Below, piece after piece: positions 1 to 64,000 of a stretch of DNA of 64,000 nt. Under the pieces are notes generated by a model. It searched no databases, had not been told where the DNA came from, and worked only from the letters and a program-made list of their open reading frames with translations. Position 1 is the first letter of the stretch. Each line of letters opens with the position of its first letter. Source of the stretch: Podospora anserina (lineage: Eukaryota); NCBI GenBank assembly GCA_017654855.1, contig CM030334.1:248001-312000 (forward strand). Reading direction: 5' to 3'. Made by a program: the position numbers and the translations under genes.

Positions 1-203
1 TTACCATGATTAAGATGTGAAGAAAAGTGACCATTACACCCGTACCTGGAAAGTGTTGGTAGCGAAGTCGATAGATAATCTTTGGTTCGACGCAGGTGTT
101 GTGTTACCGAGTCCTTATGACAACATCAATCAGGTTTGTGACTGATACATCACTAGGTCAGCAAGTAAAAGATCTTTATCCAAAAATTACGCACATTATA
201 TCT

Positions 204-1806
204 CTACCCCTCCAAAACAAACTCAACCACCCCATGTCCAGTCCCCTTACTATCCCTATACACCGCCTCAACCCTCAGCCCAGCCTCCTTCCCAATTCTC
301 TCAAACTGAGTCAACGACCTCTCCTTCCCACCAATAGCAAGCATAGAGTAGTCCTTGAAGGCAGCATACAGGGGCATCGGTCTCCCCGTCGTACCACCAC
401 CATCAGGGTTGATCTGCTCGGAAACCAAAATCCTACTATCCCGGCCCATCGCCCGTGCCACATTCCTCAAGATCAGCGTTGCTATTGGATCCGAATAGTC
501 CCGTAGAATATGCCTCAGGTAATAAAACCTTGCCCCTGTTTTCTTTCATGTCAGCCTCGTCAAATCCCACCCCCTTCAAGTAAAGCCACAAACCTTTCAC
601 CGTCATCTCCCTCATGAAATCCCCCTCCACCCACTCCACCGCCATCATCAGCTCATCCCCTTTCGCCTCCATCCTCCCCTGATCAACCACTCCCGCCAAA
701 TCAACCACCACGCATCTCCTATCCCTCAAACCGGCACAACCCTCCCTGAACCGCCTCAACACATGCCCCCCACCCCCACCAACATCCACCCACATCACCC
801 TCCCATCGTCCTCCTCCTCCACACCATCCAGCATCTTCCCAAGAGGATAAACTCCCGTCACCGGCACCCTCCCCGACGCAACCCCCATCGCCCTTGTGAA
901 ACCCCTCATCCTCTCCTCGTCCTTAGCCACACTCTCAAAGTACCCCAACTCCGCCTCCCCCGTCAACACCGTAACAGGGACATGGCCTGGCCCCACCGGT
1001 TCCTTTTTCCCGTAGGTGTCAAAGTAACAAGGCAAAATGTCAGACACCCGCACGATATTGGTGTACATCAAGTCAAACATGGCCGCCATCGGCTCCGACG
1101 ATCGCAGCAACAACGAGGTTGGTGTGTGACAGAGCTCTCCGTTGTGTGTAAGAGAGAGAATGCGGGAGGAGGTGAGCATGGTTGATATCCTTGCTGTTTC
1201 GGTCATTAGCCCCGGTTCTATCAAGAACAAAAGGGGGGAGAGGGGATGAAACCCACAGACTATCCCTTCTTCCGCATTGATCTGTCTGGCGATATCGCAG
1301 CAGGCAGTCCCTTGGGTTGGGGGTGATGTGGGGAGCATGTCAAACACACCCCAGTGCTGGAACAGTCTGACGGCGGAGACGACAGACATGTTGGCAAAGA
1401 GGGACATGATGGCATCGGACGGAGGGCGGACAGCGGCTGCCAGTTCGAGCGCTGCTGTGGCCACTTTCAGGCGCGCCGGCTCGCTGCCGGAGGTGGCATC
1501 TGTGATGTCGGTGGTGATGTCGTCTGCTAGTTTGAGCAGACGGCTGCTGCTTCCAGACGGGCTCGAGCCGTTGAGACGGTTTTTGATGTGTCCGACAATC
1601 TTGCGAGCGTCGTCCTTGGGATGAGGTGTACCTGCAACCCTTCCCTCGGCTGTTCTCCAGATGTCGTCATCGGTCGCTCCACGATCAGGGCCGACACTAG
1701 GCACCTCGATTCCACACAAGGAGAGGTGGACCGGCTGTTCGTCTGTAGTTGCCTTCTCTCTTGACAATAGGCTGGAAAACCGCGTTTCTGTCTGTGTAGT
1801 CGCCAT
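204..1806 (-). CDS. SAM-dependent O-methyltransferase-fold protein (Methyltransf_2/COMT type), 2 introns
   Basis: ORFs 436..1893 and 204..470 join via an intron at ~537-594; a second in-frame intron lies at ~1194-1256. SAM motif VDVGGGGGH, GDFM, spliced GARFYYLRHILRDYSD, C-terminal GGKERSLTQF. First ATG at 1806, TAG at 204-206. Confidence 0.88.
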
Positions 1807-2557
1807 TCTTGATGGCCAAGGCGTTTTTGTTGCAGTTTGTGTAACTCGGAGAGTGTGCTCTGTGCTGGCTGTCAGTAGGTCGTCTTCACCCACACGGTGA
1901 AGGCAAAAGGACGGGGATGCATTTCATGGCATGCGGAAAGCAAGGCATGTATATATGAACCTGGCTCTTGTGTACCACAGCGGCAGATGACTTCAAATAG
2001 CATCAAGCGTTGCTGGTTGTTAATTGGACAACGCCCGGATCGATGGATGGAAAGCGGCCCCTTGCCGAAGAGAGATGAGTATACAGCCAGGGTCCGCCAA
2101 CTTTGCAAGTCTTCCGGGACCGAAGGCGCTGGTCGGACACGCAGCCGTTCTTATACTCCGACGAAGCCTGTCGCCATGTCTAGTGTTGATGCCGACTTCG
2201 GCTGTAGGAACCCTCCCGACGTTGTCAGCCGGGCCTTGATGCAGCTGGCCTTCGTGGCCGAATCTATTGGCGGCTGCATGCCGAGTTCTGTGGCCCGCTG
2301 GGACCCGTTGCTTGGACTTCCCTTTGCTGCCGGTCGTTGAACTGATGCCGACGTTTTCGGGCCACGGTTCAGACAAAGCAGGGGGAAGCAAGCTGACGTG
2401 AAAAGTACATTTATTGAGACTTTACTGAAAAGGGTATATTCTTCTTCCCGAACCAATGATCGCTTCGGATACTCCACGCAGTCCTGATGAAACCCCCTTA
2501 TGCTCCCACGCAACCGCCCAGATACCCGTCATCTGGATCGTGTCCCTGAACACCCAA

Positions 2558-4751
2558 TCAAAAGTGTACGTTATGGTGTCCTTGGAAGCCTGTAGAATTC
2601 CCCCACGGGGCTCCCTGGTTTGCTCGTTGTGATGAGTGTTGCGTCATGGGCGCCGACTGGTAAGCAAGCGTGGAGGGATTTGTACCAGGGCGTGACGTCG
2701 GCAGGGCATGACGGCCGTCCTTCTGCATATTTCGTGCAATGGCACTTTCCACCATATCTCGTCTCGTCTCAAGATAAGACTTGATGTCGGTTGTTGTCCT
2801 GTCAAAATGGTCTGCCAAGGTCTTCACCTGCTCCCATCTTTCTCCATACAGCTTGAGTGTCTCATTGACCTTGTCGAGACAAGAGTTGCTCCGCGCGATA
2901 GCATCAGAAAGATCCTTGTCCAATCGTTCAGGAAGGGGGGGGTTTTGTTGCGGCGGTTTGGTGGCTCCCAGAGATTGCCATAAGTCACTTTCGCCTGGGT
3001 CCCGCAGCACTGTGACCAGTTGCGAGCCCATGAAGAAAACTTTGAGGGCATCATGATAGGTGTAGAAGCCCTCGCTCGGGCTGGCCTTGACAACCTCGTA
3101 CATCCTGTAAAGGTAACGTATGGTGTGTTCAAAGATCAGCAGGCGCCCATGGTCGGTAAGTTTGGGTGTGCGCGGACTAGGAACGACCAGATAAACAGAG
3201 CTGTAATCGAGTTCCAGATCAAACGCGGTGCGAATTGTGGCCGGAAGGTCCAATGTGAGCTCCTTTGACCATCTCTGCGTCTCGTGATATTTCTGCCACA
3301 CGTACTGGACGGGATCCCGAAGAGGGTCGTTTGAGTCGGTTTGTACCAAGGTCTGGTACCAACCCGACTGCAGTCTTCGAAGCTCGAACAGAGGAAGAGA
3401 CGGATCTGACCTTTCATTGTCCACAGATGGACTCGGGAGCCGCACGGATATGTCGTCATCCTTGAAGGAAAAGGGGCGAGCGTGGACCATGCTGATTGCT
3501 CTGAAATGTGTGTCAGCAGAAGTTCATGACTCGATGGTTGATGGACTGAGACGAACCTATCCAGAGCATATACACAATAAAAAGTACGTCGGCGCGCATC
3601 TATTGTGTCTTTGCTCGACTGCTGTGTGAAAGTGTGGTCTTTGTGGAAGCCCAGGTCGATACAGGCCCGGCAGGCAAAGCCTATGAGGTGCCAGCTGTCA
3701 AAGTGAGCTGGGTCGAGCATGGAGTACTGCGTGAGAAGCACGAGAGCCTGTATTTGAGTGGTGTATCCGGGAACAAAGGCGCGATCGGCGTAGGGTAGAG
3801 CGCGAGCCACATACTGCAGGGCATCATAGTAGTTTCTGTCGTTCACAGCCTTGCTCTGGGCGGCAGAAGCGATGGCCATGACCATCCAAAAGAGCCAGTA
3901 TTCAGAAGACCTTATGCCGCCCAGGATGCCGAGGTCTGCGTCGTCGTAAATCTTGGGAACGAGAGCTTTCAAGTCTGCGGTTGGGAACAGGGGATAGAGA
4001 GGCAGGATATTGTCTTGGTAAAATTGGAAATTGGCCTCGGCCACTTCCTGATACGGAAGTTCGTCAGTGTTTGGGTCGGGCAATGTGTCATGTTGTGCGG
4101 CGGCCAGAACGAGACGGGCAAAGCTCATAGGGTTCGCCGACTCTTGTTGAGTGTCGAAGCCGGGAGTAGTGGCATTGACAGTCAACAGGCCAAAATCGGA
4201 TACCAATGTGTTGAAGTCTGCTTTTTCGCGAGTCCGGGCAGCTTTACGATGTATGGCAGCGGTGATGTCGACCAGCGAGTCCCTCCGTTCGGAATCCTGC
4301 ATCGTCATGGTGTTATCATCGACTTCATGCAGAGCCACAGATGCCTTCCGTGACCGGGCATGGTTCAGTCTGCGATCAAGCTTTTCCACCCTTGCCTCGA
4401 GGGCAGCAACCCAGCTCCGCTCCTTGCCGCGAGCAAACTGTTGGTCACTGGCCGCCGAGCATTCATTCTCACGACCAGCCTTCTCACAGGCGGTACAGGC
4501 CGGCAACTTGCCATCACACTGGCTCAGGGGTCAGTCAGGGGAGGCTGTGACGTGGGGATACATGAAGGAGTTGGGGGGGGGGGCAACTCACCTTGACTTT
4601 AGCTACCCGACCTGTTGTTATACACGAGGCTGGAGTCAACAACGATGCTCTGGATCAGCATGGAAAGAGGCTTCTCACATCTTGAACAGGCAGACACGGG
4701 CCGAGACACGCGAAGGTGAGGGTTGTGGGAGAAGCTGGACCGGGTACGCAT
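2558..4751 (-). CDS. Zn2Cys6 transcription factor with fungal TF middle domain (Stb5/Ppr1-like), 3 introns
   Basis: Spliced N-terminus MRTRSSFSHNPHLRVSRPVSACSRCRVAKVKCDGKLPACTACEKAGRENEC has all six Cys. It is followed by the coiled coil VAALEARVEKL and the middle-domain motifs CIDLGFH and RRRTFYCVYALDR. ORFs 3136..4506 and 2558..3490. Confidence 0.9.
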
Positions 4752-6258
4752 TGTGTGGGGTCTTGTTGAAGGGAGTGGAGCTCAGGGTCAACTCCCTGGC
4801 TGTGGTGCGCCCACCTAGACGGTGTGGTTGAGGTTGAAAGCAGCTGTCTGTGGTGACTTTGGCTTCTCGTCCGGGGCCGGTGCTGCTACGCTGTGGATCA
4901 GCCCTTGTGAGAGGCGCGTCTCTGATGTCGAGTGAGAATGAGATGGATTGGGGACTGACTGTCTTTGATGCGGGACAGCTGGGTGTGAAGAGCACGGGAA
5001 GTGGGGTAGCGAGCGAGGCAAGGCGGGCTGGATGGATATCCGCCCCTTGTTCGGATTTTTTCTTTCCTAGCCGTGTCCTGCTGGGTAGATAAGGTATCTG
5101 AGGTACCTCCAGCAAAAGGCGATGGAGGACGGGAAGAAGACTGATCAAGGAGTACTTGCCATCCGGATTTGCTATCTATGACCTCTTCCACCAGCTGTTT
5201 CGATTTGGCCCCCAAATGTGGCGTGCCCGGCGCAATACAGGTGAAGTGAGGCGTTCAGCCACGATATCAGACGGCTGTCAAGTGTCAACTGAACAGATCA
5301 GGGGCTGAACCGGCTTGGCGGGGTTTGAAAGGAACCTGTCGCCAAGGCTGAAACCCCACATCGCGTTACTGCGCTGGACCGTAGTGGAGACTTCAAAATC
5401 TGACGGATCAAAGTCCGTGGAAGGCTTCCAGAACTTTTGCCTAGTAGGATCAGCAACTGCCCGCATCTTGCATTTGCCATCTCATGAGACCAGATCTGAA
5501 ATGGTAGATTGGCGTGACTGGGTGACTGGTGCTGCTGTCTGGTGCGGGTGGACGCTCTGATGGCGGGGTACACCTGCTGGAACAACCCCACCTTTCCCGG
5601 ATCCCTGAATCCCTGCCTGCCAGTGCCCGAGTGCCGTTCCGAGTCCACAGTCAGCTGAGCAAGGTCGCTGCTCAAGCCTCAAGCCTCACCTACTTTAGGT
5701 AAGCCACGGTGGTGGTGATGGCGTGGGATATACGAGGGGTGGTTATGTTGTTTAGGTACAAGGTAACTTGGAACACAATTAGCTAGTGGCGCGCATTCTG
5801 ACCTTGTCCGGGCAGAATTGGATGTTGATCATGTTGACCTTTGGTCAGCTGGGTTAGGTTCAATGGAGACCTACGGCGAGGTGGACAGGGGCTGTGTGTG
5901 CCGGCGAATCGGGAGGAGGACTGCCTGCCCTGTCCAAAAGGATGCCCGCGAGGGAACCTGGAACGTAGGCAGCGGCAGGCCCGCCAGTGCTTCTCCAACC
6001 CAGACTTTGAACTTTGATCTTTCTAAGGTAGGGGTATCACCGTCCAGTGTCAATTCTCTCGACCATGTCCAGGCTGTTCCAACGCATTCGCATTATCATT
6101 CTCCTAGCCTGAGCTGCCACGGACAACCACCCAAACACCGCCGCCGGGCAGCACGTTACCCCAGCGAGGTGCCTGGGCACATCGTCGTCGCGCCCGCTCT
6201 AATCTCCCGTCGTCCGTCCTCCCCATTCCATATTCGTAACATCGAGACTCCAATAGAC

Positions 6259-9200
6259 ATGGACGCTGCCACTCTGCTGCGCCAGACCATTGGCGCGTAT
6301 GCCCCGCGACCACTCCAGCCAGGCCACTTTAACTACCCACGCCGTCCGCCGCCCTCGCATCTCGGCCATTTTGGAGAAAACCTGAGCAATGGGCCGGCCC
6401 AACACCAAGGGACGGTGCATACCTTGACAGCGTGCTGCAGGTGCAGACAGGTACGGCCCTCACTCCCAGGGATCCTTACCCTGTAATGCTGCAGAGCTGC
6501 TTTTGTCTGAGTTGGTACAACCTGAGCTGACGCTTGCCTATCGACGTAGAGGAAAACGAAATGCGATCCAGCCCTCCCACGATGTAGTCCCTGCGACCGC
6601 GCCGGCCAGACATGCGAGTACTTCGACACGACAAAAAACCGCAAGATGAACCGGACCTACGTTGTAGACCTCCAAAAAAAGGTCCAGCGTCTAGAGGCCG
6701 AACTCGAACAGCTCACGGGGGAGGATCCAAACGATGACGACGACATGGTAACGCCAGGCGGGCTGGTTCATTTGGACAAAAAGTCGGTCGAATCCCCTCG
6801 GTATCTGGGCCCCAGCAGCGGCATCGCAATGACGCGCATTCTCATGGAGGAGGCGAAACGCTATACCGACTCCCTCCGCATCTCTTCCTTGATCCCGGAA
6901 TTACGCTCCAGGAGAATCGACCAGCGGGACCGTATGCAAAGCGTTGTCATGGGAAGCTTCAGCGGACCCTCAGGTCCCAGGGCAGTCGACTTTCCCTTGA
7001 CGGCCGATATTCCTGCCAAAGAGTTCCCCACGAGAGCCATGACAGAGAACCTGTGGAGAGTTTTCAAAGAAAGAATACAAGTATTCACCCCGGTTTTCCA
7101 TGAGACTGTCTTTGCTCGAGATCTCGAGGCCGTTTTCAATGGTGATACGGACCACTACCGCCTCTTTGCTGTCAACATGATGATTGCCATCAGTCTGGCC
7201 AAGGTCGACAGGTGGGCCGGATTGCCAGATACATACTACCTTGCTGCCATGGAGCATTTCGACCACGTTGTCAGACCAAAGGATCTGAAGACCTTACAAT
7301 GCTTGATCTTGATCGTACAGTACTCGCTGCTGATGCCCATCAAGATTGCCGTTTACCACGTGGTTGGGCTTGCCATCAAAATATGCCAGCAATGGGCCCT
7401 CGGGGACGAAAACACATTGGCCATGGGTGACAGCGATCTTCAAAGCCTTGATTTGAAGAGAAGGTTGGTCTGGATTGTGCTCACGACCGAGTTGGGCCTC
7501 GCCCATATGCTGGGACGCCCCAGCGGGTTTTCGAGAACCGGTGACATGATAAAGGTGAAGTTCTTCGAGACGATTCAGGATGAGGACATCACGCCAGATG
7601 CGACGCCCGAGAGCATCCTACAGGGTCGCTTCTGTGAACGGAAAACCATCGCCATACATTACTGCAAGATGCGGCTGATGCAGGCCGAGATCCGGCGGGT
7701 GCTCTACGAACAGGAACGACCGGCACGAATAACGGATGTAGATCCTTGGTTCCAGCAAATGGACCAAAAGTTGAAGGATTGGCTGGACTCTTGTCCAGAA
7801 CAGCCTCCCCTGTTCAAGCCTTGGTAGGTGGGCATATCAGAACTCGTTTCTTCAAATGGCTGACCGGTATTGATCCAGGTTTACAAACCGATATCACGCC
7901 GTCATGATCATTCTCTACCGGCCATCACCCCAAGTGCTTAAGCCAACTGCCAGGGCGGCTAGAATTTGCTTTGAAGCAGCAAAGTCCATCATCACATCCT
8001 CTTCGACAGGACCTGATCGGGAGCAGCCCACGTTCGACCGGACATGGGTGTTCCTGCAGACCATCAACTCGTCGCTCAATGCCCTTCTCTGGTCTATTGG
8101 GTACCCTGAGGTTCGAGCCCAAAACAGCCGCGAGGATGTTGAGCAGCTTGTCCAGGATGGCATCAACATCATCACAAACTTCCACCCCAAATGGCCAGGC
8201 GTGCAAGAGGCCATCAACCTGTACGAAGTCTTGTCAAAGGCTTGTCTGCAGAGCTACACAGCCAAAGTTACGTTTGAGTTGTCGTCCCCCATGCCCAGTG
8301 CGCCCAATGGCCACTTCAAGTCGCCGTTTTTGACTGAAGACGGCAATTCTCCCGACTCGGAGAACTCGTCACCGCAAGGCCAACAGTCACACTCGGCAAC
8401 ATCTCTCTTCAGCAACCAGTCGCCATTCGGGTACAACATCGAGCCCCCTTACAACTTTGACCAGGGTGCCCAATATGCGAACCAATCGCCGTTTCAAAAC
8501 CAGCCCGCCTTTCGGTCAAACTCAATCTTCATGAACCCGATGAGCTCCTTGACAGATGCACACGGCCGGCGACTCTCTGAACTGGCTCCCGAATCCACTC
8601 CCTACCAAACCCCGGCCGCAGAGCGAAAGGCAGGCACGCCGCCGATGCCTACAGGGACACCAAGCTCGCTGCCAACTCCCCCAGAGTCGCTCCCGCCACC
8701 ATCGGCAAAGTCCAGCCACATGAGCCTTTCGCCACGATTGGTTGGCACACCCCGAGGTCCAAGCCCGACTCCCACGCCAACGCTCCATCATGCAAGCCCA
8801 CTGCCAATGGTCACCCGGCACAGTCCTGTTCCCGCTACTCATGGACTTGCTGAGTACGGCTTTGGGCAACCCTATGGGCAGCAACAGCCTGGCCCACCAA
8901 CTTCCTCCATGGCGGCTCCATCCAACATTCCAGCCTTCACAATCCCTCCTATTCCAGGCTCCAATGCCCAAAGAGCAACGAGAGTGACCAACTGGAGCAA
9001 CCCGCCCGCACCGATACTCCAACCACACACGTTTGCAGGGGCCAACTCGGCCAGCATCTGGGAACCCCCAACCCAGCAGCAAGGAGGTTATGCCTTTGGT
9101 GGCCCCAGCCTTCAACATCCACCACCACCGCAGTTCTCTCTGCCACCAGCGCCAGCAATACAGCATTCCGCCCAACCACAACAACAACAACCACCACCAC

Positions 9201-9637
9201 CACAACAACAACAACACCAAACCCTTCAGCCACGATCCCATCATCCACCATCACACCAGCTACAACCACACCAGCTACAACCACACCAGCTACAACCACA
9301 CCAGCAGCTGCACCAACAACAGCACCAACAGCAACAACAGCAACTTCCACAACAACAGCAACAACAACAAACTCAACAGGCCTACAACCCCTACAGCCCG
9401 TACCACAACCTACCGATGGAAGGCGCCCCGTGGCATAACTCTACCTCGGCCGGGGGTCTCCTCTCGTGGGAAGGATACGGGAACCAGTACTTTGGCAATG
9501 AGCGCCACGATAGCTTGACGCAAGAGCAGCAGACGCAGCTGCTCAACATTCTGGAAGCGGATGGCATGAGTGATATTTCTGCGTATCTTGCCACTGGCAA
9601 CGCTGCCAACGGTGGCCACGGCACTGGGAATTGGTAG
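6259..9637 (+). CDS. Zn2Cys6 transcription factor (UaY/Ppr1-like) with long P/Q-rich C-terminal region, 2 introns
   Basis: ACCRCRQ|intron 6451-6549|RKTKCDPALPRCSPCDRAGQTC; YLGPSSGIAM motif; DLKRRLVW...LAHMLGRP middle domain. Second intron ~7825-7878 joins ORF 7904..9637. Confidence 0.9.
9178..9372 (+). repeat. Coding CAA/CAG repeats including a 15-bp tandem repeat (CACCAGCTACAACCA x3, HQLQP) at 9254-9298
   Basis: Read directly; encodes the Q/H/P-rich tract of the transcription factor. Confidence 0.9.
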
Positions 9638-9973
9638 ATGTTTGTGACATGGATTGACACTGGGCATGTTGTTTTATTTGTGAGGGGGTTATATTCACCT
9701 TGGAACTTGTGTGTGTGGGGGGTTGAGGGGGTGGTGGAAGGGGGCTACAGGAGTTGACGGGATACCTAAGCGTTGATTTTACTCATTTCTTTTTGTGTCT
9801 GGTTGTTCTTGGATACAAGTAGGTTTGCAGATTATGGCCACTGTGTTACTTTGTACAGTTGATGGATTTGTATATAGACTATTTTTCAACACAAAACATC
9901 AACGAGTCGGTTGGGCCCCTTCCCTTCTACTTGGTACAATGATATCGCAATCATGCAGCCAACCAGCCAGCAT

Positions 9974-10330
9974 CTAAACCTTCTCCGCCTCACCCCCAGG
10001 AGCAGCGGCAGCAGGAGCAGCAACCTTTTTGACAGTCCTCTTCCTCCTCTTCTTCCCGTCCCCGGGAACGATCCCCGCATTGGGCGGCGCATCCAACACC
10101 CACCTCGCCACTGCCAAAGCCCTATCGCTCCCAACAGGGTACTCCTTCTCGAGCTCATGCCTACCTGGCCCACCACCATTCCCATTCCCTTGGGCACGGG
10201 CAACAACCCCGCCATTCCCATCGCTCGTGACCTTTTGCCCGTCAATGTCTAAATTCCCGATTGCCCCTTCTAAACTAGACCCATCATCATCCTCATCATC
10301 ATGACCATTTGCCGGGAGTAGTAGTAGTAG

Positions 10331-10373
<43 letters not shown>

Positions 10374-12493
10374 GGTTGTTGTGGTTGTTGTGGTTGTTGT
10401 GGTTGTTGTGGTTGTTGTGGTTGTTGTGGTTGTCCAGCCACAACACCGGATGTTATCTGCGCGCGTAGCTCAGCCACGGCATTCGCAAGCTGGTAGTCGT
10501 GCTCCGCCCTTAGCTGCCTGGCCAGCACGGCCTGCCGGAAACTCGGCTCGTCGCTCACCCGCTCGTCGCCCAAGGCGTCGAGAACAATCTGGTGATGCAA
10601 GCGGTCCTTGCGCTGTTTTTCTGTCTCGACTGGGACAGGAAATGGGAAGGGGGAGGGAAGCTCCTTCAGTTCGGTGGATACTTCTGATCCGGTGGTGTCT
10701 GACGACGGCAGTGCAGGTTTGGACTGCGGCGGCTGGTGCTGAAGATGATGCAGCGGAGAGGAACCATTCGGGTGCAAAACGGGCACCGGAGCTGGCGCGC
10801 AGAGATCATCCCATGCGCCTGCTAGCTGGATCCAGTTTCCTCCTGCGCGCAGAACCTCGACCCAGTCCGTGCGGGCGGGGGAGCGACTAGCTTGGAAGGC
10901 TGGGTAGCCGTCTGCTAGGCGGGCCAGGCGGGCGACCATGTAGGCGTGGCGGAGGAGCTCCTTGGCCGAGGTCTGGATGAGACAGTGGCAGAGTAAGAGA
11001 GCGTGGAGAGCGTCGGCCAAAAGAGGGTGGTATGTCAGTGTTTCTGTGGTGACGGGAGAAAGAACGGGCGGAGGTGGCTGGTGTGCCTGCATTGAGGCTA
11101 GGTCCGTGATGGGATACGGCGGGAGATCTGGTGGTGGCGAAGGAGCAAACAGATCCGAGAGGACGTAGATGCGGTGTGGTTTCTGTGCGGTTCTCTCGTC
11201 GTTTCCAACGGGCGACGCAGACTTGGTGGTGTGGCGGGGAACACGGACGCCGTTGGCGATAGAGTTCACCTTGCGGGCAAAGTCCTCGGCGATGTCCAAG
11301 GGTAGATCGGGCGAGTACTCGAAATGGGAAAGGTAAGTCATGTAGTCACGAAGCGCCCGCTTCGCATTCTGTCTCACATGCTGCCTCGCCTCCAGAACCT
11401 CGGGGGACAATGGCGGGGAGGCCTGGTCGCCGTCGCTGTCCGGTTCTGGCTCTTGGGGAGAGCCGTCCGGGAAGGCTGCGTCAACATGCTGGCAGGCCAT
11501 GGTGAGGTAGACTCCAGCACGTTGGAACAAAAGCTGTGTCTCCAGGCTGCTCGGCTGCTCTTCTTCCTTCAAGACAACATCCTCGGTTCTTCGCGCCGTC
11601 CTTTGCGCCACCTGCTGCTCGGCTTCGGCCTCCTTTCCTGCATAACGGTGGGTTGGTCGGCGAAGGCGATGGACCCTCAGGGCGTCTGTGAAATCGGCGA
11701 CGGCCCCTTGAAAGTCCTCCTTGAATATCTTGACGATGCCTCGAGTCCTCAGAGGCTCTGGGTCCGAGGGATTCTCGTGTATCGCTTCGTCCAATGGCTG
11801 CAAGCTCGTGCATTCGGCAAGCTGTCGACTCGGAATCTTTTCGTGAAAGAAGTGCACATATTTGGCGTCGCTGTCGTCCGGACTCCGTTGAAGCACCAAA
11901 GAAGCAACCTCCTCCAGTGCCGAAGCGCTCTGCATGGTCGAGACGCTACAGGCTACTTCATCCAGCTTGTACGCCTTGCAAAGCTTGTGGGTCGCATCTT
12001 TTCGCATTCGATGTTTTCTCTCCGGACTTAGCTTTGCTTGGTTTCCTGGACGAAAGCCAAACCCCAGGCCCAACGCGGCTGCATGGTGTAGGCCGGGGAT
12101 GCTCTGCTGGCTGAGAGAAGCAACGCCGCTCGCCGCGCGCACAGCCAGGTCAATGGCCTCGTCGACGAGTCTCCTAATCTTGACGAGGTCGAAAAACACG
12201 GCAGGATCGATCGGGCGGGGTCGAGGGGTGTTGTAATTGATATTGGCCAGAGTCTCAATGACCTCGGGGGGGAGCTGGAGCCATGGGCCGTGGAAGGCGG
12301 ATATGTATCGCCAGTGTCTAGGAGTTGACAAGACACCAAGTCAGCAGGGGGGAACAGCAGGCAGTGCAGGACATTGGGCGCACTTGTTTCTGCATATTAT
12401 GAGTTGCTGCTGGGACCTAACCAGTTTCTGGTGGCCGAGGTCGCTTTCAGCCTCGACGAGGTCCTCTTGGGACGAAGACTTCTTTTTGGCCAT
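9974..12493 (-). CDS. Conserved fungal protein with TPR-like helices and a PQQ/polyQ tract, 1 intron
   Basis: ATG 12493 (MAKKKSSSQED...LIICRNK) splices to ORF 9974..12331 (HWRYISAFHGPWLQLPPE). TPR-like segment PEPLRTRGIVKIFKEDFQGAVADFTDALR; basic KKRRKR near the C-terminus. Confidence 0.82.
10318..10432 (-). repeat. Compound coding microsatellite (CCACAACAA)n-(CAA)n-(CTA)n encoding (PQQ)n, polyQ and a short polyL
   Basis: On + strand: (GTA)n, then (TTG)n, then (TTGTTGTGG)n. Confidence 0.95.
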
Positions 12494-13010
12494 GGTTGTT
12501 TGCTATGAGGGCTGTTTGGAGGAGGGACAGATGGACAAGAAGAGCCTTTTACGGCCAACAATGGACGGAGAGAAGCAGTCGAAATATGGCCATTGGAGTT
12601 ACCCCAAACGTCCGTGATCCATGTTAAAACTGTAACTGGAACTGGAACTGAAAATCAGAGGTTCGACTAAGCTTCCGGCCGTGGGTAAGTACTGAGAAGG
12701 ACCACTTCGTGGTACATATGACGCGGGTTTTCCACCACCCCACAAAATGCCAAGGCTATCACGTGAACCCCTCGCTTCGACCTCTTGCATATATTTCTCG
12801 GTGAGAATTACATTCCAACAAACGGTCACTTTCATTCTTTGCAAAATTATTACTAAACAGACCCGTAGTAGGTACATTCTCTCTTCCACGAAGCGAAAAA
12901 ATAAAATATCAAAAAGCCAAGGACGCGTAAACAAGTGTAAATGTGAAGAAATGACGAGAAGAAAGACAGAGCCTCCAGATCCATGGCGCATATTACATGA
13001 TGTGAACGCC

Positions 13011-14407
13011 CTACCACGGTGTGGGAAGGGCGGCACGACCGTTGATGACTGGGGTGGGCAGGTAGCAGTCGGAACCTGTCGTCGATCCACCATCGCCGGG
13101 CTTTTCCAGCAAGTGTCAGCCATGCTTGGTCTCGTTTGAGACGCGAGAAAAAGGGTACTCACCTGCAGCTCACTGCAGCAAAGAGGGACGGCTTGGGTAG
13201 CTGGGCACGGCGCGTGGCTGAGCACGAATTCACCATCGCCTGTTTTTTTTTTTTTGTCATGGTCAGCAGCGCTTGATGAAGGAAGGGGAAGAAGGGTAGT
13301 GAGCTCACATCCGAGACCGATAAGTCCACCCAACAAGCCACCGGCAACACAGCACTGGGCAAAAGCGTCGCCGACATTGCACTGGAAGGAACGGAATGCA
13401 GTCACGATGGGCAGCGTGGTAAAGGTGACGCTGCTGGTGGTCGAGGTCGAAGTGGACGTGGTGATCGAGGTGCTGGGTGTCGCCGTGGTGCCAGTGAATA
13501 CGTCGACCGTGATGGTGCTGTACGCTGTGATGACGCTGATGGACCGGGTCGTGGTGGTCCCTGTGGGATCGGCTGTGTTGAAAACCGACACACGGAAGGC
13601 TGTGGGAGAGATGAGGACCGTCTGGATCGGGTGGACCGACACGTCTCTCCACATGATACAGGAGCAGGCGTAGTTGACCCGATTGACCGGCTCGGCCTCC
13701 CAGACAGCTGGCCGCGCAACAGCAGGCGCCTCTCCTTCTGCGCAGTACTCGGCCTCGGACGCGTCACTGCGCTTGGCCTTGGGAACGAAAAAGGTTGGCG
13801 AGGAGGTGATGGTTCCCGAAGTGGACGTTGTGGTGGTGGTCGTCGTCGTCGTGGATGGGTTGCCTCCGTTCAAGAGGACGCCCACACACAGACGCGCACC
13901 CAATACAAGGTTGCTGCAGAACCGGTTGATGCCGGGGTTGAGGTCCCGCAGCTGGCTGAAGGTGAGGCCATACGCCGAGTAGATCGAGTAACATGTATCC
14001 CCAGCCGCGACAACGTGGACTCCGCCGCAGACCAGTGTCGAAGTAGCCGACGTGCTTGTGGTGGTGGTGGAAGAAGTCGTGGTGGTGCTGGTGGTGCTGG
14101 TCACCCGGACATCAGGGAGAGTCGTGGTTTCTGTAGTCGAAATAGTCTCCCTTTGCACTCCAAAGCTAGCCAGGTCGAAGCTCAGCGTGATGGTTGATGT
14201 CCTGGTCCGGGCATAAACAAGAGAGGAGCAGTATCGCACCGCGTCGAGCCAGTCCTGGTTGACAGCCTCGCGGAAGCGAACTGCCCGGAGCAGACGATCA
14301 TTCTCGCAGACCCTGTTGATCTGGGTGAAGGTCAAGGGGTCGGGGTTTTGAGCGAGGGCTGAGCCCACCAGCACCGTCCAGGATACTACAAGCTGCGTCA
14401 ATTTCAT
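13011..14407 (-). CDS. Secreted LysM-domain protein with Thr-rich linkers and a C-terminal 8-Cys hydrophobin-like module, 2 introns
   Basis: Signal peptide MKLTQLVVSWTVLVGSALA; LysM CGGVHVVAAGDTCYSIYSAYGLTFSQLRDLNPGINRFCSNLVLGARLCV. Removing introns 13240-13308 and 13101-13162 gives C-CC-C-C-CC-C and a TAG at 13011-13013. Confidence 0.8.
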
Positions 14408-15024
14408 GTTGGCTTCGTCCAGGTGTGTCTGATCCGGGCTGGGGTGAGATGACTGGAGAGAGAGAGGTCACAAGAAGACAGCGTGGTGTTCGAACATAAA
14501 TCATGGTTTCGGATCTGATGTTGATGCAAGCCGGAATGCCCAACAGTCGCGTCGCGAGTAAACAAATTTCGTTGACTCCATTCCAACATGACTCCCTCTG
14601 CTGAGACACTTTCCAAAGCTCGGGACATCCTGTCTGTCCTCCCTTTTCAAAAGACGTGTTGGTATCATGAAATTGCTCCACAGACTCTTGGTGGTGGCAT
14701 GCGATCTTCTCTTGAATTGTCTCAACTTCTCCCTGTGCCTTGCCAGCTCCTGTAAAGCTCAGCTTGGTGTCTTACTGTCATTAGGGTCAAGAATTCCCAT
14801 GAGGAGAATATGATTTCACTACTTTCTGGCAATAGATCGATCGGTAATGCCCAGACTGCCTCTTCCAAAACAGCTGTTGGGCTGGGTGTTCCTTGCACCC
14901 GTCAGTAGCAACAATAAGGGTAGCCATCGTTACCATGTTTCAACATCAAGCGATGATAGAGATCCACATATCCCCAGCAAATTAACACATCATATCATTA
15001 CAACCGCCCCATTCCCACCGCTGA

Positions 15025-16464
15025 TCACTGCCTGCCATACCCAAACCTCGCCTCGTGGTCATATATACTCGGCATATTGTACAGCTCATGATCCTCCTCC
15101 GCCGCCTTGGGCTTTCTAGCACTTGTACACCTCCACAAGCAGAAATAGAGGGGGACCAACAGTATAAACATGCCCCCTGCCAGAACTGCATACCCCAACA
15201 TCACCAACCTTGTCTGCTCCGACAATTTCAGTCCCCTTTTTTTTTTTTTTTCCATGTTAGCATTCGTCCAAATTTCACGGCCATCACGCAAGCACTCACA
15301 ATCCATTATTCACCAACAACGCGACCCAAATCCCCCTCCCACCCCAAGCGTGCACCTGCTTCACCCACCCTCCATTCCCAACCACCTCCTGCCCCTCCGC
15401 TGCCCGCCTCCTGACCCAAACCCCCCATCCAACCATGGCCACCATCACCGCCACAGTCAACAACCCCAAAACCTGGTGCCCCGTTCCCATCTTGCTCGTA
15501 AGAACATGCTGCCCACTGATGACAAGCCCGGGCACCATCGCGCCTAGGGTAAACAGAAAGTAAATACTCCCAGTCGCAACATGCAGCTTGGGCCACTTCC
15601 TCCCCAGGAAAGCCGCAACAAGATTGTCGAATGGTGCGATGGCCAGGGCCACAATCGCAAACAGGATCCCGTGCGCGGTGGCGGCTTTGTTGCTTGACTT
15701 TTTGAGGGAGGGGTCGTCATCCGGGAAGGTGACGTGCTGAGTTATGTTTGTTGGTGTCCCCACCCCGCCGGGGCCGGTTGATTTGGAGATGTCGATGTTG
15801 AAAATGCCGTGGGCGACGTGTCGTCGGATGCGGGCGTCGAGGTCGTCGGTGGAGAAGGCGCCCGAGTTGGGGCCTACGGCGAACATTATCGGTGCGGTGG
15901 GGGTGTTGCTGGTCGGGATGGCGGGGTTGAAGGGGGCGGATTGGCTTTGGAGGTTGCGGCAGCTGTGGCAGGTGCCGTTGGCCGTCATTCGGCCTGTTTT
16001 TGGGGAGAGCTCGCTGCCAGGATGGAGGGTGATGCGGAGGGGGTGGTGGGTTGGTTCCGTGTTGCCGCTGGTGAAGGGGTTAGTCGACGATTATGAGGTG
16101 GGGAAAATGTGTGAAGGGGGGTCTACTTTGTGAACCGTGGGCTGACGGTGACTGATTTGCGGTCTGCGGATGGGTACATCACCAAAATTACCGAGTTTGC
16201 CATGCTGGACCCGAAGCCAATGGCCGAGTATTGATACCAATCCGGAGAGCTGACGTAAAAGTTGATATCGTTTGAGCCATCGTCTGGGAGGTTGATGGAA
16301 ATGATGGTGTTGGCCTCAGGGATAAAGACATTTGAAGCTTTGGTCTGACCCAAGACGAGATGTAATTGTGAGATGAGGTCTGTAGGTAGGTAGGTTAGTT
16401 CAACACCTGCAGATCCAAGCTATACAAACTTACAAAACATGAGCCACGGTAGTGATGAGGCCAT
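15025..16464 (-). CDS. DOMON (CDH-cytochrome-like) plus cytochrome b561 membrane protein, multi-exon
   Basis: ORF 16123..16353 (YSAIGFGSSMANSVILVMYPS...VTVSPR); ORF 15296..15988 (ANGTCHSC, IMFAVGP, IRRH..HG, then TM helices with His in AHGIL, LHV, HQVLG, VHAWGGR); last exon 15025..~15230. Start 16464 is inferred. Confidence 0.8.
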
Positions 16465-17389
16465 ATTTGTTTTAACCTGTTGCCAGCAACTTGAACACTG
16501 TGGAGAACGACCAAGAGAAATGGAGACTCAAAGAAAGAGAACTCCGGACCACTTCATGTATTATCATCATCATCAAGATGGAAATGGCCGTGCAAAACAA
16601 TGCAACCATGCAGATGTGCTTGCCGTCGGGATGTAGTTGTCGGCGGCTAACATCTCCAACTCTCCCTTGTCATTGGCTAGCCCTGTACTTGGAAGCGCTG
16701 CGCGCACCGTGACGGCAATACGCCTAGCACTTGCACCCCCAATCAACGACCTGTCACACGCAACCCCTTGGTGACAAAGGCCCAAAAATAGGCAAGCGGC
16801 AGTTGCTGGCTTTTACAACTGGTGAAACTTATTAGCATCCAAGAAATGGCCCAAGCTAATTTTCCTTTCAAGGTATCCAAGTCTAGAGAACAGATGGTGT
16901 GAATTTTCCCATGACAGGTTGATTATACAAAATGTGTAGAAGTTGTTTAAAAACTCGTTTAGAAACGGTTGCCGCGCTCACGTTTTGCCCGCCTTCTTTT
17001 TCTCAATTGAATCGAGTAGACTCTTGTATCCATGAATTTGTTTGTGCTGCACTTTTAAAACAAGCACTTGTTTGCATTGTCTGCAGTAAACCGTCGCCGA
17101 ACATTGTCCCTTCGGCAGCCATCTTCCTCCTCGCTGGCCAGGCTGAAGCGCTGCCTCGCCTTTAGCACTAACAGTCGCCGCAAATCATCTACAGCTCCGC
17201 GGACAGCACAGAGCTCCACTCTGTAAAAGAATAGAAGGTTCGTGTATACCTATCTACCAAAAGGTAGGGCTTCCTTTTTGCCTGGCACGCTGACCTAGGC
17301 CTCCAGGCCGCAATGCCTCCAATTCCAGGCGTCCACTTGGTGTATGATAACCGGCGAGTCCACAGGATTGATGACAGGGACAATGAGGC

Positions 17390-19397
17390 TTGGTCCTACA
17401 AACATGCTCGGAAGCGCAGACAATCAAAGTCTCCGAACAGAACCCAGAGATTATCCGACACATCAAGGACCGTCTCTACAAGACAGCCCACAAAAACAAA
17501 GGCTTCCTTGGATCCCATGATCGTGGAATGAGATTCGTTACTCGTGCTCAGTTTGACAACATCATCACACCCGAGGCTGTTCTTCAGGTAGTCGCCAAGC
17601 TGGCGTGTTACCAAGGTTTGACAGCAAGGGACCATATGCAAATTGCCCAAGATATCTACTGGGGCACAGAAGATGGACGCCGCTCGCCCTGTCGCCGACT
17701 GCTTGCTTCCCTCATCGGGACCGGGAATTCAGAAGCACTCGGCAGCATCAAAACACTGATCGATGAAGGCCTCAGTGACACCTGTCTTCCCCTCCTAGTT
17801 AAGGAAGTCATGGAGGAGGACACGCTGATATGTGCTCACCATGAACACCAACATGCATCCATAAACGACATGGACCTGGAGTCTCGAGAGACTTTCACCG
17901 CCCTCTGTCGATCCTTTTCAGTGCCCTTCATCAAATGGAAAGATGGCGGGAAGCATTGTCACTACGTCTTGAAAGGCGGCGGCCCTCTTCCTATGAGAGG
18001 GCCACTTCCAATGGAGAAAAAAGACAAGATGAATGAGGAAGGAGACTTTGGCGAGGTCTTCAAAGTTGAGATTGACCCAGGCGACAGGGACTTCGACCCA
18101 GAGGTAAGTGAAACTTCAGATTTTACATGACTGAACGAACGTTCAAGAAACTGATACTCTGAGGCAGAAAAACACCAACTTTTTTGCTTTAAAGAAGCTT
18201 AAGAAGCATAGTGACTCGAATGGCACTTCTCGTGCGGACGAGTTCGACCTGGAAATCAGGTCGTTGATCTTCGCCGAGAGTCGAGCTTTGAAGGTACCAG
18301 GCCCGGATGATCATGGGCAAACGAAAAGGCACTTGATCCAGCTCCTTGCAACATTCGAGGTGTACGATTCCAACGATCCAGAGCCGACATTCTACTTTCT
18401 GTTCCCACTGGCAAATTGTAACCTAAAGCAATTCTGGGAGAAGAAGCGCCACGATGCGACAAGGGAAGAGCATTGTGGTTGGATGGTTGAGCAGTTTTAC
18501 CTACTTGCCAAGGCCCTGCAGTGCGTCCACAATGAAAGGTCGCTGATGATCACGTCAAAGAGAACTGATTCCAACGTCTTTTGCCGGCATGGAGACATCA
18601 AACCATCGAACTTCCTGTTCTTTGAGGACTCTCAACCCGGCGGTCTGGGCAGGTTGGTTTTAGGTGACTTTGGTATGGCTAGATTTCACCGCAAAGGATC
18701 CAGATCAAGCCAGCCAGCAGGGGAGAGAATGGCCACGATTTCTTATCAAGCACCTGAGTTTGGCAAAGAGGATGTGGTATCTCTCAAGACCGACATCTTC
18801 AGTCTCGGATGCGTTTATTTAGAACACATTACGTGGCTTCTGATGGACTTCGAGGCCTTGGACAAGTTTATAGACGCCAGACTCGAGACAGATCCTGTGT
18901 ACGGTTTCCAGACAGATACCTTTTACAACGTGTCACAGTCCAAGGATTCCGTGTGGCTCAAGGAGGGCGTCAAGCGTTGGATCTGGGACCTGAAGCAGCA
19001 CAAAGACTGCGTGGAAGTTGTATATGATCTGTTGGAGATCATCGAGCACGACATGCTCGAAGCAAACCACCAGAAAAGGATCAACTCGGCAATGTTGGCT
19101 ACCGAATTGGAGAAAGTGTGGACCAAGTGGCAACGTAAGGATTCCCTCTACGGCGACAGGCACTGGAGAGAAAGTGAGATTGGTTCCAAAGCAATCAACA
19201 AGCCCAATTCCAGTGCTAAAGTGCTTGCTATTTCCAAAGAGCTCCTGTGGAAGCAAAAGGCTAACCGCGCGTCAAGACGGAAGATCGCCGACAACACCAC
19301 CCCAAACGACCACCAGAACCTTCAGGTAAAGGAACCAACTACAGTCGAAAATCCTTCTGGTCGCTTCGCCCTCGAAAGGGGCAAAACTTTCCACTAG
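17390..19397 (+). CDS. Fungal Ser/Thr protein kinase; start uncertain, intron ~18104-18167
   Basis: EGDFGEVFKV, FALKKL, HLIQLLATFE, RHGDIKPSNFL, LGDFGMA, SYQAPE, DIFSLGCVYLE. The first in-frame ATG is 17528, but the frame is open from 17387. Confidence 0.85.
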
Positions 19398-20104
19398 ACA
19401 ATGGAACCGGAACTGCAGTCTGAAGATGATACCGGCAGCGACTGTGAACTTTCGGCAGAGAGGGCAGAGGATAATGAAGGAGAGCACAGGAAGATGGGGG
19501 AGAAAAGCCCAACTCAAGATCACGTTGTGTCACATAAGGTAGCCAGTCCTCAAGCTGAGTCTCACACCGCTCCACCGAAGCTGCTGCTTTCCGGGCAGTG
19601 GAACTCTAGGAAACCAAGTTGTATGTTCCGTCCACTGTTTTGGCCCACCGAACGCAGTTCATGTGGTTCAGCGTCGGTTCATGTGTTGGACATGCATCTG
19701 ACCCCGCACTATCTCGCCTCTCTTGCCCTGGCATTCCGGGCGTCGCGTCGAGTGGTTGGAATGCAGCTCAGGCATTCCATAAAGCGCCGAGGCGTATCTT
19801 ATCGATATTTCCTTATGGTTGAACTTTCCTCAGGTTCAAATCATTACCGTGTGAAGTGTGAACTGACTGCCCAGGTGTTAGAAATGGGCAGGCTCCAAAT
19901 GTTTTGGACGGCATGTTTTCCGTGCTCTGTAGGTGGTGCTCCTCCGGGTGAGGTGGCTGAGTTCCGTGCATGCTCCGATAACCAATCACTCTGCTAGCCA
20001 ACCTGGGCGACTTCAAGCGAAATCTAATCTACGCAGGGTGTTGCGTGGGTAGCCACAACTGGGCTGGTTTGTTTGGGTCTGCAGGATTTCTCAGTTCTCT
20101 TTTC

Positions 20105-20615
20105 TATAGTTATTACAATCAACAGTTTATTACCAACAGGTTATAATCCTTACCTCGCTCGAATCGATCGATATTACATCGAATTAATTGATTTTCCCAC
20201 CGAAAATAACGCTTTTCCATGCGCCACTAATCGCGCCGGCCAAATTTCGTTTAAGTCGACTATACGCCTCGACCTACCCCTCTAAACCGTTCTAGAAATC
20301 ATAGGCGAGCTAAAATAATCGACCCGTACCGACTTTTACTATCCGTATAGACAGTTAAACCGTACTAGTAGCCGTTACTAGAGCTTAGGTTAGCTATTAA
20401 CGTGCCTAATGAAGTCCTCTCTATCTGTAAGGGTAATTAAATCCCTTTCTACCCGTGGAGGTAATTATGAAGCCTTCTTTATCCGTAAAGGTAAGTTAGG
20501 AAATCCTCTTTACCTGTTAAAGTAAATGAAGACTTTTTTACCCGTTAGTAATTAAAAACTATAGCGTCCGACTTCGTTAGTAAATACTAGGCGAAGCTTA
20601 TCCTCGATCTTAAAG
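20105..20615. mobile_element. AT-rich, RIP-like degraded repeat of unknown family, truncated by the adjacent LTR
   Basis: Abrupt TpA-rich, CpA/TpG-poor composition with CpG retained; abuts the LTR at 20616. Left boundary is approximate. Confidence 0.55.
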
Positions 20616-20958
20616 TGTGATAAACCCCTATCCAGAACCTCTGAAAGGGATACTGGTTGAAGGCACTTCTGAACAATCTTGGTTCGGTACAGCTAGACAG
20701 TGTACAACAATGGCTTGTCTCAATCACAATAGTCTTAATACCAACAACTGTGACTTGAATTGCATACTGCGGAACTGTCTATCTAACCTGGCCAGTTCCT
20801 CCGTATATATAGACTTCCATCCTCCAGGTACCTCCGTACCTGGTTCACCTTGGCTCACTGGTGAGCGGTGGTGATCCGGCTCACCTTGCCAAGAAGTGAG
20901 CGTCCATCACCCCGCAGTCCCGCCGTTACATTCTCCTTGATTGGCTACCACGGCCTGC
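20616..20958 (-). mobile_element. Solo LTR A (crapaud-like retrotransposon), one end truncated
   Basis: Begins TGTGATAAACCCCT; 20616-20812 is homologous to LTR B and to the reverse complement of LTR C up to CCGTATATATAG. The TGTGACA terminus is missing. Confidence 0.8.
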
Positions 20959-21400
20959 TGTGACGAACCCCTGTACAGAACCTCTGAAAGGGATACTGGT
21001 TGAAGGTAACTTCTGACAATTGGTTCGGTGCAGCTAAACAGTGCACAACAAGATGTCTCGATGTAAACACAAGATGCCGTGAATACAACTGTGAATTGCA
21101 TACTGCGGAACTGTCTATCTACACCTGCCAGTTCCTCCGTATATATAGATCCTGGGGCCCTGAGGTGCTCGCCCTGCTACGGCCCCGATTACCCATAGCA
21201 CATTGCATCCTGCAAAGTGCTCGTCGTGCTATGCCTCTGATCACTCGTAGCATCTTGCATCCTGCAGAGTGCTCGTGTGTCTTGGCGCCATAGCACTTTC
21301 GTCCAGCCCTGATTGGCTGTCTCCTGACTTCTCTAATGATTGGCTAGGGACGTCCTGCGCCCCACATGTGGCGCGGCCTGCTGTTGGGTTAACTGTGACA
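20959..21400 (-). mobile_element. Solo LTR B (crapaud-like), 442 bp
   Basis: TGTGAC...TGTGACA termini (TG...CA); 20959-21148 is nearly identical to the reverse complement of 51893-52082. Confidence 0.88.
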
Positions 21401-21810
21401 GTGGCTCTCCTTCGTGCAGAGGTCTCTTCGCTCCGTAAGGCTAATGAAGTACTAAGTAAACGCCGGAGAGCCAAAAAAACACGTGTGAGGCTTGGAGGGT
21501 CACTTACTATACAAGAGGCACAGGATCTACTGGATCAGAAGGCTGTAGGTGAGCAGGTAATCCAGGAAGATCGACAAAGTGGTGGTGGTGCAAGTGGGTC
21601 TCGTCCGAAGATTCAGTGCTGTGGCGTGTGCGGTAAGCCAGGCCATAATGCACGCACCTGCAAGGAGGCTGCAGAATCATCTGATTCATCTGTTTCTGGT
21701 TCAATTATTGTGGTTTCCTAGTATTGTGGTTGTGTAATTGAAGATAGTTGTAGTGGGGTGGTGCAAAGTGTTCGGCTCGCTTGTCTGTTCGGCTCGCTTA
21801 TCATGCACGT
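21401..21810 (+). mobile_element. 3' remnant of a Fot1/pogo-type DNA transposon with its right TIR
   Basis: Open transposase C-terminus LRKANEVLSKRRRAKKTRVRLGGSL...CGVCGKPGHNARTC (zinc knuckle). Ends TGTTCGGCTCGCTT x2 ...ACGT followed by TA. Similar to 53173-53500. Confidence 0.9.
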
Positions 21811-22739
21811 TAGTAGGTTTTAAAAGATAGTATATAGGCCTTAAAAGATAGTTAGTAGGCCTTGAAGGATAACTAATGGCGTTTTAGTCTGGTGCGTATG
21901 TGCAGATAGACAAGTTTATGGCTATGCTAATCACAGAGTGAGATGGAAGAGACAGGCATCTTGCTTGGACAAATAGATCCAGAATGGATTTCACTGAGCG
22001 CTTCAGTATTCAGCTTCTCTGCAACAGGACTGTTCGGTACTTATCAACACACCAGCTTCTCGACCATATCCCCCCCCTTTTACCATTTCCCCTCTACGAT
22101 GCCTCCTGTGGTTGGTGCCTAGTTGGTGAGTGATACTCGGCATGTACCCAAGATTGAAGACGGAAGTTCAGGCACATACCGTCGGTATGGGTGCTCCTTC
22201 AACTGGTGTATCCATCCCTGAACACCTTTCTTCAGCAGTGGAATATCTCCGTTTCTTGTGCCACTCTCTCGAAAAAGGTGTCCATTCGGTGTCCATACCG
22301 ATCAATCTCAGTCCTAGCAGTCTCAAAAGCAGCGAGCCCTGCCTGACCCAGGAGTAGCCAAACGATGCACTCACCCGGCCGCGCCGCCACCCTCCCCGGC
22401 CCCCGCAACTGGCCCTCCCTGGGACTTTTCCCGGCACCTTCCCCGATCTGGCCGCTGTTCTTGCCCCGGCCCCTGTCGCCCCTCCGGTCGCCCTGGCTCT
22501 CGCACCGCCCTGCCTTCGCTGCTGTAAGTAACGATATTTTGTTTCATCTACCCGCAGAGTCAAAGTCCTACCATCTGGTTCTTAAAAAGTATCTCGCCAG
22601 CGTCGTCACCTTCTTCGCAAGTAATAACGTTTATTTATTTTTTGAGCTGTGTCTTTGAGTTTGATTTAGAATCTAATATCTTTTAGAACTGTCTTGGTGG
22701 TATTTTGTTGGGCGCTTGCGCGCTGGCTTTTTCTTGTGT

Positions 22740-22996
22740 TAGGGTTTTTGGGTTTTCTGGGTCGGTTCCCGGGCCCGAATCCGCAGCCTGGGCAGCAGTT
22801 GGATGCTTTCATCTGGGCTAAAGCACCAGGATTCTCGGATGGAAGCAACAGTTCTCCAATTGATGTATATCAAAAGTACTGCGGGGGAGTCGATGCTCAC
22901 GAGCCATCTCCAGAAAGAGGAGAGTGGTTTCAGGAGTATTTTGAGACACTGGTTGGGGAGGCTTCTCCAGAGATCAAGGTCCAGCCATGGAAATGA
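22740..22996 (+). pseudogene. Orphan C-terminal fragment of a GH6 cellulase
   Basis: LDAFIWAKAPGFSDGS...CGGVDAHEPSPERGEWFQEYFETLVGEASP resembles the GH6 end (LDAFVWVKPGGE.DG...P.AG.WFQ.YF..L..NA.P). No upstream GH6 sequence seen. Confidence 0.7.
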
Positions 22997-23094
22997 TGGT
23001 AGGACACCGTAATTCTGCTGTGTTGTCCGTAGTTAACGGTTGCTGCTGTTTCGAATTGCGCTTCAGAATAATGAAAAAGTATCAGGTACCTAGT

Positions 23095-24810
23095 TTACAT
23101 TTGTTGTCTACCCTTCCTGCCATCCGAATCCTCTTTGTGCAATACAGCCTCTTCGTCTGGAGGATTCTTCGAGTTCTTTACTGGCAGATCGTCTCTTCCA
23201 ATCATCCACCCACCTGACCAACCAACCCATCCAGTTTCTTTCGGGCCTCGGGCAAGGCACACCAGAATGGCGAACACCAATAGCCCAACTGTGCGCTTTC
23301 AGATCAGTACCGATCTCTCAACGCTTTTGTGATGAGGGAAAGGGCGGAACTCACTGCTGCAACTTCCACTCCAAGTCCAACCACCCTGCGCAAAAAGACG
23401 ATTACCCACTGCTGTTCCCGTCAGCTGCCCAGAAAACGCCGCAACCATGTATGCCGTATTCACACGATTCTGTGCGTCTGGTCTCAGACTGTATATCGCC
23501 GCCCTGTTCCCAATTTGCGTAAACTGACTCCCCAGATCGATTGTTATTGCCTGAATCACCGGTCCTGCCACCGTAAACCCTCCGGTAAAAGTACCCACGA
23601 TCACCCCAGCCAGCTCTAACCCAAGCCCCATCAGGGCTGATACCAACGGCATTACCTTATCTATGACGAACCGCGAGTAAACAGGCGCCAACAAGATAAC
23701 CGCCACCCCAATCAACCCAAAGAGTCCAATAACCATCGAGCTGTACTCATACGGCGGCCGGCTGAGCAGGAAGCTTAGAGTTGTCCAGTAGCTCGTAAAG
23801 ACGGCACTGAGACAAAAAGCCACAATGCTCGCCTGGCAAAGCAACGGCTCCGTCACCATCAACACCACAATCCCCCACAGCAACTTCCCATACCCCGTCA
23901 CCCCCTTCAATGCAGTCGGGTTCTTGGAAGGGTAATCCGGCATCCAAAAATACAACCCCATCCAAACAACAAACTGAACCCCCAACCCAAACCAGTATAT
24001 ACCCCTCCACTCGGTATAATTCGCCATCACCCCGCCCAATATCCTCGCCACCAACACCCCCAGCCCCAAGCCAGAAACTACAACCGCCAGGCAACTCGCC
24101 CTCCTCTCCTTTGGCGCCAGATCCCCCACCAAAGGCAGCATCAGCTGCGGCGTAACAGTCGTCGCCCCGCAGATATAGCTCACGACAATAAAAACCGTAA
24201 AAGATTGCGTCGTACACAGGATAATCCACAGCAGCGCCGTCAACAAAACCAAGCAGAGGATAAACGGCCTCCGGGGGAAGACATCCCCCAGCGGACAAAT
24301 CAACAACAGCCCACTCGCATACCCAGCCTGCATGAGCGTTGCAACCACAGATGCCCTCTCAAACGAGACGGAAAACGACTCCGCGATCCGGTTGAGGATG
24401 GCCTGGTTGTAGTACAGATTCGAGACGGTGAAGCAGGCGGCCTAGACGGAAAAAAAAAAGTCAGTAAGGTGGGTGGGGGGGATGACAACACAGCGACCAA
24501 TTGAAGGGCAACTCACAAATCCAAACAGCAAATTGATCCAAACCGTAAACCTCGGCGGATTCCTCTCATCCCACCTCGTACGCGGCGGCTGCCACAAAAG
24601 AAGCCTTTTCCACTTTTCTTGGCCTACCCCTCGTTCCACCCCTAGATCAACTTCTTCCAAATCATCATCGTTCTCGCTGGTGGTGCTGCTGTTCCCATTC
24701 TCAAGCTTCTTCTCTCCTGTCGGCGGCGGCGGTGGTGGTGGTGGTGGTGTTGACGACGGCAGTGGTGGTGACTCCAGCGCAGGCTTCATCATCAACTCAT
24801 CCCGAGACAT
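23095..24810 (-). CDS. MFS transporter, multi-exon
   Basis: FTVSNLYYNQAIL, QAGYASGLLLICPLGDVFPRR, NRVNTAYM, many TM helices. ORFs 24442..24810, 23299..24348 and 23095..23280 join through GTGAGT introns. Confidence 0.9.
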
Positions 24811-25383
24811 AGTTGTCTCACCTCAGACATGCAGGTCATCATAGGAAGTGAAGAACATGAATTTCGCCGGTTTTTGTTCTGGGTCATGCTCCTTACCCGT
24901 TGACCTGCTGTTGTGTTTGCGGTCGGGACGGTTCCGAAAACGGCGGGCGGGCTTGGCGCGTCACTACTGCAGGGAGAACGGGCGTGAAGGCGGGTAATGA
25001 CATCGTCAACCGGCCTGTTGCATTTCCGCATATCGTCATCCGGTTGGGTCGGTACTTGCGGCATCAGAGCTGGACAAGCCTGTGTAAAGCGGGCAACCAC
25101 GATATAAACACCAAGCATTGATCATCATCACGTTCCTACCAGCCCGAAAAATAAACATGTCAAACATGTCACGGCACACGGTCTGGTCATTCTTGCTGCT
25201 CTAGCTTGGCTTCAATGACGCCATTTCTCCGTCAAGTCTCGCTCTTTGGATTTACACTGCGTGGGCCATGTTCACAGAGGGTTGGGGTTGGTTGGTGTAA
25301 GTAAACGACTAGGATTATTATTGATGTCTGCTGCCGACCAACAACTCTATCAAACACCCAAACCCGATTCCATCATGACTTGT

Positions 25384-26700
25384 TCAGCTAATCACCGAGC
25401 ACAAATTTCCCCAAGAGCCTCCAAGTGCCGAGGCGCTGCGAACCGAGTTTGCCAGCTTGACACCAATCCTGTGCAGCATCCAGGCATGGCCTGTGCTTCC
25501 CAGAACATTGCTCTTGCATGAGCTAGCATCGGGAAATACCTTACTGCAGACGCCCCGTAATCTCTCCTTGCACTCAGGCCCATCGGCGCACGCAATTCTG
25601 TCGTATTCTCCAGCGACGATGCATGCCTGGCCCTTGAAGCTGAAGGCTGAACCGAGCCATTCGCTCGAAAGGTAAGATCCGCTCCAGCAGGCTTCGCCGC
25701 CAGTAATGGTATCTTGACTGAGAAAGTCCAGTACAGCCAAGTCGTCATCGTAGATGCCCCCGTACAGAATGTTCCTTCGGTCAAGGAAAGAAGTCACTGC
25801 CCCAGTAAAGTAGCCTAGCGGCTGGTCCTGGTATTTCGGATCTGTAGAGTGTGCTGGCGCAAACATCCATTCACTCGGGCGGGGCGTCATCTTTGAGCCC
25901 GTGGGGAGTCCGGTTCCAACAAATGCATCGACGTCATTGGGAAAATCCTCGATGAGATAACTGCCGAGCTGGGCACCAAAGCCATGTCCAACATATGTTA
26001 CGTTCTTGAAGGCCATCCAGAGGCCATGCTGGTTTGTGCGCAGTCGGACGGCGAGCTCATGCAAGACCTCGACGTGGAACGGGGGTTGGAGTACCTGCCA
26101 AGGGTCTGTCGACATCTTGGTCAGTAAAACAACGTGGAATAAGAGCATAACAAAGAGGAGGATGTCATAGGTACCGGGGTATGTTGGGCCATGGCTGTCT
26201 CCATGACCCCAGAGGTCAATGGCTAGGGTGTAGGAACCACCGAGACCAGACGCCAGGGCATCTGCCAAACTGTACTCTAGTATACCGAGCCCATGCCACA
26301 TAGATTTGTCATATGTCGCGTCGTGGACCATTAGATGAATCCGGCGATCTTGCGCAGCGACTGGCCTTTCTGGTCGGCAAAGGATGCCGTGGATGGTAAC
26401 GTTCCTCTCCACAATGAGTTTCGTGGTGTTGTCATCAGGATCCTCGTACATCTGAGGGTCAAGGCAAGAGGAGAAGAATTTGGTCACGTCTTTTGGAGAA
26501 TTGAAGTCGACATTTCTCCTTGTTCGTCGGAAGTCGACGTTGTCAGCCGAGATGTTTCCGAGTGGTATCTGAACATAACGGCAATTGGGCGCGAGAACGG
26601 GCGGGACTCTTGAAGTGGTTTTCCTGAGCTCAGTGTTCCTGGCTGTGCTTGGGAGAGCGAAGAATAGGGCCCCGAAAAGCAGCGCGATGCGGCAGGTCAT
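25384..26700 (-). CDS. Secreted alpha/beta-hydrolase-fold protein lacking the nucleophile Ser
   Basis: Signal peptide MTCRIALLFGALFFALPSTA; TLAIDLWGHGDS, YVGHGFGA, AGEYD, TGHAWMLH. Probable in-frame intron ~26107-26172. Confidence 0.75.
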   Translation of the reverse strand: MTCRIALLFGALFFALPSTARNTELRKTTSRVPPVLAPNCRYVQIPLGNISADNVDFRRTRRNVDFNSPKDVTKFFSSCLDPQMYEDPDDNTTKLIVERNVTIHGILCRPERPVAAQDRRIHLMVHDATYDKSMWHGLGILEYSLADALASGLGGSYTLAIDLWGHGDSHGPTYPGTYDILLFVMLLFHVVLLTKMSTDPWQVLQPPFHVEVLHELAVRLRTNQHGLWMAFKNVTYVGHGFGAQLGSYLIEDFPNDVDAFVGTGLPTGSKMTPRPSEWMFAPAHSTDPKYQDQPLGYFTGAVTSFLDRRNILYGGIYDDDLAVLDFLSQDTITGGEACWSGSYLSSEWLGSAFSFKGQACIVAGEYDRIACADGPECKERLRGVCSKVFPDASSCKSNVLGSTGHAWMLHRIGVKLANSVRSASALGGSWGNLCSVIS

Positions 26701-27195
26701 GATGGGGGTGAGCGGAGGAGGAGTGACGAAGCGGTGCTGTAACAATACTTTTCAGAAAGGGCAGTGGGAAGATGGTCGACCAGAAATGTGAGTTGCGTCG
26801 AAGTGGAAGATGGGGAGAGAGTGAAGAGTCGAGGAGAATAGAGAGAGAGAGAGAGACGATGGATAATGCTGTTATTCAAGCGTGGTGGGCGACCACTTCT
26901 TTTCGCAGGAAGGTGCCGACAAGATGACGGGATGCCAATCGAACGATGGCTCGTCACTTTGAAGGGACTCCTTCCCATCCAAAGCCAGAGGGTCCTTCTG
27001 AACAGGCCACTCAGTGAAGTTTCACCAGGCAGTGGCCGGAAGGTCGGTATTCACCGGTTCCGACTTATCGGCACTCTCCCATCGTGGATCGGAAGGTACC
27101 ACCAGTTGGACAAGTCAACTGGCAGTGGCAAGCATAAAAGGCAAAGTTGTGTTGATGCTCATTGTTACTTTATACACAACATAAGTCCCAATCAG

Positions 27196-28737
27196 TTAAA
27201 CAGACCCCCTATTCCCCTCCAACACCCCCAACCTCTCATCCACCTCCCAACTCCCCCTCCGATCCTCACTATACTCATCTGCCTCCTCATAACCCCTTCC
27301 CACCCCCAACCCCGACAACCTCGCCCCGTTTCCCACCCCCGTCCCCAGACCCGTACCAAAACCTAAACTCACAGGCGAAACCACCTCCTCCCCACCAACT
27401 TGAATCTCCTCCATCAACCGTCCCGGCGGCAGCGGAAACCCTCCCAACAACCCCTGACTATTGACGCTCCCCGTACTATTGGACGCTGTAGCAGGAGAAA
27501 TATATATACTGGGATGCACAGGCTTCATCCCCTTCATATCCCTTCCTGAGCTTCCCATTGACGACCCCGTCGGTGGTCTCAGCTGCGTAGGCGGTCGGAA
27601 ACTTCTCCCTCCACTGCTCACAGTAACTGTTGGGTGTGTAAAGCCCGATATTTGAGAGGATATATCCGAGACCATGTCTGGTTGTCCGCGCGCTCTTGCC
27701 TGGCTGCCTGAGTGGGAAGAGAAGGAGGGGAGGCTGATGGAAGGAGGGTGATTAGGGAGGTGAGGGTGTGATTCAGCCCGGACTTGGGACAGCCAGCGGG
27801 AGATTGTGGGGCGCGGTTTAGATACCTCGGGGAGGGCGTTGGTGGTCTCAGGTGGGAGAGGAGCGGAGAGTAGTTGGCTGTAAGGATGGTGGTGGTGGTT
27901 CTGTGGGGGAAGGTCTGGATTGGAAAGAGAGTGGGCTGAGGCCCCGGGGTTCTGTTGATGGCGGCGGAAGCGAAGGAGGAGAAAAACAGCGCTGAGGAGG
28001 ATGATGGCAAGGCCTAAAGAGATGTTAGCGATCGATACCAGCGAAATGGGATAGCGGCTTACGGACCAACCGAGCTAATGACAATTGCAGCTATCTGGCC
28101 AGCGTTGAGGGTGTGTATCGGTGCAGCCGTCGGGATTGTGAGGTCAGGCGCGACGGGGGGTTCTAAATATTTTAGAACAGGTACCCAAGCTCATCATCAG
28201 AGAAATGTACATACCAGGTGCATTTGTCCCTTGAGTTGTGTAAGAGGTGATGATGCTGGAAGAAGGGACGCCGTTGGTGCCTGTTTCAAAACCATCTACC
28301 ACAATCTGAGTATTTGGGTTTTCTTGGGCTTGGGATGTCGTGGTTGGTATTTGTTTTATAGCTGACCTAGTGTTGGCTTCCTGAGGTAGCTTCGTTAACA
28401 CAGCCGTTGGCGTATTTGTAGCTGCCGGGGCTGTGGAAGACCGCTTTTCGTTTGCTGTGGGCGATGTCTGTTTTCTGCCATTTCTCTGAGCATCTTGTTC
28501 CTGGTTCTTCAGGTCTTCTTTCCGGGTTCGTTCTCTCTCCTCTTCGATTTTCTTCCTTTCCTCTTCGATTCTTTTCCTTCCCTCATCAGCCTTGTCCTCA
28601 GCCTTGTTTATGAAGAATCCAAACACGCCATTGTTTGACTGATCGGTTGCGTGGACACGGTTGGACCCCTGAGGTCGCCGGTTGTCATATCGGTTGTGTC
28701 CAGTGTCACCGTCATGTTTCCGTCTTGCCAGAGGCAT
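27196..28737 (-). CDS. Hypothetical single-pass membrane protein, 2 introns
   Basis: ORF 28144..28737 (charged, then T-rich) splices to LNAGQIAAIVISSVG|LAIILLSAVFLLLRFRRH (TM plus basic stop-transfer), continuing into ORF 27196..27675. Confidence 0.6.
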
Positions 28738-30045
28738 GGCCGGTCACCCCGATTTATAAAGGCTTGGATGTGCGTATCCTGGATCTGCAATATAAATAGG
28801 TGCCAAGTGTGTGTGTCTTGCTTGTCGTGGTCCCATCGAGTGACACCTGAGGTGGATGATCCAAAATTGGAACCAACATCCTCGACGGACAACCAACCCC
28901 TTATTAACAATAGCTCCCCTCACCGAGACTCCCCATACCTGACCTCTCACCTCCCGCAAATTGTGCTTGTTTGCCGGCCCACTGGTCTCAACCTCGGGAG
29001 CCACACGGGCGACCAAAAGCGACCAGGCTCACCATGGCAGTGTCGACATATAACTTGCATCTTGCGAGGCAGCGATCGACCCAGTCGGCCCAATCAAACA
29101 CCTAACAGACTGCAAAAATCTTGTAATTGATAATGGCACAGTCAGCAGAGAATGTGAAACTTGGGATAACACCCTCCAGGTCCGGGGGCGAAGCTGCACA
29201 CCTCAACCAGATGTCATAATTGGAATTGGCGCAAACAAATTCGAGCATAAATCTCGGCAGTTTGAGGGAGAGGTTGCGATTGTAGTTGGGGGCCAATCTT
29301 CAGGCAGCATGATTACGGTACCATCAAACAATTGACAGGAGACATGGAGGCTCGGCTGGTCAATTGCGGGAAGTGTTGTAATGAGCGTCAGGTTGTTTAA
29401 TCACAACCCCTAAGGAACGAAGAAATGCACTGGAATACCACTCCCGTCAAGGTGAGGTTGTTCTGGGCTCAGGTAGGTGGGGTTTGCTCCCCGCCGCCAG
29501 GCACTGCACCTGCGCGGGGCTGCTCCAGCTAGTTCGGGTACCACTCTGCCCCACTGCGCCGCTAGGTACCTTACTGCCACCGTCCGACTCCCCACTCCCG
29601 GCCCCGCAGCCCCCGGCACTGCTCCCATCTCAAATCTCAATGGCACCCCCGCCCCGTGGTCGGTCAACCCGGAAGTTGTCCTGGCCCAGTGCTCAGTCCT
29701 GATGCTCGCTCCAGCCCGGCCCAGGATCCGGTCTCCGGCTTCGTCGCTGGTTTCCATTTTGTCCCTGCTCGGTCTCCAGGTCTGGAACTTGCGTCCGCGT
29801 CCCACCGGCGCACACAGGTAAGTAATGGTCATCTCTTCGGACGAGAAGAGCCTTTTGGTCTTTTCTGAGGATTACTAGGATTGGATGTTCTCGCTTTGCT
29901 AACTACCTTAAACATGCCCAGGTGATATGGTCGATGCGCGAGCGCAGGTCCGAATATAACCCTAACCCCCAAATGTCGCGATCATGCCTCCCTCCCCCCT
30001 TTTCCGACTTTCGAGAGCTCAACACCACCCCGAACCCATCTCCCT

Positions 30046-31199
30046 TCAAAGACCAAAGAACTTCATGTCATCTGCTCCCCTCATATTTACACTGTGCCCG
30101 ACGCCTTGGGCGTACACGCCAATCAACTTTCCGTTGTCCCACGAATACGTGGTGTACCGGCTCTGGGGGGTGTTCGCCTGGGTGACATCTGGCTTCGCGG
30201 GATCCAGGCCGAATACACCTGCCCATTGCTTAATCGTCTCGTTGTAGTTGTTCGCGTGGAGAGTTGTGTCGGCAGAGCCGTGGTAGATCTGCATCTTGGG
30301 TCGGGGTCCTTCATATCCTGGGTAGGCATCAAAGACCATCTTTGCCCAAACCTGCGGTGTCGAACGAACTTGGCCTTGAGCACAGGAGCTGTTCCAGGCG
30401 TTGGTGCCACCAGACTGGGAATAGAAGCAGCCAGCGGCGGTGCCGGAGTAGACGATGCCTGCAGCAAAAAGGTCGGGGTAGGTAGCAGCCATGACGTTCT
30501 GTTTTGGCCCATGATTAGACAAACACGAGTCAACTCAGGTAATAGGTAACTGACCGTCATCATGCCACCAGAAGAGGTGCCGGTCACAAACACCTTGGTG
30601 GGGTCGCCGTTGTACTGCTGAAGCGTGTACTTAACCATGTTGGCGATGGCGTTGCTGTTACCACCGCCGTCATGGGTAAGGGTGGCGCGTGAAGAAACTA
30701 TGCTCTTGTTAGTAAAATGCGTCCATTTGAGGTCACAAGTTTGAGTTCTGGACGATCCGACTTTTCTTTTCTTTCTCTTTGGTTCTTTTCTCTTGGTTAT
30801 CTTTCCCCTTTTTTTTTCCTTTTTTTCTTTTTCTTTTTCTTTTTTTCATCTTTTTTTTTTACTTTCGTCAACAGCTCAATCGAAAAAAAACCTACCATCC
30901 CAGCAAGTCCCCGAATAGGGTGATTCAGGGTAAATGACAATAAAGCCCTTCTGATCAGCGAGCTGTCTGTATGGGCTGCCACTGAAGTAAGCCTGAGCAG
31001 TACCAGTGCAGTAGTGAATAGCCACAATGATAGGAGGCTTCGCCGCGAGGTTCCTGGGGACATAAATGAACATCTTCGCATTTGAAGGATTGGACCCGAA
31101 GTTGTTGACGCGTGTGAGACTCTGGGCCATGACGCTGTCCGCCCCAAACAGGGCGAAGCCGGCTGTGAGAGCAGCCGTCATCTGGCTGAAGAGCTTCAT
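30046..31199 (-). CDS. axeA: CE1 acetylxylan esterase (PHB-depolymerase-like), secreted, no CBM1, 2 introns
   Basis: Signal peptide; NFGSNPSNAKMFIYVP, AIHYCTGTA, GTSSGGMMT nucleophile motif, MQIYHGSADTTL, GVGH. Confidence 0.92.
30763..30860. repeat. T/C low-complexity tract in intron 1 of the CE1 gene
   Basis: Near-continuous T runs broken mostly by C; the intron is ~200 bp versus ~60 bp for most others here. Confidence 0.85.
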
Positions 31200-34100
31200 G
31201 ATGGCGATCGTGTCTGGCGGAAGTGTCTTTGTGCCTTGTTGTTGATGCTCTGGCTGGTGGAAAAGGGAGGAAGCATATACACCTTATATATACAGACTGT
31301 CCTACATGTACCTAACCCCGACTCTTCCCCGCGCTGATCATATTGCCTTGCACTTCCCTTCCCCCGCTACCACGTTACCGGGCGGTCCGTAGCGTTAAGC
31401 ACGTTCGTGGCTTTGCCGCCGACTTAAACGGAGAGGCCCTGGAATCCAATAGTTACGCACTTTTATATGATATTGATTTAACCGAGGTACCCCATCATGA
31501 GCTGTCCCCAGCTCTGTTTTCAGCGGTGACGACGTAAGGAGATGATGAGATCTCGGCAGCCCATCGGCAGTACAAAACTAGACCTCGTCTCTTAGATTGT
31601 TCATCAAGACCAGATTCGGTCATTGCGTTGCTTCCCGGTGATGCTGCATCATGGGGAAGGCTGTATGCTGGGCTCAGACATACCTGCTGATCTGCAGGGA
31701 GTCAATACCTACCTAATGGGCACCTTAATGAATATGACCAATTTGCCGGGCAAAGTTACGGAGTGACAGGGTGCTTCCATTCTTGGCCGCCCTCTTATAT
31801 TACTGCGTCTCTAACTGCCAGGTACAATTCCCCAGGCTGTCAATTTTCCAACAAGAATGCAAGCAATTTCAAAACAGATGTGAGTGATCTTCAACAAGCA
31901 CCCCCTACTTATTAAGTCAGCCACCCATAATGAAATGCTAGGTAGGTACCTAGGTACTGAGGTTGCTGCTCCAACTGAACATGAATATCTACCATTGAGG
32001 CCAGCGGCTCCCGACCAGACATACAAATCTTATTACATGTTCGATTGCCGAGGATAATCCCGGAGGTTCGACAAGACTCTTGTACCACAATGGCTTGCAT
32101 GCGGAGGGGTCAGTAACGGGATGTGGGCATGTTGATGACAGCCTCTAGATTGGTGTCCAATCTGGATGAATCAACAAGGGCATTCTCTCTCCGCAGACCA
32201 CCGGGGATTTTTTTGATAATTTGCGGGATCAAACCCTTTGAAGGTACATGTACGAAGTGACCTCTCAGCATTTAGGCGGATTACCCCCTGGCATGGCCGA
32301 TTGTGGTGTTAAGTTCCTTTGGGCCTCATTGATTGACCAGGTTGCTTAGATAACAGAAGCAAGTAAGGTAAGGTAGTCAGGGGCGCAAGGGGACACCCTC
32401 CTTATAAAATAGTTGGCACAGCAAAAGGAGGTTAACTTATATCATATTGTAAACCACGCCTCACAAGTAAACCAATAGGCCTTTTAAACACTTTGAAAGG
32501 CCCATTAACTATCTTTAACGGCCTAATCATTATCCTTCGAGGTATGATCCATAATATGATATGGTTTACCTACCTTACTTTCATGTGCCAATCGTTTTGT
32601 GGGGAGGGTGGGAGGTGGGTGTTGACCGGGAAACCAAAACAGCTACGCCCGGTTATGGAACATTTTGTCGTGGAGGTCGTCTCTTTGAGGAACATAAGGT
32701 ATCCGGTGATTGGCAACTGTGCACCCCGGTTAATCTGCCCACACACTTGACGGTTGAGAGAGAGTTTGAAGACTTTGAGACGCTCATCAGTCGAGTTGAA
32801 CCCCTTCAAGATGTTGACGATAAAAAAAGAGGACTTGGGTTCCTAATATAATAAACCTGATTAAGTTTTTAAAAATTAAACCATGTTCAAATCTAGTGGC
32901 CGTTGAATTTTTGATACAAGTATATATGTAAACGTTGGTCAACTAAAAGGCTGCTTTAGCGCCCGGCGGCACTGTCGGTCAAGAGAATGCGACCGCGGCT
33001 CGTGGCGGAAAAGTGCAGAACGCAAAGCTTGCCCATTGGTTGGAATGTCTCACCTGGCGGGATTTGGCGCGTAAAAACGCCTGTCTGCCCACCAATCACC
33101 AAACTCCAAGGTTAAACAATGGCAACAAGAGAAAACGCAACCCGCCGTCGAGTTTCCAAGTGTCAAAGACAAACAAACACATTGTCTGTTTCATGATCTC
33201 GTGAGCGCTGTGGCTTGAAGATTGTGGACCAATCGGTTGCGGGGGGACCAGACCCTGGCTGTGGCTAGTGCCCCTGGCTGTCTCATGTCGCAGAAAACGT
33301 CGGGCCAAAGCTGACGGTTGGTAGGGAAGTCCCCTTGAGAGAAACGGTACAATTTCAACCTGGAAGCTGGTCCTCGAGTTCAACAAACCGACCTCTTCCA
33401 CTCGTGCGACTGACAACCATCAACAGGTCGACAAAGACTGGAATTCGGTCGTTTTAATATTCATCGCACACCCGGTGGCCGTCCAATGTCGACTTGATAT
33501 GGCACAGCTACTTGTCGCTTGCCCTACCCCAGACCTGGTCGGGGCCCGTGCGTGGCCCGATGGCGGGGCGATGTGGAACAGGCGGTGCCGCACACCCTGG
33601 GCCTGGCGTCTCGAATTCGCAGACCTCCTCGACCACCTCCGACAGACATGGTTCCATCCACGTCGATCCGACACGAATCGCACAGGCGTCGCGCCCACCC
33701 CTTTCCCAAGAGAGCCTCAACATGGCACCATGTGCCAGCAGTGCCAGCAACTCGATATGCCTCTTCCTACCAAGCTGTACACACCTCCCTGCCCCTGATA
33801 ATCTGCAAGCACCCGGCTTGCCATGTCTCCTTCCAGTTCTAGCTTTTGTCTGTACTCCGTATCTCTGTCGTTCTTTTATTTTTATTTTTATAGTCATTCC
33901 CTTAGCTCAACAGCCCACAGCTCAGGTCATTCTGGAAGATCCTGGCGGATCTTGATCTACGTTGCATTTTGATACCCACTTGGGCCTTCTGTCGTTTCTG
34001 CTCCCCTGCTACCCGTCGTTTAATCCCTTGTTCTCGCCCCTGCCTAGCCTCTGGCAGTTTTTCGCTTCTTCTCCTTTTCCCTTCTGTTTCCTCACCTACA

Positions 34101-34309
34101 CTCTCTTTTGGTGATGATCTTTGGACTTGGTTAGGAGCCATCCACTGTGACTTCCTTGCCTTGACTGGGCCGGTCCCGCTTTCTGTTCACCCACTCTCTT
34201 TAACACTAATTTACAATTCTATCGACGAATACCCCGATCCGACTCGACGCCGGACAAACACACGCACGAAGCAATAATAATACTGGGACGACCAACACAC
34301 AAACCGACA

Positions 34310-35355
34310 ATGATTTGGCATAGGACATTGGTGGCTTCGCTCCTGGCGATGGGGGCCCAGGCTGGAATTGGCGACATGGTGGCCGAGGGCATGATGAGGG
34401 GGAGTCCATCCGTCGAGAGGAGGTTACAAGAAATCGCAAAGGCAAACATCTTGTCAAGAGGATACATGGAGATCAGGCAAGCACCGGGACTGTCAACGGG
34501 CATTGGCAGCAACACACCCGTGAATCCTGACGGGACCGTCGACATGGAGAGGTGGAATGAGGAAGTCAACCAAGCTTGCAGAGACTCGCTCGAAACTCTC
34601 AACGTGGCCTCGAACCCATCAGGCGCCTGCATCTGTTACAACCTGCCCGTCCTCAACAACGTCACAGGCACCTTCGAAGCCGACCTGAGGCTTTTCCAAA
34701 TTAGCCCACCAACCGGTGACTTTCAGGGCATTCCGCAGGAGCAGATCAACGTTGCACTGAGTTACAACGGCGCGTCGGTCGCCGAGAAGGAGGGAGGCGC
34801 TGCTCGACAAGGCCCAGAACCAGCCGAGGAAGGGAGGCTGCGGCTACTCCGGTCGTTCCTGTTTGTTGGTCGGATCAACAATGATGCAATGGGAGGGGAG
34901 GAGATTCCCATGTAAGCAAGCACCAAAGCTCTTGTCACCTTTGCGATGTGCCCGATGCTGACTCTGCCAAAAGGGCCCAGCTGCAAGCTCTAGTCATGCC
35001 CATCGTCACGTTGTCCGCCGTCAACGCAGACGGCCAGACGGTGGCCACCAACGTGTCAGTGAACGAGGCCGCCTTCGTTTCTGGTGTCTTTTCGCAAGAG
35101 GTCGTCATGAGTACCTTCCGCCTAGCCGAACTTGCTGTGGAGGAAGAAGTTGCTCGTCTCAAGAACGGCACCACCGCTTTTGTCCTTCCCGGTGTGCAGC
35201 TGCTGATTTTCCCCATCGGTCTTATCATCACGAGCATTTGGCTGGTCATTGGTGTGGCTGCCTATGGCATGGGCACTTATGCGCGGTACAACTTCCGGGA
35301 GTCTCACAGAAGGATGGTGGCGAAGACACAGAAGGGGACCATGGCTCGTTTTTAA
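34310..35355 (+). CDS. Secreted or membrane-anchored hypothetical protein with a C-terminal TM helix, 1 intron
   Basis: Signal peptide; ASNPSGACICYNLPVLNNVTGTFEADLRLF; intron ~34912-34973; AFVLPGVQLLIFPIGLIITSIWLVIGVAAYGMGT. Confidence 0.8.
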
Positions 35356-35672
35356 GCCATCGTTTCCCACTCTCCTTGATACCAGCTGCTCGCTTACACC
35401 CTGGGGGCAGCACTTTGTCTTTTTCTGCCTGTCTTTTCTTCGTCTTTCGTCATCCTCACCTTGGTATTTATTACTGCCATATAATGGGACTGAAGATGCT
35501 CAGCTCAGACCGTATATTTTCTGTACATACATATCCTCATAGCGCTTGAGTTATGGTGACATTTGTTACCAGCTGAACATAGAATTATCCCAAAGCAGCA
35601 GAACCACGTCTCCTTAGTAATGGTTATGCCCGCAAGCAACCTCTAGCTCTCTTCCCTTAGTTTACTTCCAAC

Positions 35673-37202
35673 CTAAGCCCTACGCCGCACTCTCATCATG
35701 AAGTCTTGGTTGCACGCCACGCCCCCTCGATCAACATATTTGCCAGCCGAGACAACCTCAAAGTCAAACCTTCTCACAATCTCGGGCAAAACCTTGTACA
35801 TCTCCATCATGGCAATTTCCTTCCCCAGACAAACTCTTGGTCCCATGCTGAACACGAAATTCGCCGCCTCCATCTCGGCTCGACGTTTCTCGTTGCCATT
35901 AAGCCACCTCTCGGGCTCGAAAGCCTCGGCGTCGGGGCCATACAACTCGGGATCACAACCCACGACGTATGGATGGCTGCACACCTCTGCTCCTTGAGGA
36001 ACATGCACCCCGTCAATGACGGTGCCGCCCTTTTCGAGAATAATGCGGCCGAACAGATTCGGAGCAGGAGGGTTGACTCTCAGTCCCTCCTTGATGCAAG
36101 CAACAAAATACGGCAGATACTGTTTGGTCTCCTCATACAGCACCGGCGTAGACAGCAAACCCTTCTCATCTGCCACCTCGATCTCCTTTCTTGCCTTTTT
36201 CATACACTCGCCGTGCTCCAGCATCAATCTCAGCACCGCCCCGAGCCCGCTACCCGTTGTGTCTGCCCCGGCCTGGATCAAAAGCGTGGCGTGGGCCTCT
36301 TTTTGCGCCCTGGTCAACGGCTCGCCGTTCCCATCTCGTGCGTCAAGGGTATAGTCGAGGTAATCCCTCATTTTCCCCTCCCCCCCGATCCCTTGTTCTC
36401 GTTCTTGTTCCCGCTGGGCAACGGCAAGTTTGGCTTGTGAGGCCAAATACCCGCTTCCCGTCTTGTCATCCACCTTGGGCATGATCAAGCCCCTTATCCA
36501 CGGCGATGAAAGAATCAGCTCCCGGAAGCTGTTGCACCTCGCGGCGAAGGCAAACATGGGGAGGGACTCGCGAAAGGCGGATAAAAGCCGGCGCTCGTCA
36601 CGGTCGTGGGCGATGAAGCCCCATGGTTTGCCAAACACGAGGAGGGTCATGACATCGGCGGCGAACTGGGCGAGCTTCTCCCCCATTTGGAAGGGCTCAT
36701 GGTCGGGTGGGAGGAGGGAGAGTTGGTTGACGAAGAAGGTGACGAGGTTGTCGATGCGGGGTTCCTGGAAGGTTTTGAGGTAGGAGACGCTCCAGTGAGC
36801 GCCGCCGAGGGATTTGCGGAGGGATTTGTGGTCTTCGGCGGGTATGGTGGAGAAGAGCGAGGTTGGGCCGAGGGCGCCGGTGCCGTAGAGGGAGCCCTTG
36901 TGGTTATGGGTTGGGGACCAGTAGATGGGTTTGAGGGAGGAGGCGTGGGGGAAGAAGAGGAGGGTGGGGGTGATGAGGATGGCGCGGGTGGAGGGGGGGT
37001 ATTTCTTGGTGAGGTTGTGGAGGAATTCGGGCTCACGGCCGAGGAGGGAGAGGACGGCAAGGGGGAGGGAGGTTAGGCGGGTGTAGAATGGTGCTGGGAA
37101 GGAGGAGAGGGGGTGGAAGAAGAAGTTTGTGAGGATACGGCGGATGACCAGGCAGAGGAGGAGGGTTGGAGGGAGGAGGAGAAGTTGCGTGGGTGAAAGC
37201 AT
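35673..37202 (-). CDS. Cytochrome P450 monooxygenase, intronless
   Basis: N-terminal anchor, AGADTT (I-helix), KEGLR (ExxR), FEPERW, FSMGPRVCLG heme motif; 509 aa. Confidence 0.95.
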   Translation of the reverse strand: MLSPTQLLLLPPTLLLCLVIRRILTNFFFHPLSSFPAPFYTRLTSLPLAVLSLLGREPEFLHNLTKKYPPSTRAILITPTLLFFPHASSLKPIYWSPTHNHKGSLYGTGALGPTSLFSTIPAEDHKSLRKSLGGAHWSVSYLKTFQEPRIDNLVTFFVNQLSLLPPDHEPFQMGEKLAQFAADVMTLLVFGKPWGFIAHDRDERRLLSAFRESLPMFAFAARCNSFRELILSSPWIRGLIMPKVDDKTGSGYLASQAKLAVAQREQEREQGIGGEGKMRDYLDYTLDARDGNGEPLTRAQKEAHATLLIQAGADTTGSGLGAVLRLMLEHGECMKKARKEIEVADEKGLLSTPVLYEETKQYLPYFVACIKEGLRVNPPAPNLFGRIILEKGGTVIDGVHVPQGAEVCSHPYVVGCDPELYGPDAEAFEPERWLNGNEKRRAEMEAANFVFSMGPRVCLGKEIAMMEMYKVLPEIVRRFDFEVVSAGKYVDRGGVACNQDFMMRVRRRA

Positions 37203-38907
37203 GGTGTTGATGCTCTACAGCCTCTGTGATTATGCCCGTAATACAAGCAGTGTATCGGATATGCACCGTCTCGATCGAGGGAAATAGAGAGGGTTGAGGT
37301 CTTCTCACAGACTATGAATACCAATCTACCACTGGGAGCAGAAGGACTTTCGCAGCCTGGGCGCCCACACCCATTTATTTACGACAACATACATTCCACA
37401 TATTCATTCGAGTCTCAATTCTACTCGCACATCCCGGTTCAGATAGCTACCGGGGCTGGATCATTACAGAATGGAGGAGCGGCTTGGGGCCTTATTGGAC
37501 GTCCCCTAGGAGGGACGCATATCTCCCGCACAACGGCCCGCCCATCACTGGTCAAGGACTCGGGAGTATTATCGAGTCAACCGGCGACATGTGGATGCTA
37601 CCTGTACGACTTTGGGATGTTTCTCCTCGGGCTGGGACCTGATATGCATGTGAGCCCTTGTGCTACTTCCACGACACCAATATTTAAAGTGGCTTGCTGC
37701 GTCCGGTCACGAGAGGAACCATGTTTGCCAGCCTCGCCGTCAACTAGATAGAATTGGACTCCTCGAAAAGGGGCAAAAAGGGGGCATTACATATGGGGGT
37801 TAGGGTCTTTTGGCCTTGGAGAAGGCAGGGTGCACTGGGGTGGAATGGGTAAAGATCAGGAGTCAATTTAAAACCTTAAGAAACGGCAATCCAAAGAGGT
37901 TCTGCTGGTCAATGTAATATCACTTCGTCTTGCGGATAGTTGCTGTTGGCCATTCCATCCACAGGTAAGCTTCAGCCAGAAAATAAGGTTTGCTAACAGT
38001 GGGGCCTACCCCACCTCGGTGCAACGGCTCCCGAAGCTCCAACAACTGTGAAACACTCTCCTCCAAACGCCCCGCCATCAGCAACCTCAAGCGCGTCACC
38101 GCGTCTTGGTGGTACCCGCTTTCCAGCAATATTTCGCCATGAGATGTCCAAAAGCATACGGCTTCCTCTGCGACACCGGATAACTTTCCTTCTCCCCTCC
38201 CCGGTTCTGCCATGAAATCGCGACCTCCTAGAGGCACGGAAAGATCGGGTCGGTCCCCAGTTGCAACCTACCTGGTACCTCGGATTCATATCCCGTCCTT
38301 TTGGCCCATTCCGTCGGGAATTTGGCATCTCTCTCTCCTTCTGTCAGTCATCAAAAGTCCGGCCAACAAACCCTCTATCTTCAGACATAGCACTTGCTGT
38401 CGTCCGATGCTTCCCTACGAGCCCTTGCAGTCCTCTGCTCGAACAATGACGGCACCATGTGGCAACCAGAAGTCTGGCGAGGTTGTGGCAACCCGGAGAC
38501 AGGGTTTCCCAGCTTGAGCCATTGCGCATCTGCTGTTGCTGGTTACGTTGGCGCCTTTCGGCGTTTTGAATCGTCAACAGAGCGAAGGACCGCATGAACA
38601 GCATTCCCGGGACGAAAGGGGGCGATGCTCGAATCTCGCCCCTATCCGAGTCTCCAAGTGGAAGATCATCCCGCATTTTGTTTACCTGTTGGCTTCCCTG
38701 GACTTCCGTATTCCTTTTCAGTTTCCCGGTTTTGCCCCTCTTGGTGCTGAGGCTCACCATAAGCATCACCGTCCCAGCTGCTGCTATACCCCAAAGGTAC
38801 ACCAGCTTCCATTCTCATGCTTTACCATTACCCACGGCCGCCATCTCTGGCATCCTGACGGCGATTTCTCCTTTTTACAGTTTACCTTACAAAGATACCT
38901 GGGCACA

Positions 38908-41900
38908 ATGGAATCCACCATGGATATTGCCCAACTGGTGGCTCAGATGCAGGATACACTGTCCACCATCCACACCACTCTCGCCTCTCTCAACACCGCC
39001 GAACACGATGCGAAGCTTGACGAGCTGGAAGCCAGGCGTGATAATACCATCAAACATTTGCTAGCCGCCTTTTCTGCCGAGTCCGAGGTCCTGCACCAAA
39101 AGAGACTGGCTCAGCGTGAAGAGATCGCCGAGCGCCGCAGGATCGAAGACGAGGAGCGGGAAAGACGGAGGCGCCAAGAAGATGAAGAGCTGGCAGAAAG
39201 AGACAAGCAAGAAGATGAAGCACGGGATGGCAGGCTTCTGCACGAGACAAATGAGGTGGAAGAGGAAACGGACCACCTTATGATTGAGATTGAGGAGGAA
39301 GCTCAGAGGGCCATTGATGAGGGGCAGAAGAAGTTGATGGGCCTGGAAGAACGGAGAAAGGTCCGCAACCCCTACCCAAGAGTATTATGTGTACCCCATG
39401 TGCTAACTGTCTCTCCAACAGGAGCTCAACCACCTCATCGAGGAGCAGCTGAGGGCACCAATCATCCCTTCTCCACCCAAGAGATCGAGGCGAGGCAGCA
39501 ACCTGCCGCCAGCTGTGGCTACACCAAGTAAGCCACCGGAGCCTGTGGCCCCCGAATCTCTCAATAATGACGGTGCAAAGGCTCTTGAGCCCGAGGACAT
39601 TTCTACGAGCAGACACGATGAGATCACCGAGACAGCCCACAAGTCGCCGACCATTCCGCAGGCGGACATGGTCAAAGAGTCGACTCTGAACACAGATGCC
39701 AACAGCCAGATGCAAGCCAGCCCCACCAATGATAGCAGACCGACATCTCGTCAGGACCGGCCTCTATTTGTCCAGCCGGTGATTTCGCGATCTGGGACCA
39801 TCATCCACGCTGACCAGCTTGAGGAGACGGCACGTGCTCCTGTCGAGCCCATTGGTATTCCCAATGGAAACACCGATTCACCTGATCCTTTGGACAGCCC
39901 GAAGCCCGATGTAACCTGGTGGGAAAACAAGAGAAGAGAAGAGGCAGAGCGTGCCCTGCACCATCCAGCGACTCCAAGCCCCTCATCTTCACAAAACGAA
40001 GCCGAGGACACCGGAGCCCCATCACAGTTGCCAGCTGAACATGGAGTCAAAGATGCCGATCAGCCCAGCTCTTCCCAGGCAACACCTGGCGCGAGTCGCC
40101 AAGCCGTGGAGAGCGACGATGTGACCCAGCCCGCCGAAGAGACACCCGCGATGCCGCAGTTGGATATGGATCAGGCTTTGTCCAACGAGACAACACGTGG
40201 AAGGAGCCAAACAACTGTCGATGTTATCGCCGCGGTAACGAAAGCGGCCAGTGTCGTCTCTGACAGCGCATCCGAGTACGATTTGTCTACGGCCGACCAT
40301 CCGACCGAAACAACCGTTGAAGGTGAAAAACCTCAGGCTTTACAGAATCTCAATGTGCCCGAACACGAACACGGTCCCGAGGAGGTGCCGTTGCCATTGA
40401 GCGCTACCGGTGACTCCTTCGACGCGGCAGGGGATATGTCCTTCGAGTCGGCGCATGAGCAGCCTGTCAGACTAGCATCTGCTATCTCCGATCATAGGCG
40501 GTCTCATGCCGGCGAGCACATCTCTTTTGCTGCCGATGAAGAACAAGAGAACACTCACAATGCTTCTTTTGAGCTCACCGAGGCCAGTGTTACTCCCGAA
40601 CATCACGGCTCCAAACTCTCCGTCAACGGGGACGCCGCTTCCTCCGTCTCATCGTACCACAATCAGCCGAGTATTGAGTACCGCACGACATCAGACGAGC
40701 CGCCCGCAGTTGGAGTTCCAGAAGGTATGGACGACTCTTGTTCCTTGACTGATACCTCCGAGTATTGCCAACACGAGGAGGTCTCTGACAGGCACCACCC
40801 ACACCGCCCTCCGCTCGTCCATTCAGAGTCGTACACGGGAGATGAGGGGGATGATGTCGATGTTGACATTCCGCTGCAACGAGTGCCTTCCCACCAACCG
40901 CCTAGAGAAGAGTTCGGGCATGAGGAGGTTGAAAACGATCAACATGCCGTCTCCGACCATGAAACAGACGTATGTCATGCTCTAGCGCCGGTCTCACAGG
41001 AACAAGAGCTGGATGAACACCCACACACCCCATCTCTCCAGGTAATCCGCGAGGATGAGGTCCTAGAGTCTACCGTCGAGGAAACGGTGGCTCCAGAACC
41101 ACAGCAGCATGGAGCTGTAGGCCTTGGGACCGAAGACAGCGCTCACGCAGAAAAGTCCATTGTGGAACATGACTCCCACCACGGCAGCGAGCTCGGTCAT
41201 GACGAAGACGTGCCAGCGCTGTCATCTTCCTCTGACCATGGTGACCATACCCATTCCTCCTACGACGACGGCTCACACCTTGAAGACGACTACGCCCAAC
41301 CCGAACCCATCACGCCTAACCCCCTCATCCTGCAGCCCTTTCGGACCGGCGACGGCGGCGATCGAGGATCGCCTGTTCGTGACCGAGACGTACCGAAGCT
41401 CCCGGATGACGTCGGTCGACACGGAGAGGGAGATGCTGAGCCCGGTGTCAGTGGTGCTGGAGGACAACCTGGTGATCAGGCCCATCTCGGAGTACTTCGA
41501 GACGATGGCTATGTGGGAGGGGGAGCAGCGGAAGGAGCGGAGGAGAAGGCCGAGGAGTCATTAGTTCCTGGGGCAGAGCATGTCAGTGACGCTGCTCTAC
41601 CGCCGGCCGGGCTGCAGAACGAAGAGGCTGCGGACGACCAGCTGCGTCGTGCTAGTCAAGTGTCGAATGAGTCGGTTGAGATGGACGCTGCGTATACGAC
41701 TACAGTGAATGGGGAGGGCGAGCTGTTTGATGATGATGATGACGATGACGATGACGATGATGAGGGTGATGCGGAAAGCGATGTCAGTGACATTGAGGAT
41801 GCTTATCTCAATGAGGAGGGTGTTGTCGATGCTGTCGTTGCGGCAATGGGACCTGAGCCTGAAGATCAAGAGCACACTGAAAAGGATGCTGCCGCAGTGA

Positions 41901-43192
41901 AGACCTCAGTGGATGAGGTTGCTGAGGTGCCTACCGAGGTACCTGCTGAGGCACCTGCTGAGCTTCAAGCTATTGTTGCAGCTGATGCTCCAGTTCATAC
42001 TTCAACTGATATTCCCCTTGATACCGTCCTCGACCGTCCAGTTGGGCCAACTGTCGAAATGCCAGAACCAATGGCAGCACAGGTTGAGGCTGGGGCTCAC
42101 ATCCAGGTACCAGACGAGACGCCATTCGCGACACCAATGGAAGTGCCAGGTCAAGCTGAGCCTAAGGCCCAGGTGCTAAATACCATGGGAGATTCGGACG
42201 GCACACCCGCTGTCTCGGCTACCGTCCCACCAGTTGAGACTCCAGAGCCAGATCATCCCCGGACAAGCCCCAACTGGGTCAACGAGGCTGACGACTACTT
42301 TGCTGAACTGGATCAAAGACAAGAGACACCTAGACTTCAGTTCTTTGAGCAACAGCGAACCGATGTAAAAACTTCCTTAGCATCAGATTCACAGACAGCC
42401 AGCCAAGGACTCTCAGCCAGCATTCACAATCCTGATCGCCCTCAAACACCCGACCAAGACACAGAGCTTGCTTACCAGGAACACCGATCAACACATCTCC
42501 ATAGCCAAGAGAAACAACAATCTTCGCCGCAGTCCGTCCGCAGCCAAAGCACCATCGATTCTGCGCCTCCATCGCCCGAACAACACACCGTGACAGACAC
42601 CCACGTCCCAGTCATCCGTGGCCTTGTCTCCACCCAGTCACCCAGCTACCAAACCGGCCGGCCACGGAACAACTCCCATCTCACCGAGTACGACAATCAC
42701 CGCGACGAATCCGAGGACACCCCATTAGCTAAATGGCGGCACCGAGAATCCACCCTTTCCATGCCCGACCAACCACCTGTTGCCCCCCTTGATACCACTC
42801 ACTCAAGCAAGCACTCCCACGCCAGCAGCGAATCCGGCGACCAAAAAGGCGGCAGCCTCTTCCAGCGCATGCGCAACGTATTTGAGCAACAATCCCACGC
42901 CTCCGACATCAACACCTCCCGCTCGTCCCACTCTCGCCCCATCAGCACCGACCGTCACAGCGGAGGGGGAGGCGGCGGGGGCGGTTCTGGACTCTGGGGT
43001 TCCGGCGGGCCTCTCTCCGGTCGTTTCGGCAAGTCCTGGTCTTCGTCATCGAACGAGCACCACCACCACAGGGACTACCACCACTCTCCCTACACCGAGG
43101 CGGGGCACTCCCCTGTTCGTGGCACCGAGGGCGATCATGATGCGTTGGACGAACGGAGTGGCTTGTTGGGCGGAAAGGAAGATCTAAATTGA
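38908..43192 (+). CDS. Large acidic, low-complexity protein with an N-terminal coiled coil, 1 intron
   Basis: ATG 38908 (MESTMDIAQLVAQMQ...E/R-rich coil); intron 39361-39421 with a GCTAAC branch site joins the 1225-codon ORF ending at TGA 43190-43192. Confidence 0.8.
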
Positions 43193-44073
43193 CCACACTC
43201 GGCCGAAGTCCTTAGTCCGGGGATTGAACAACTGCGGAAACCTTTTGAGGTTGAGGATCAGGATGAGAAAGCAGAAGAGAAAGACGAAATCACCTTCCCA
43301 CTGCGAGCACCGATTGTGCTGAGGGATAATTTTGACAGGCTAAACGTCATCTCTGTCCAGGCGCAGGTCCCGGTTGATGATGTGCTTGACTCTTCTTCTT
43401 CTTCTTCTTCTTCTTCGTCGGTGGATCATCGGTTTTCGTGGGCGTCGTCGATCCCGTCGAGCTGTGTACCGCTTAGTGTTGTCACTACTGCTACCACGGC
43501 GGCTGAGACGGAGGAGGATGGAGAGGAAGATATTGTGGAGGTTGTTGCTGGTAAGAAGGGATTGGGGAGGAGGAGTTTGGTGCTTTCTCCTTCGTCTTCG
43601 GTGCGAAGGCAGAGGGGGAATGGCGAGGTGGAGAAGGGCTCCGAGTTGAGGTTGCCATGGTTGTGGGTGCAGGGTTGGAGAGCTAGGTTGCAGAAGGCGG
43701 GGGACGAGATTGAGAGGGTGAGGTGGGAGGGGAGATTGGAAAATCATGTTGTTAGGGGGCGTGAGGAGGGGAGGCAACGGAGGGAATGTCGAGAAGAGAG
43801 GGGGGAGGAGAGGCATGAGGTGGTTGTGAAGAGGCTGCCGGCGGGGATGTCGAAGGCGAGGAGGGGGGTCGTGGTTAATGTTGGGGAGTATGTGAGTGTT
43901 GTTGAAGTTGGGGGAGCACTGCCAAAGAAAGGGAGGAGGAAGAGTGTTCATTGGGCTTGACCCTAGGGGTACAACAACATCAGGTAGGTAACCTGTTCAG
44001 GAGCTTTGAGCTTCGTGATACACAGAATATTTTGTATATTTTGGAGACTACTGTCTTTAATCTTGTATTTGTT

Positions 44074-45875
44074 TCAGGCGCTATCTTCCGAGTCCCGTGA
44101 CATGTCTGTGATGTCGATGGTCACCTCATATTCTGCGATAACAGGGCTCCCTATTTCGAGGATGCTGTTTTGTTTATGTTTCCTTATCCTCACAAGGGAT
44201 AAGCCGACTGATAGCGCGCAATCCTCGTTGATCAACTTCGAGTCAAACATCCCCCCTTCCCACAAATGCTTTCTTGCCATTTCTCCTCCAAAAGCGACAA
44301 AGTCAGTCGTGTCTTCAGGGTTGGCCCTGTTCAGGATCTGATACATATCGAATGAATTGCTTGAACCAGTTATGATCCATGGACGGGGGCGCCATGGAAG
44401 AACCCAGGGAACCAACGGGGAGCCATTGATTGGTTGCTGAATAGAACCTACAAAGGAGCGAGATCGCTGATGGATGATCACCGCGGTGTCGGCGAAGCTG
44501 GACGAACAGCAGCCCAATGAACCAAGGCTTACCTTCTGTCATGAAACTGGCTGTGCTTGGGTCCCAGTACGCCGGCAGCCCATGATTGCAATCCACGTCC
44601 CAACTGTTTAGTTTTCCTCGAGTCGGATGAATAGCTCGAAACTCGTGATACCATCGATCTTCTTCGTGGGTGGAATCTTGCGTGATTCGCGTTGTGAACT
44701 GAAATGAATGTTCGAAGCGGTCTGCAATTGTATCGTGACGAATGCTATCCACCGCCTTTTGAACACATATGGCAAGCCGTCCAGAAACATCTCCTGGACG
44801 GCGGAAAAGGCGTCTGACTATAGCCTTTTCATGTGCTTCGTGTCTCACGTAGCCCCTCGCTGTTTTGATGAGGCGTATAGCCACCTCGTGAGCCTCATGC
44901 TGACCATCGAGGGTGCATTGGAGAGGCACGAGATAGTCGCCCTTTTGTTCGTCCAGTTCTAGGTAAGTCTGGAACTCGATGCCCTGGTTTGTAACCGAAA
45001 ACGAGTGTGACCTGAACAGGTCCTGCCTTGTTTCCAGATTATTGCAGCTAGCGAACTGGGAGGGATGCGTGGCAAATGCCCCATGCCACTGTCCGTAGAG
45101 GTTGGGGTTGGCCATCCACGCAAAGAGATAGAGGTCATTGTTCGACATTGCGATCGCTTCTTGCAGTCGGAGAAAGGCTTTCTCGCCTTCACCATAAATC
45201 ATGGGAAGATTGACATCAAAGATTCCCATGAGGCAGTACGCAGTGTCCTCGATCCGTGTTGTCTCGCGTTTCGCAGCCCAGCTCGTCCGCCGTCCAACAG
45301 GGATAGTTGATAGACACTGGGGGTCCTCCAAAACCCCGATACCAATAAGGGTGACACTCGCCAGTTGCTCGGGAATCTCGTGCTTTTCCGTTCGGAAGCT
45401 CCACTTGCAATCATAGAACTTCACATTGTGTGGGGCGATCAGTTCTTGTAAAGTCCAGCCTCTTGTAAATCAACGGCAACGCGGTAGGTGGTGAACGAGT
45501 TTCGCCTGCGGTGATGCTTGACCCGGTTTGTTCAGATTCGGCTGGAAGGTCGCTGAAGTATACATACCAAACGCGCGAATCTCCATACACCAGCGGAACA
45601 TCGAGTTGATGGCTTCAGAGAGCTCTGCACTGCTGGATTTGTCAGTGCAGCAATGTGTCAACCCAAGCGTATCGCAGGTCTTCAGCTGAGGCCAGCTCGC
45701 AGGTGCGTTGAATCTTGTGCCAGCCAAGTCTTGACCTAGCGGTGTCAAGGTCTTTCATGTCCTCGAATGTGGCCTCTCCGTCTTCCCAGGTGCGGGACAA
45801 GATCGCATACTCCTTGTACATGTCGCGAGAGCCGACATTTTCCAACTCGTAGGTTTGCGTGTTGATGAGATACAT
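44074..45875 (-). pseudogene. HET-domain (heterokaryon incompatibility-type) gene with frameshifts and a nonsense codon
   Basis: YAILSRTW, YAWVDT / CCTDKSSSAELSEAINSMFRW / YVYFSD / CR*FTRGWTLQELIAP, SWAAKRETTRIEDTAYCLMGIFDVNLPMIYGEGEKAFLRLQEAI are spread over different frames with no splice signals. Confidence 0.88.
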
Positions 45876-46759
45876 TATTGAGATGTTCTCGCGGATCCGT
45901 ACGATACTGCAAGGCAAGAGTCGAAAACGGAGAGCGGGGTGGGGAGCTACCAACAACATCCAAGCCGGTACCTTAGGCCGCCAAAACAAGCGGCCTATGT
46001 GACCTGTGACATCCAATAGCTATTAGCCATAACCATGACGCCACTCATCCTCACAGCATTTGCCTTTTGTACTTTTGCGAGAAACCCCTTACCGCGATTG
46101 TACCTGCCAAACATGACAGAATTTGACTGCAGAGTCTTCATCCCCCTGAACCCCTTAAGTGGAGTCTTTGGCTTCCCTCCCGAATAGTTGGCCCAGCAAC
46201 AAGCAAACGACAAGCGCTGTAACTCACGAGGAAGACGGTGAACTGCTCATACTGTGTAAGCACCCAGGAAACAGGCTTTCGAACCATCATCTGATTTTTG
46301 TTTGATGCGCTCGAGCGGGATCGTCCGGGCCAGAGCGGTCGGCAGGAGATGTCTCAGGACAGGATGGGGAATCGAATGAAATGTCTCACATAACCGTCAG
46401 CTCGGCGCGGAGAATGTTTTAGATGGTCTTGTGACCTGATAATAGATGGAGAAATTGGATCCGCGATCGGGATCATCATCCACTACGTTGGCCCGGGGTG
46501 GCGGCTGGCATATGCTCTTGTACAATTACCTATCATGAGGCTCAAGGGTCAAATCTGAGCCCCTTCGCGATATGAATTGAGAGATAATTCGCTTTGAGGT
46601 ACTCAAACTACAGCTCTATGTTCAACGCCGCTATGAGAACAAATGATGAAACGTAGGTAGATAATAGTTACGACTGTAGTGTATCCTTGAGAAACCGAAC
46701 CCAAACCATGATGAACGCCCAGACATGTGAGAGAAAAAGTTAGTCAGCAAAGAAACGGC

Positions 46760-48350
46760 TCATTTCCGGTTGAAAAGCTTGAACCCCCCTGGGACGCCTC
46801 TTTGGAACAGTCCCTCGGGATCGTACTTGATACTTGTCTCCTGCAGCGCCCTCTTGTTCTCCTCTCCGTAGCACTCGATAACGTCTTGATGAGTCCAGGC
46901 ATGGTTCATGGATACGAAAGGCACCAGCTTGTTCCTCCTTTGAGCCTCCCTCCTCATGTAGCTTGTCGCATTGCTCATGTACTTGAGGATGGCAGCATCG
47001 TCAGACTTCTTGTTCCAGTAGGTCGATACCATGATGTTGATGAGCGGTCCGTCTGAGGGGTCGAGACCGAGTGAATTACCGCCGTGGCGGACTGTTTGCC
47101 GGAGAGTATTGACCGAGTAGGGCTGGAATGTGAGAGAAGACATGAGTCCGGAGCATGCCTTGACGCTCTCAAGGGAGTTGGTGAAGATTTCAGTCGCCTC
47201 AAAGAGCGTGGGCGCGTCGGCCTTGACTGTCACGTTCATGTAGGCGCATCTAACGGCAGAGTTAGTCTGTGGTCTCGGGCGAGTGAGAGGTATGATGACG
47301 TACCGAACGTTGCCTTTTGATTCTGCTGGCTGCTCTGACACCGCCTCTCTGAGCGTCATCAACCTGACCGAGTTCAACTGCTCGATTTGAGGGTGCCTAT
47401 CTGCCCACGGTTTGAGCACCTCAGGCATGCTCTCGGTGGCGTCCGCTCCAGTGTAAGACAGCTGGCTCTGGCAGGCAAACTGAGCAAACTGGGAAGAGTA
47501 ACCGATGCTCAACTGAACGTGGGCGTTTGGGTCGGCGGCATCCTTTTTCCGGAGCTCTGACAGGAGGGCACCGACGTGATATGGCCAGCTAGAGAGGAAA
47601 TAGAAAACACTGCCGCCCCAGAATTTCCCGGGCTGAGGGAATGTCCTGAAATCAAAACGTGTGACAACCCCAAAGTTGTTGCCACCTCCGCGGAGGGAAA
47701 TCCACAAGTCGCTGTTCTCATGCTCGTTGGCATTGACAATCTCTCCGGAGGCGAGGACAACCTCGTAGTTGAGAACATTGTCGCAGACAAACCCTTCGCG
47801 GGAGGAGAAGAACGAGACACCGCCTATACCCGTGTTAGAGCTTTGATCAGAGATTTCGCAAAGGGCGCAACATACCAGTCAAAGACAATCCACCAACACC
47901 ACCAGAGGCAGAACGAACACCCGTGACACCCAGTCCTGTGCCGTCCAGCTTGTCGTAGACCGCGCCCCATCGAGCACCTGCGCCAACTGAAACAACTGTT
48001 TGTTTCCCGTTCTTCTGGAGCTCAACTGAATTAAGGAGACCGAGGTCCAGTGTAATGCCGCCCTCAATGTTGGCGACACCTGGGAGTGGTTGCTGTCCGC
48101 CGCTGCGGATGGCAAATCGGACCGTGGCTTCTTCGCCATGCTCGCCAAGGGAAAACGGCCTCATAATCTTGACGAACTTGGCAACCTGTTTCCTGCTTTC
48201 GGGTCGGAAAATAGCGGCGGGTCTGATATCGCTCTCCATGGCGGAGAGGTACGACCCGTTGAGCGCCTCATACTCCCTCTCCCCCTCAAAGAAGAGGTTT
48301 GAGGCGGGAAGGCTGTTCCTGAGAGCCTTGATCACTTGCTCAAAGCCCAT
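46760..48350 (-). CDS. FAD-linked oxidoreductase (VAO/BBE-like family), 2 introns
   Basis: RPAAIFRPES, FAIRSGGQ, VGAGARWGAVY, GVGGLSLTG|GVSFFS, LRGGGNNFGVVTRF, KYDPEGLFQRGVPGGFKL. No signal peptide. Confidence 0.9.
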
Positions 48351-51349
48351 GATGTTGGTATTATCTGTTAGCCGCAAGACGAAAGTTGTAAGTCGATGCT
48401 AAGCTTTCTGTGGGTTGCTGATGAGACGATGGAGATCAACTGCGGGGACTTTGATGGCAGCCAGGAGAACGTACATATAGTACAGAGATGATGGTCTTAA
48501 ACCGGCCATTTGCGAGGCGATCACCTCTGCGCCAAATGTCAGTACTTTGCATGGCTGAGACTAAGGCAGGTCCGGTACAGCCGGCGGAGGTTCCGGGCGA
48601 CACACATTGGACTGACCTACGGGAGAATGTTGTGATCTCCGTTCCCGTCTCAGATATGGGGAACGCGCCGAGACACAACTGCGGCACAGCCTTATCAACG
48701 ATTGTACTTTTGTAGCCTTTTCGTCCATCGGTCCGACTTCTTGGCTTTGGGGATTGCCAGGTAAGTGGTTGTTTTCTCAGTGAAATCATGTTGTCGGTCA
48801 AGGTATGTGTGTGAGCAGCGCGAATTCACAGCGCTAGTGCCTGACATGCACTGCAAAGATCGTTTTGGGGCTGACCCGAGACAAGCGTAACATTAGGTTC
48901 CGGGTTGCTGGATCAGGTATTTCTGGAAAGGATGGAAGGGTGACACTGCAGGAGCTGTACCGTGTTTATACTGTACGTCTCCGTCTTGCACCTGTCTGTG
49001 AAGCTGACAGGTGTGCCCCAATCACTCAAAGTCATACCTATCTTATTGAAGTTGCTCGTCGATATGAGAAATTGCTGTCGGCAACCAGCACAGACGATTA
49101 GGATCACTTCGACCAGCTCAACTTGCTAGCCTGGAGTTTATCTGTGGCGTCCATCTTACCACAATTCATTCACCACACTATTCTGTCTCAAAATTGCTCA
49201 GATACCTACCTAGAAGACGACAAGGTGGTGTGGGGAAGCAACATGTAACATCTACATACTCAGGAACCCGATGACAGCCGGTGATCCGGTTCCTGATGTC
49301 GGTTTACCAGGAGCACCAGATGTGAGACATACACATCCGGGTGGCCCGGCTCTAATGGAATGCAGTCAGACTATCACGACATACAGAGCTCCAGCCTACA
49401 CCGCAGAGGGGCCCACAGATAGCACTTTAGCCATCTTCCATCGCCAGTCATGGCTTCTCACCTAACCCAAGTCTTGGAAACGAGCCACAGAAAGGAAAAA
49501 CTGTGCAAATCTGTCAGACCCCTCATGAGGTTGGAAGAATATGGGTCGTCTTGCGCGACGGTACCCGAAGATTCCGCGACCAACGGTCCCCTGAGATTCA
49601 TCCTTAATCCTTCACACAAGATTGTGTAGGAAAACAGGTAGGATAAGGAATCACATCACCCCGAGTAAGCTCCTCGGGCTCCGACGGCTTCAGCTCCAAC
49701 CACCGTCTCCTTTTCTACCTTAGTCTACAAGCCTAGCAGGACTCGGCGCCTGCACTTGATGTAGATACTAAATTGATATGCCGAATAGTAGCTACCTATC
49801 AGGAGCAATCCGCCAAAGCCGATTTGGCCAGTCCCACTGGAACTGTGCCATCAGAGCTGCCTGCCGCGATGACTCCTTGACCAGATATTCTTGTAGCTGT
49901 AATTAGCCTACCAGTTCCCGATTAGGACCCCGGGGTACGACAACAACTGTGCCGCTGAGGGATCTTCGGTGTCAACGCGAGACAAATTCCCTATTGTACA
50001 GACTAAATCAGGCGATGCACGTGTTTCTTTCAGCCAATGCGGAAGGTAACACTGATCCATCCGGGTCTGCGGAGATCAGATAAAGCTTCCATGCCTTCCA
50101 TGGAAGACCTGGAGGTTGCGCCACAGCTGGCCGGTTGTTCTACATTGCAACCCTGTCTTCGAGGCTCCGGTTAAGGTAGGTAAGATTCTGACTGGCGTGT
50201 GGGAAACAAGGCCTCATCGCGCTCGGGGAGTGCTAAAGGCACGCAACAGGCGGCCTTTCGGAGACGGAATGCTGGGCGGGCACTTGCGCCTCCCAGGTTC
50301 TTGGCGTTGCAGCCTCTTAAAGTGAGCCAGATCCCGCTCCAGATTCTCTCGCCAAGTTCGATCACAGTCGGCCTTTCTTTCCAGATGCCTCATCGGTGCC
50401 AATGACTGGACGCCTATCTGTGGGACAAGTAGCATTGCGTGAGATTGACACATCGCTTATCTCTGATGGCTACTCACCACCCGGATATTCCGGCTTTCTG
50501 ACCATGATTTGAACAAAAGCCTGATCGGCGTTGAGTGATAAGAAACTGGAACGGGCCTACTTGCTTCTTCGCTTTCGAAATGGGACGACTTTTGACGGAT
50601 GCTGCACAGGTGTTGCCACCTCATGATGCTACAGTGACGTGAGACGTTACCTGTACTTTCCCCATGTCTTTTTTTTTTTTGGCGGGAGGGGGCCACCAAT
50701 CACCTCAAATTAAGTTCACTTCAACCCGGTTTAACTACCTATCAAACTCCTGCACTCATTCTATTCTCATGGCCTAGCAGCATAGTAAGTCACGTGGCTT
50801 GAGCCTACCTAGGTACCTAAGAATGATATGCGTAAGCCCTGTATTTTCTAGTCTCAGTATGACTCGTTGAGCCGTTGCAATGCTTGATAAGGACAGTGTA
50901 AGGAACTCAAACCGCAACAGCAAAAGATATTCGATTCAGTCTGTCCTCGAAGCCCAAGGTGTGTCGATGCAAAGAATCAGGTACAGTTTTTGCCTCTGTT
51001 CATCATTACACCCTTCTTCAAATAATATCTGGCTCACAGAGACTCGCAGTCCCTATCGCAAGCTCAATTTTCACACGATGGAAATGTGACCGATGCGATA
51101 TTATCTATGACAGATGATTGACTAGGTATTGAAACAAATATACCTACATTGATGGATGGAGCATATTGAATGCTGTGAACGCAAAACTGGCAAGGTGAGC
51201 ACAAAGCTGAATGCCCTGGTAGAGAGCTGGGTAACTACTAGTTGGAGAAGGAAAATACAACGTGGGGTTCAGGTAAGCATCTGGACCACGGCCTTGCAAT
51301 ATTATGTACTGTTTATTCACAGTGACTGGAAGTAAGGAGCAGGGGCATA

Positions 51350-53585
51350 ACGTATATTATAAGCGAGTGACCCATATAAGCGAGTGACCCACTTCCTTCG
51401 TAATATAATACCTTCGTACTTAATAACAATTTCCTTAACTATCTAAGATGCCTTCTAATTTAAATGAAGCCCACATAATTTTAGCCCTCTAAGCACTTTA
51501 AAACGACAAGAATCTAAGCGAACGAGCCGCAGCTAAGATCTATGGAGTCGATCGTAAGACTCTAGGGCGTCGGCGCGCTGGCCGGCTTGCACGACGCGAT
51601 ACTACGCCTAAATCGAAAAAACTTACTTAATCCGAAGAGGAGGCTATTGTTTAATACGTTATTAAGCTATATACGCGAGCTTTTCTACCAAGATTACGTA
51701 GTGTGGAAGATATAGTGTCACAACCCTGGTACAGGACGGTTGTGGGGCCACGGGAATAAGGGGCCAATCGGGAGAACGTATAGGGGAGCCAATCACAGTG
51801 AAGGCAGAGTGATCAGTGTGATCAGGGCACTGAGCAGACTGAGCCGAGGTGATCAGTGGCCTTGGGAGACTGATCACGGCTTGGCACAAGGACTATATAT
51901 ACGGAGGAACTGGCTGGTGTAGATAGACAGTTCCGCAGTATGCAATTCAAGCTTGTATTCACGGCATCTTGTGTTTACATCGAGACATCTTGTTGTGCAC
52001 TGTTTAGCTGCACCGAACTAATTGTCAGAAGTTACCTTTAACCCGTATCCCTTTTAAAGGTTCTGTACAGGAGTTCGTCACATATAGCTAACTAACTACT
52101 ACGCGTACGCGACGCGCCTCCTGTTAGCAAGCTCTAGGTATATAATTTTGTTAAACGCTAGCTATAATTCCGTACGCGTTTTACACGTAAATACGACTAT
52201 TAGAGAGCTAAGTACGAAGATCTAAAGGTTATTACCGAGTAATTTACGTTCGTACGGAATATTAAAGTTAAGTACGGTATTATAAATAACAATATTTATA
52301 ACTTTAACGAGATTAAGTTTATAATAAGTATTATCTTTGCGGGTATAGTAATTATAACTTTAGACGGTTTTAGTAAGGTAAAATTAGTTTAGTTTAATAA
52401 CCGCAAATAAGTAACTATAATTTAGGAAGTTAATACCCTTAGCTAGGCTATCCATTTTTTTATTATTTTAGCCGCGTAATACTACCGTATTAATTAATAT
52501 ACTAAGTATAATTTATTATTTATTTAATATATTATAATTAGCGATAATAATTAAACTATTAATACGGTAGGCCTAAATTAAATTAAATACTTTAATTACT
52601 ATATAGCGTCCCGTATAAAAGGTAAATACCGGTTATTAATCTTCGACAGTTATAAAAGTTATTACTCGACCGAATTCAAGCGTTATTATTAGTAAAATAA
52701 TATTATTACGCTTTATATACTTTTATATTCCTTTTACCTCCTTTAACTACTCGATATTAATTATTTTAGGCCATTAAAATAAACGTACGGTCGTTAAATC
52801 AAAGACTTAATACGTATATATATTAATTATATAAATAAATTCAAGTTCTTTTATACTTTCCGCGAAGCTTTTTTTACTTTTATAATAGAAAAGAATATAT
52901 AGGGTAGCTTTACGGGTACTAGCCTTATACCGTATAATCTAGAGAGGGTACTTTCTAAGCTAAATATAAAGCTTTATACGCTAATACTTTTAAATTTACG
53001 GCCCGATACTATATAACTTTAGGTCTCCTAAATACTATATAACCCTCGAGAAGTTACTTTATAATTAACGTTTATTAAAACTTATATTATTAATTATTAA
53101 AATAGCTTCCCGACTTTAATATTGGTTACGGTAGATTAATTTATTAAAGGTATAACAGCTATAATGCACTAAGTAGCTTTCCTTCGTGTAAAGGTCTTTT
53201 CGCTCCGTAAAGCTAATGAGGCACTAAGTAAGCGCCGGAGAGCTAAAAAAAAATACGTGTGAAGCTTGGAGGGTCACTTACTATACAAGAGGCACAGGAT
53301 CTACTGGATCAGAAGGCCGTGGATAAGGAGGAAGTGCAAGAAACGTAGCCGGATAGTAGTAATGCAGGGGGAGATCGTGCGAGGGTTCGGTGCTGTGGCG
53401 TGTGCGGCAAGCCTAGCTATAACGCGCGCACTTGCCAGGAGGCTGGGGAATCATCTGATTCAGCCGTTTCTAATATAATTGTAGTTGCTTCCTAGTGTTG
53501 TTGCAGTATAATTGAGGATAGTTTATTACGGTGTGGTGGGAAGTGGGTCACTCGCTTATATGGGTCACTCGCGTATAATATACGT
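51350..53585 (+). mobile_element. Full-length RIP-inactivated Fot1/pogo-type DNA transposon
   Basis: 47-bp TIRs (51350-51396 and 53539-53585, one mismatch) starting ACGT, flanked by TA, with an internal direct repeat ATAAGCGAGTGACCCA. Transposase relic is full of TAA/TAG. About 1864 bp without the nested LTR. Confidence 0.95.
51716..52082 (+). mobile_element. Solo LTR C (crapaud-like), 367 bp, nested in the Fot1-type element
   Basis: TGTCACA...GTCACA termini; 5-bp target-site duplication TATAG at 51711-51715 and 52083-52087; CCAAT boxes and TATATATA. Confidence 0.93.
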
Positions 53586-54415
53586 TAAGGACCATACACA
53601 AAAAACCGCACTTCGGTCTCTCAACAACTAAATTAAGGAGATGTGCAACCCGCTTTCGACTCAATGAATTCTTTTGCTTAGGTAAACCAAGAGATTGCCC
53701 TCAATCATGTAGGATTGGCTGTAATCCCCATGTATCGTTGTTCAACCCGGATCAATGATCATTTGGATGATTACAAATGCACCCCCATCAATGACCAACC
53801 TCTCCCTTACATAACATACATGCCATTGGTCCATCATGCAGTGTTTCATCATTTCTGCAAGCGAAAGCCTGAGGCTAGAAGAGCAAAATGCGAGCGCCCC
53901 ATCAGAAAACGTGACAAGAGCACTATAACTTAAGACGAAGGATTTGATCAACACAAATTATTATAGAGTGTGGTGTCATTGCATTGGCCTAGGCTTTTGG
54001 ATGACATATCCGATGAATAATGCTTACAAATGAACTTTGTATAATTTTGCTTACTCATGTAACTCATCTGTCTGAAGAGGATTCCATGTGTTGTTCCGGC
54101 CCGTTTTATCACTCCGATAACTGTGGGCATGGGCGAATGCCTTCCTGGACGTCTATTTTACATCCAAAAGGGGTTATAAGACACCATGGCAGGGCCATGT
54201 TTTTAGTCGTGATTGATTACAAAGACTGAACTGCCACACGGGGTTGGCAGGGGGTAGTATTTTACCGACTGCTGTGAGTCTCGCTATAAAGTCAAGAGAT
54301 CCTGCTGGTTGTCTCCTTCTGCCTCTTTATCATCTCAGTATCAAATCAGCAGTTACTAGTCCAAAGCCCTCGCAACAAAGCCCCGTCATCAGCCTTTCCT
54401 GCATTCCCTTAGAAA

Positions 54416-55120
54416 ATGGCGGCGCTTCCAGATTTCACTCTCTACTACAGCGCAGGAGCTTGCTCGAATGCAGTTCGTCTGGCCCTTCATGAGCTCTCCA
54501 TCCCCTTCCAATCTGTCAACACCCGCCGTAATGCCAATCTGAAGATCGAACCTGCCGACGGCTCGCTTACTGCGGAGGAGTACCGTGACCAGGTTCACCA
54601 CAAGAACTACGTCCCTGGTTTTGTCATCACCTTCGCCGATGGACATAGGGAGTCCATCACCGAGACGCCCGCTATCCTCTCTTACATTGCTTCTCTTCGT
54701 CCCGAAAGGGGCTTGGCGGGCAAGACAGATCTTGAGAAAGCAAGGGTTCTCTCATGGCTCGTCTACTTTGCCGGTGAGCTGCATGGGGTGGGATGGGGGG
54801 CGCTTGTGGCACCGAAGAGGTTTGTGGATGTCAGCGACAAGAAGTTGGAGGAGGGTGTGAAGGAGGGTGGAAAGAAGAACATCAAGGCTGCGTATGAGCA
54901 TCTGGAGACAGAGCTGCAGAAGGGCGGCGGGGAGTGGATTGTTGGAAGTTCGCTGACACTGGCGGATGTGTATTCGTACATCTTGTACAGGTGGGGAGTT
55001 AAGCATGAGTTTGGGATGGAGAAGTATGAGAGGTACACTGAGATTGTGAAGAAGCTCGAAGCGAGGGAGAGCACCAAGAAAACTCTGGAGGAGGAAGGGT
55101 TGCCGGCTCACTTTCAGTGA
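54416..55120 (+). CDS. Glutathione S-transferase (beta-class-like), intronless
   Basis: LYYSAGACSNAVRLALHEL, YVP, ITETPAILSYIA, GELH, SLTLADVY; 234 aa. Confidence 0.92.
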   Translation: MAALPDFTLYYSAGACSNAVRLALHELSIPFQSVNTRRNANLKIEPADGSLTAEEYRDQVHHKNYVPGFVITFADGHRESITETPAILSYIASLRPERGLAGKTDLEKARVLSWLVYFAGELHGVGWGALVAPKRFVDVSDKKLEEGVKEGGKKNIKAAYEHLETELQKGGGEWIVGSSLTLADVYSYILYRWGVKHEFGMEKYERYTEIVKKLEARESTKKTLEEEGLPAHFQ

Positions 55121-55817
55121 GGGAGCATGGAGCAAGCCTTCGCGGACAGATTTCTCATCACTTCAGTTCGGTTACAGGAACTGCCTATTTTCATGCGTCG
55201 AAATACCACTGGGATACCTGGATGGGTTCATTCAGTAGCTTTTTGGGCAAACGCTTGTTTATAAATCACCCATTTCTGTCAGCTGTCTCGTATGTGATGC
55301 TTGCCTTGAGCGCCGTCTGCAATGGATCTGCCTTCCATGTGCGTGCAGCGTATGAGCATGTAGGGGACATTGGCGCCTATTCTATAACCCACTATGAGCA
55401 GCCATCGTTTGGTTTTCAGCACACCATTTGTGCATCCGCCATCATTGCCTGTTTCCTCCGATAGTAAAGTCATGTGGGGAGTGGGAGCAATATTTATCTA
55501 CTTTCTCACCACCTGGCCATGTGCTCTGGCAGGCCCACTCAGGGCTGGTATTTGTGTGGGATTTCCTCGGTTTGTTAACTTCGGTCAGTTTCCCCCCAAT
55601 CATTTGCGACTTTGCCGTAGCTTCCTCTGCTCCTCTTGTATGACGAGAGTTCCACAGCTTTTCCGGGAAAGCCTACCTGTAGCCTGTCCGCTATTACCTT
55701 TCAAAAGAGCCAAGGTACCGACGACCGACAGCCACAAGCCGTTCGCTGAAGCCAAGTACTGATGACAACTTTTATTAGTAGCGATCTCTTCAAACCAATA
55801 TCAGCAAGACTTTAGCA

Positions 55818-56441
55818 ATGAAGGACCCATTTTGCTCTCAGAAAGATGACCAACGACCTCACCCAGCCTCGACTCCGGCACCACTGTCGGCCATCCATGA
55901 GAAAACCAAGAACTATCAATCAAGGAGAGTTTCAGAAGCGGAAGTTACGTCATGGGGCGCGGTGCCTGGCCAAAAGGTTCCTATCATTGCCCTCCAACCA
56001 CCTTCTACTCGGGAGAGCCAAACTTCAAACACACCCGCCTCTAGAGTCTACCCAAAACGAGGCTACATCATGGACGAGCTGCACCTCCAGCGCGGGATGA
56101 GCGATCAAGGCAATCATCAAAAAGTTGACGTTTCGCATCCCGACGGTGGACAACTGATCACCTACTACCGAGTGGGTGACCGCGACAATGGCAGTATTGA
56201 TCTTCTGGTTCCTTTCGACGAAGTCCTCCGGTACGTCTCGGCCAGGGAGCGTGAGGAATGGGAGGGCGGGCCGGAAAGAGCAGATACTGCCGGCCGGATC
56301 ATGAAGAAACACAACAGGCAGCGTGAGAGGGTACTGGAAGCCGCTGAGCAGCGTCCAAGAAATGTGTTCTTGGAACCGACGAAGACGTCAGATGTTATGG
56401 GGAGATCAGTAACTAGATTACTGGCCAGAACCTTGCGTTAG
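55818..56441 (+). CDS. Hypothetical protein
   Basis: 207-aa ATG-initiated ORF with protein-like composition (VPFDEVLRYVSAREREEWE); no family recognised. Confidence 0.4.
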   Translation: MKDPFCSQKDDQRPHPASTPAPLSAIHEKTKNYQSRRVSEAEVTSWGAVPGQKVPIIALQPPSTRESQTSNTPASRVYPKRGYIMDELHLQRGMSDQGNHQKVDVSHPDGGQLITYYRVGDRDNGSIDLLVPFDEVLRYVSAREREEWEGGPERADTAGRIMKKHNRQRERVLEAAEQRPRNVFLEPTKTSDVMGRSVTRLLARTLR

Positions 56442-57441
56442 TCTTCTCAAGGGTGTGAATAGAGATATTAAGAGAATCAGGCAGAGGTTCACGCAATGTC
56501 AAGATAATCGTGCACAGAGCATCACAATGCTCATCGAGTGGATCTGGAACACGCCTCAAGGGGATGAAATGACTGTAGGTGATGTGTACGATCTCTGGCA
56601 GCATTGCCTTTCTCTGAGTATTTTTTTGATCATCACCTCAGACATTCAGAGCCACTGTTTCAAACAGAAGCCTCCATCATATCTTGTCCAGTTCAATGTC
56701 CAGGCCCCTGTCCTTGTCATCCCCGTCCACGCAGGGGTAGCTAACGCCAAGTCAAGCTACGCGCCTGGCCAGAACGTTCTCCTCTTCGGACCCTCGTCGA
56801 AATCCGAGAAGCTTGTTTTTACTACCACGTGAAGAAGCTTCCGAAAGTCGCCAGGTTCCATTCCTGCATCATGAGGGTTGGAATCAAGCATCTGCCTTGG
56901 GTGCACTTTCTTTATCTCACCTATGGTATCAATCACATTTACCCCATGTTGTCAGGTGAGGCTTGTTGGTTTGGATGTAATTTGGAGGTGGCAAGCGTGG
57001 CTGCATGATCCAATTTCTCCTTCAGTAGGGATTCCCCATCAAATCTGATGCTGGCTGTTTGGGTCCAGAACAATTCGATCCCCTGCTCCACAGAAGGATT
57101 AGCACTATTGAAATGCGCTAGACACCTCAGCAGGGAACTCAGCTCTCAAAATACACACTACGCCACTCAGTCGTCTGCTCTAGTGACCGTGATGATCCAA
57201 AATGGGCGACACTATTGACATCGCGGCCCCTTCGGTTGGGACACGATCAATTTGGAGTTTGGTGTCCAGTTCCAGACCTGAGCTGAATTCACAAGACAAT
57301 GGATTCCCCGGGATCTGATGATGTGGTGGTTGTCCGTGTCTTCTGCACTCTTATTTGGTCGGTTTCCCCACCTGGGAGTTTTGCTCTCTTGTTCTGACTG
57401 TCATTCTTCCTTGTCTTTGTTGACGAGATCGTGTCTTCAAG

Positions 57442-59496
57442 ATGGATTCCTCTCGCTCAAAGATGCGGCTCTTGTCGCTGGGTGCTCTCTTTCTCTCGAC
57501 CAGTTCTGCTCTCCCGAACGGGCTCTACTCCCGACAGGTAGATGATGCCCCCGAATACACGGTGCTCGGCTGCTTCGTCGACACTGGAAGCCGAGTGCTG
57601 CCCAGCAAGGTTATCAGCACCCACGACATGACGGCAGAGAAGTGCGCAGCCAACTGCCGCGGTTACGACTATTTCGGCACACAGTGGTCTTCGGAATGCT
57701 ACTGCGGCAGCAACAAGCCCACCGATGCCGCACCGGCCTCCGAATGCAACATGCCCTGCTCCGGAAACCCAGACGAGACATGCGGTGCAGGCATGAGGCT
57801 TAACGTCTACGAATTCGACCGAGCCTGCGACTCGGATACGGAGGAGCCCCCTGTGGTCATCTCGGGCTTCGAGTACAAAGGTTGCTACACAGACAACGTT
57901 CCCCAGCGCGTGCTGGGCGGCATCACGGTCGCTCAGCACGACATGACTCTGGAGAAGTGTGCTGCCACATGCACCGCCGGCGGATACGCGTTCTTCGGTG
58001 TCGAGTACGGGACAGAGTGCTTCTGCGGGACAAGTTTGGATGCCGCCAGCACCAAGGTGTCGGAGGGCGAGTGTTCCATGACCTGCATGGGCAACCATTC
58101 CCAGCAGTGTGGAGGCCCCAACCGGCTCAACATCTACGAGAAGCCAAACCCGGTCGGAGCTGGGAGCAACCTTGAGTCCGTTGGTGACTTCCACTATGCC
58201 TCATGCTGGACCGACAAGGTGGATGACCGCTCCCTCAAGGCTGTCGACTGGCGCACCGATGACATGACGGTTGAGAAGTGTGCCGACAGATGCAGCGAGT
58301 TTTCCTACTTCGGCCTCGAGTATTCACGTGAATGCTACTGTGGAAACGAGCTGACCGGACAGGCCGCACCCGAGAAAGACTGCGCCATGCTCTGTGTGGG
58401 TGCTCCCGGCCAGTGGTGTGGTGGCCCGGACAGAATGAACTTGTACACCAAGGCAACATCGACCTCGGTGACCACCTCTGCAGAAGTCACCACTCCCGTT
58501 GAGACCGAGACGGATACGCCGACCATCACCCCGGAGCCCGAAACAACGACTGCCCCGACCGAGCCAGAGACCACGACTTCAGATATTCCTGTCAGCACCA
58601 CCGAGCTGCCTTCCTCAACCGAGTCTTCCACCACCACGACCCAGGGGCCTGAGTTGACCACCATTACCGACTGCCCCCCTACGCCCACTTATAACGGAAA
58701 CCCCGAGTACTGCTATGTGTCTGGTGGTCTGCCGGCCGCTTGCCGACAGCTAGCATCTACGACTCTCAACTCACGCAGCGTGGGACCTTCGATGAGCGCT
58801 TGCAAGAGTGCTCTTACCCGCTACGGCATGCCCACCAACCCTGCGGCTACAGCTTGCTTTCCCACTACTGCGCTCCCCGCAGTCCCATCCTCTGCGCTTG
58901 CTCGCTCCGTCGCCGACAGCGTTTACGCCTGCCTCCACGCGCCCACTGCCTCCATCATATGCCAGTCTGATTCCGCCTGCGCCACAAACACCTACACCGT
59001 CGGTCAGGTGCCTTCGCCGACTCCCTCGACCGGTGTGGATCTGCTCAAGGGCGATGGCGGTTTTGAGGATGGCACTCTCGGAGACTGGGTCCTCGGGCCA
59101 TCGACCCATCTGGTGTCCACAACCATCAGCAACGCCCGTCCCAAGTCGGGCTCGGGGGGACTCCTCATGCGGTATCTCAACGTCAACGGAGGAGGAAACA
59201 GCTTGACGTACAACCTGCCCGTCGTCCCCGGCCAGCAGTATCGATTCAGCTTGTCTTTCCAGCACACGAACCCCAGTTCTGCTACCAGTTTGTACCTTTA
59301 TGTGTACCCCGACATTCTGCAAACATCCTTTACCGAAGCGCAGTTGAACGGGGCGCCAGCGAATGCTTGGGGGACAAGGGAAATCACCTTCACTGCGAAG
59401 GCTTCATGGGTGCAGCTTGTACTCAATGTCGGTGGGAACGTAGGTGCGACGAATGACGTGTATATTGATGATATCACCTTTGTCAGGTTGACCTAA
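57442..59496 (+). CDS. Secreted protein: 3 WSC domains, T/E/P linker, Cys-rich segment and C-terminal CBM4/9-like module
   Basis: Signal peptide (probably from the second Met); three GC(F/Y)xD...MTxEKC...YFGxE(Y/W)xxECYCG...CGG/AxxRLN-type repeats; GDGGFEDG..W...YIDDITF. Confidence 0.9.
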   Translation: MDSSRSKMRLLSLGALFLSTSSALPNGLYSRQVDDAPEYTVLGCFVDTGSRVLPSKVISTHDMTAEKCAANCRGYDYFGTQWSSECYCGSNKPTDAAPASECNMPCSGNPDETCGAGMRLNVYEFDRACDSDTEEPPVVISGFEYKGCYTDNVPQRVLGGITVAQHDMTLEKCAATCTAGGYAFFGVEYGTECFCGTSLDAASTKVSEGECSMTCMGNHSQQCGGPNRLNIYEKPNPVGAGSNLESVGDFHYASCWTDKVDDRSLKAVDWRTDDMTVEKCADRCSEFSYFGLEYSRECYCGNELTGQAAPEKDCAMLCVGAPGQWCGGPDRMNLYTKATSTSVTTSAEVTTPVETETDTPTITPEPETTTAPTEPETTTSDIPVSTTELPSSTESSTTTTQGPELTTITDCPPTPTYNGNPEYCYVSGGLPAACRQLASTTLNSRSVGPSMSACKSALTRYGMPTNPAATACFPTTALPAVPSSALARSVADSVYACLHAPTASIICQSDSACATNTYTVGQVPSPTPSTGVDLLKGDGGFEDGTLGDWVLGPSTHLVSTTISNARPKSGSGGLLMRYLNVNGGGNSLTYNLPVVPGQQYRFSLSFQHTNPSSATSLYLYVYPDILQTSFTEAQLNGAPANAWGTREITFTAKASWVQLVLNVGGNVGATNDVYIDDITFVRLT

Positions 59497-60757
59497 GCTC
59501 GCCATTCTTCGTGAGCTTTGGGAAGAGCGCGTGGAGGTTTTGGGTTGGAATTCTGTAGATATTTAGATGCCCTGGCTGTAAATGTGGAAGCAGAGTTGGA
59601 GCATGGAGTATTGTTTTGTCTGGATGGAGCCTTTGTTTTCTGTAAATTAGCAACGTTTAATTGTTTACCGGGAGCAGAAAATCAGATTGAGATCCAAGCG
59701 CCTTGATATGACTAGTTTGGTTGCTGGTGCTGGTAGACAGCATGGAACATTTGGCTGATTCTGGCCAAGTTTGACGTCTGTTTTGGATTCTGATGGTTGT
59801 TGGGGGATTTTATCGGCTTGAGGCATGGAACATGAGCTGCCATAATTCGAATGTTTTGTACCACCAGCATGATCTTCACGGAACGAGTTTTGGAATGGAC
59901 AGTCCCATTTTTCTGTACAGAAGGTAATGCCACAATGATGAAAGCTAGCACTAAGAAGTACACCTAACTCTCAGTCAGCTGAACCACCCTCTCAAGTTTT
60001 AAAGGCAACCATAGTATGGCTGCCATACCACTAAAGATAGTCATGCTCATACCTTCTACACTTACATGCAGTCAAGGGGCCATCAAAGATGCCAACACGT
60101 CTTCCGACCTTTAAGAATAACAACCAGGCCTTTTTCCTCCGTATCTTTGCACCCCTGCTAAACAGTTCTTCCTTCCCTGTGTGACTGATGCAGTCGACAA
60201 TCAGAGACAACCCAATCGCAACCCTTGTCTGCCCTCAGTCCAAGCTATGCTCAAAATGGATATTGCTCAACACCAATTGAAACACTCGATTCTCAAGCAC
60301 TCAAGCTTGGCTTCCCTTGGCATTAATCTTGGTATTTTCAGCTCCACGATCGTCTTGCCCAGTCTCCCCACTTCCAATGCAACGGAACGCGGCTTCTACC
60401 CGCAATGCTGGGTGCGGTATGCACCTTTCGAACCGTGTTGAGGTGCCCGACGACCACGATCCTCAGTTATCGGCCGAGAGAAATGGATCCTGAAGTAGAA
60501 TATTGAGCAGTCATAGACTCCTTTAGACCTGCTCCGCCACCTCCGCTTAGCACCCCGCTCTCGAGGGACCACGGGGGTACAGGAACCTCTTGCGCTAATG
60601 CCAGCAACAGTGTTCTTCGATCCCATATATTCCTGACTAAGGTCCCTCTCGGCCTCTCCTTTAACCTTCCTCGCTATAAGTTCTTCTTTCCTGTTTGTGT
60701 GATCCAGCCGACGAGTATTGTCGACCATCGATTCCTCACTCCGAATCAAACGTCATC

Positions 60758-62684
60758 ATGTCGGTCTTTGTAAACTATGGCGGTCCCAAACTGGACAAGA
60801 AACAGAAGCAGCTCGTCCGTTCCCAGGCCATGGTCTCGGTCCGCGGCCAACAGAAACTTGCCAGGGCCGCCAACGCGCATCAGCGTGGTAAGTCGGACCT
60901 TGTGTCGCGCCTTGATGTACAAGTGCTGCATGTGAGCCTGCCGTTGGGTTGCTAATCATCAGCCCTATATGGCTTCACTAGACACAGGTGTAACCAATCC
61001 TTCGGGTCCCTCGGCAGCATCCGCTACTGTTTTGAGCTTAAATCCGCGCAGGTACGTCTTACTTGGAACCCCACGTGGACCCGTTTCATGAGCATTTTCC
61101 TATTTGGGAACCCCCAGATCTGACCTCGTCCTGGTGTTATAACACCCCAACAGGCTTGCTCCTGCCATCCCCACCCCAAGCACGACCGATGTCTCTGAGG
61201 ATTCTGAGGACTCCACCGCCATGGTGTTAGCCAAGGCACCGAGAGCCAACACTAGCCGCAAGCGCGCCGCCGCCGCTGCTGCTGCCGCTACCGTCGCCGC
61301 TCCTGCACTCGTCTCTAGCCGGGCCCGTCATGCTGTTCCTCCCTCCAACATCAGAGACATGTGCGGCGCACCCCCGCTGTCCACCCACTCCACGGGAGTG
61401 TCGGCCCGCACGTTCCAAGATTACCTCTCCCGATGTAACAACTACTCCTCGTACCTCGACCAGGCGTTTGTTCTGGTGGGGTTCAAGCAGCCGTCGTATT
61501 TTAGGCCTGACATGTCAAAGTCGGCCTGTATCTACATTGGCTGGCTGCTTACGGCAGGTGTCTTGGACGCATACAAGGGTAGGGACGAGATGAACTATCC
61601 CTACTACGAGTACAGGGCTGTGTCTGAGCTCCAGAAGTTCATCGACGGGGCGGAGCAGAGAGAGCTCCATGAGGTTGTCTACCCGGTGGTGGTGCTCTCC
61701 ATGTTTGAGGTAAAATCCCCTCGCTGATACGAAGGCCCGGATTAGGAAGTGAAGATTACTAACGGCAACGAATACAAGATGGTGCGTCTGAGCCCGAGGG
61801 CCATCACACATTCTGCTGCGGTGGAGATGTTTATCAAGTCCAGAGGAGGCTTAGCCAAAATGCCGGTGGTAATGCAGCACTTGGTGGTAATGGGCGACAT
61901 GCTGCAAGGCGTTTCCCTGGATGCCCCCTTGGCTTTTAACATTCTGAACCCAGTCACCAGCCTCCGAGCCGCTACAGTGGGGCCGTTCGAGGGCCAGCAG
62001 TTCAGATCATCCCCCTTCCTAATGTGTGACGCCGACGAATTCGATCTGGCCAATAAGTATGTCCAGCCACACATTCACGGGGATCTGCCTGAGGTGTTGC
62101 AGTCGGCTTTGGATTCCTTGAGGCGTTTTTTCAAAATACCATCCGAGCGGGGGTGGGAAGACGAGGCCGATTGGCAGCACCTCGGAACAGTCGACTTGGA
62201 CCGTATCATCGATCAACCATGGGAGGCCTCCGATATCTCTGGCTTGTTTCTCGAGACATGTGCCTTGACGGCCAGGATCATGAGACGGACTCTGTTGGAG
62301 GGACTGGATGCCTTCGATGACGGCGCGAACAAGGAAGACTTGCAGGTTATCTACGAAAATGTCCGATTCATTGGCCTAAAGGCTTGGGTTGGGTTGCCGT
62401 ACATCTATGTCTGGGTGTAGGTCTTCTTTGTCCATCCTCTTGGTATGCGGCTTACTAACGAGGCATGACTCAGGAACTTGATCGGCTTTGAAGCATCAAC
62501 CGACATCAAGATGAAGGCATATTTTGTAGCCGAAGTGGTGCGATGCGCCTTTAGCTATGGCTGTTATCAGATGGAGATCTTTCATGCCATTCTTTCCAAC
62601 TTCTTGTCCATGAGGAATGCGCTGAAGGAGAGGAAATTTGCCCGCATAGCCTTGACACTGGGAGATTGTGGGTTCCTTGCTTGA
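60758..62684 (+). CDS. Fungal transcription-factor-like hypothetical protein without a Zn cluster, multi-exon
   Basis: MSVFVNYGGPKLDKKQKQLVRSQAM, then ORFs 61221..61727, 61749..62420 and 62478..62684 with GT..CTAAC..AG introns; FIKSRGGLAKM segment. 5' exon structure is uncertain. Confidence 0.6.
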
Positions 62685-64000
62685 GAAAATGTACCTCAGG
62701 GGTTGTTGTTGCCTGGGAGACCAGGGGATGTTGACATTGTTCAGGGGCTAGCAACAAAATGTTCCCGAGGTGATGATGATCGGTTATTGTCATTTCCACA
62801 GAATTATCAGCAAAAGTAGAGGTTTCATCCCATTTTAAATTTGCAAAAGTTAACACCAATCGTGTGGTGTGTGTTTGTATGCCCAGTAACAGGATTGAAC
62901 TGTTGACCTTCGCATGATTTGATATACCTCGAGAGGTATATTAGTATGACGCTCTAACCAGCTGAGCCAATCGGGGCCTCCATCAATGGTGCAAGAACAT
63001 CCAAAGTGACCATTTTCCAAGCTCTCAGTGGTGAACACAAAAGGCGGAGTTGTGGCACTGCCACAGTCGTCGGTCACGGCGAAAAGAAAACTAGCTCAGG
63101 CCGAGCCAGAGCCTTCCCTGAGATTCTTTCAACCTTGTAAACCCTTCTTCGGAGCGTGAGTTCAAGCTTCAACCCGGATATCGGGCCTTACTAGTCATCG
63201 GGCGCTTAATTCCCACCACAGCGGCAATGGAAAAAGCTGTCGACTCAAGGGCGCTGTGCATCTAGCGTGCGTTGACAGGCCCAGTACTCGCTGATAATCA
63301 GCCAGGAGGCGGTGAATGGCAAGCCACGCCACCCGACCCCAGGAGCTGACGGAAGCATGTGGATTTCAAACTTCCGAGAGGCGCGATGCCTGCTGACCGG
63401 CGTCATGGGAACCGTTCCGCCATACATACATAGAGTTCCCGCCATGTCAGCATTCTATCGGCCTGCCCATACTGTCAACGCCTATAGGGCTGATGCAAAG
63501 ATCCCTGCAGAATGTTGGGGTCATGTTTCTTCCCTAGTCTATGTTTCACCCAGGCAGGAGGATCATAGGCCCGCCTCTATCCAGCAGTTTGAACATAGTT
63601 TATAGTCCCGATTGGGAATATGCTGGTGGGGGTGCAAGTTATCAGGAAGGTCGGGAGCCCTCTAATGATCATTGATCCTCCTAGGCAAGGGGCGCTCACA
63701 CCAGATGCGATCTTGAGGCTCGACAGAAGCCTAGCATAGTGTGGAACTACTCCGTTCTATGAAGAAGGTGTTATGAGGGTCGGATTGATCTAGAGCAGGC
63801 AAGAAGTCTTGAGGTAGCCATTAGCTTTCACTGTCATGATGTAATGCAATGCTGTCCAACGACTACAAAGGGCGTCAGGATGCCGGCCCTGTTGATCTTC
63901 TGTGTCCTGGTATCTTCTGGCTCGTGATTATACAACCAGCATCCAGAGCGGTGTTCTCCCAAGTCAAGACATCATGCCCGAGGACGATACACCCTACATC

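Follow-up and report, generated by a model that had tools for sequence, protein, structure and literature searches.

A predicted secreted LysM protein of Podospora anserina with a hydrophobin-like eight-cysteine module at its C-terminus

Hydrophobins with extensions, repeats, Kex2 sites (as in Hum3) or extra domains are already known. Class II hydrophobins measure about 90–110 residues, with extended forms also listed (PMC2253510, in part). In HFB6, QID3, HCf-6 and CFTH1/CPPH1, a C-terminal hydrophobin unit follows a long low-complexity extension (survey PMC12375992, in part), and a wall-binding role has been hypothesised for the extension of QID3 (PMC2253510, in part). Hum3 of the basidiomycete Ustilago maydis carries putative Kex2-type sites upstream of its C-terminal hydrophobin domain (PMC4617103, in part). 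Non-catalytic LysM proteins, such as Mg1LysM and those of the four-cysteine Tal6 type, combine secretion, the fungal-specific LysM pattern and Ser/Thr linkers. How hydrophobin layers are fastened to wall polysaccharides is little understood.

Here we describe a gene of Podospora anserina that lies in a window of 64,000 nucleotides (assembly GCA_017654855.1, contig CM030334.1, positions 248,001 to 312,000). Its predicted product joins a LysM domain to a hydrophobin-like module, a combination that appears to be new, is confined to a small clade and has a predicted function: it may serve to anchor a water-repellent module in the fungal wall. As in the extended hydrophobins, the module stands at the C-terminus; whereas their extensions are disordered and rich in Gly, Asn, Pro and Asp, this protein has a folded-type LysM domain and two cysteine clusters. 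It shares with Hum3 a Kex2-type site upstream of the module, but has LysM in place of repellent repeats and one such site rather than many. Unlike the non-catalytic LysM proteins, with which it has secretion, LysM pattern and linkers in common, it contains just one LysM, and the cysteine modules after it are not of the LysM kind. The first, sequence-only reading of this DNA had named no characterised protein of this architecture, and we likewise found none described in titles or abstracts, in a search with most subscription journals outside its scope. The word hydrophobin is absent from PMC13027065 and from the available part of the review of fungal LysM architectures PMC4392113, LysM and hydrophobin are not joined in PMC4869207, and neither LysM nor chitin occurs in the available main text of the hydrophobin survey PMC12375992. 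The supplement of that survey lists 87 hydrophobin-like domain hits in larger proteins, which may bear on novelty. Four longer class II candidates, too few to judge other fusions, were found, none with a LysM domain.

The gene runs on the minus strand from an ATG at 14407 to a stop at 13011, and encodes 421 residues once two introns are removed (Table 1). The spliced product contains the cysteine module C343-x8-CC-x13-C-x10-C-x8-CC-x15-C404, followed by a 17-residue tail. Four of the 24 listed sequencing runs (X1, X3, X6 and X17) were compared at the locus. Exactly 62 and 69 nt are missing from contigs of X1, X3 and X6, which come from three studies, whereas contigs of the DNA-like run X17 retain both introns. 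No listed run is recorded as RNA; X1, X3 and X6 can nevertheless be safely read as such, because the spliced joints are present there and missing in the DNA-like run. The gene is transcribed and spliced, and both introns are removed exactly as drawn beforehand from the letters alone. The spliced contigs of X3 and X6 span 12852–14443 and 12922–14451, respectively. Within 13420–12900, the GCTGAC words of the two introns are the sole branch-type words, and two of the three donor-type words are those used by the introns. An unspliced read-through product of 602 residues is ruled out by the spliced contigs. A poly(A) run of the minus strand in intron 1, between branch site and acceptor (13242–13254), is one base longer in X17.

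Table 1. Features of the gene and its predicted product, in window coordinates
Feature	Positions	Strand	Remarks
Longest spliced contig (X1)	12851..14551	(-)	contigs fix neither transcript ends nor strand
Exon 1, coding part	13309..14407	(-)	residues 1-366 plus 1 nt
Intron 1	13240..13308	(-)	69 nt, GTGAGC..GCTGAC..ACAG, phase 1, splits C4 codon
Exon 2	13163..13239	(-)	77 nt; rest of C4, C5, C6C7
Intron 2	13101..13162	(-)	62 nt, GTGAGT..GCTGAC..AAG, phase 0, four codons past C7
Exon 3	13011..13100	(-)	polar C7-C8 loop, C8, 17-residue tail, stop
Signal-peptide-like residues 1-19	14351..14407	(-)	GRAVY 1.36; flag 'signalp, ext' in PMC3689799 (in part)
N-terminal non-repetitive segment, residues 20-66, with C34 and C60	14210..14350	(-)	no Pfam family
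Ser/Thr-rich stalk 1, residues 67-125	14033..14209	(-)	58% S+T
Single LysM, C127, C139, C164, C174, N157	13880..14032	(-)	Pfam PF01476, E 3.7e-7
Thr-rich linker, residues 177-209	13781..13879	(-)	
KAKR dibasic site, residues 210-213	13769..13780	(-)	candidate Kex2 site; KAKR/KARR in 4/4 relatives
Post-KR segment, residues 214-262, with C222, C248 and C250	13622..13768	(-)	no Pfam family
Ser/Thr-rich stalk 2, residues 263-338	13394..13621	(-)	50% S+T
Module, first part: C1, C2C3, hydrophobic C3-C4 loop	13309..13393	(-)	loop GRAVY 1.79

The two published qPCR primer sequences for PODANS_3_780 occur without mismatch in the gene, which identifies it as Pa_3_780 of the P. anserina complex. This gene is described as an 'uncharacterized protein' expressed on Avicel, on which its transcript is about 150-fold lower upon deletion of PaSNF1 (log2FC -7.2; PMC7299030, in part). 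It is elsewhere listed as 'unknown function, signalp, LysM', without a Neurospora orthologue (PMC3689799, in part). As it is not induced in incompatibility (fold changes 1.0–1.13; supplement of PMC3689799, in part), a role in non-self defence finds no support. A secretome table (PMC7161253) contains seven LysM proteins, none of 421 residues, under other identifiers that make mapping to Pa_3_780 impossible.

Among 13 matches from 8000 scored candidates, four are full-length relatives, namely those of Podospora bellae-mahoneyi, Apiosordaria backusii, Triangularia setosa and P. australis; all three of these that were looked up belong to the Sordariales. The P. bellae-mahoneyi model (P0002), a record named only hypothetical or LysM-containing, is identical at 416 of 421 residues, with five differences. 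Searching 1.84 billion representative sequences with a module profile in HMMER gave three matches, none beyond relatives in or near the alignment, and a word search for longer proteins gave five, all from the same clade. In the own genome, a whole-protein search returned at least 21 matches, three to the gene itself and 18 centred on the LysM and Thr-rich regions; among them neither the module nor the extra cysteine clusters occur a second time, and the gene is single-copy as far as this search reaches. Only two sequences, the window product and P0002, show all eight cysteines. The models P0003 and P0005 contain C1 to C7 and then read into intron 2, and P0004 is without C6C7. Errors in these three gene models probably mask the module. 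P0003 seems to retain both introns and P0005 intron 2, and P0004 is also without the C60 region.

The architecture upstream of the module agrees with what had been read from the letters. As in hydrophobins, secretion is predicted, from the hydrophobic residues 1–19 together with the SignalP flag, and the Thr-rich linkers are present, with three Ser/Thr-rich stretches of 49–58% S+T, the first of which is likely O-glycosylated. A GPI anchor is ruled out, given that the 17-residue tail has no hydrophobic end (GRAVY 0.09). The single LysM domain is of the fungal-specific type: the cysteines and the Asn spacing of the four-cysteine pattern (PMC4392113, in part) recur in all five sequences, four of which give a Pfam match above the cut-off. 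Its best matches in the PDB are the chitinase A LysM structures 5bum (E 3.4e-8) and 4pxv (E 3.3e-6). From its family and these PDB neighbours, we infer that the domain probably binds chitin. Segment 20–66 is conserved in P0002, P0003 and P0005, and residues 20–265 gave only leads below 0.8 in the ESM Atlas.

The KAKR site, the sole KR or RR in the window product and the only dibasic site in P0002 as well, lies between LysM and the cysteine module as predicted beforehand, 129 residues ahead of the first module cysteine. With Arg at P1 and Lys at P2 it agrees with the canonical Kex2 motif (PMC8528282, in part), as expected of a Kex2-processed protein with a Lys/Arg-Arg site in its linker. Cleavage at this site is probable. 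Five cysteines that the sequence-only reading had passed over, at 34, 60, 222, 248 and 250, form two clusters flanking the site, and the last three are invariant in all four relatives. With two cysteines before the cut and three after it, cleavage need not free LysM from the module. The two parts had been thought either tethered or released; the KR site is there for release, but the flanking clusters could keep the cleaved chains linked. We slightly favour that LysM and the module stay connected, uncut or through disulfides. Many secreted proteins of Pezizomycotina begin with a cluster of cysteines, continue with a Thr-rich spacer and a KR, and have a CxC cluster further on. By analogy, LysM would be inserted into such a frame.

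The module itself has the C-CC-C-C-CC-C order of hydrophobins. A generic hydrophobin cysteine pattern has no match in the six unspliced frames of the window. When the spliced protein was shuffled 100,000 times the pattern appeared twice, and when its last 83 residues alone were shuffled as often it appeared four times. The cysteine pattern is far above chance. A profile built from the four relatives, with no hydrophobin included, was searched against 177,635 PDB sequences and at E<=10 found only the class II hydrophobins HFBI (E 0.01) and HFBII (E 0.17). The alignment runs from C2C3 through C6C7, and residues other than cysteine also match ahead of C4 and ahead of C6C7; a third class II protein, NC2, was not matched. 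Gene structure points in the same direction. Intron 2 lies 45, 18 and 15 nt from C5, C6 and C7 in phase 0, as does the predicted intron in the genome's own class II gene. Read-through records (P0003, P0005, P0015, P0017 and P0018) show Val four codons past C7, as a GT donor gives. For the class I gene of the genome a single intron is predicted, seven codons past C7 and three codons beyond the place of intron 2. Two positionally conserved introns are described for Trichoderma class II genes (PMC2253510, in part). In sum, the module shares with class II proteins (HFBI 2fz6, HFBII 1r2m, NC2 4aog; PF06766) the cysteine order, a C5–C6 spacing of 8, a hydrophobic C3–C4 loop (GRAVY 1.32–1.79 across all four relatives) and two introns, the second at the same place and phase. 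We consider it probably hydrophobin-derived, though strongly diverged, and, judged by gene structure, the parent gene was most likely of class II. Two of the genome's own hydrophobin genes were located. The canonical class II gene (L002 1402–1834; contig C8 of G000, near 356516) encodes 102 residues with two predicted introns and the spacing 8,0,11,16,8,0,10. The EAS-like class I gene (L025; contig C4 of G000, near 2004670–2004807, minus strand) encodes 108 residues with one predicted intron and the spacing 8,0,14,8,5,0,16.

Other comparisons do not link the module to hydrophobins. No hydrophobin Pfam family matches it at E<=1 or E<=10, and genome searches with PF06766 and PF22354 gave matches at other loci, none at Pa_3_780; PF01185 found nothing in the genome, though its control gave no signal either. 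Alignments to three NC2-type class II proteins did not rise above cysteine-fixed shuffles (the real score was reached by 590, 75, 668, 308 and 476 of about 2000; best case 75/1999), a control in which HFBI and HFBII were not among the proteins, and those to the genome's own class II (152/2000) and class I (357/2000) proteins also fell within the shuffles. An hhalign comparison was weak (probability 0.9%, E 0.063), the single-sequence PDB search gave three chance matches, and residues 336–421 had no usable match in the ESM Atlas. AlphaFold2 predictions of the module with its four relatives (pLDDT 36.9) and after addition of class II rows (pLDDT 39.3, biased towards hydrophobin by construction) are uninformative on the fold, and a Foldseek search with the latter, uninformative model returned no match. 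Of the profile and structure checks proposed with the sequence-only reading, the PDB profile found HFBI and HFBII, Pfam found no hydrophobin and structure prediction was uninformative; hydrophobin ancestry is moderately supported by the PDB profile matches and the position of intron 2, against the missing Pfam family.

The spacing, as had been noted, fits neither class. Compared with class II (own gene and P0016), the C3–C4, C4–C5, C5–C6 and C7–C8 loops measure 13/10/8/15 versus 11/16/8/10, so that one of four agrees and C4–C5, the class II helix region, is six residues short. The lengths 8,13,10,8,15 are nearer to the class I gene (8,14,8,5,16) than to the class II gene (8,11,16,8,10), except at C5–C6, which is 8 instead of 5. 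Intron 1 has the same phase as in the own class II gene but is 9 nt off relative to C4, and exon 2 measures 77 nt versus 86 nt in that gene, whose introns are predicted. In class II the C7–C8 loop contributes to the hydrophobic face, and in class I EAS it is the aggregation segment (PMC12375992, in part); in the module it is polar, with a GRAVY of -1.15 versus +1.56 in a class II protein. As a result, of the hydrophobic, amphipathic film-forming module that had been proposed, the hydrophobic C3–C4 loop stands and film formation is weakened. The module also differs from class II in closing a 421-residue multidomain protein (208 residues after KR) rather than forming a small one, and from EAS-like class I (PF22354) in its intron pattern and in the lack of a class I chain among its PDB matches. 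We place it in neither class; hydrophobin-like working is plausible, and membership is not established. A CFEM domain is rejected as well: Pfam gives no such match, and CFEM domains are not known to contain CC pairs.

Taken together, these features are best explained, tentatively and with slightly less than even confidence, by a chitin-held stalk that presents a hydrophobin-derived tip. In this putative model, a hydrophobin gene, most likely of class II, would have been joined to a LysM/Thr-stalk gene, giving rise to the module. The product would be a mucin-like protein, secreted without a GPI anchor, on the surface of Podospora and its close relatives. Kex2 would cut it after KAKR in the Golgi, and the clusters C34, C60 and C222, C248, C250 would hold the two chains together or cross-link copies. 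LysM would settle on wall chitin, while the glycosylated stalk would act as a spacer and turn the hydrophobic C3–C4 loop outward. This would let the fungus adhere to hydrophobic surfaces, or give it a coat that repels water in part, as distinct from the free film of classical hydrophobins. Whether the module would be surface-active is an even call. A fuller version of this picture is doubtful: a chitin-anchored hydrophobin of intermediate type, with class II gene structure and class I-like loops, cut by Kex2, its two chains held together by a divided cysteine module that has LysM as an insertion, and fixed to the wall through the lectin instead of by self-assembly alone.

The hydrophobin-derived module could also have lost surface activity and serve as a disulfide-stabilised binding tip, for a protein, a lipid or a lignin-like surface, on the chitin-anchored stalk. 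The polar C7–C8 loop, the shortened helix region and the lost Pfam signal would agree with such a tip, and the genome keeps canonical class II and EAS-like class I genes for film formation; the C3–C4 loop, however, exceeds that of class II in length and hydrophobicity, and does so in all four relatives, and we regard this reading as rather unlikely. About as unlikely, or a shade more so, is a polyprotein in which Kex2 would free a LysM chain (20–213) and a stalk-hydrophobin chain (214–421) that are co-secreted and act apart, like Ustilago Hum3/Rep1. It would account for the one conserved, canonical KR (PMC8528282, in part), for its resemblance to the putative Kex2 sites ahead of the hydrophobin domain of Hum3 (PMC4617103, in part) and for C34 and C60, which could pair within the first chain. 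With three invariant cysteines after the cut and two before it, however, the odd one would stay unpaired unless chains or copies link, and the freed chain, 208 residues with a 125-residue extension, is unlike a mature hydrophobin. A convergent cysteine knot unrelated to hydrophobins, at the orphan tail of an ordinary single-LysM wall protein, would suit the lack of a significant link in shuffles, hhalign, Pfam and the Atlas and the modest PDB E-values, but is improbable given that the whole PDB sequence set yields only class II hydrophobins, that intron 2 agrees exactly in position and phase, and that a phase-1 intron lies at C4.

If the chitin-held, hydrophobin-derived tip is true, a natural LysM–hydrophobin fusion would open wall tethering to direct tests in a harmless saprotroph that is an easy genetic model, and could provide a template for chitin-targeted surfactant proteins, within the limits of one gene and one small clade. 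The locus further illustrates how hydrophobin-like domains escape annotation, since Pfam misses the module and three of the four public models of the relatives appear mis-spliced within it.

Judged by Pfam, no functional link was seen between Pa_3_780 and its adjoining genes. The upstream neighbour (15296–16419, minus strand) combines a CDH-cytochrome/DOMON-like region at its N-terminus (Pfam E 4e-6) with a membrane-spanning part, and the downstream one (9974–12340, minus strand) is a frame of 788 codons that contains poly-Q tracts and matches TPR weakly. A protein-kinase-like gene, in which a long N-terminal part has no match in Pfam, lies at 17387–19397 (plus strand), and an acidic, low-complexity frame of 1261 codons without Pfam match at 39407–43192 (plus strand). 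The segment 52001–54000 has a GC content of 0.35 versus about 0.52 elsewhere and is possibly a degenerate repeat. At 57424–59496 (plus strand), the window encodes another protein that looks secreted; it has three WSC domains, a stalk of Thr, Pro and Glu, a segment with cysteines and, at the C-terminus, a CBM_4_9-like domain.
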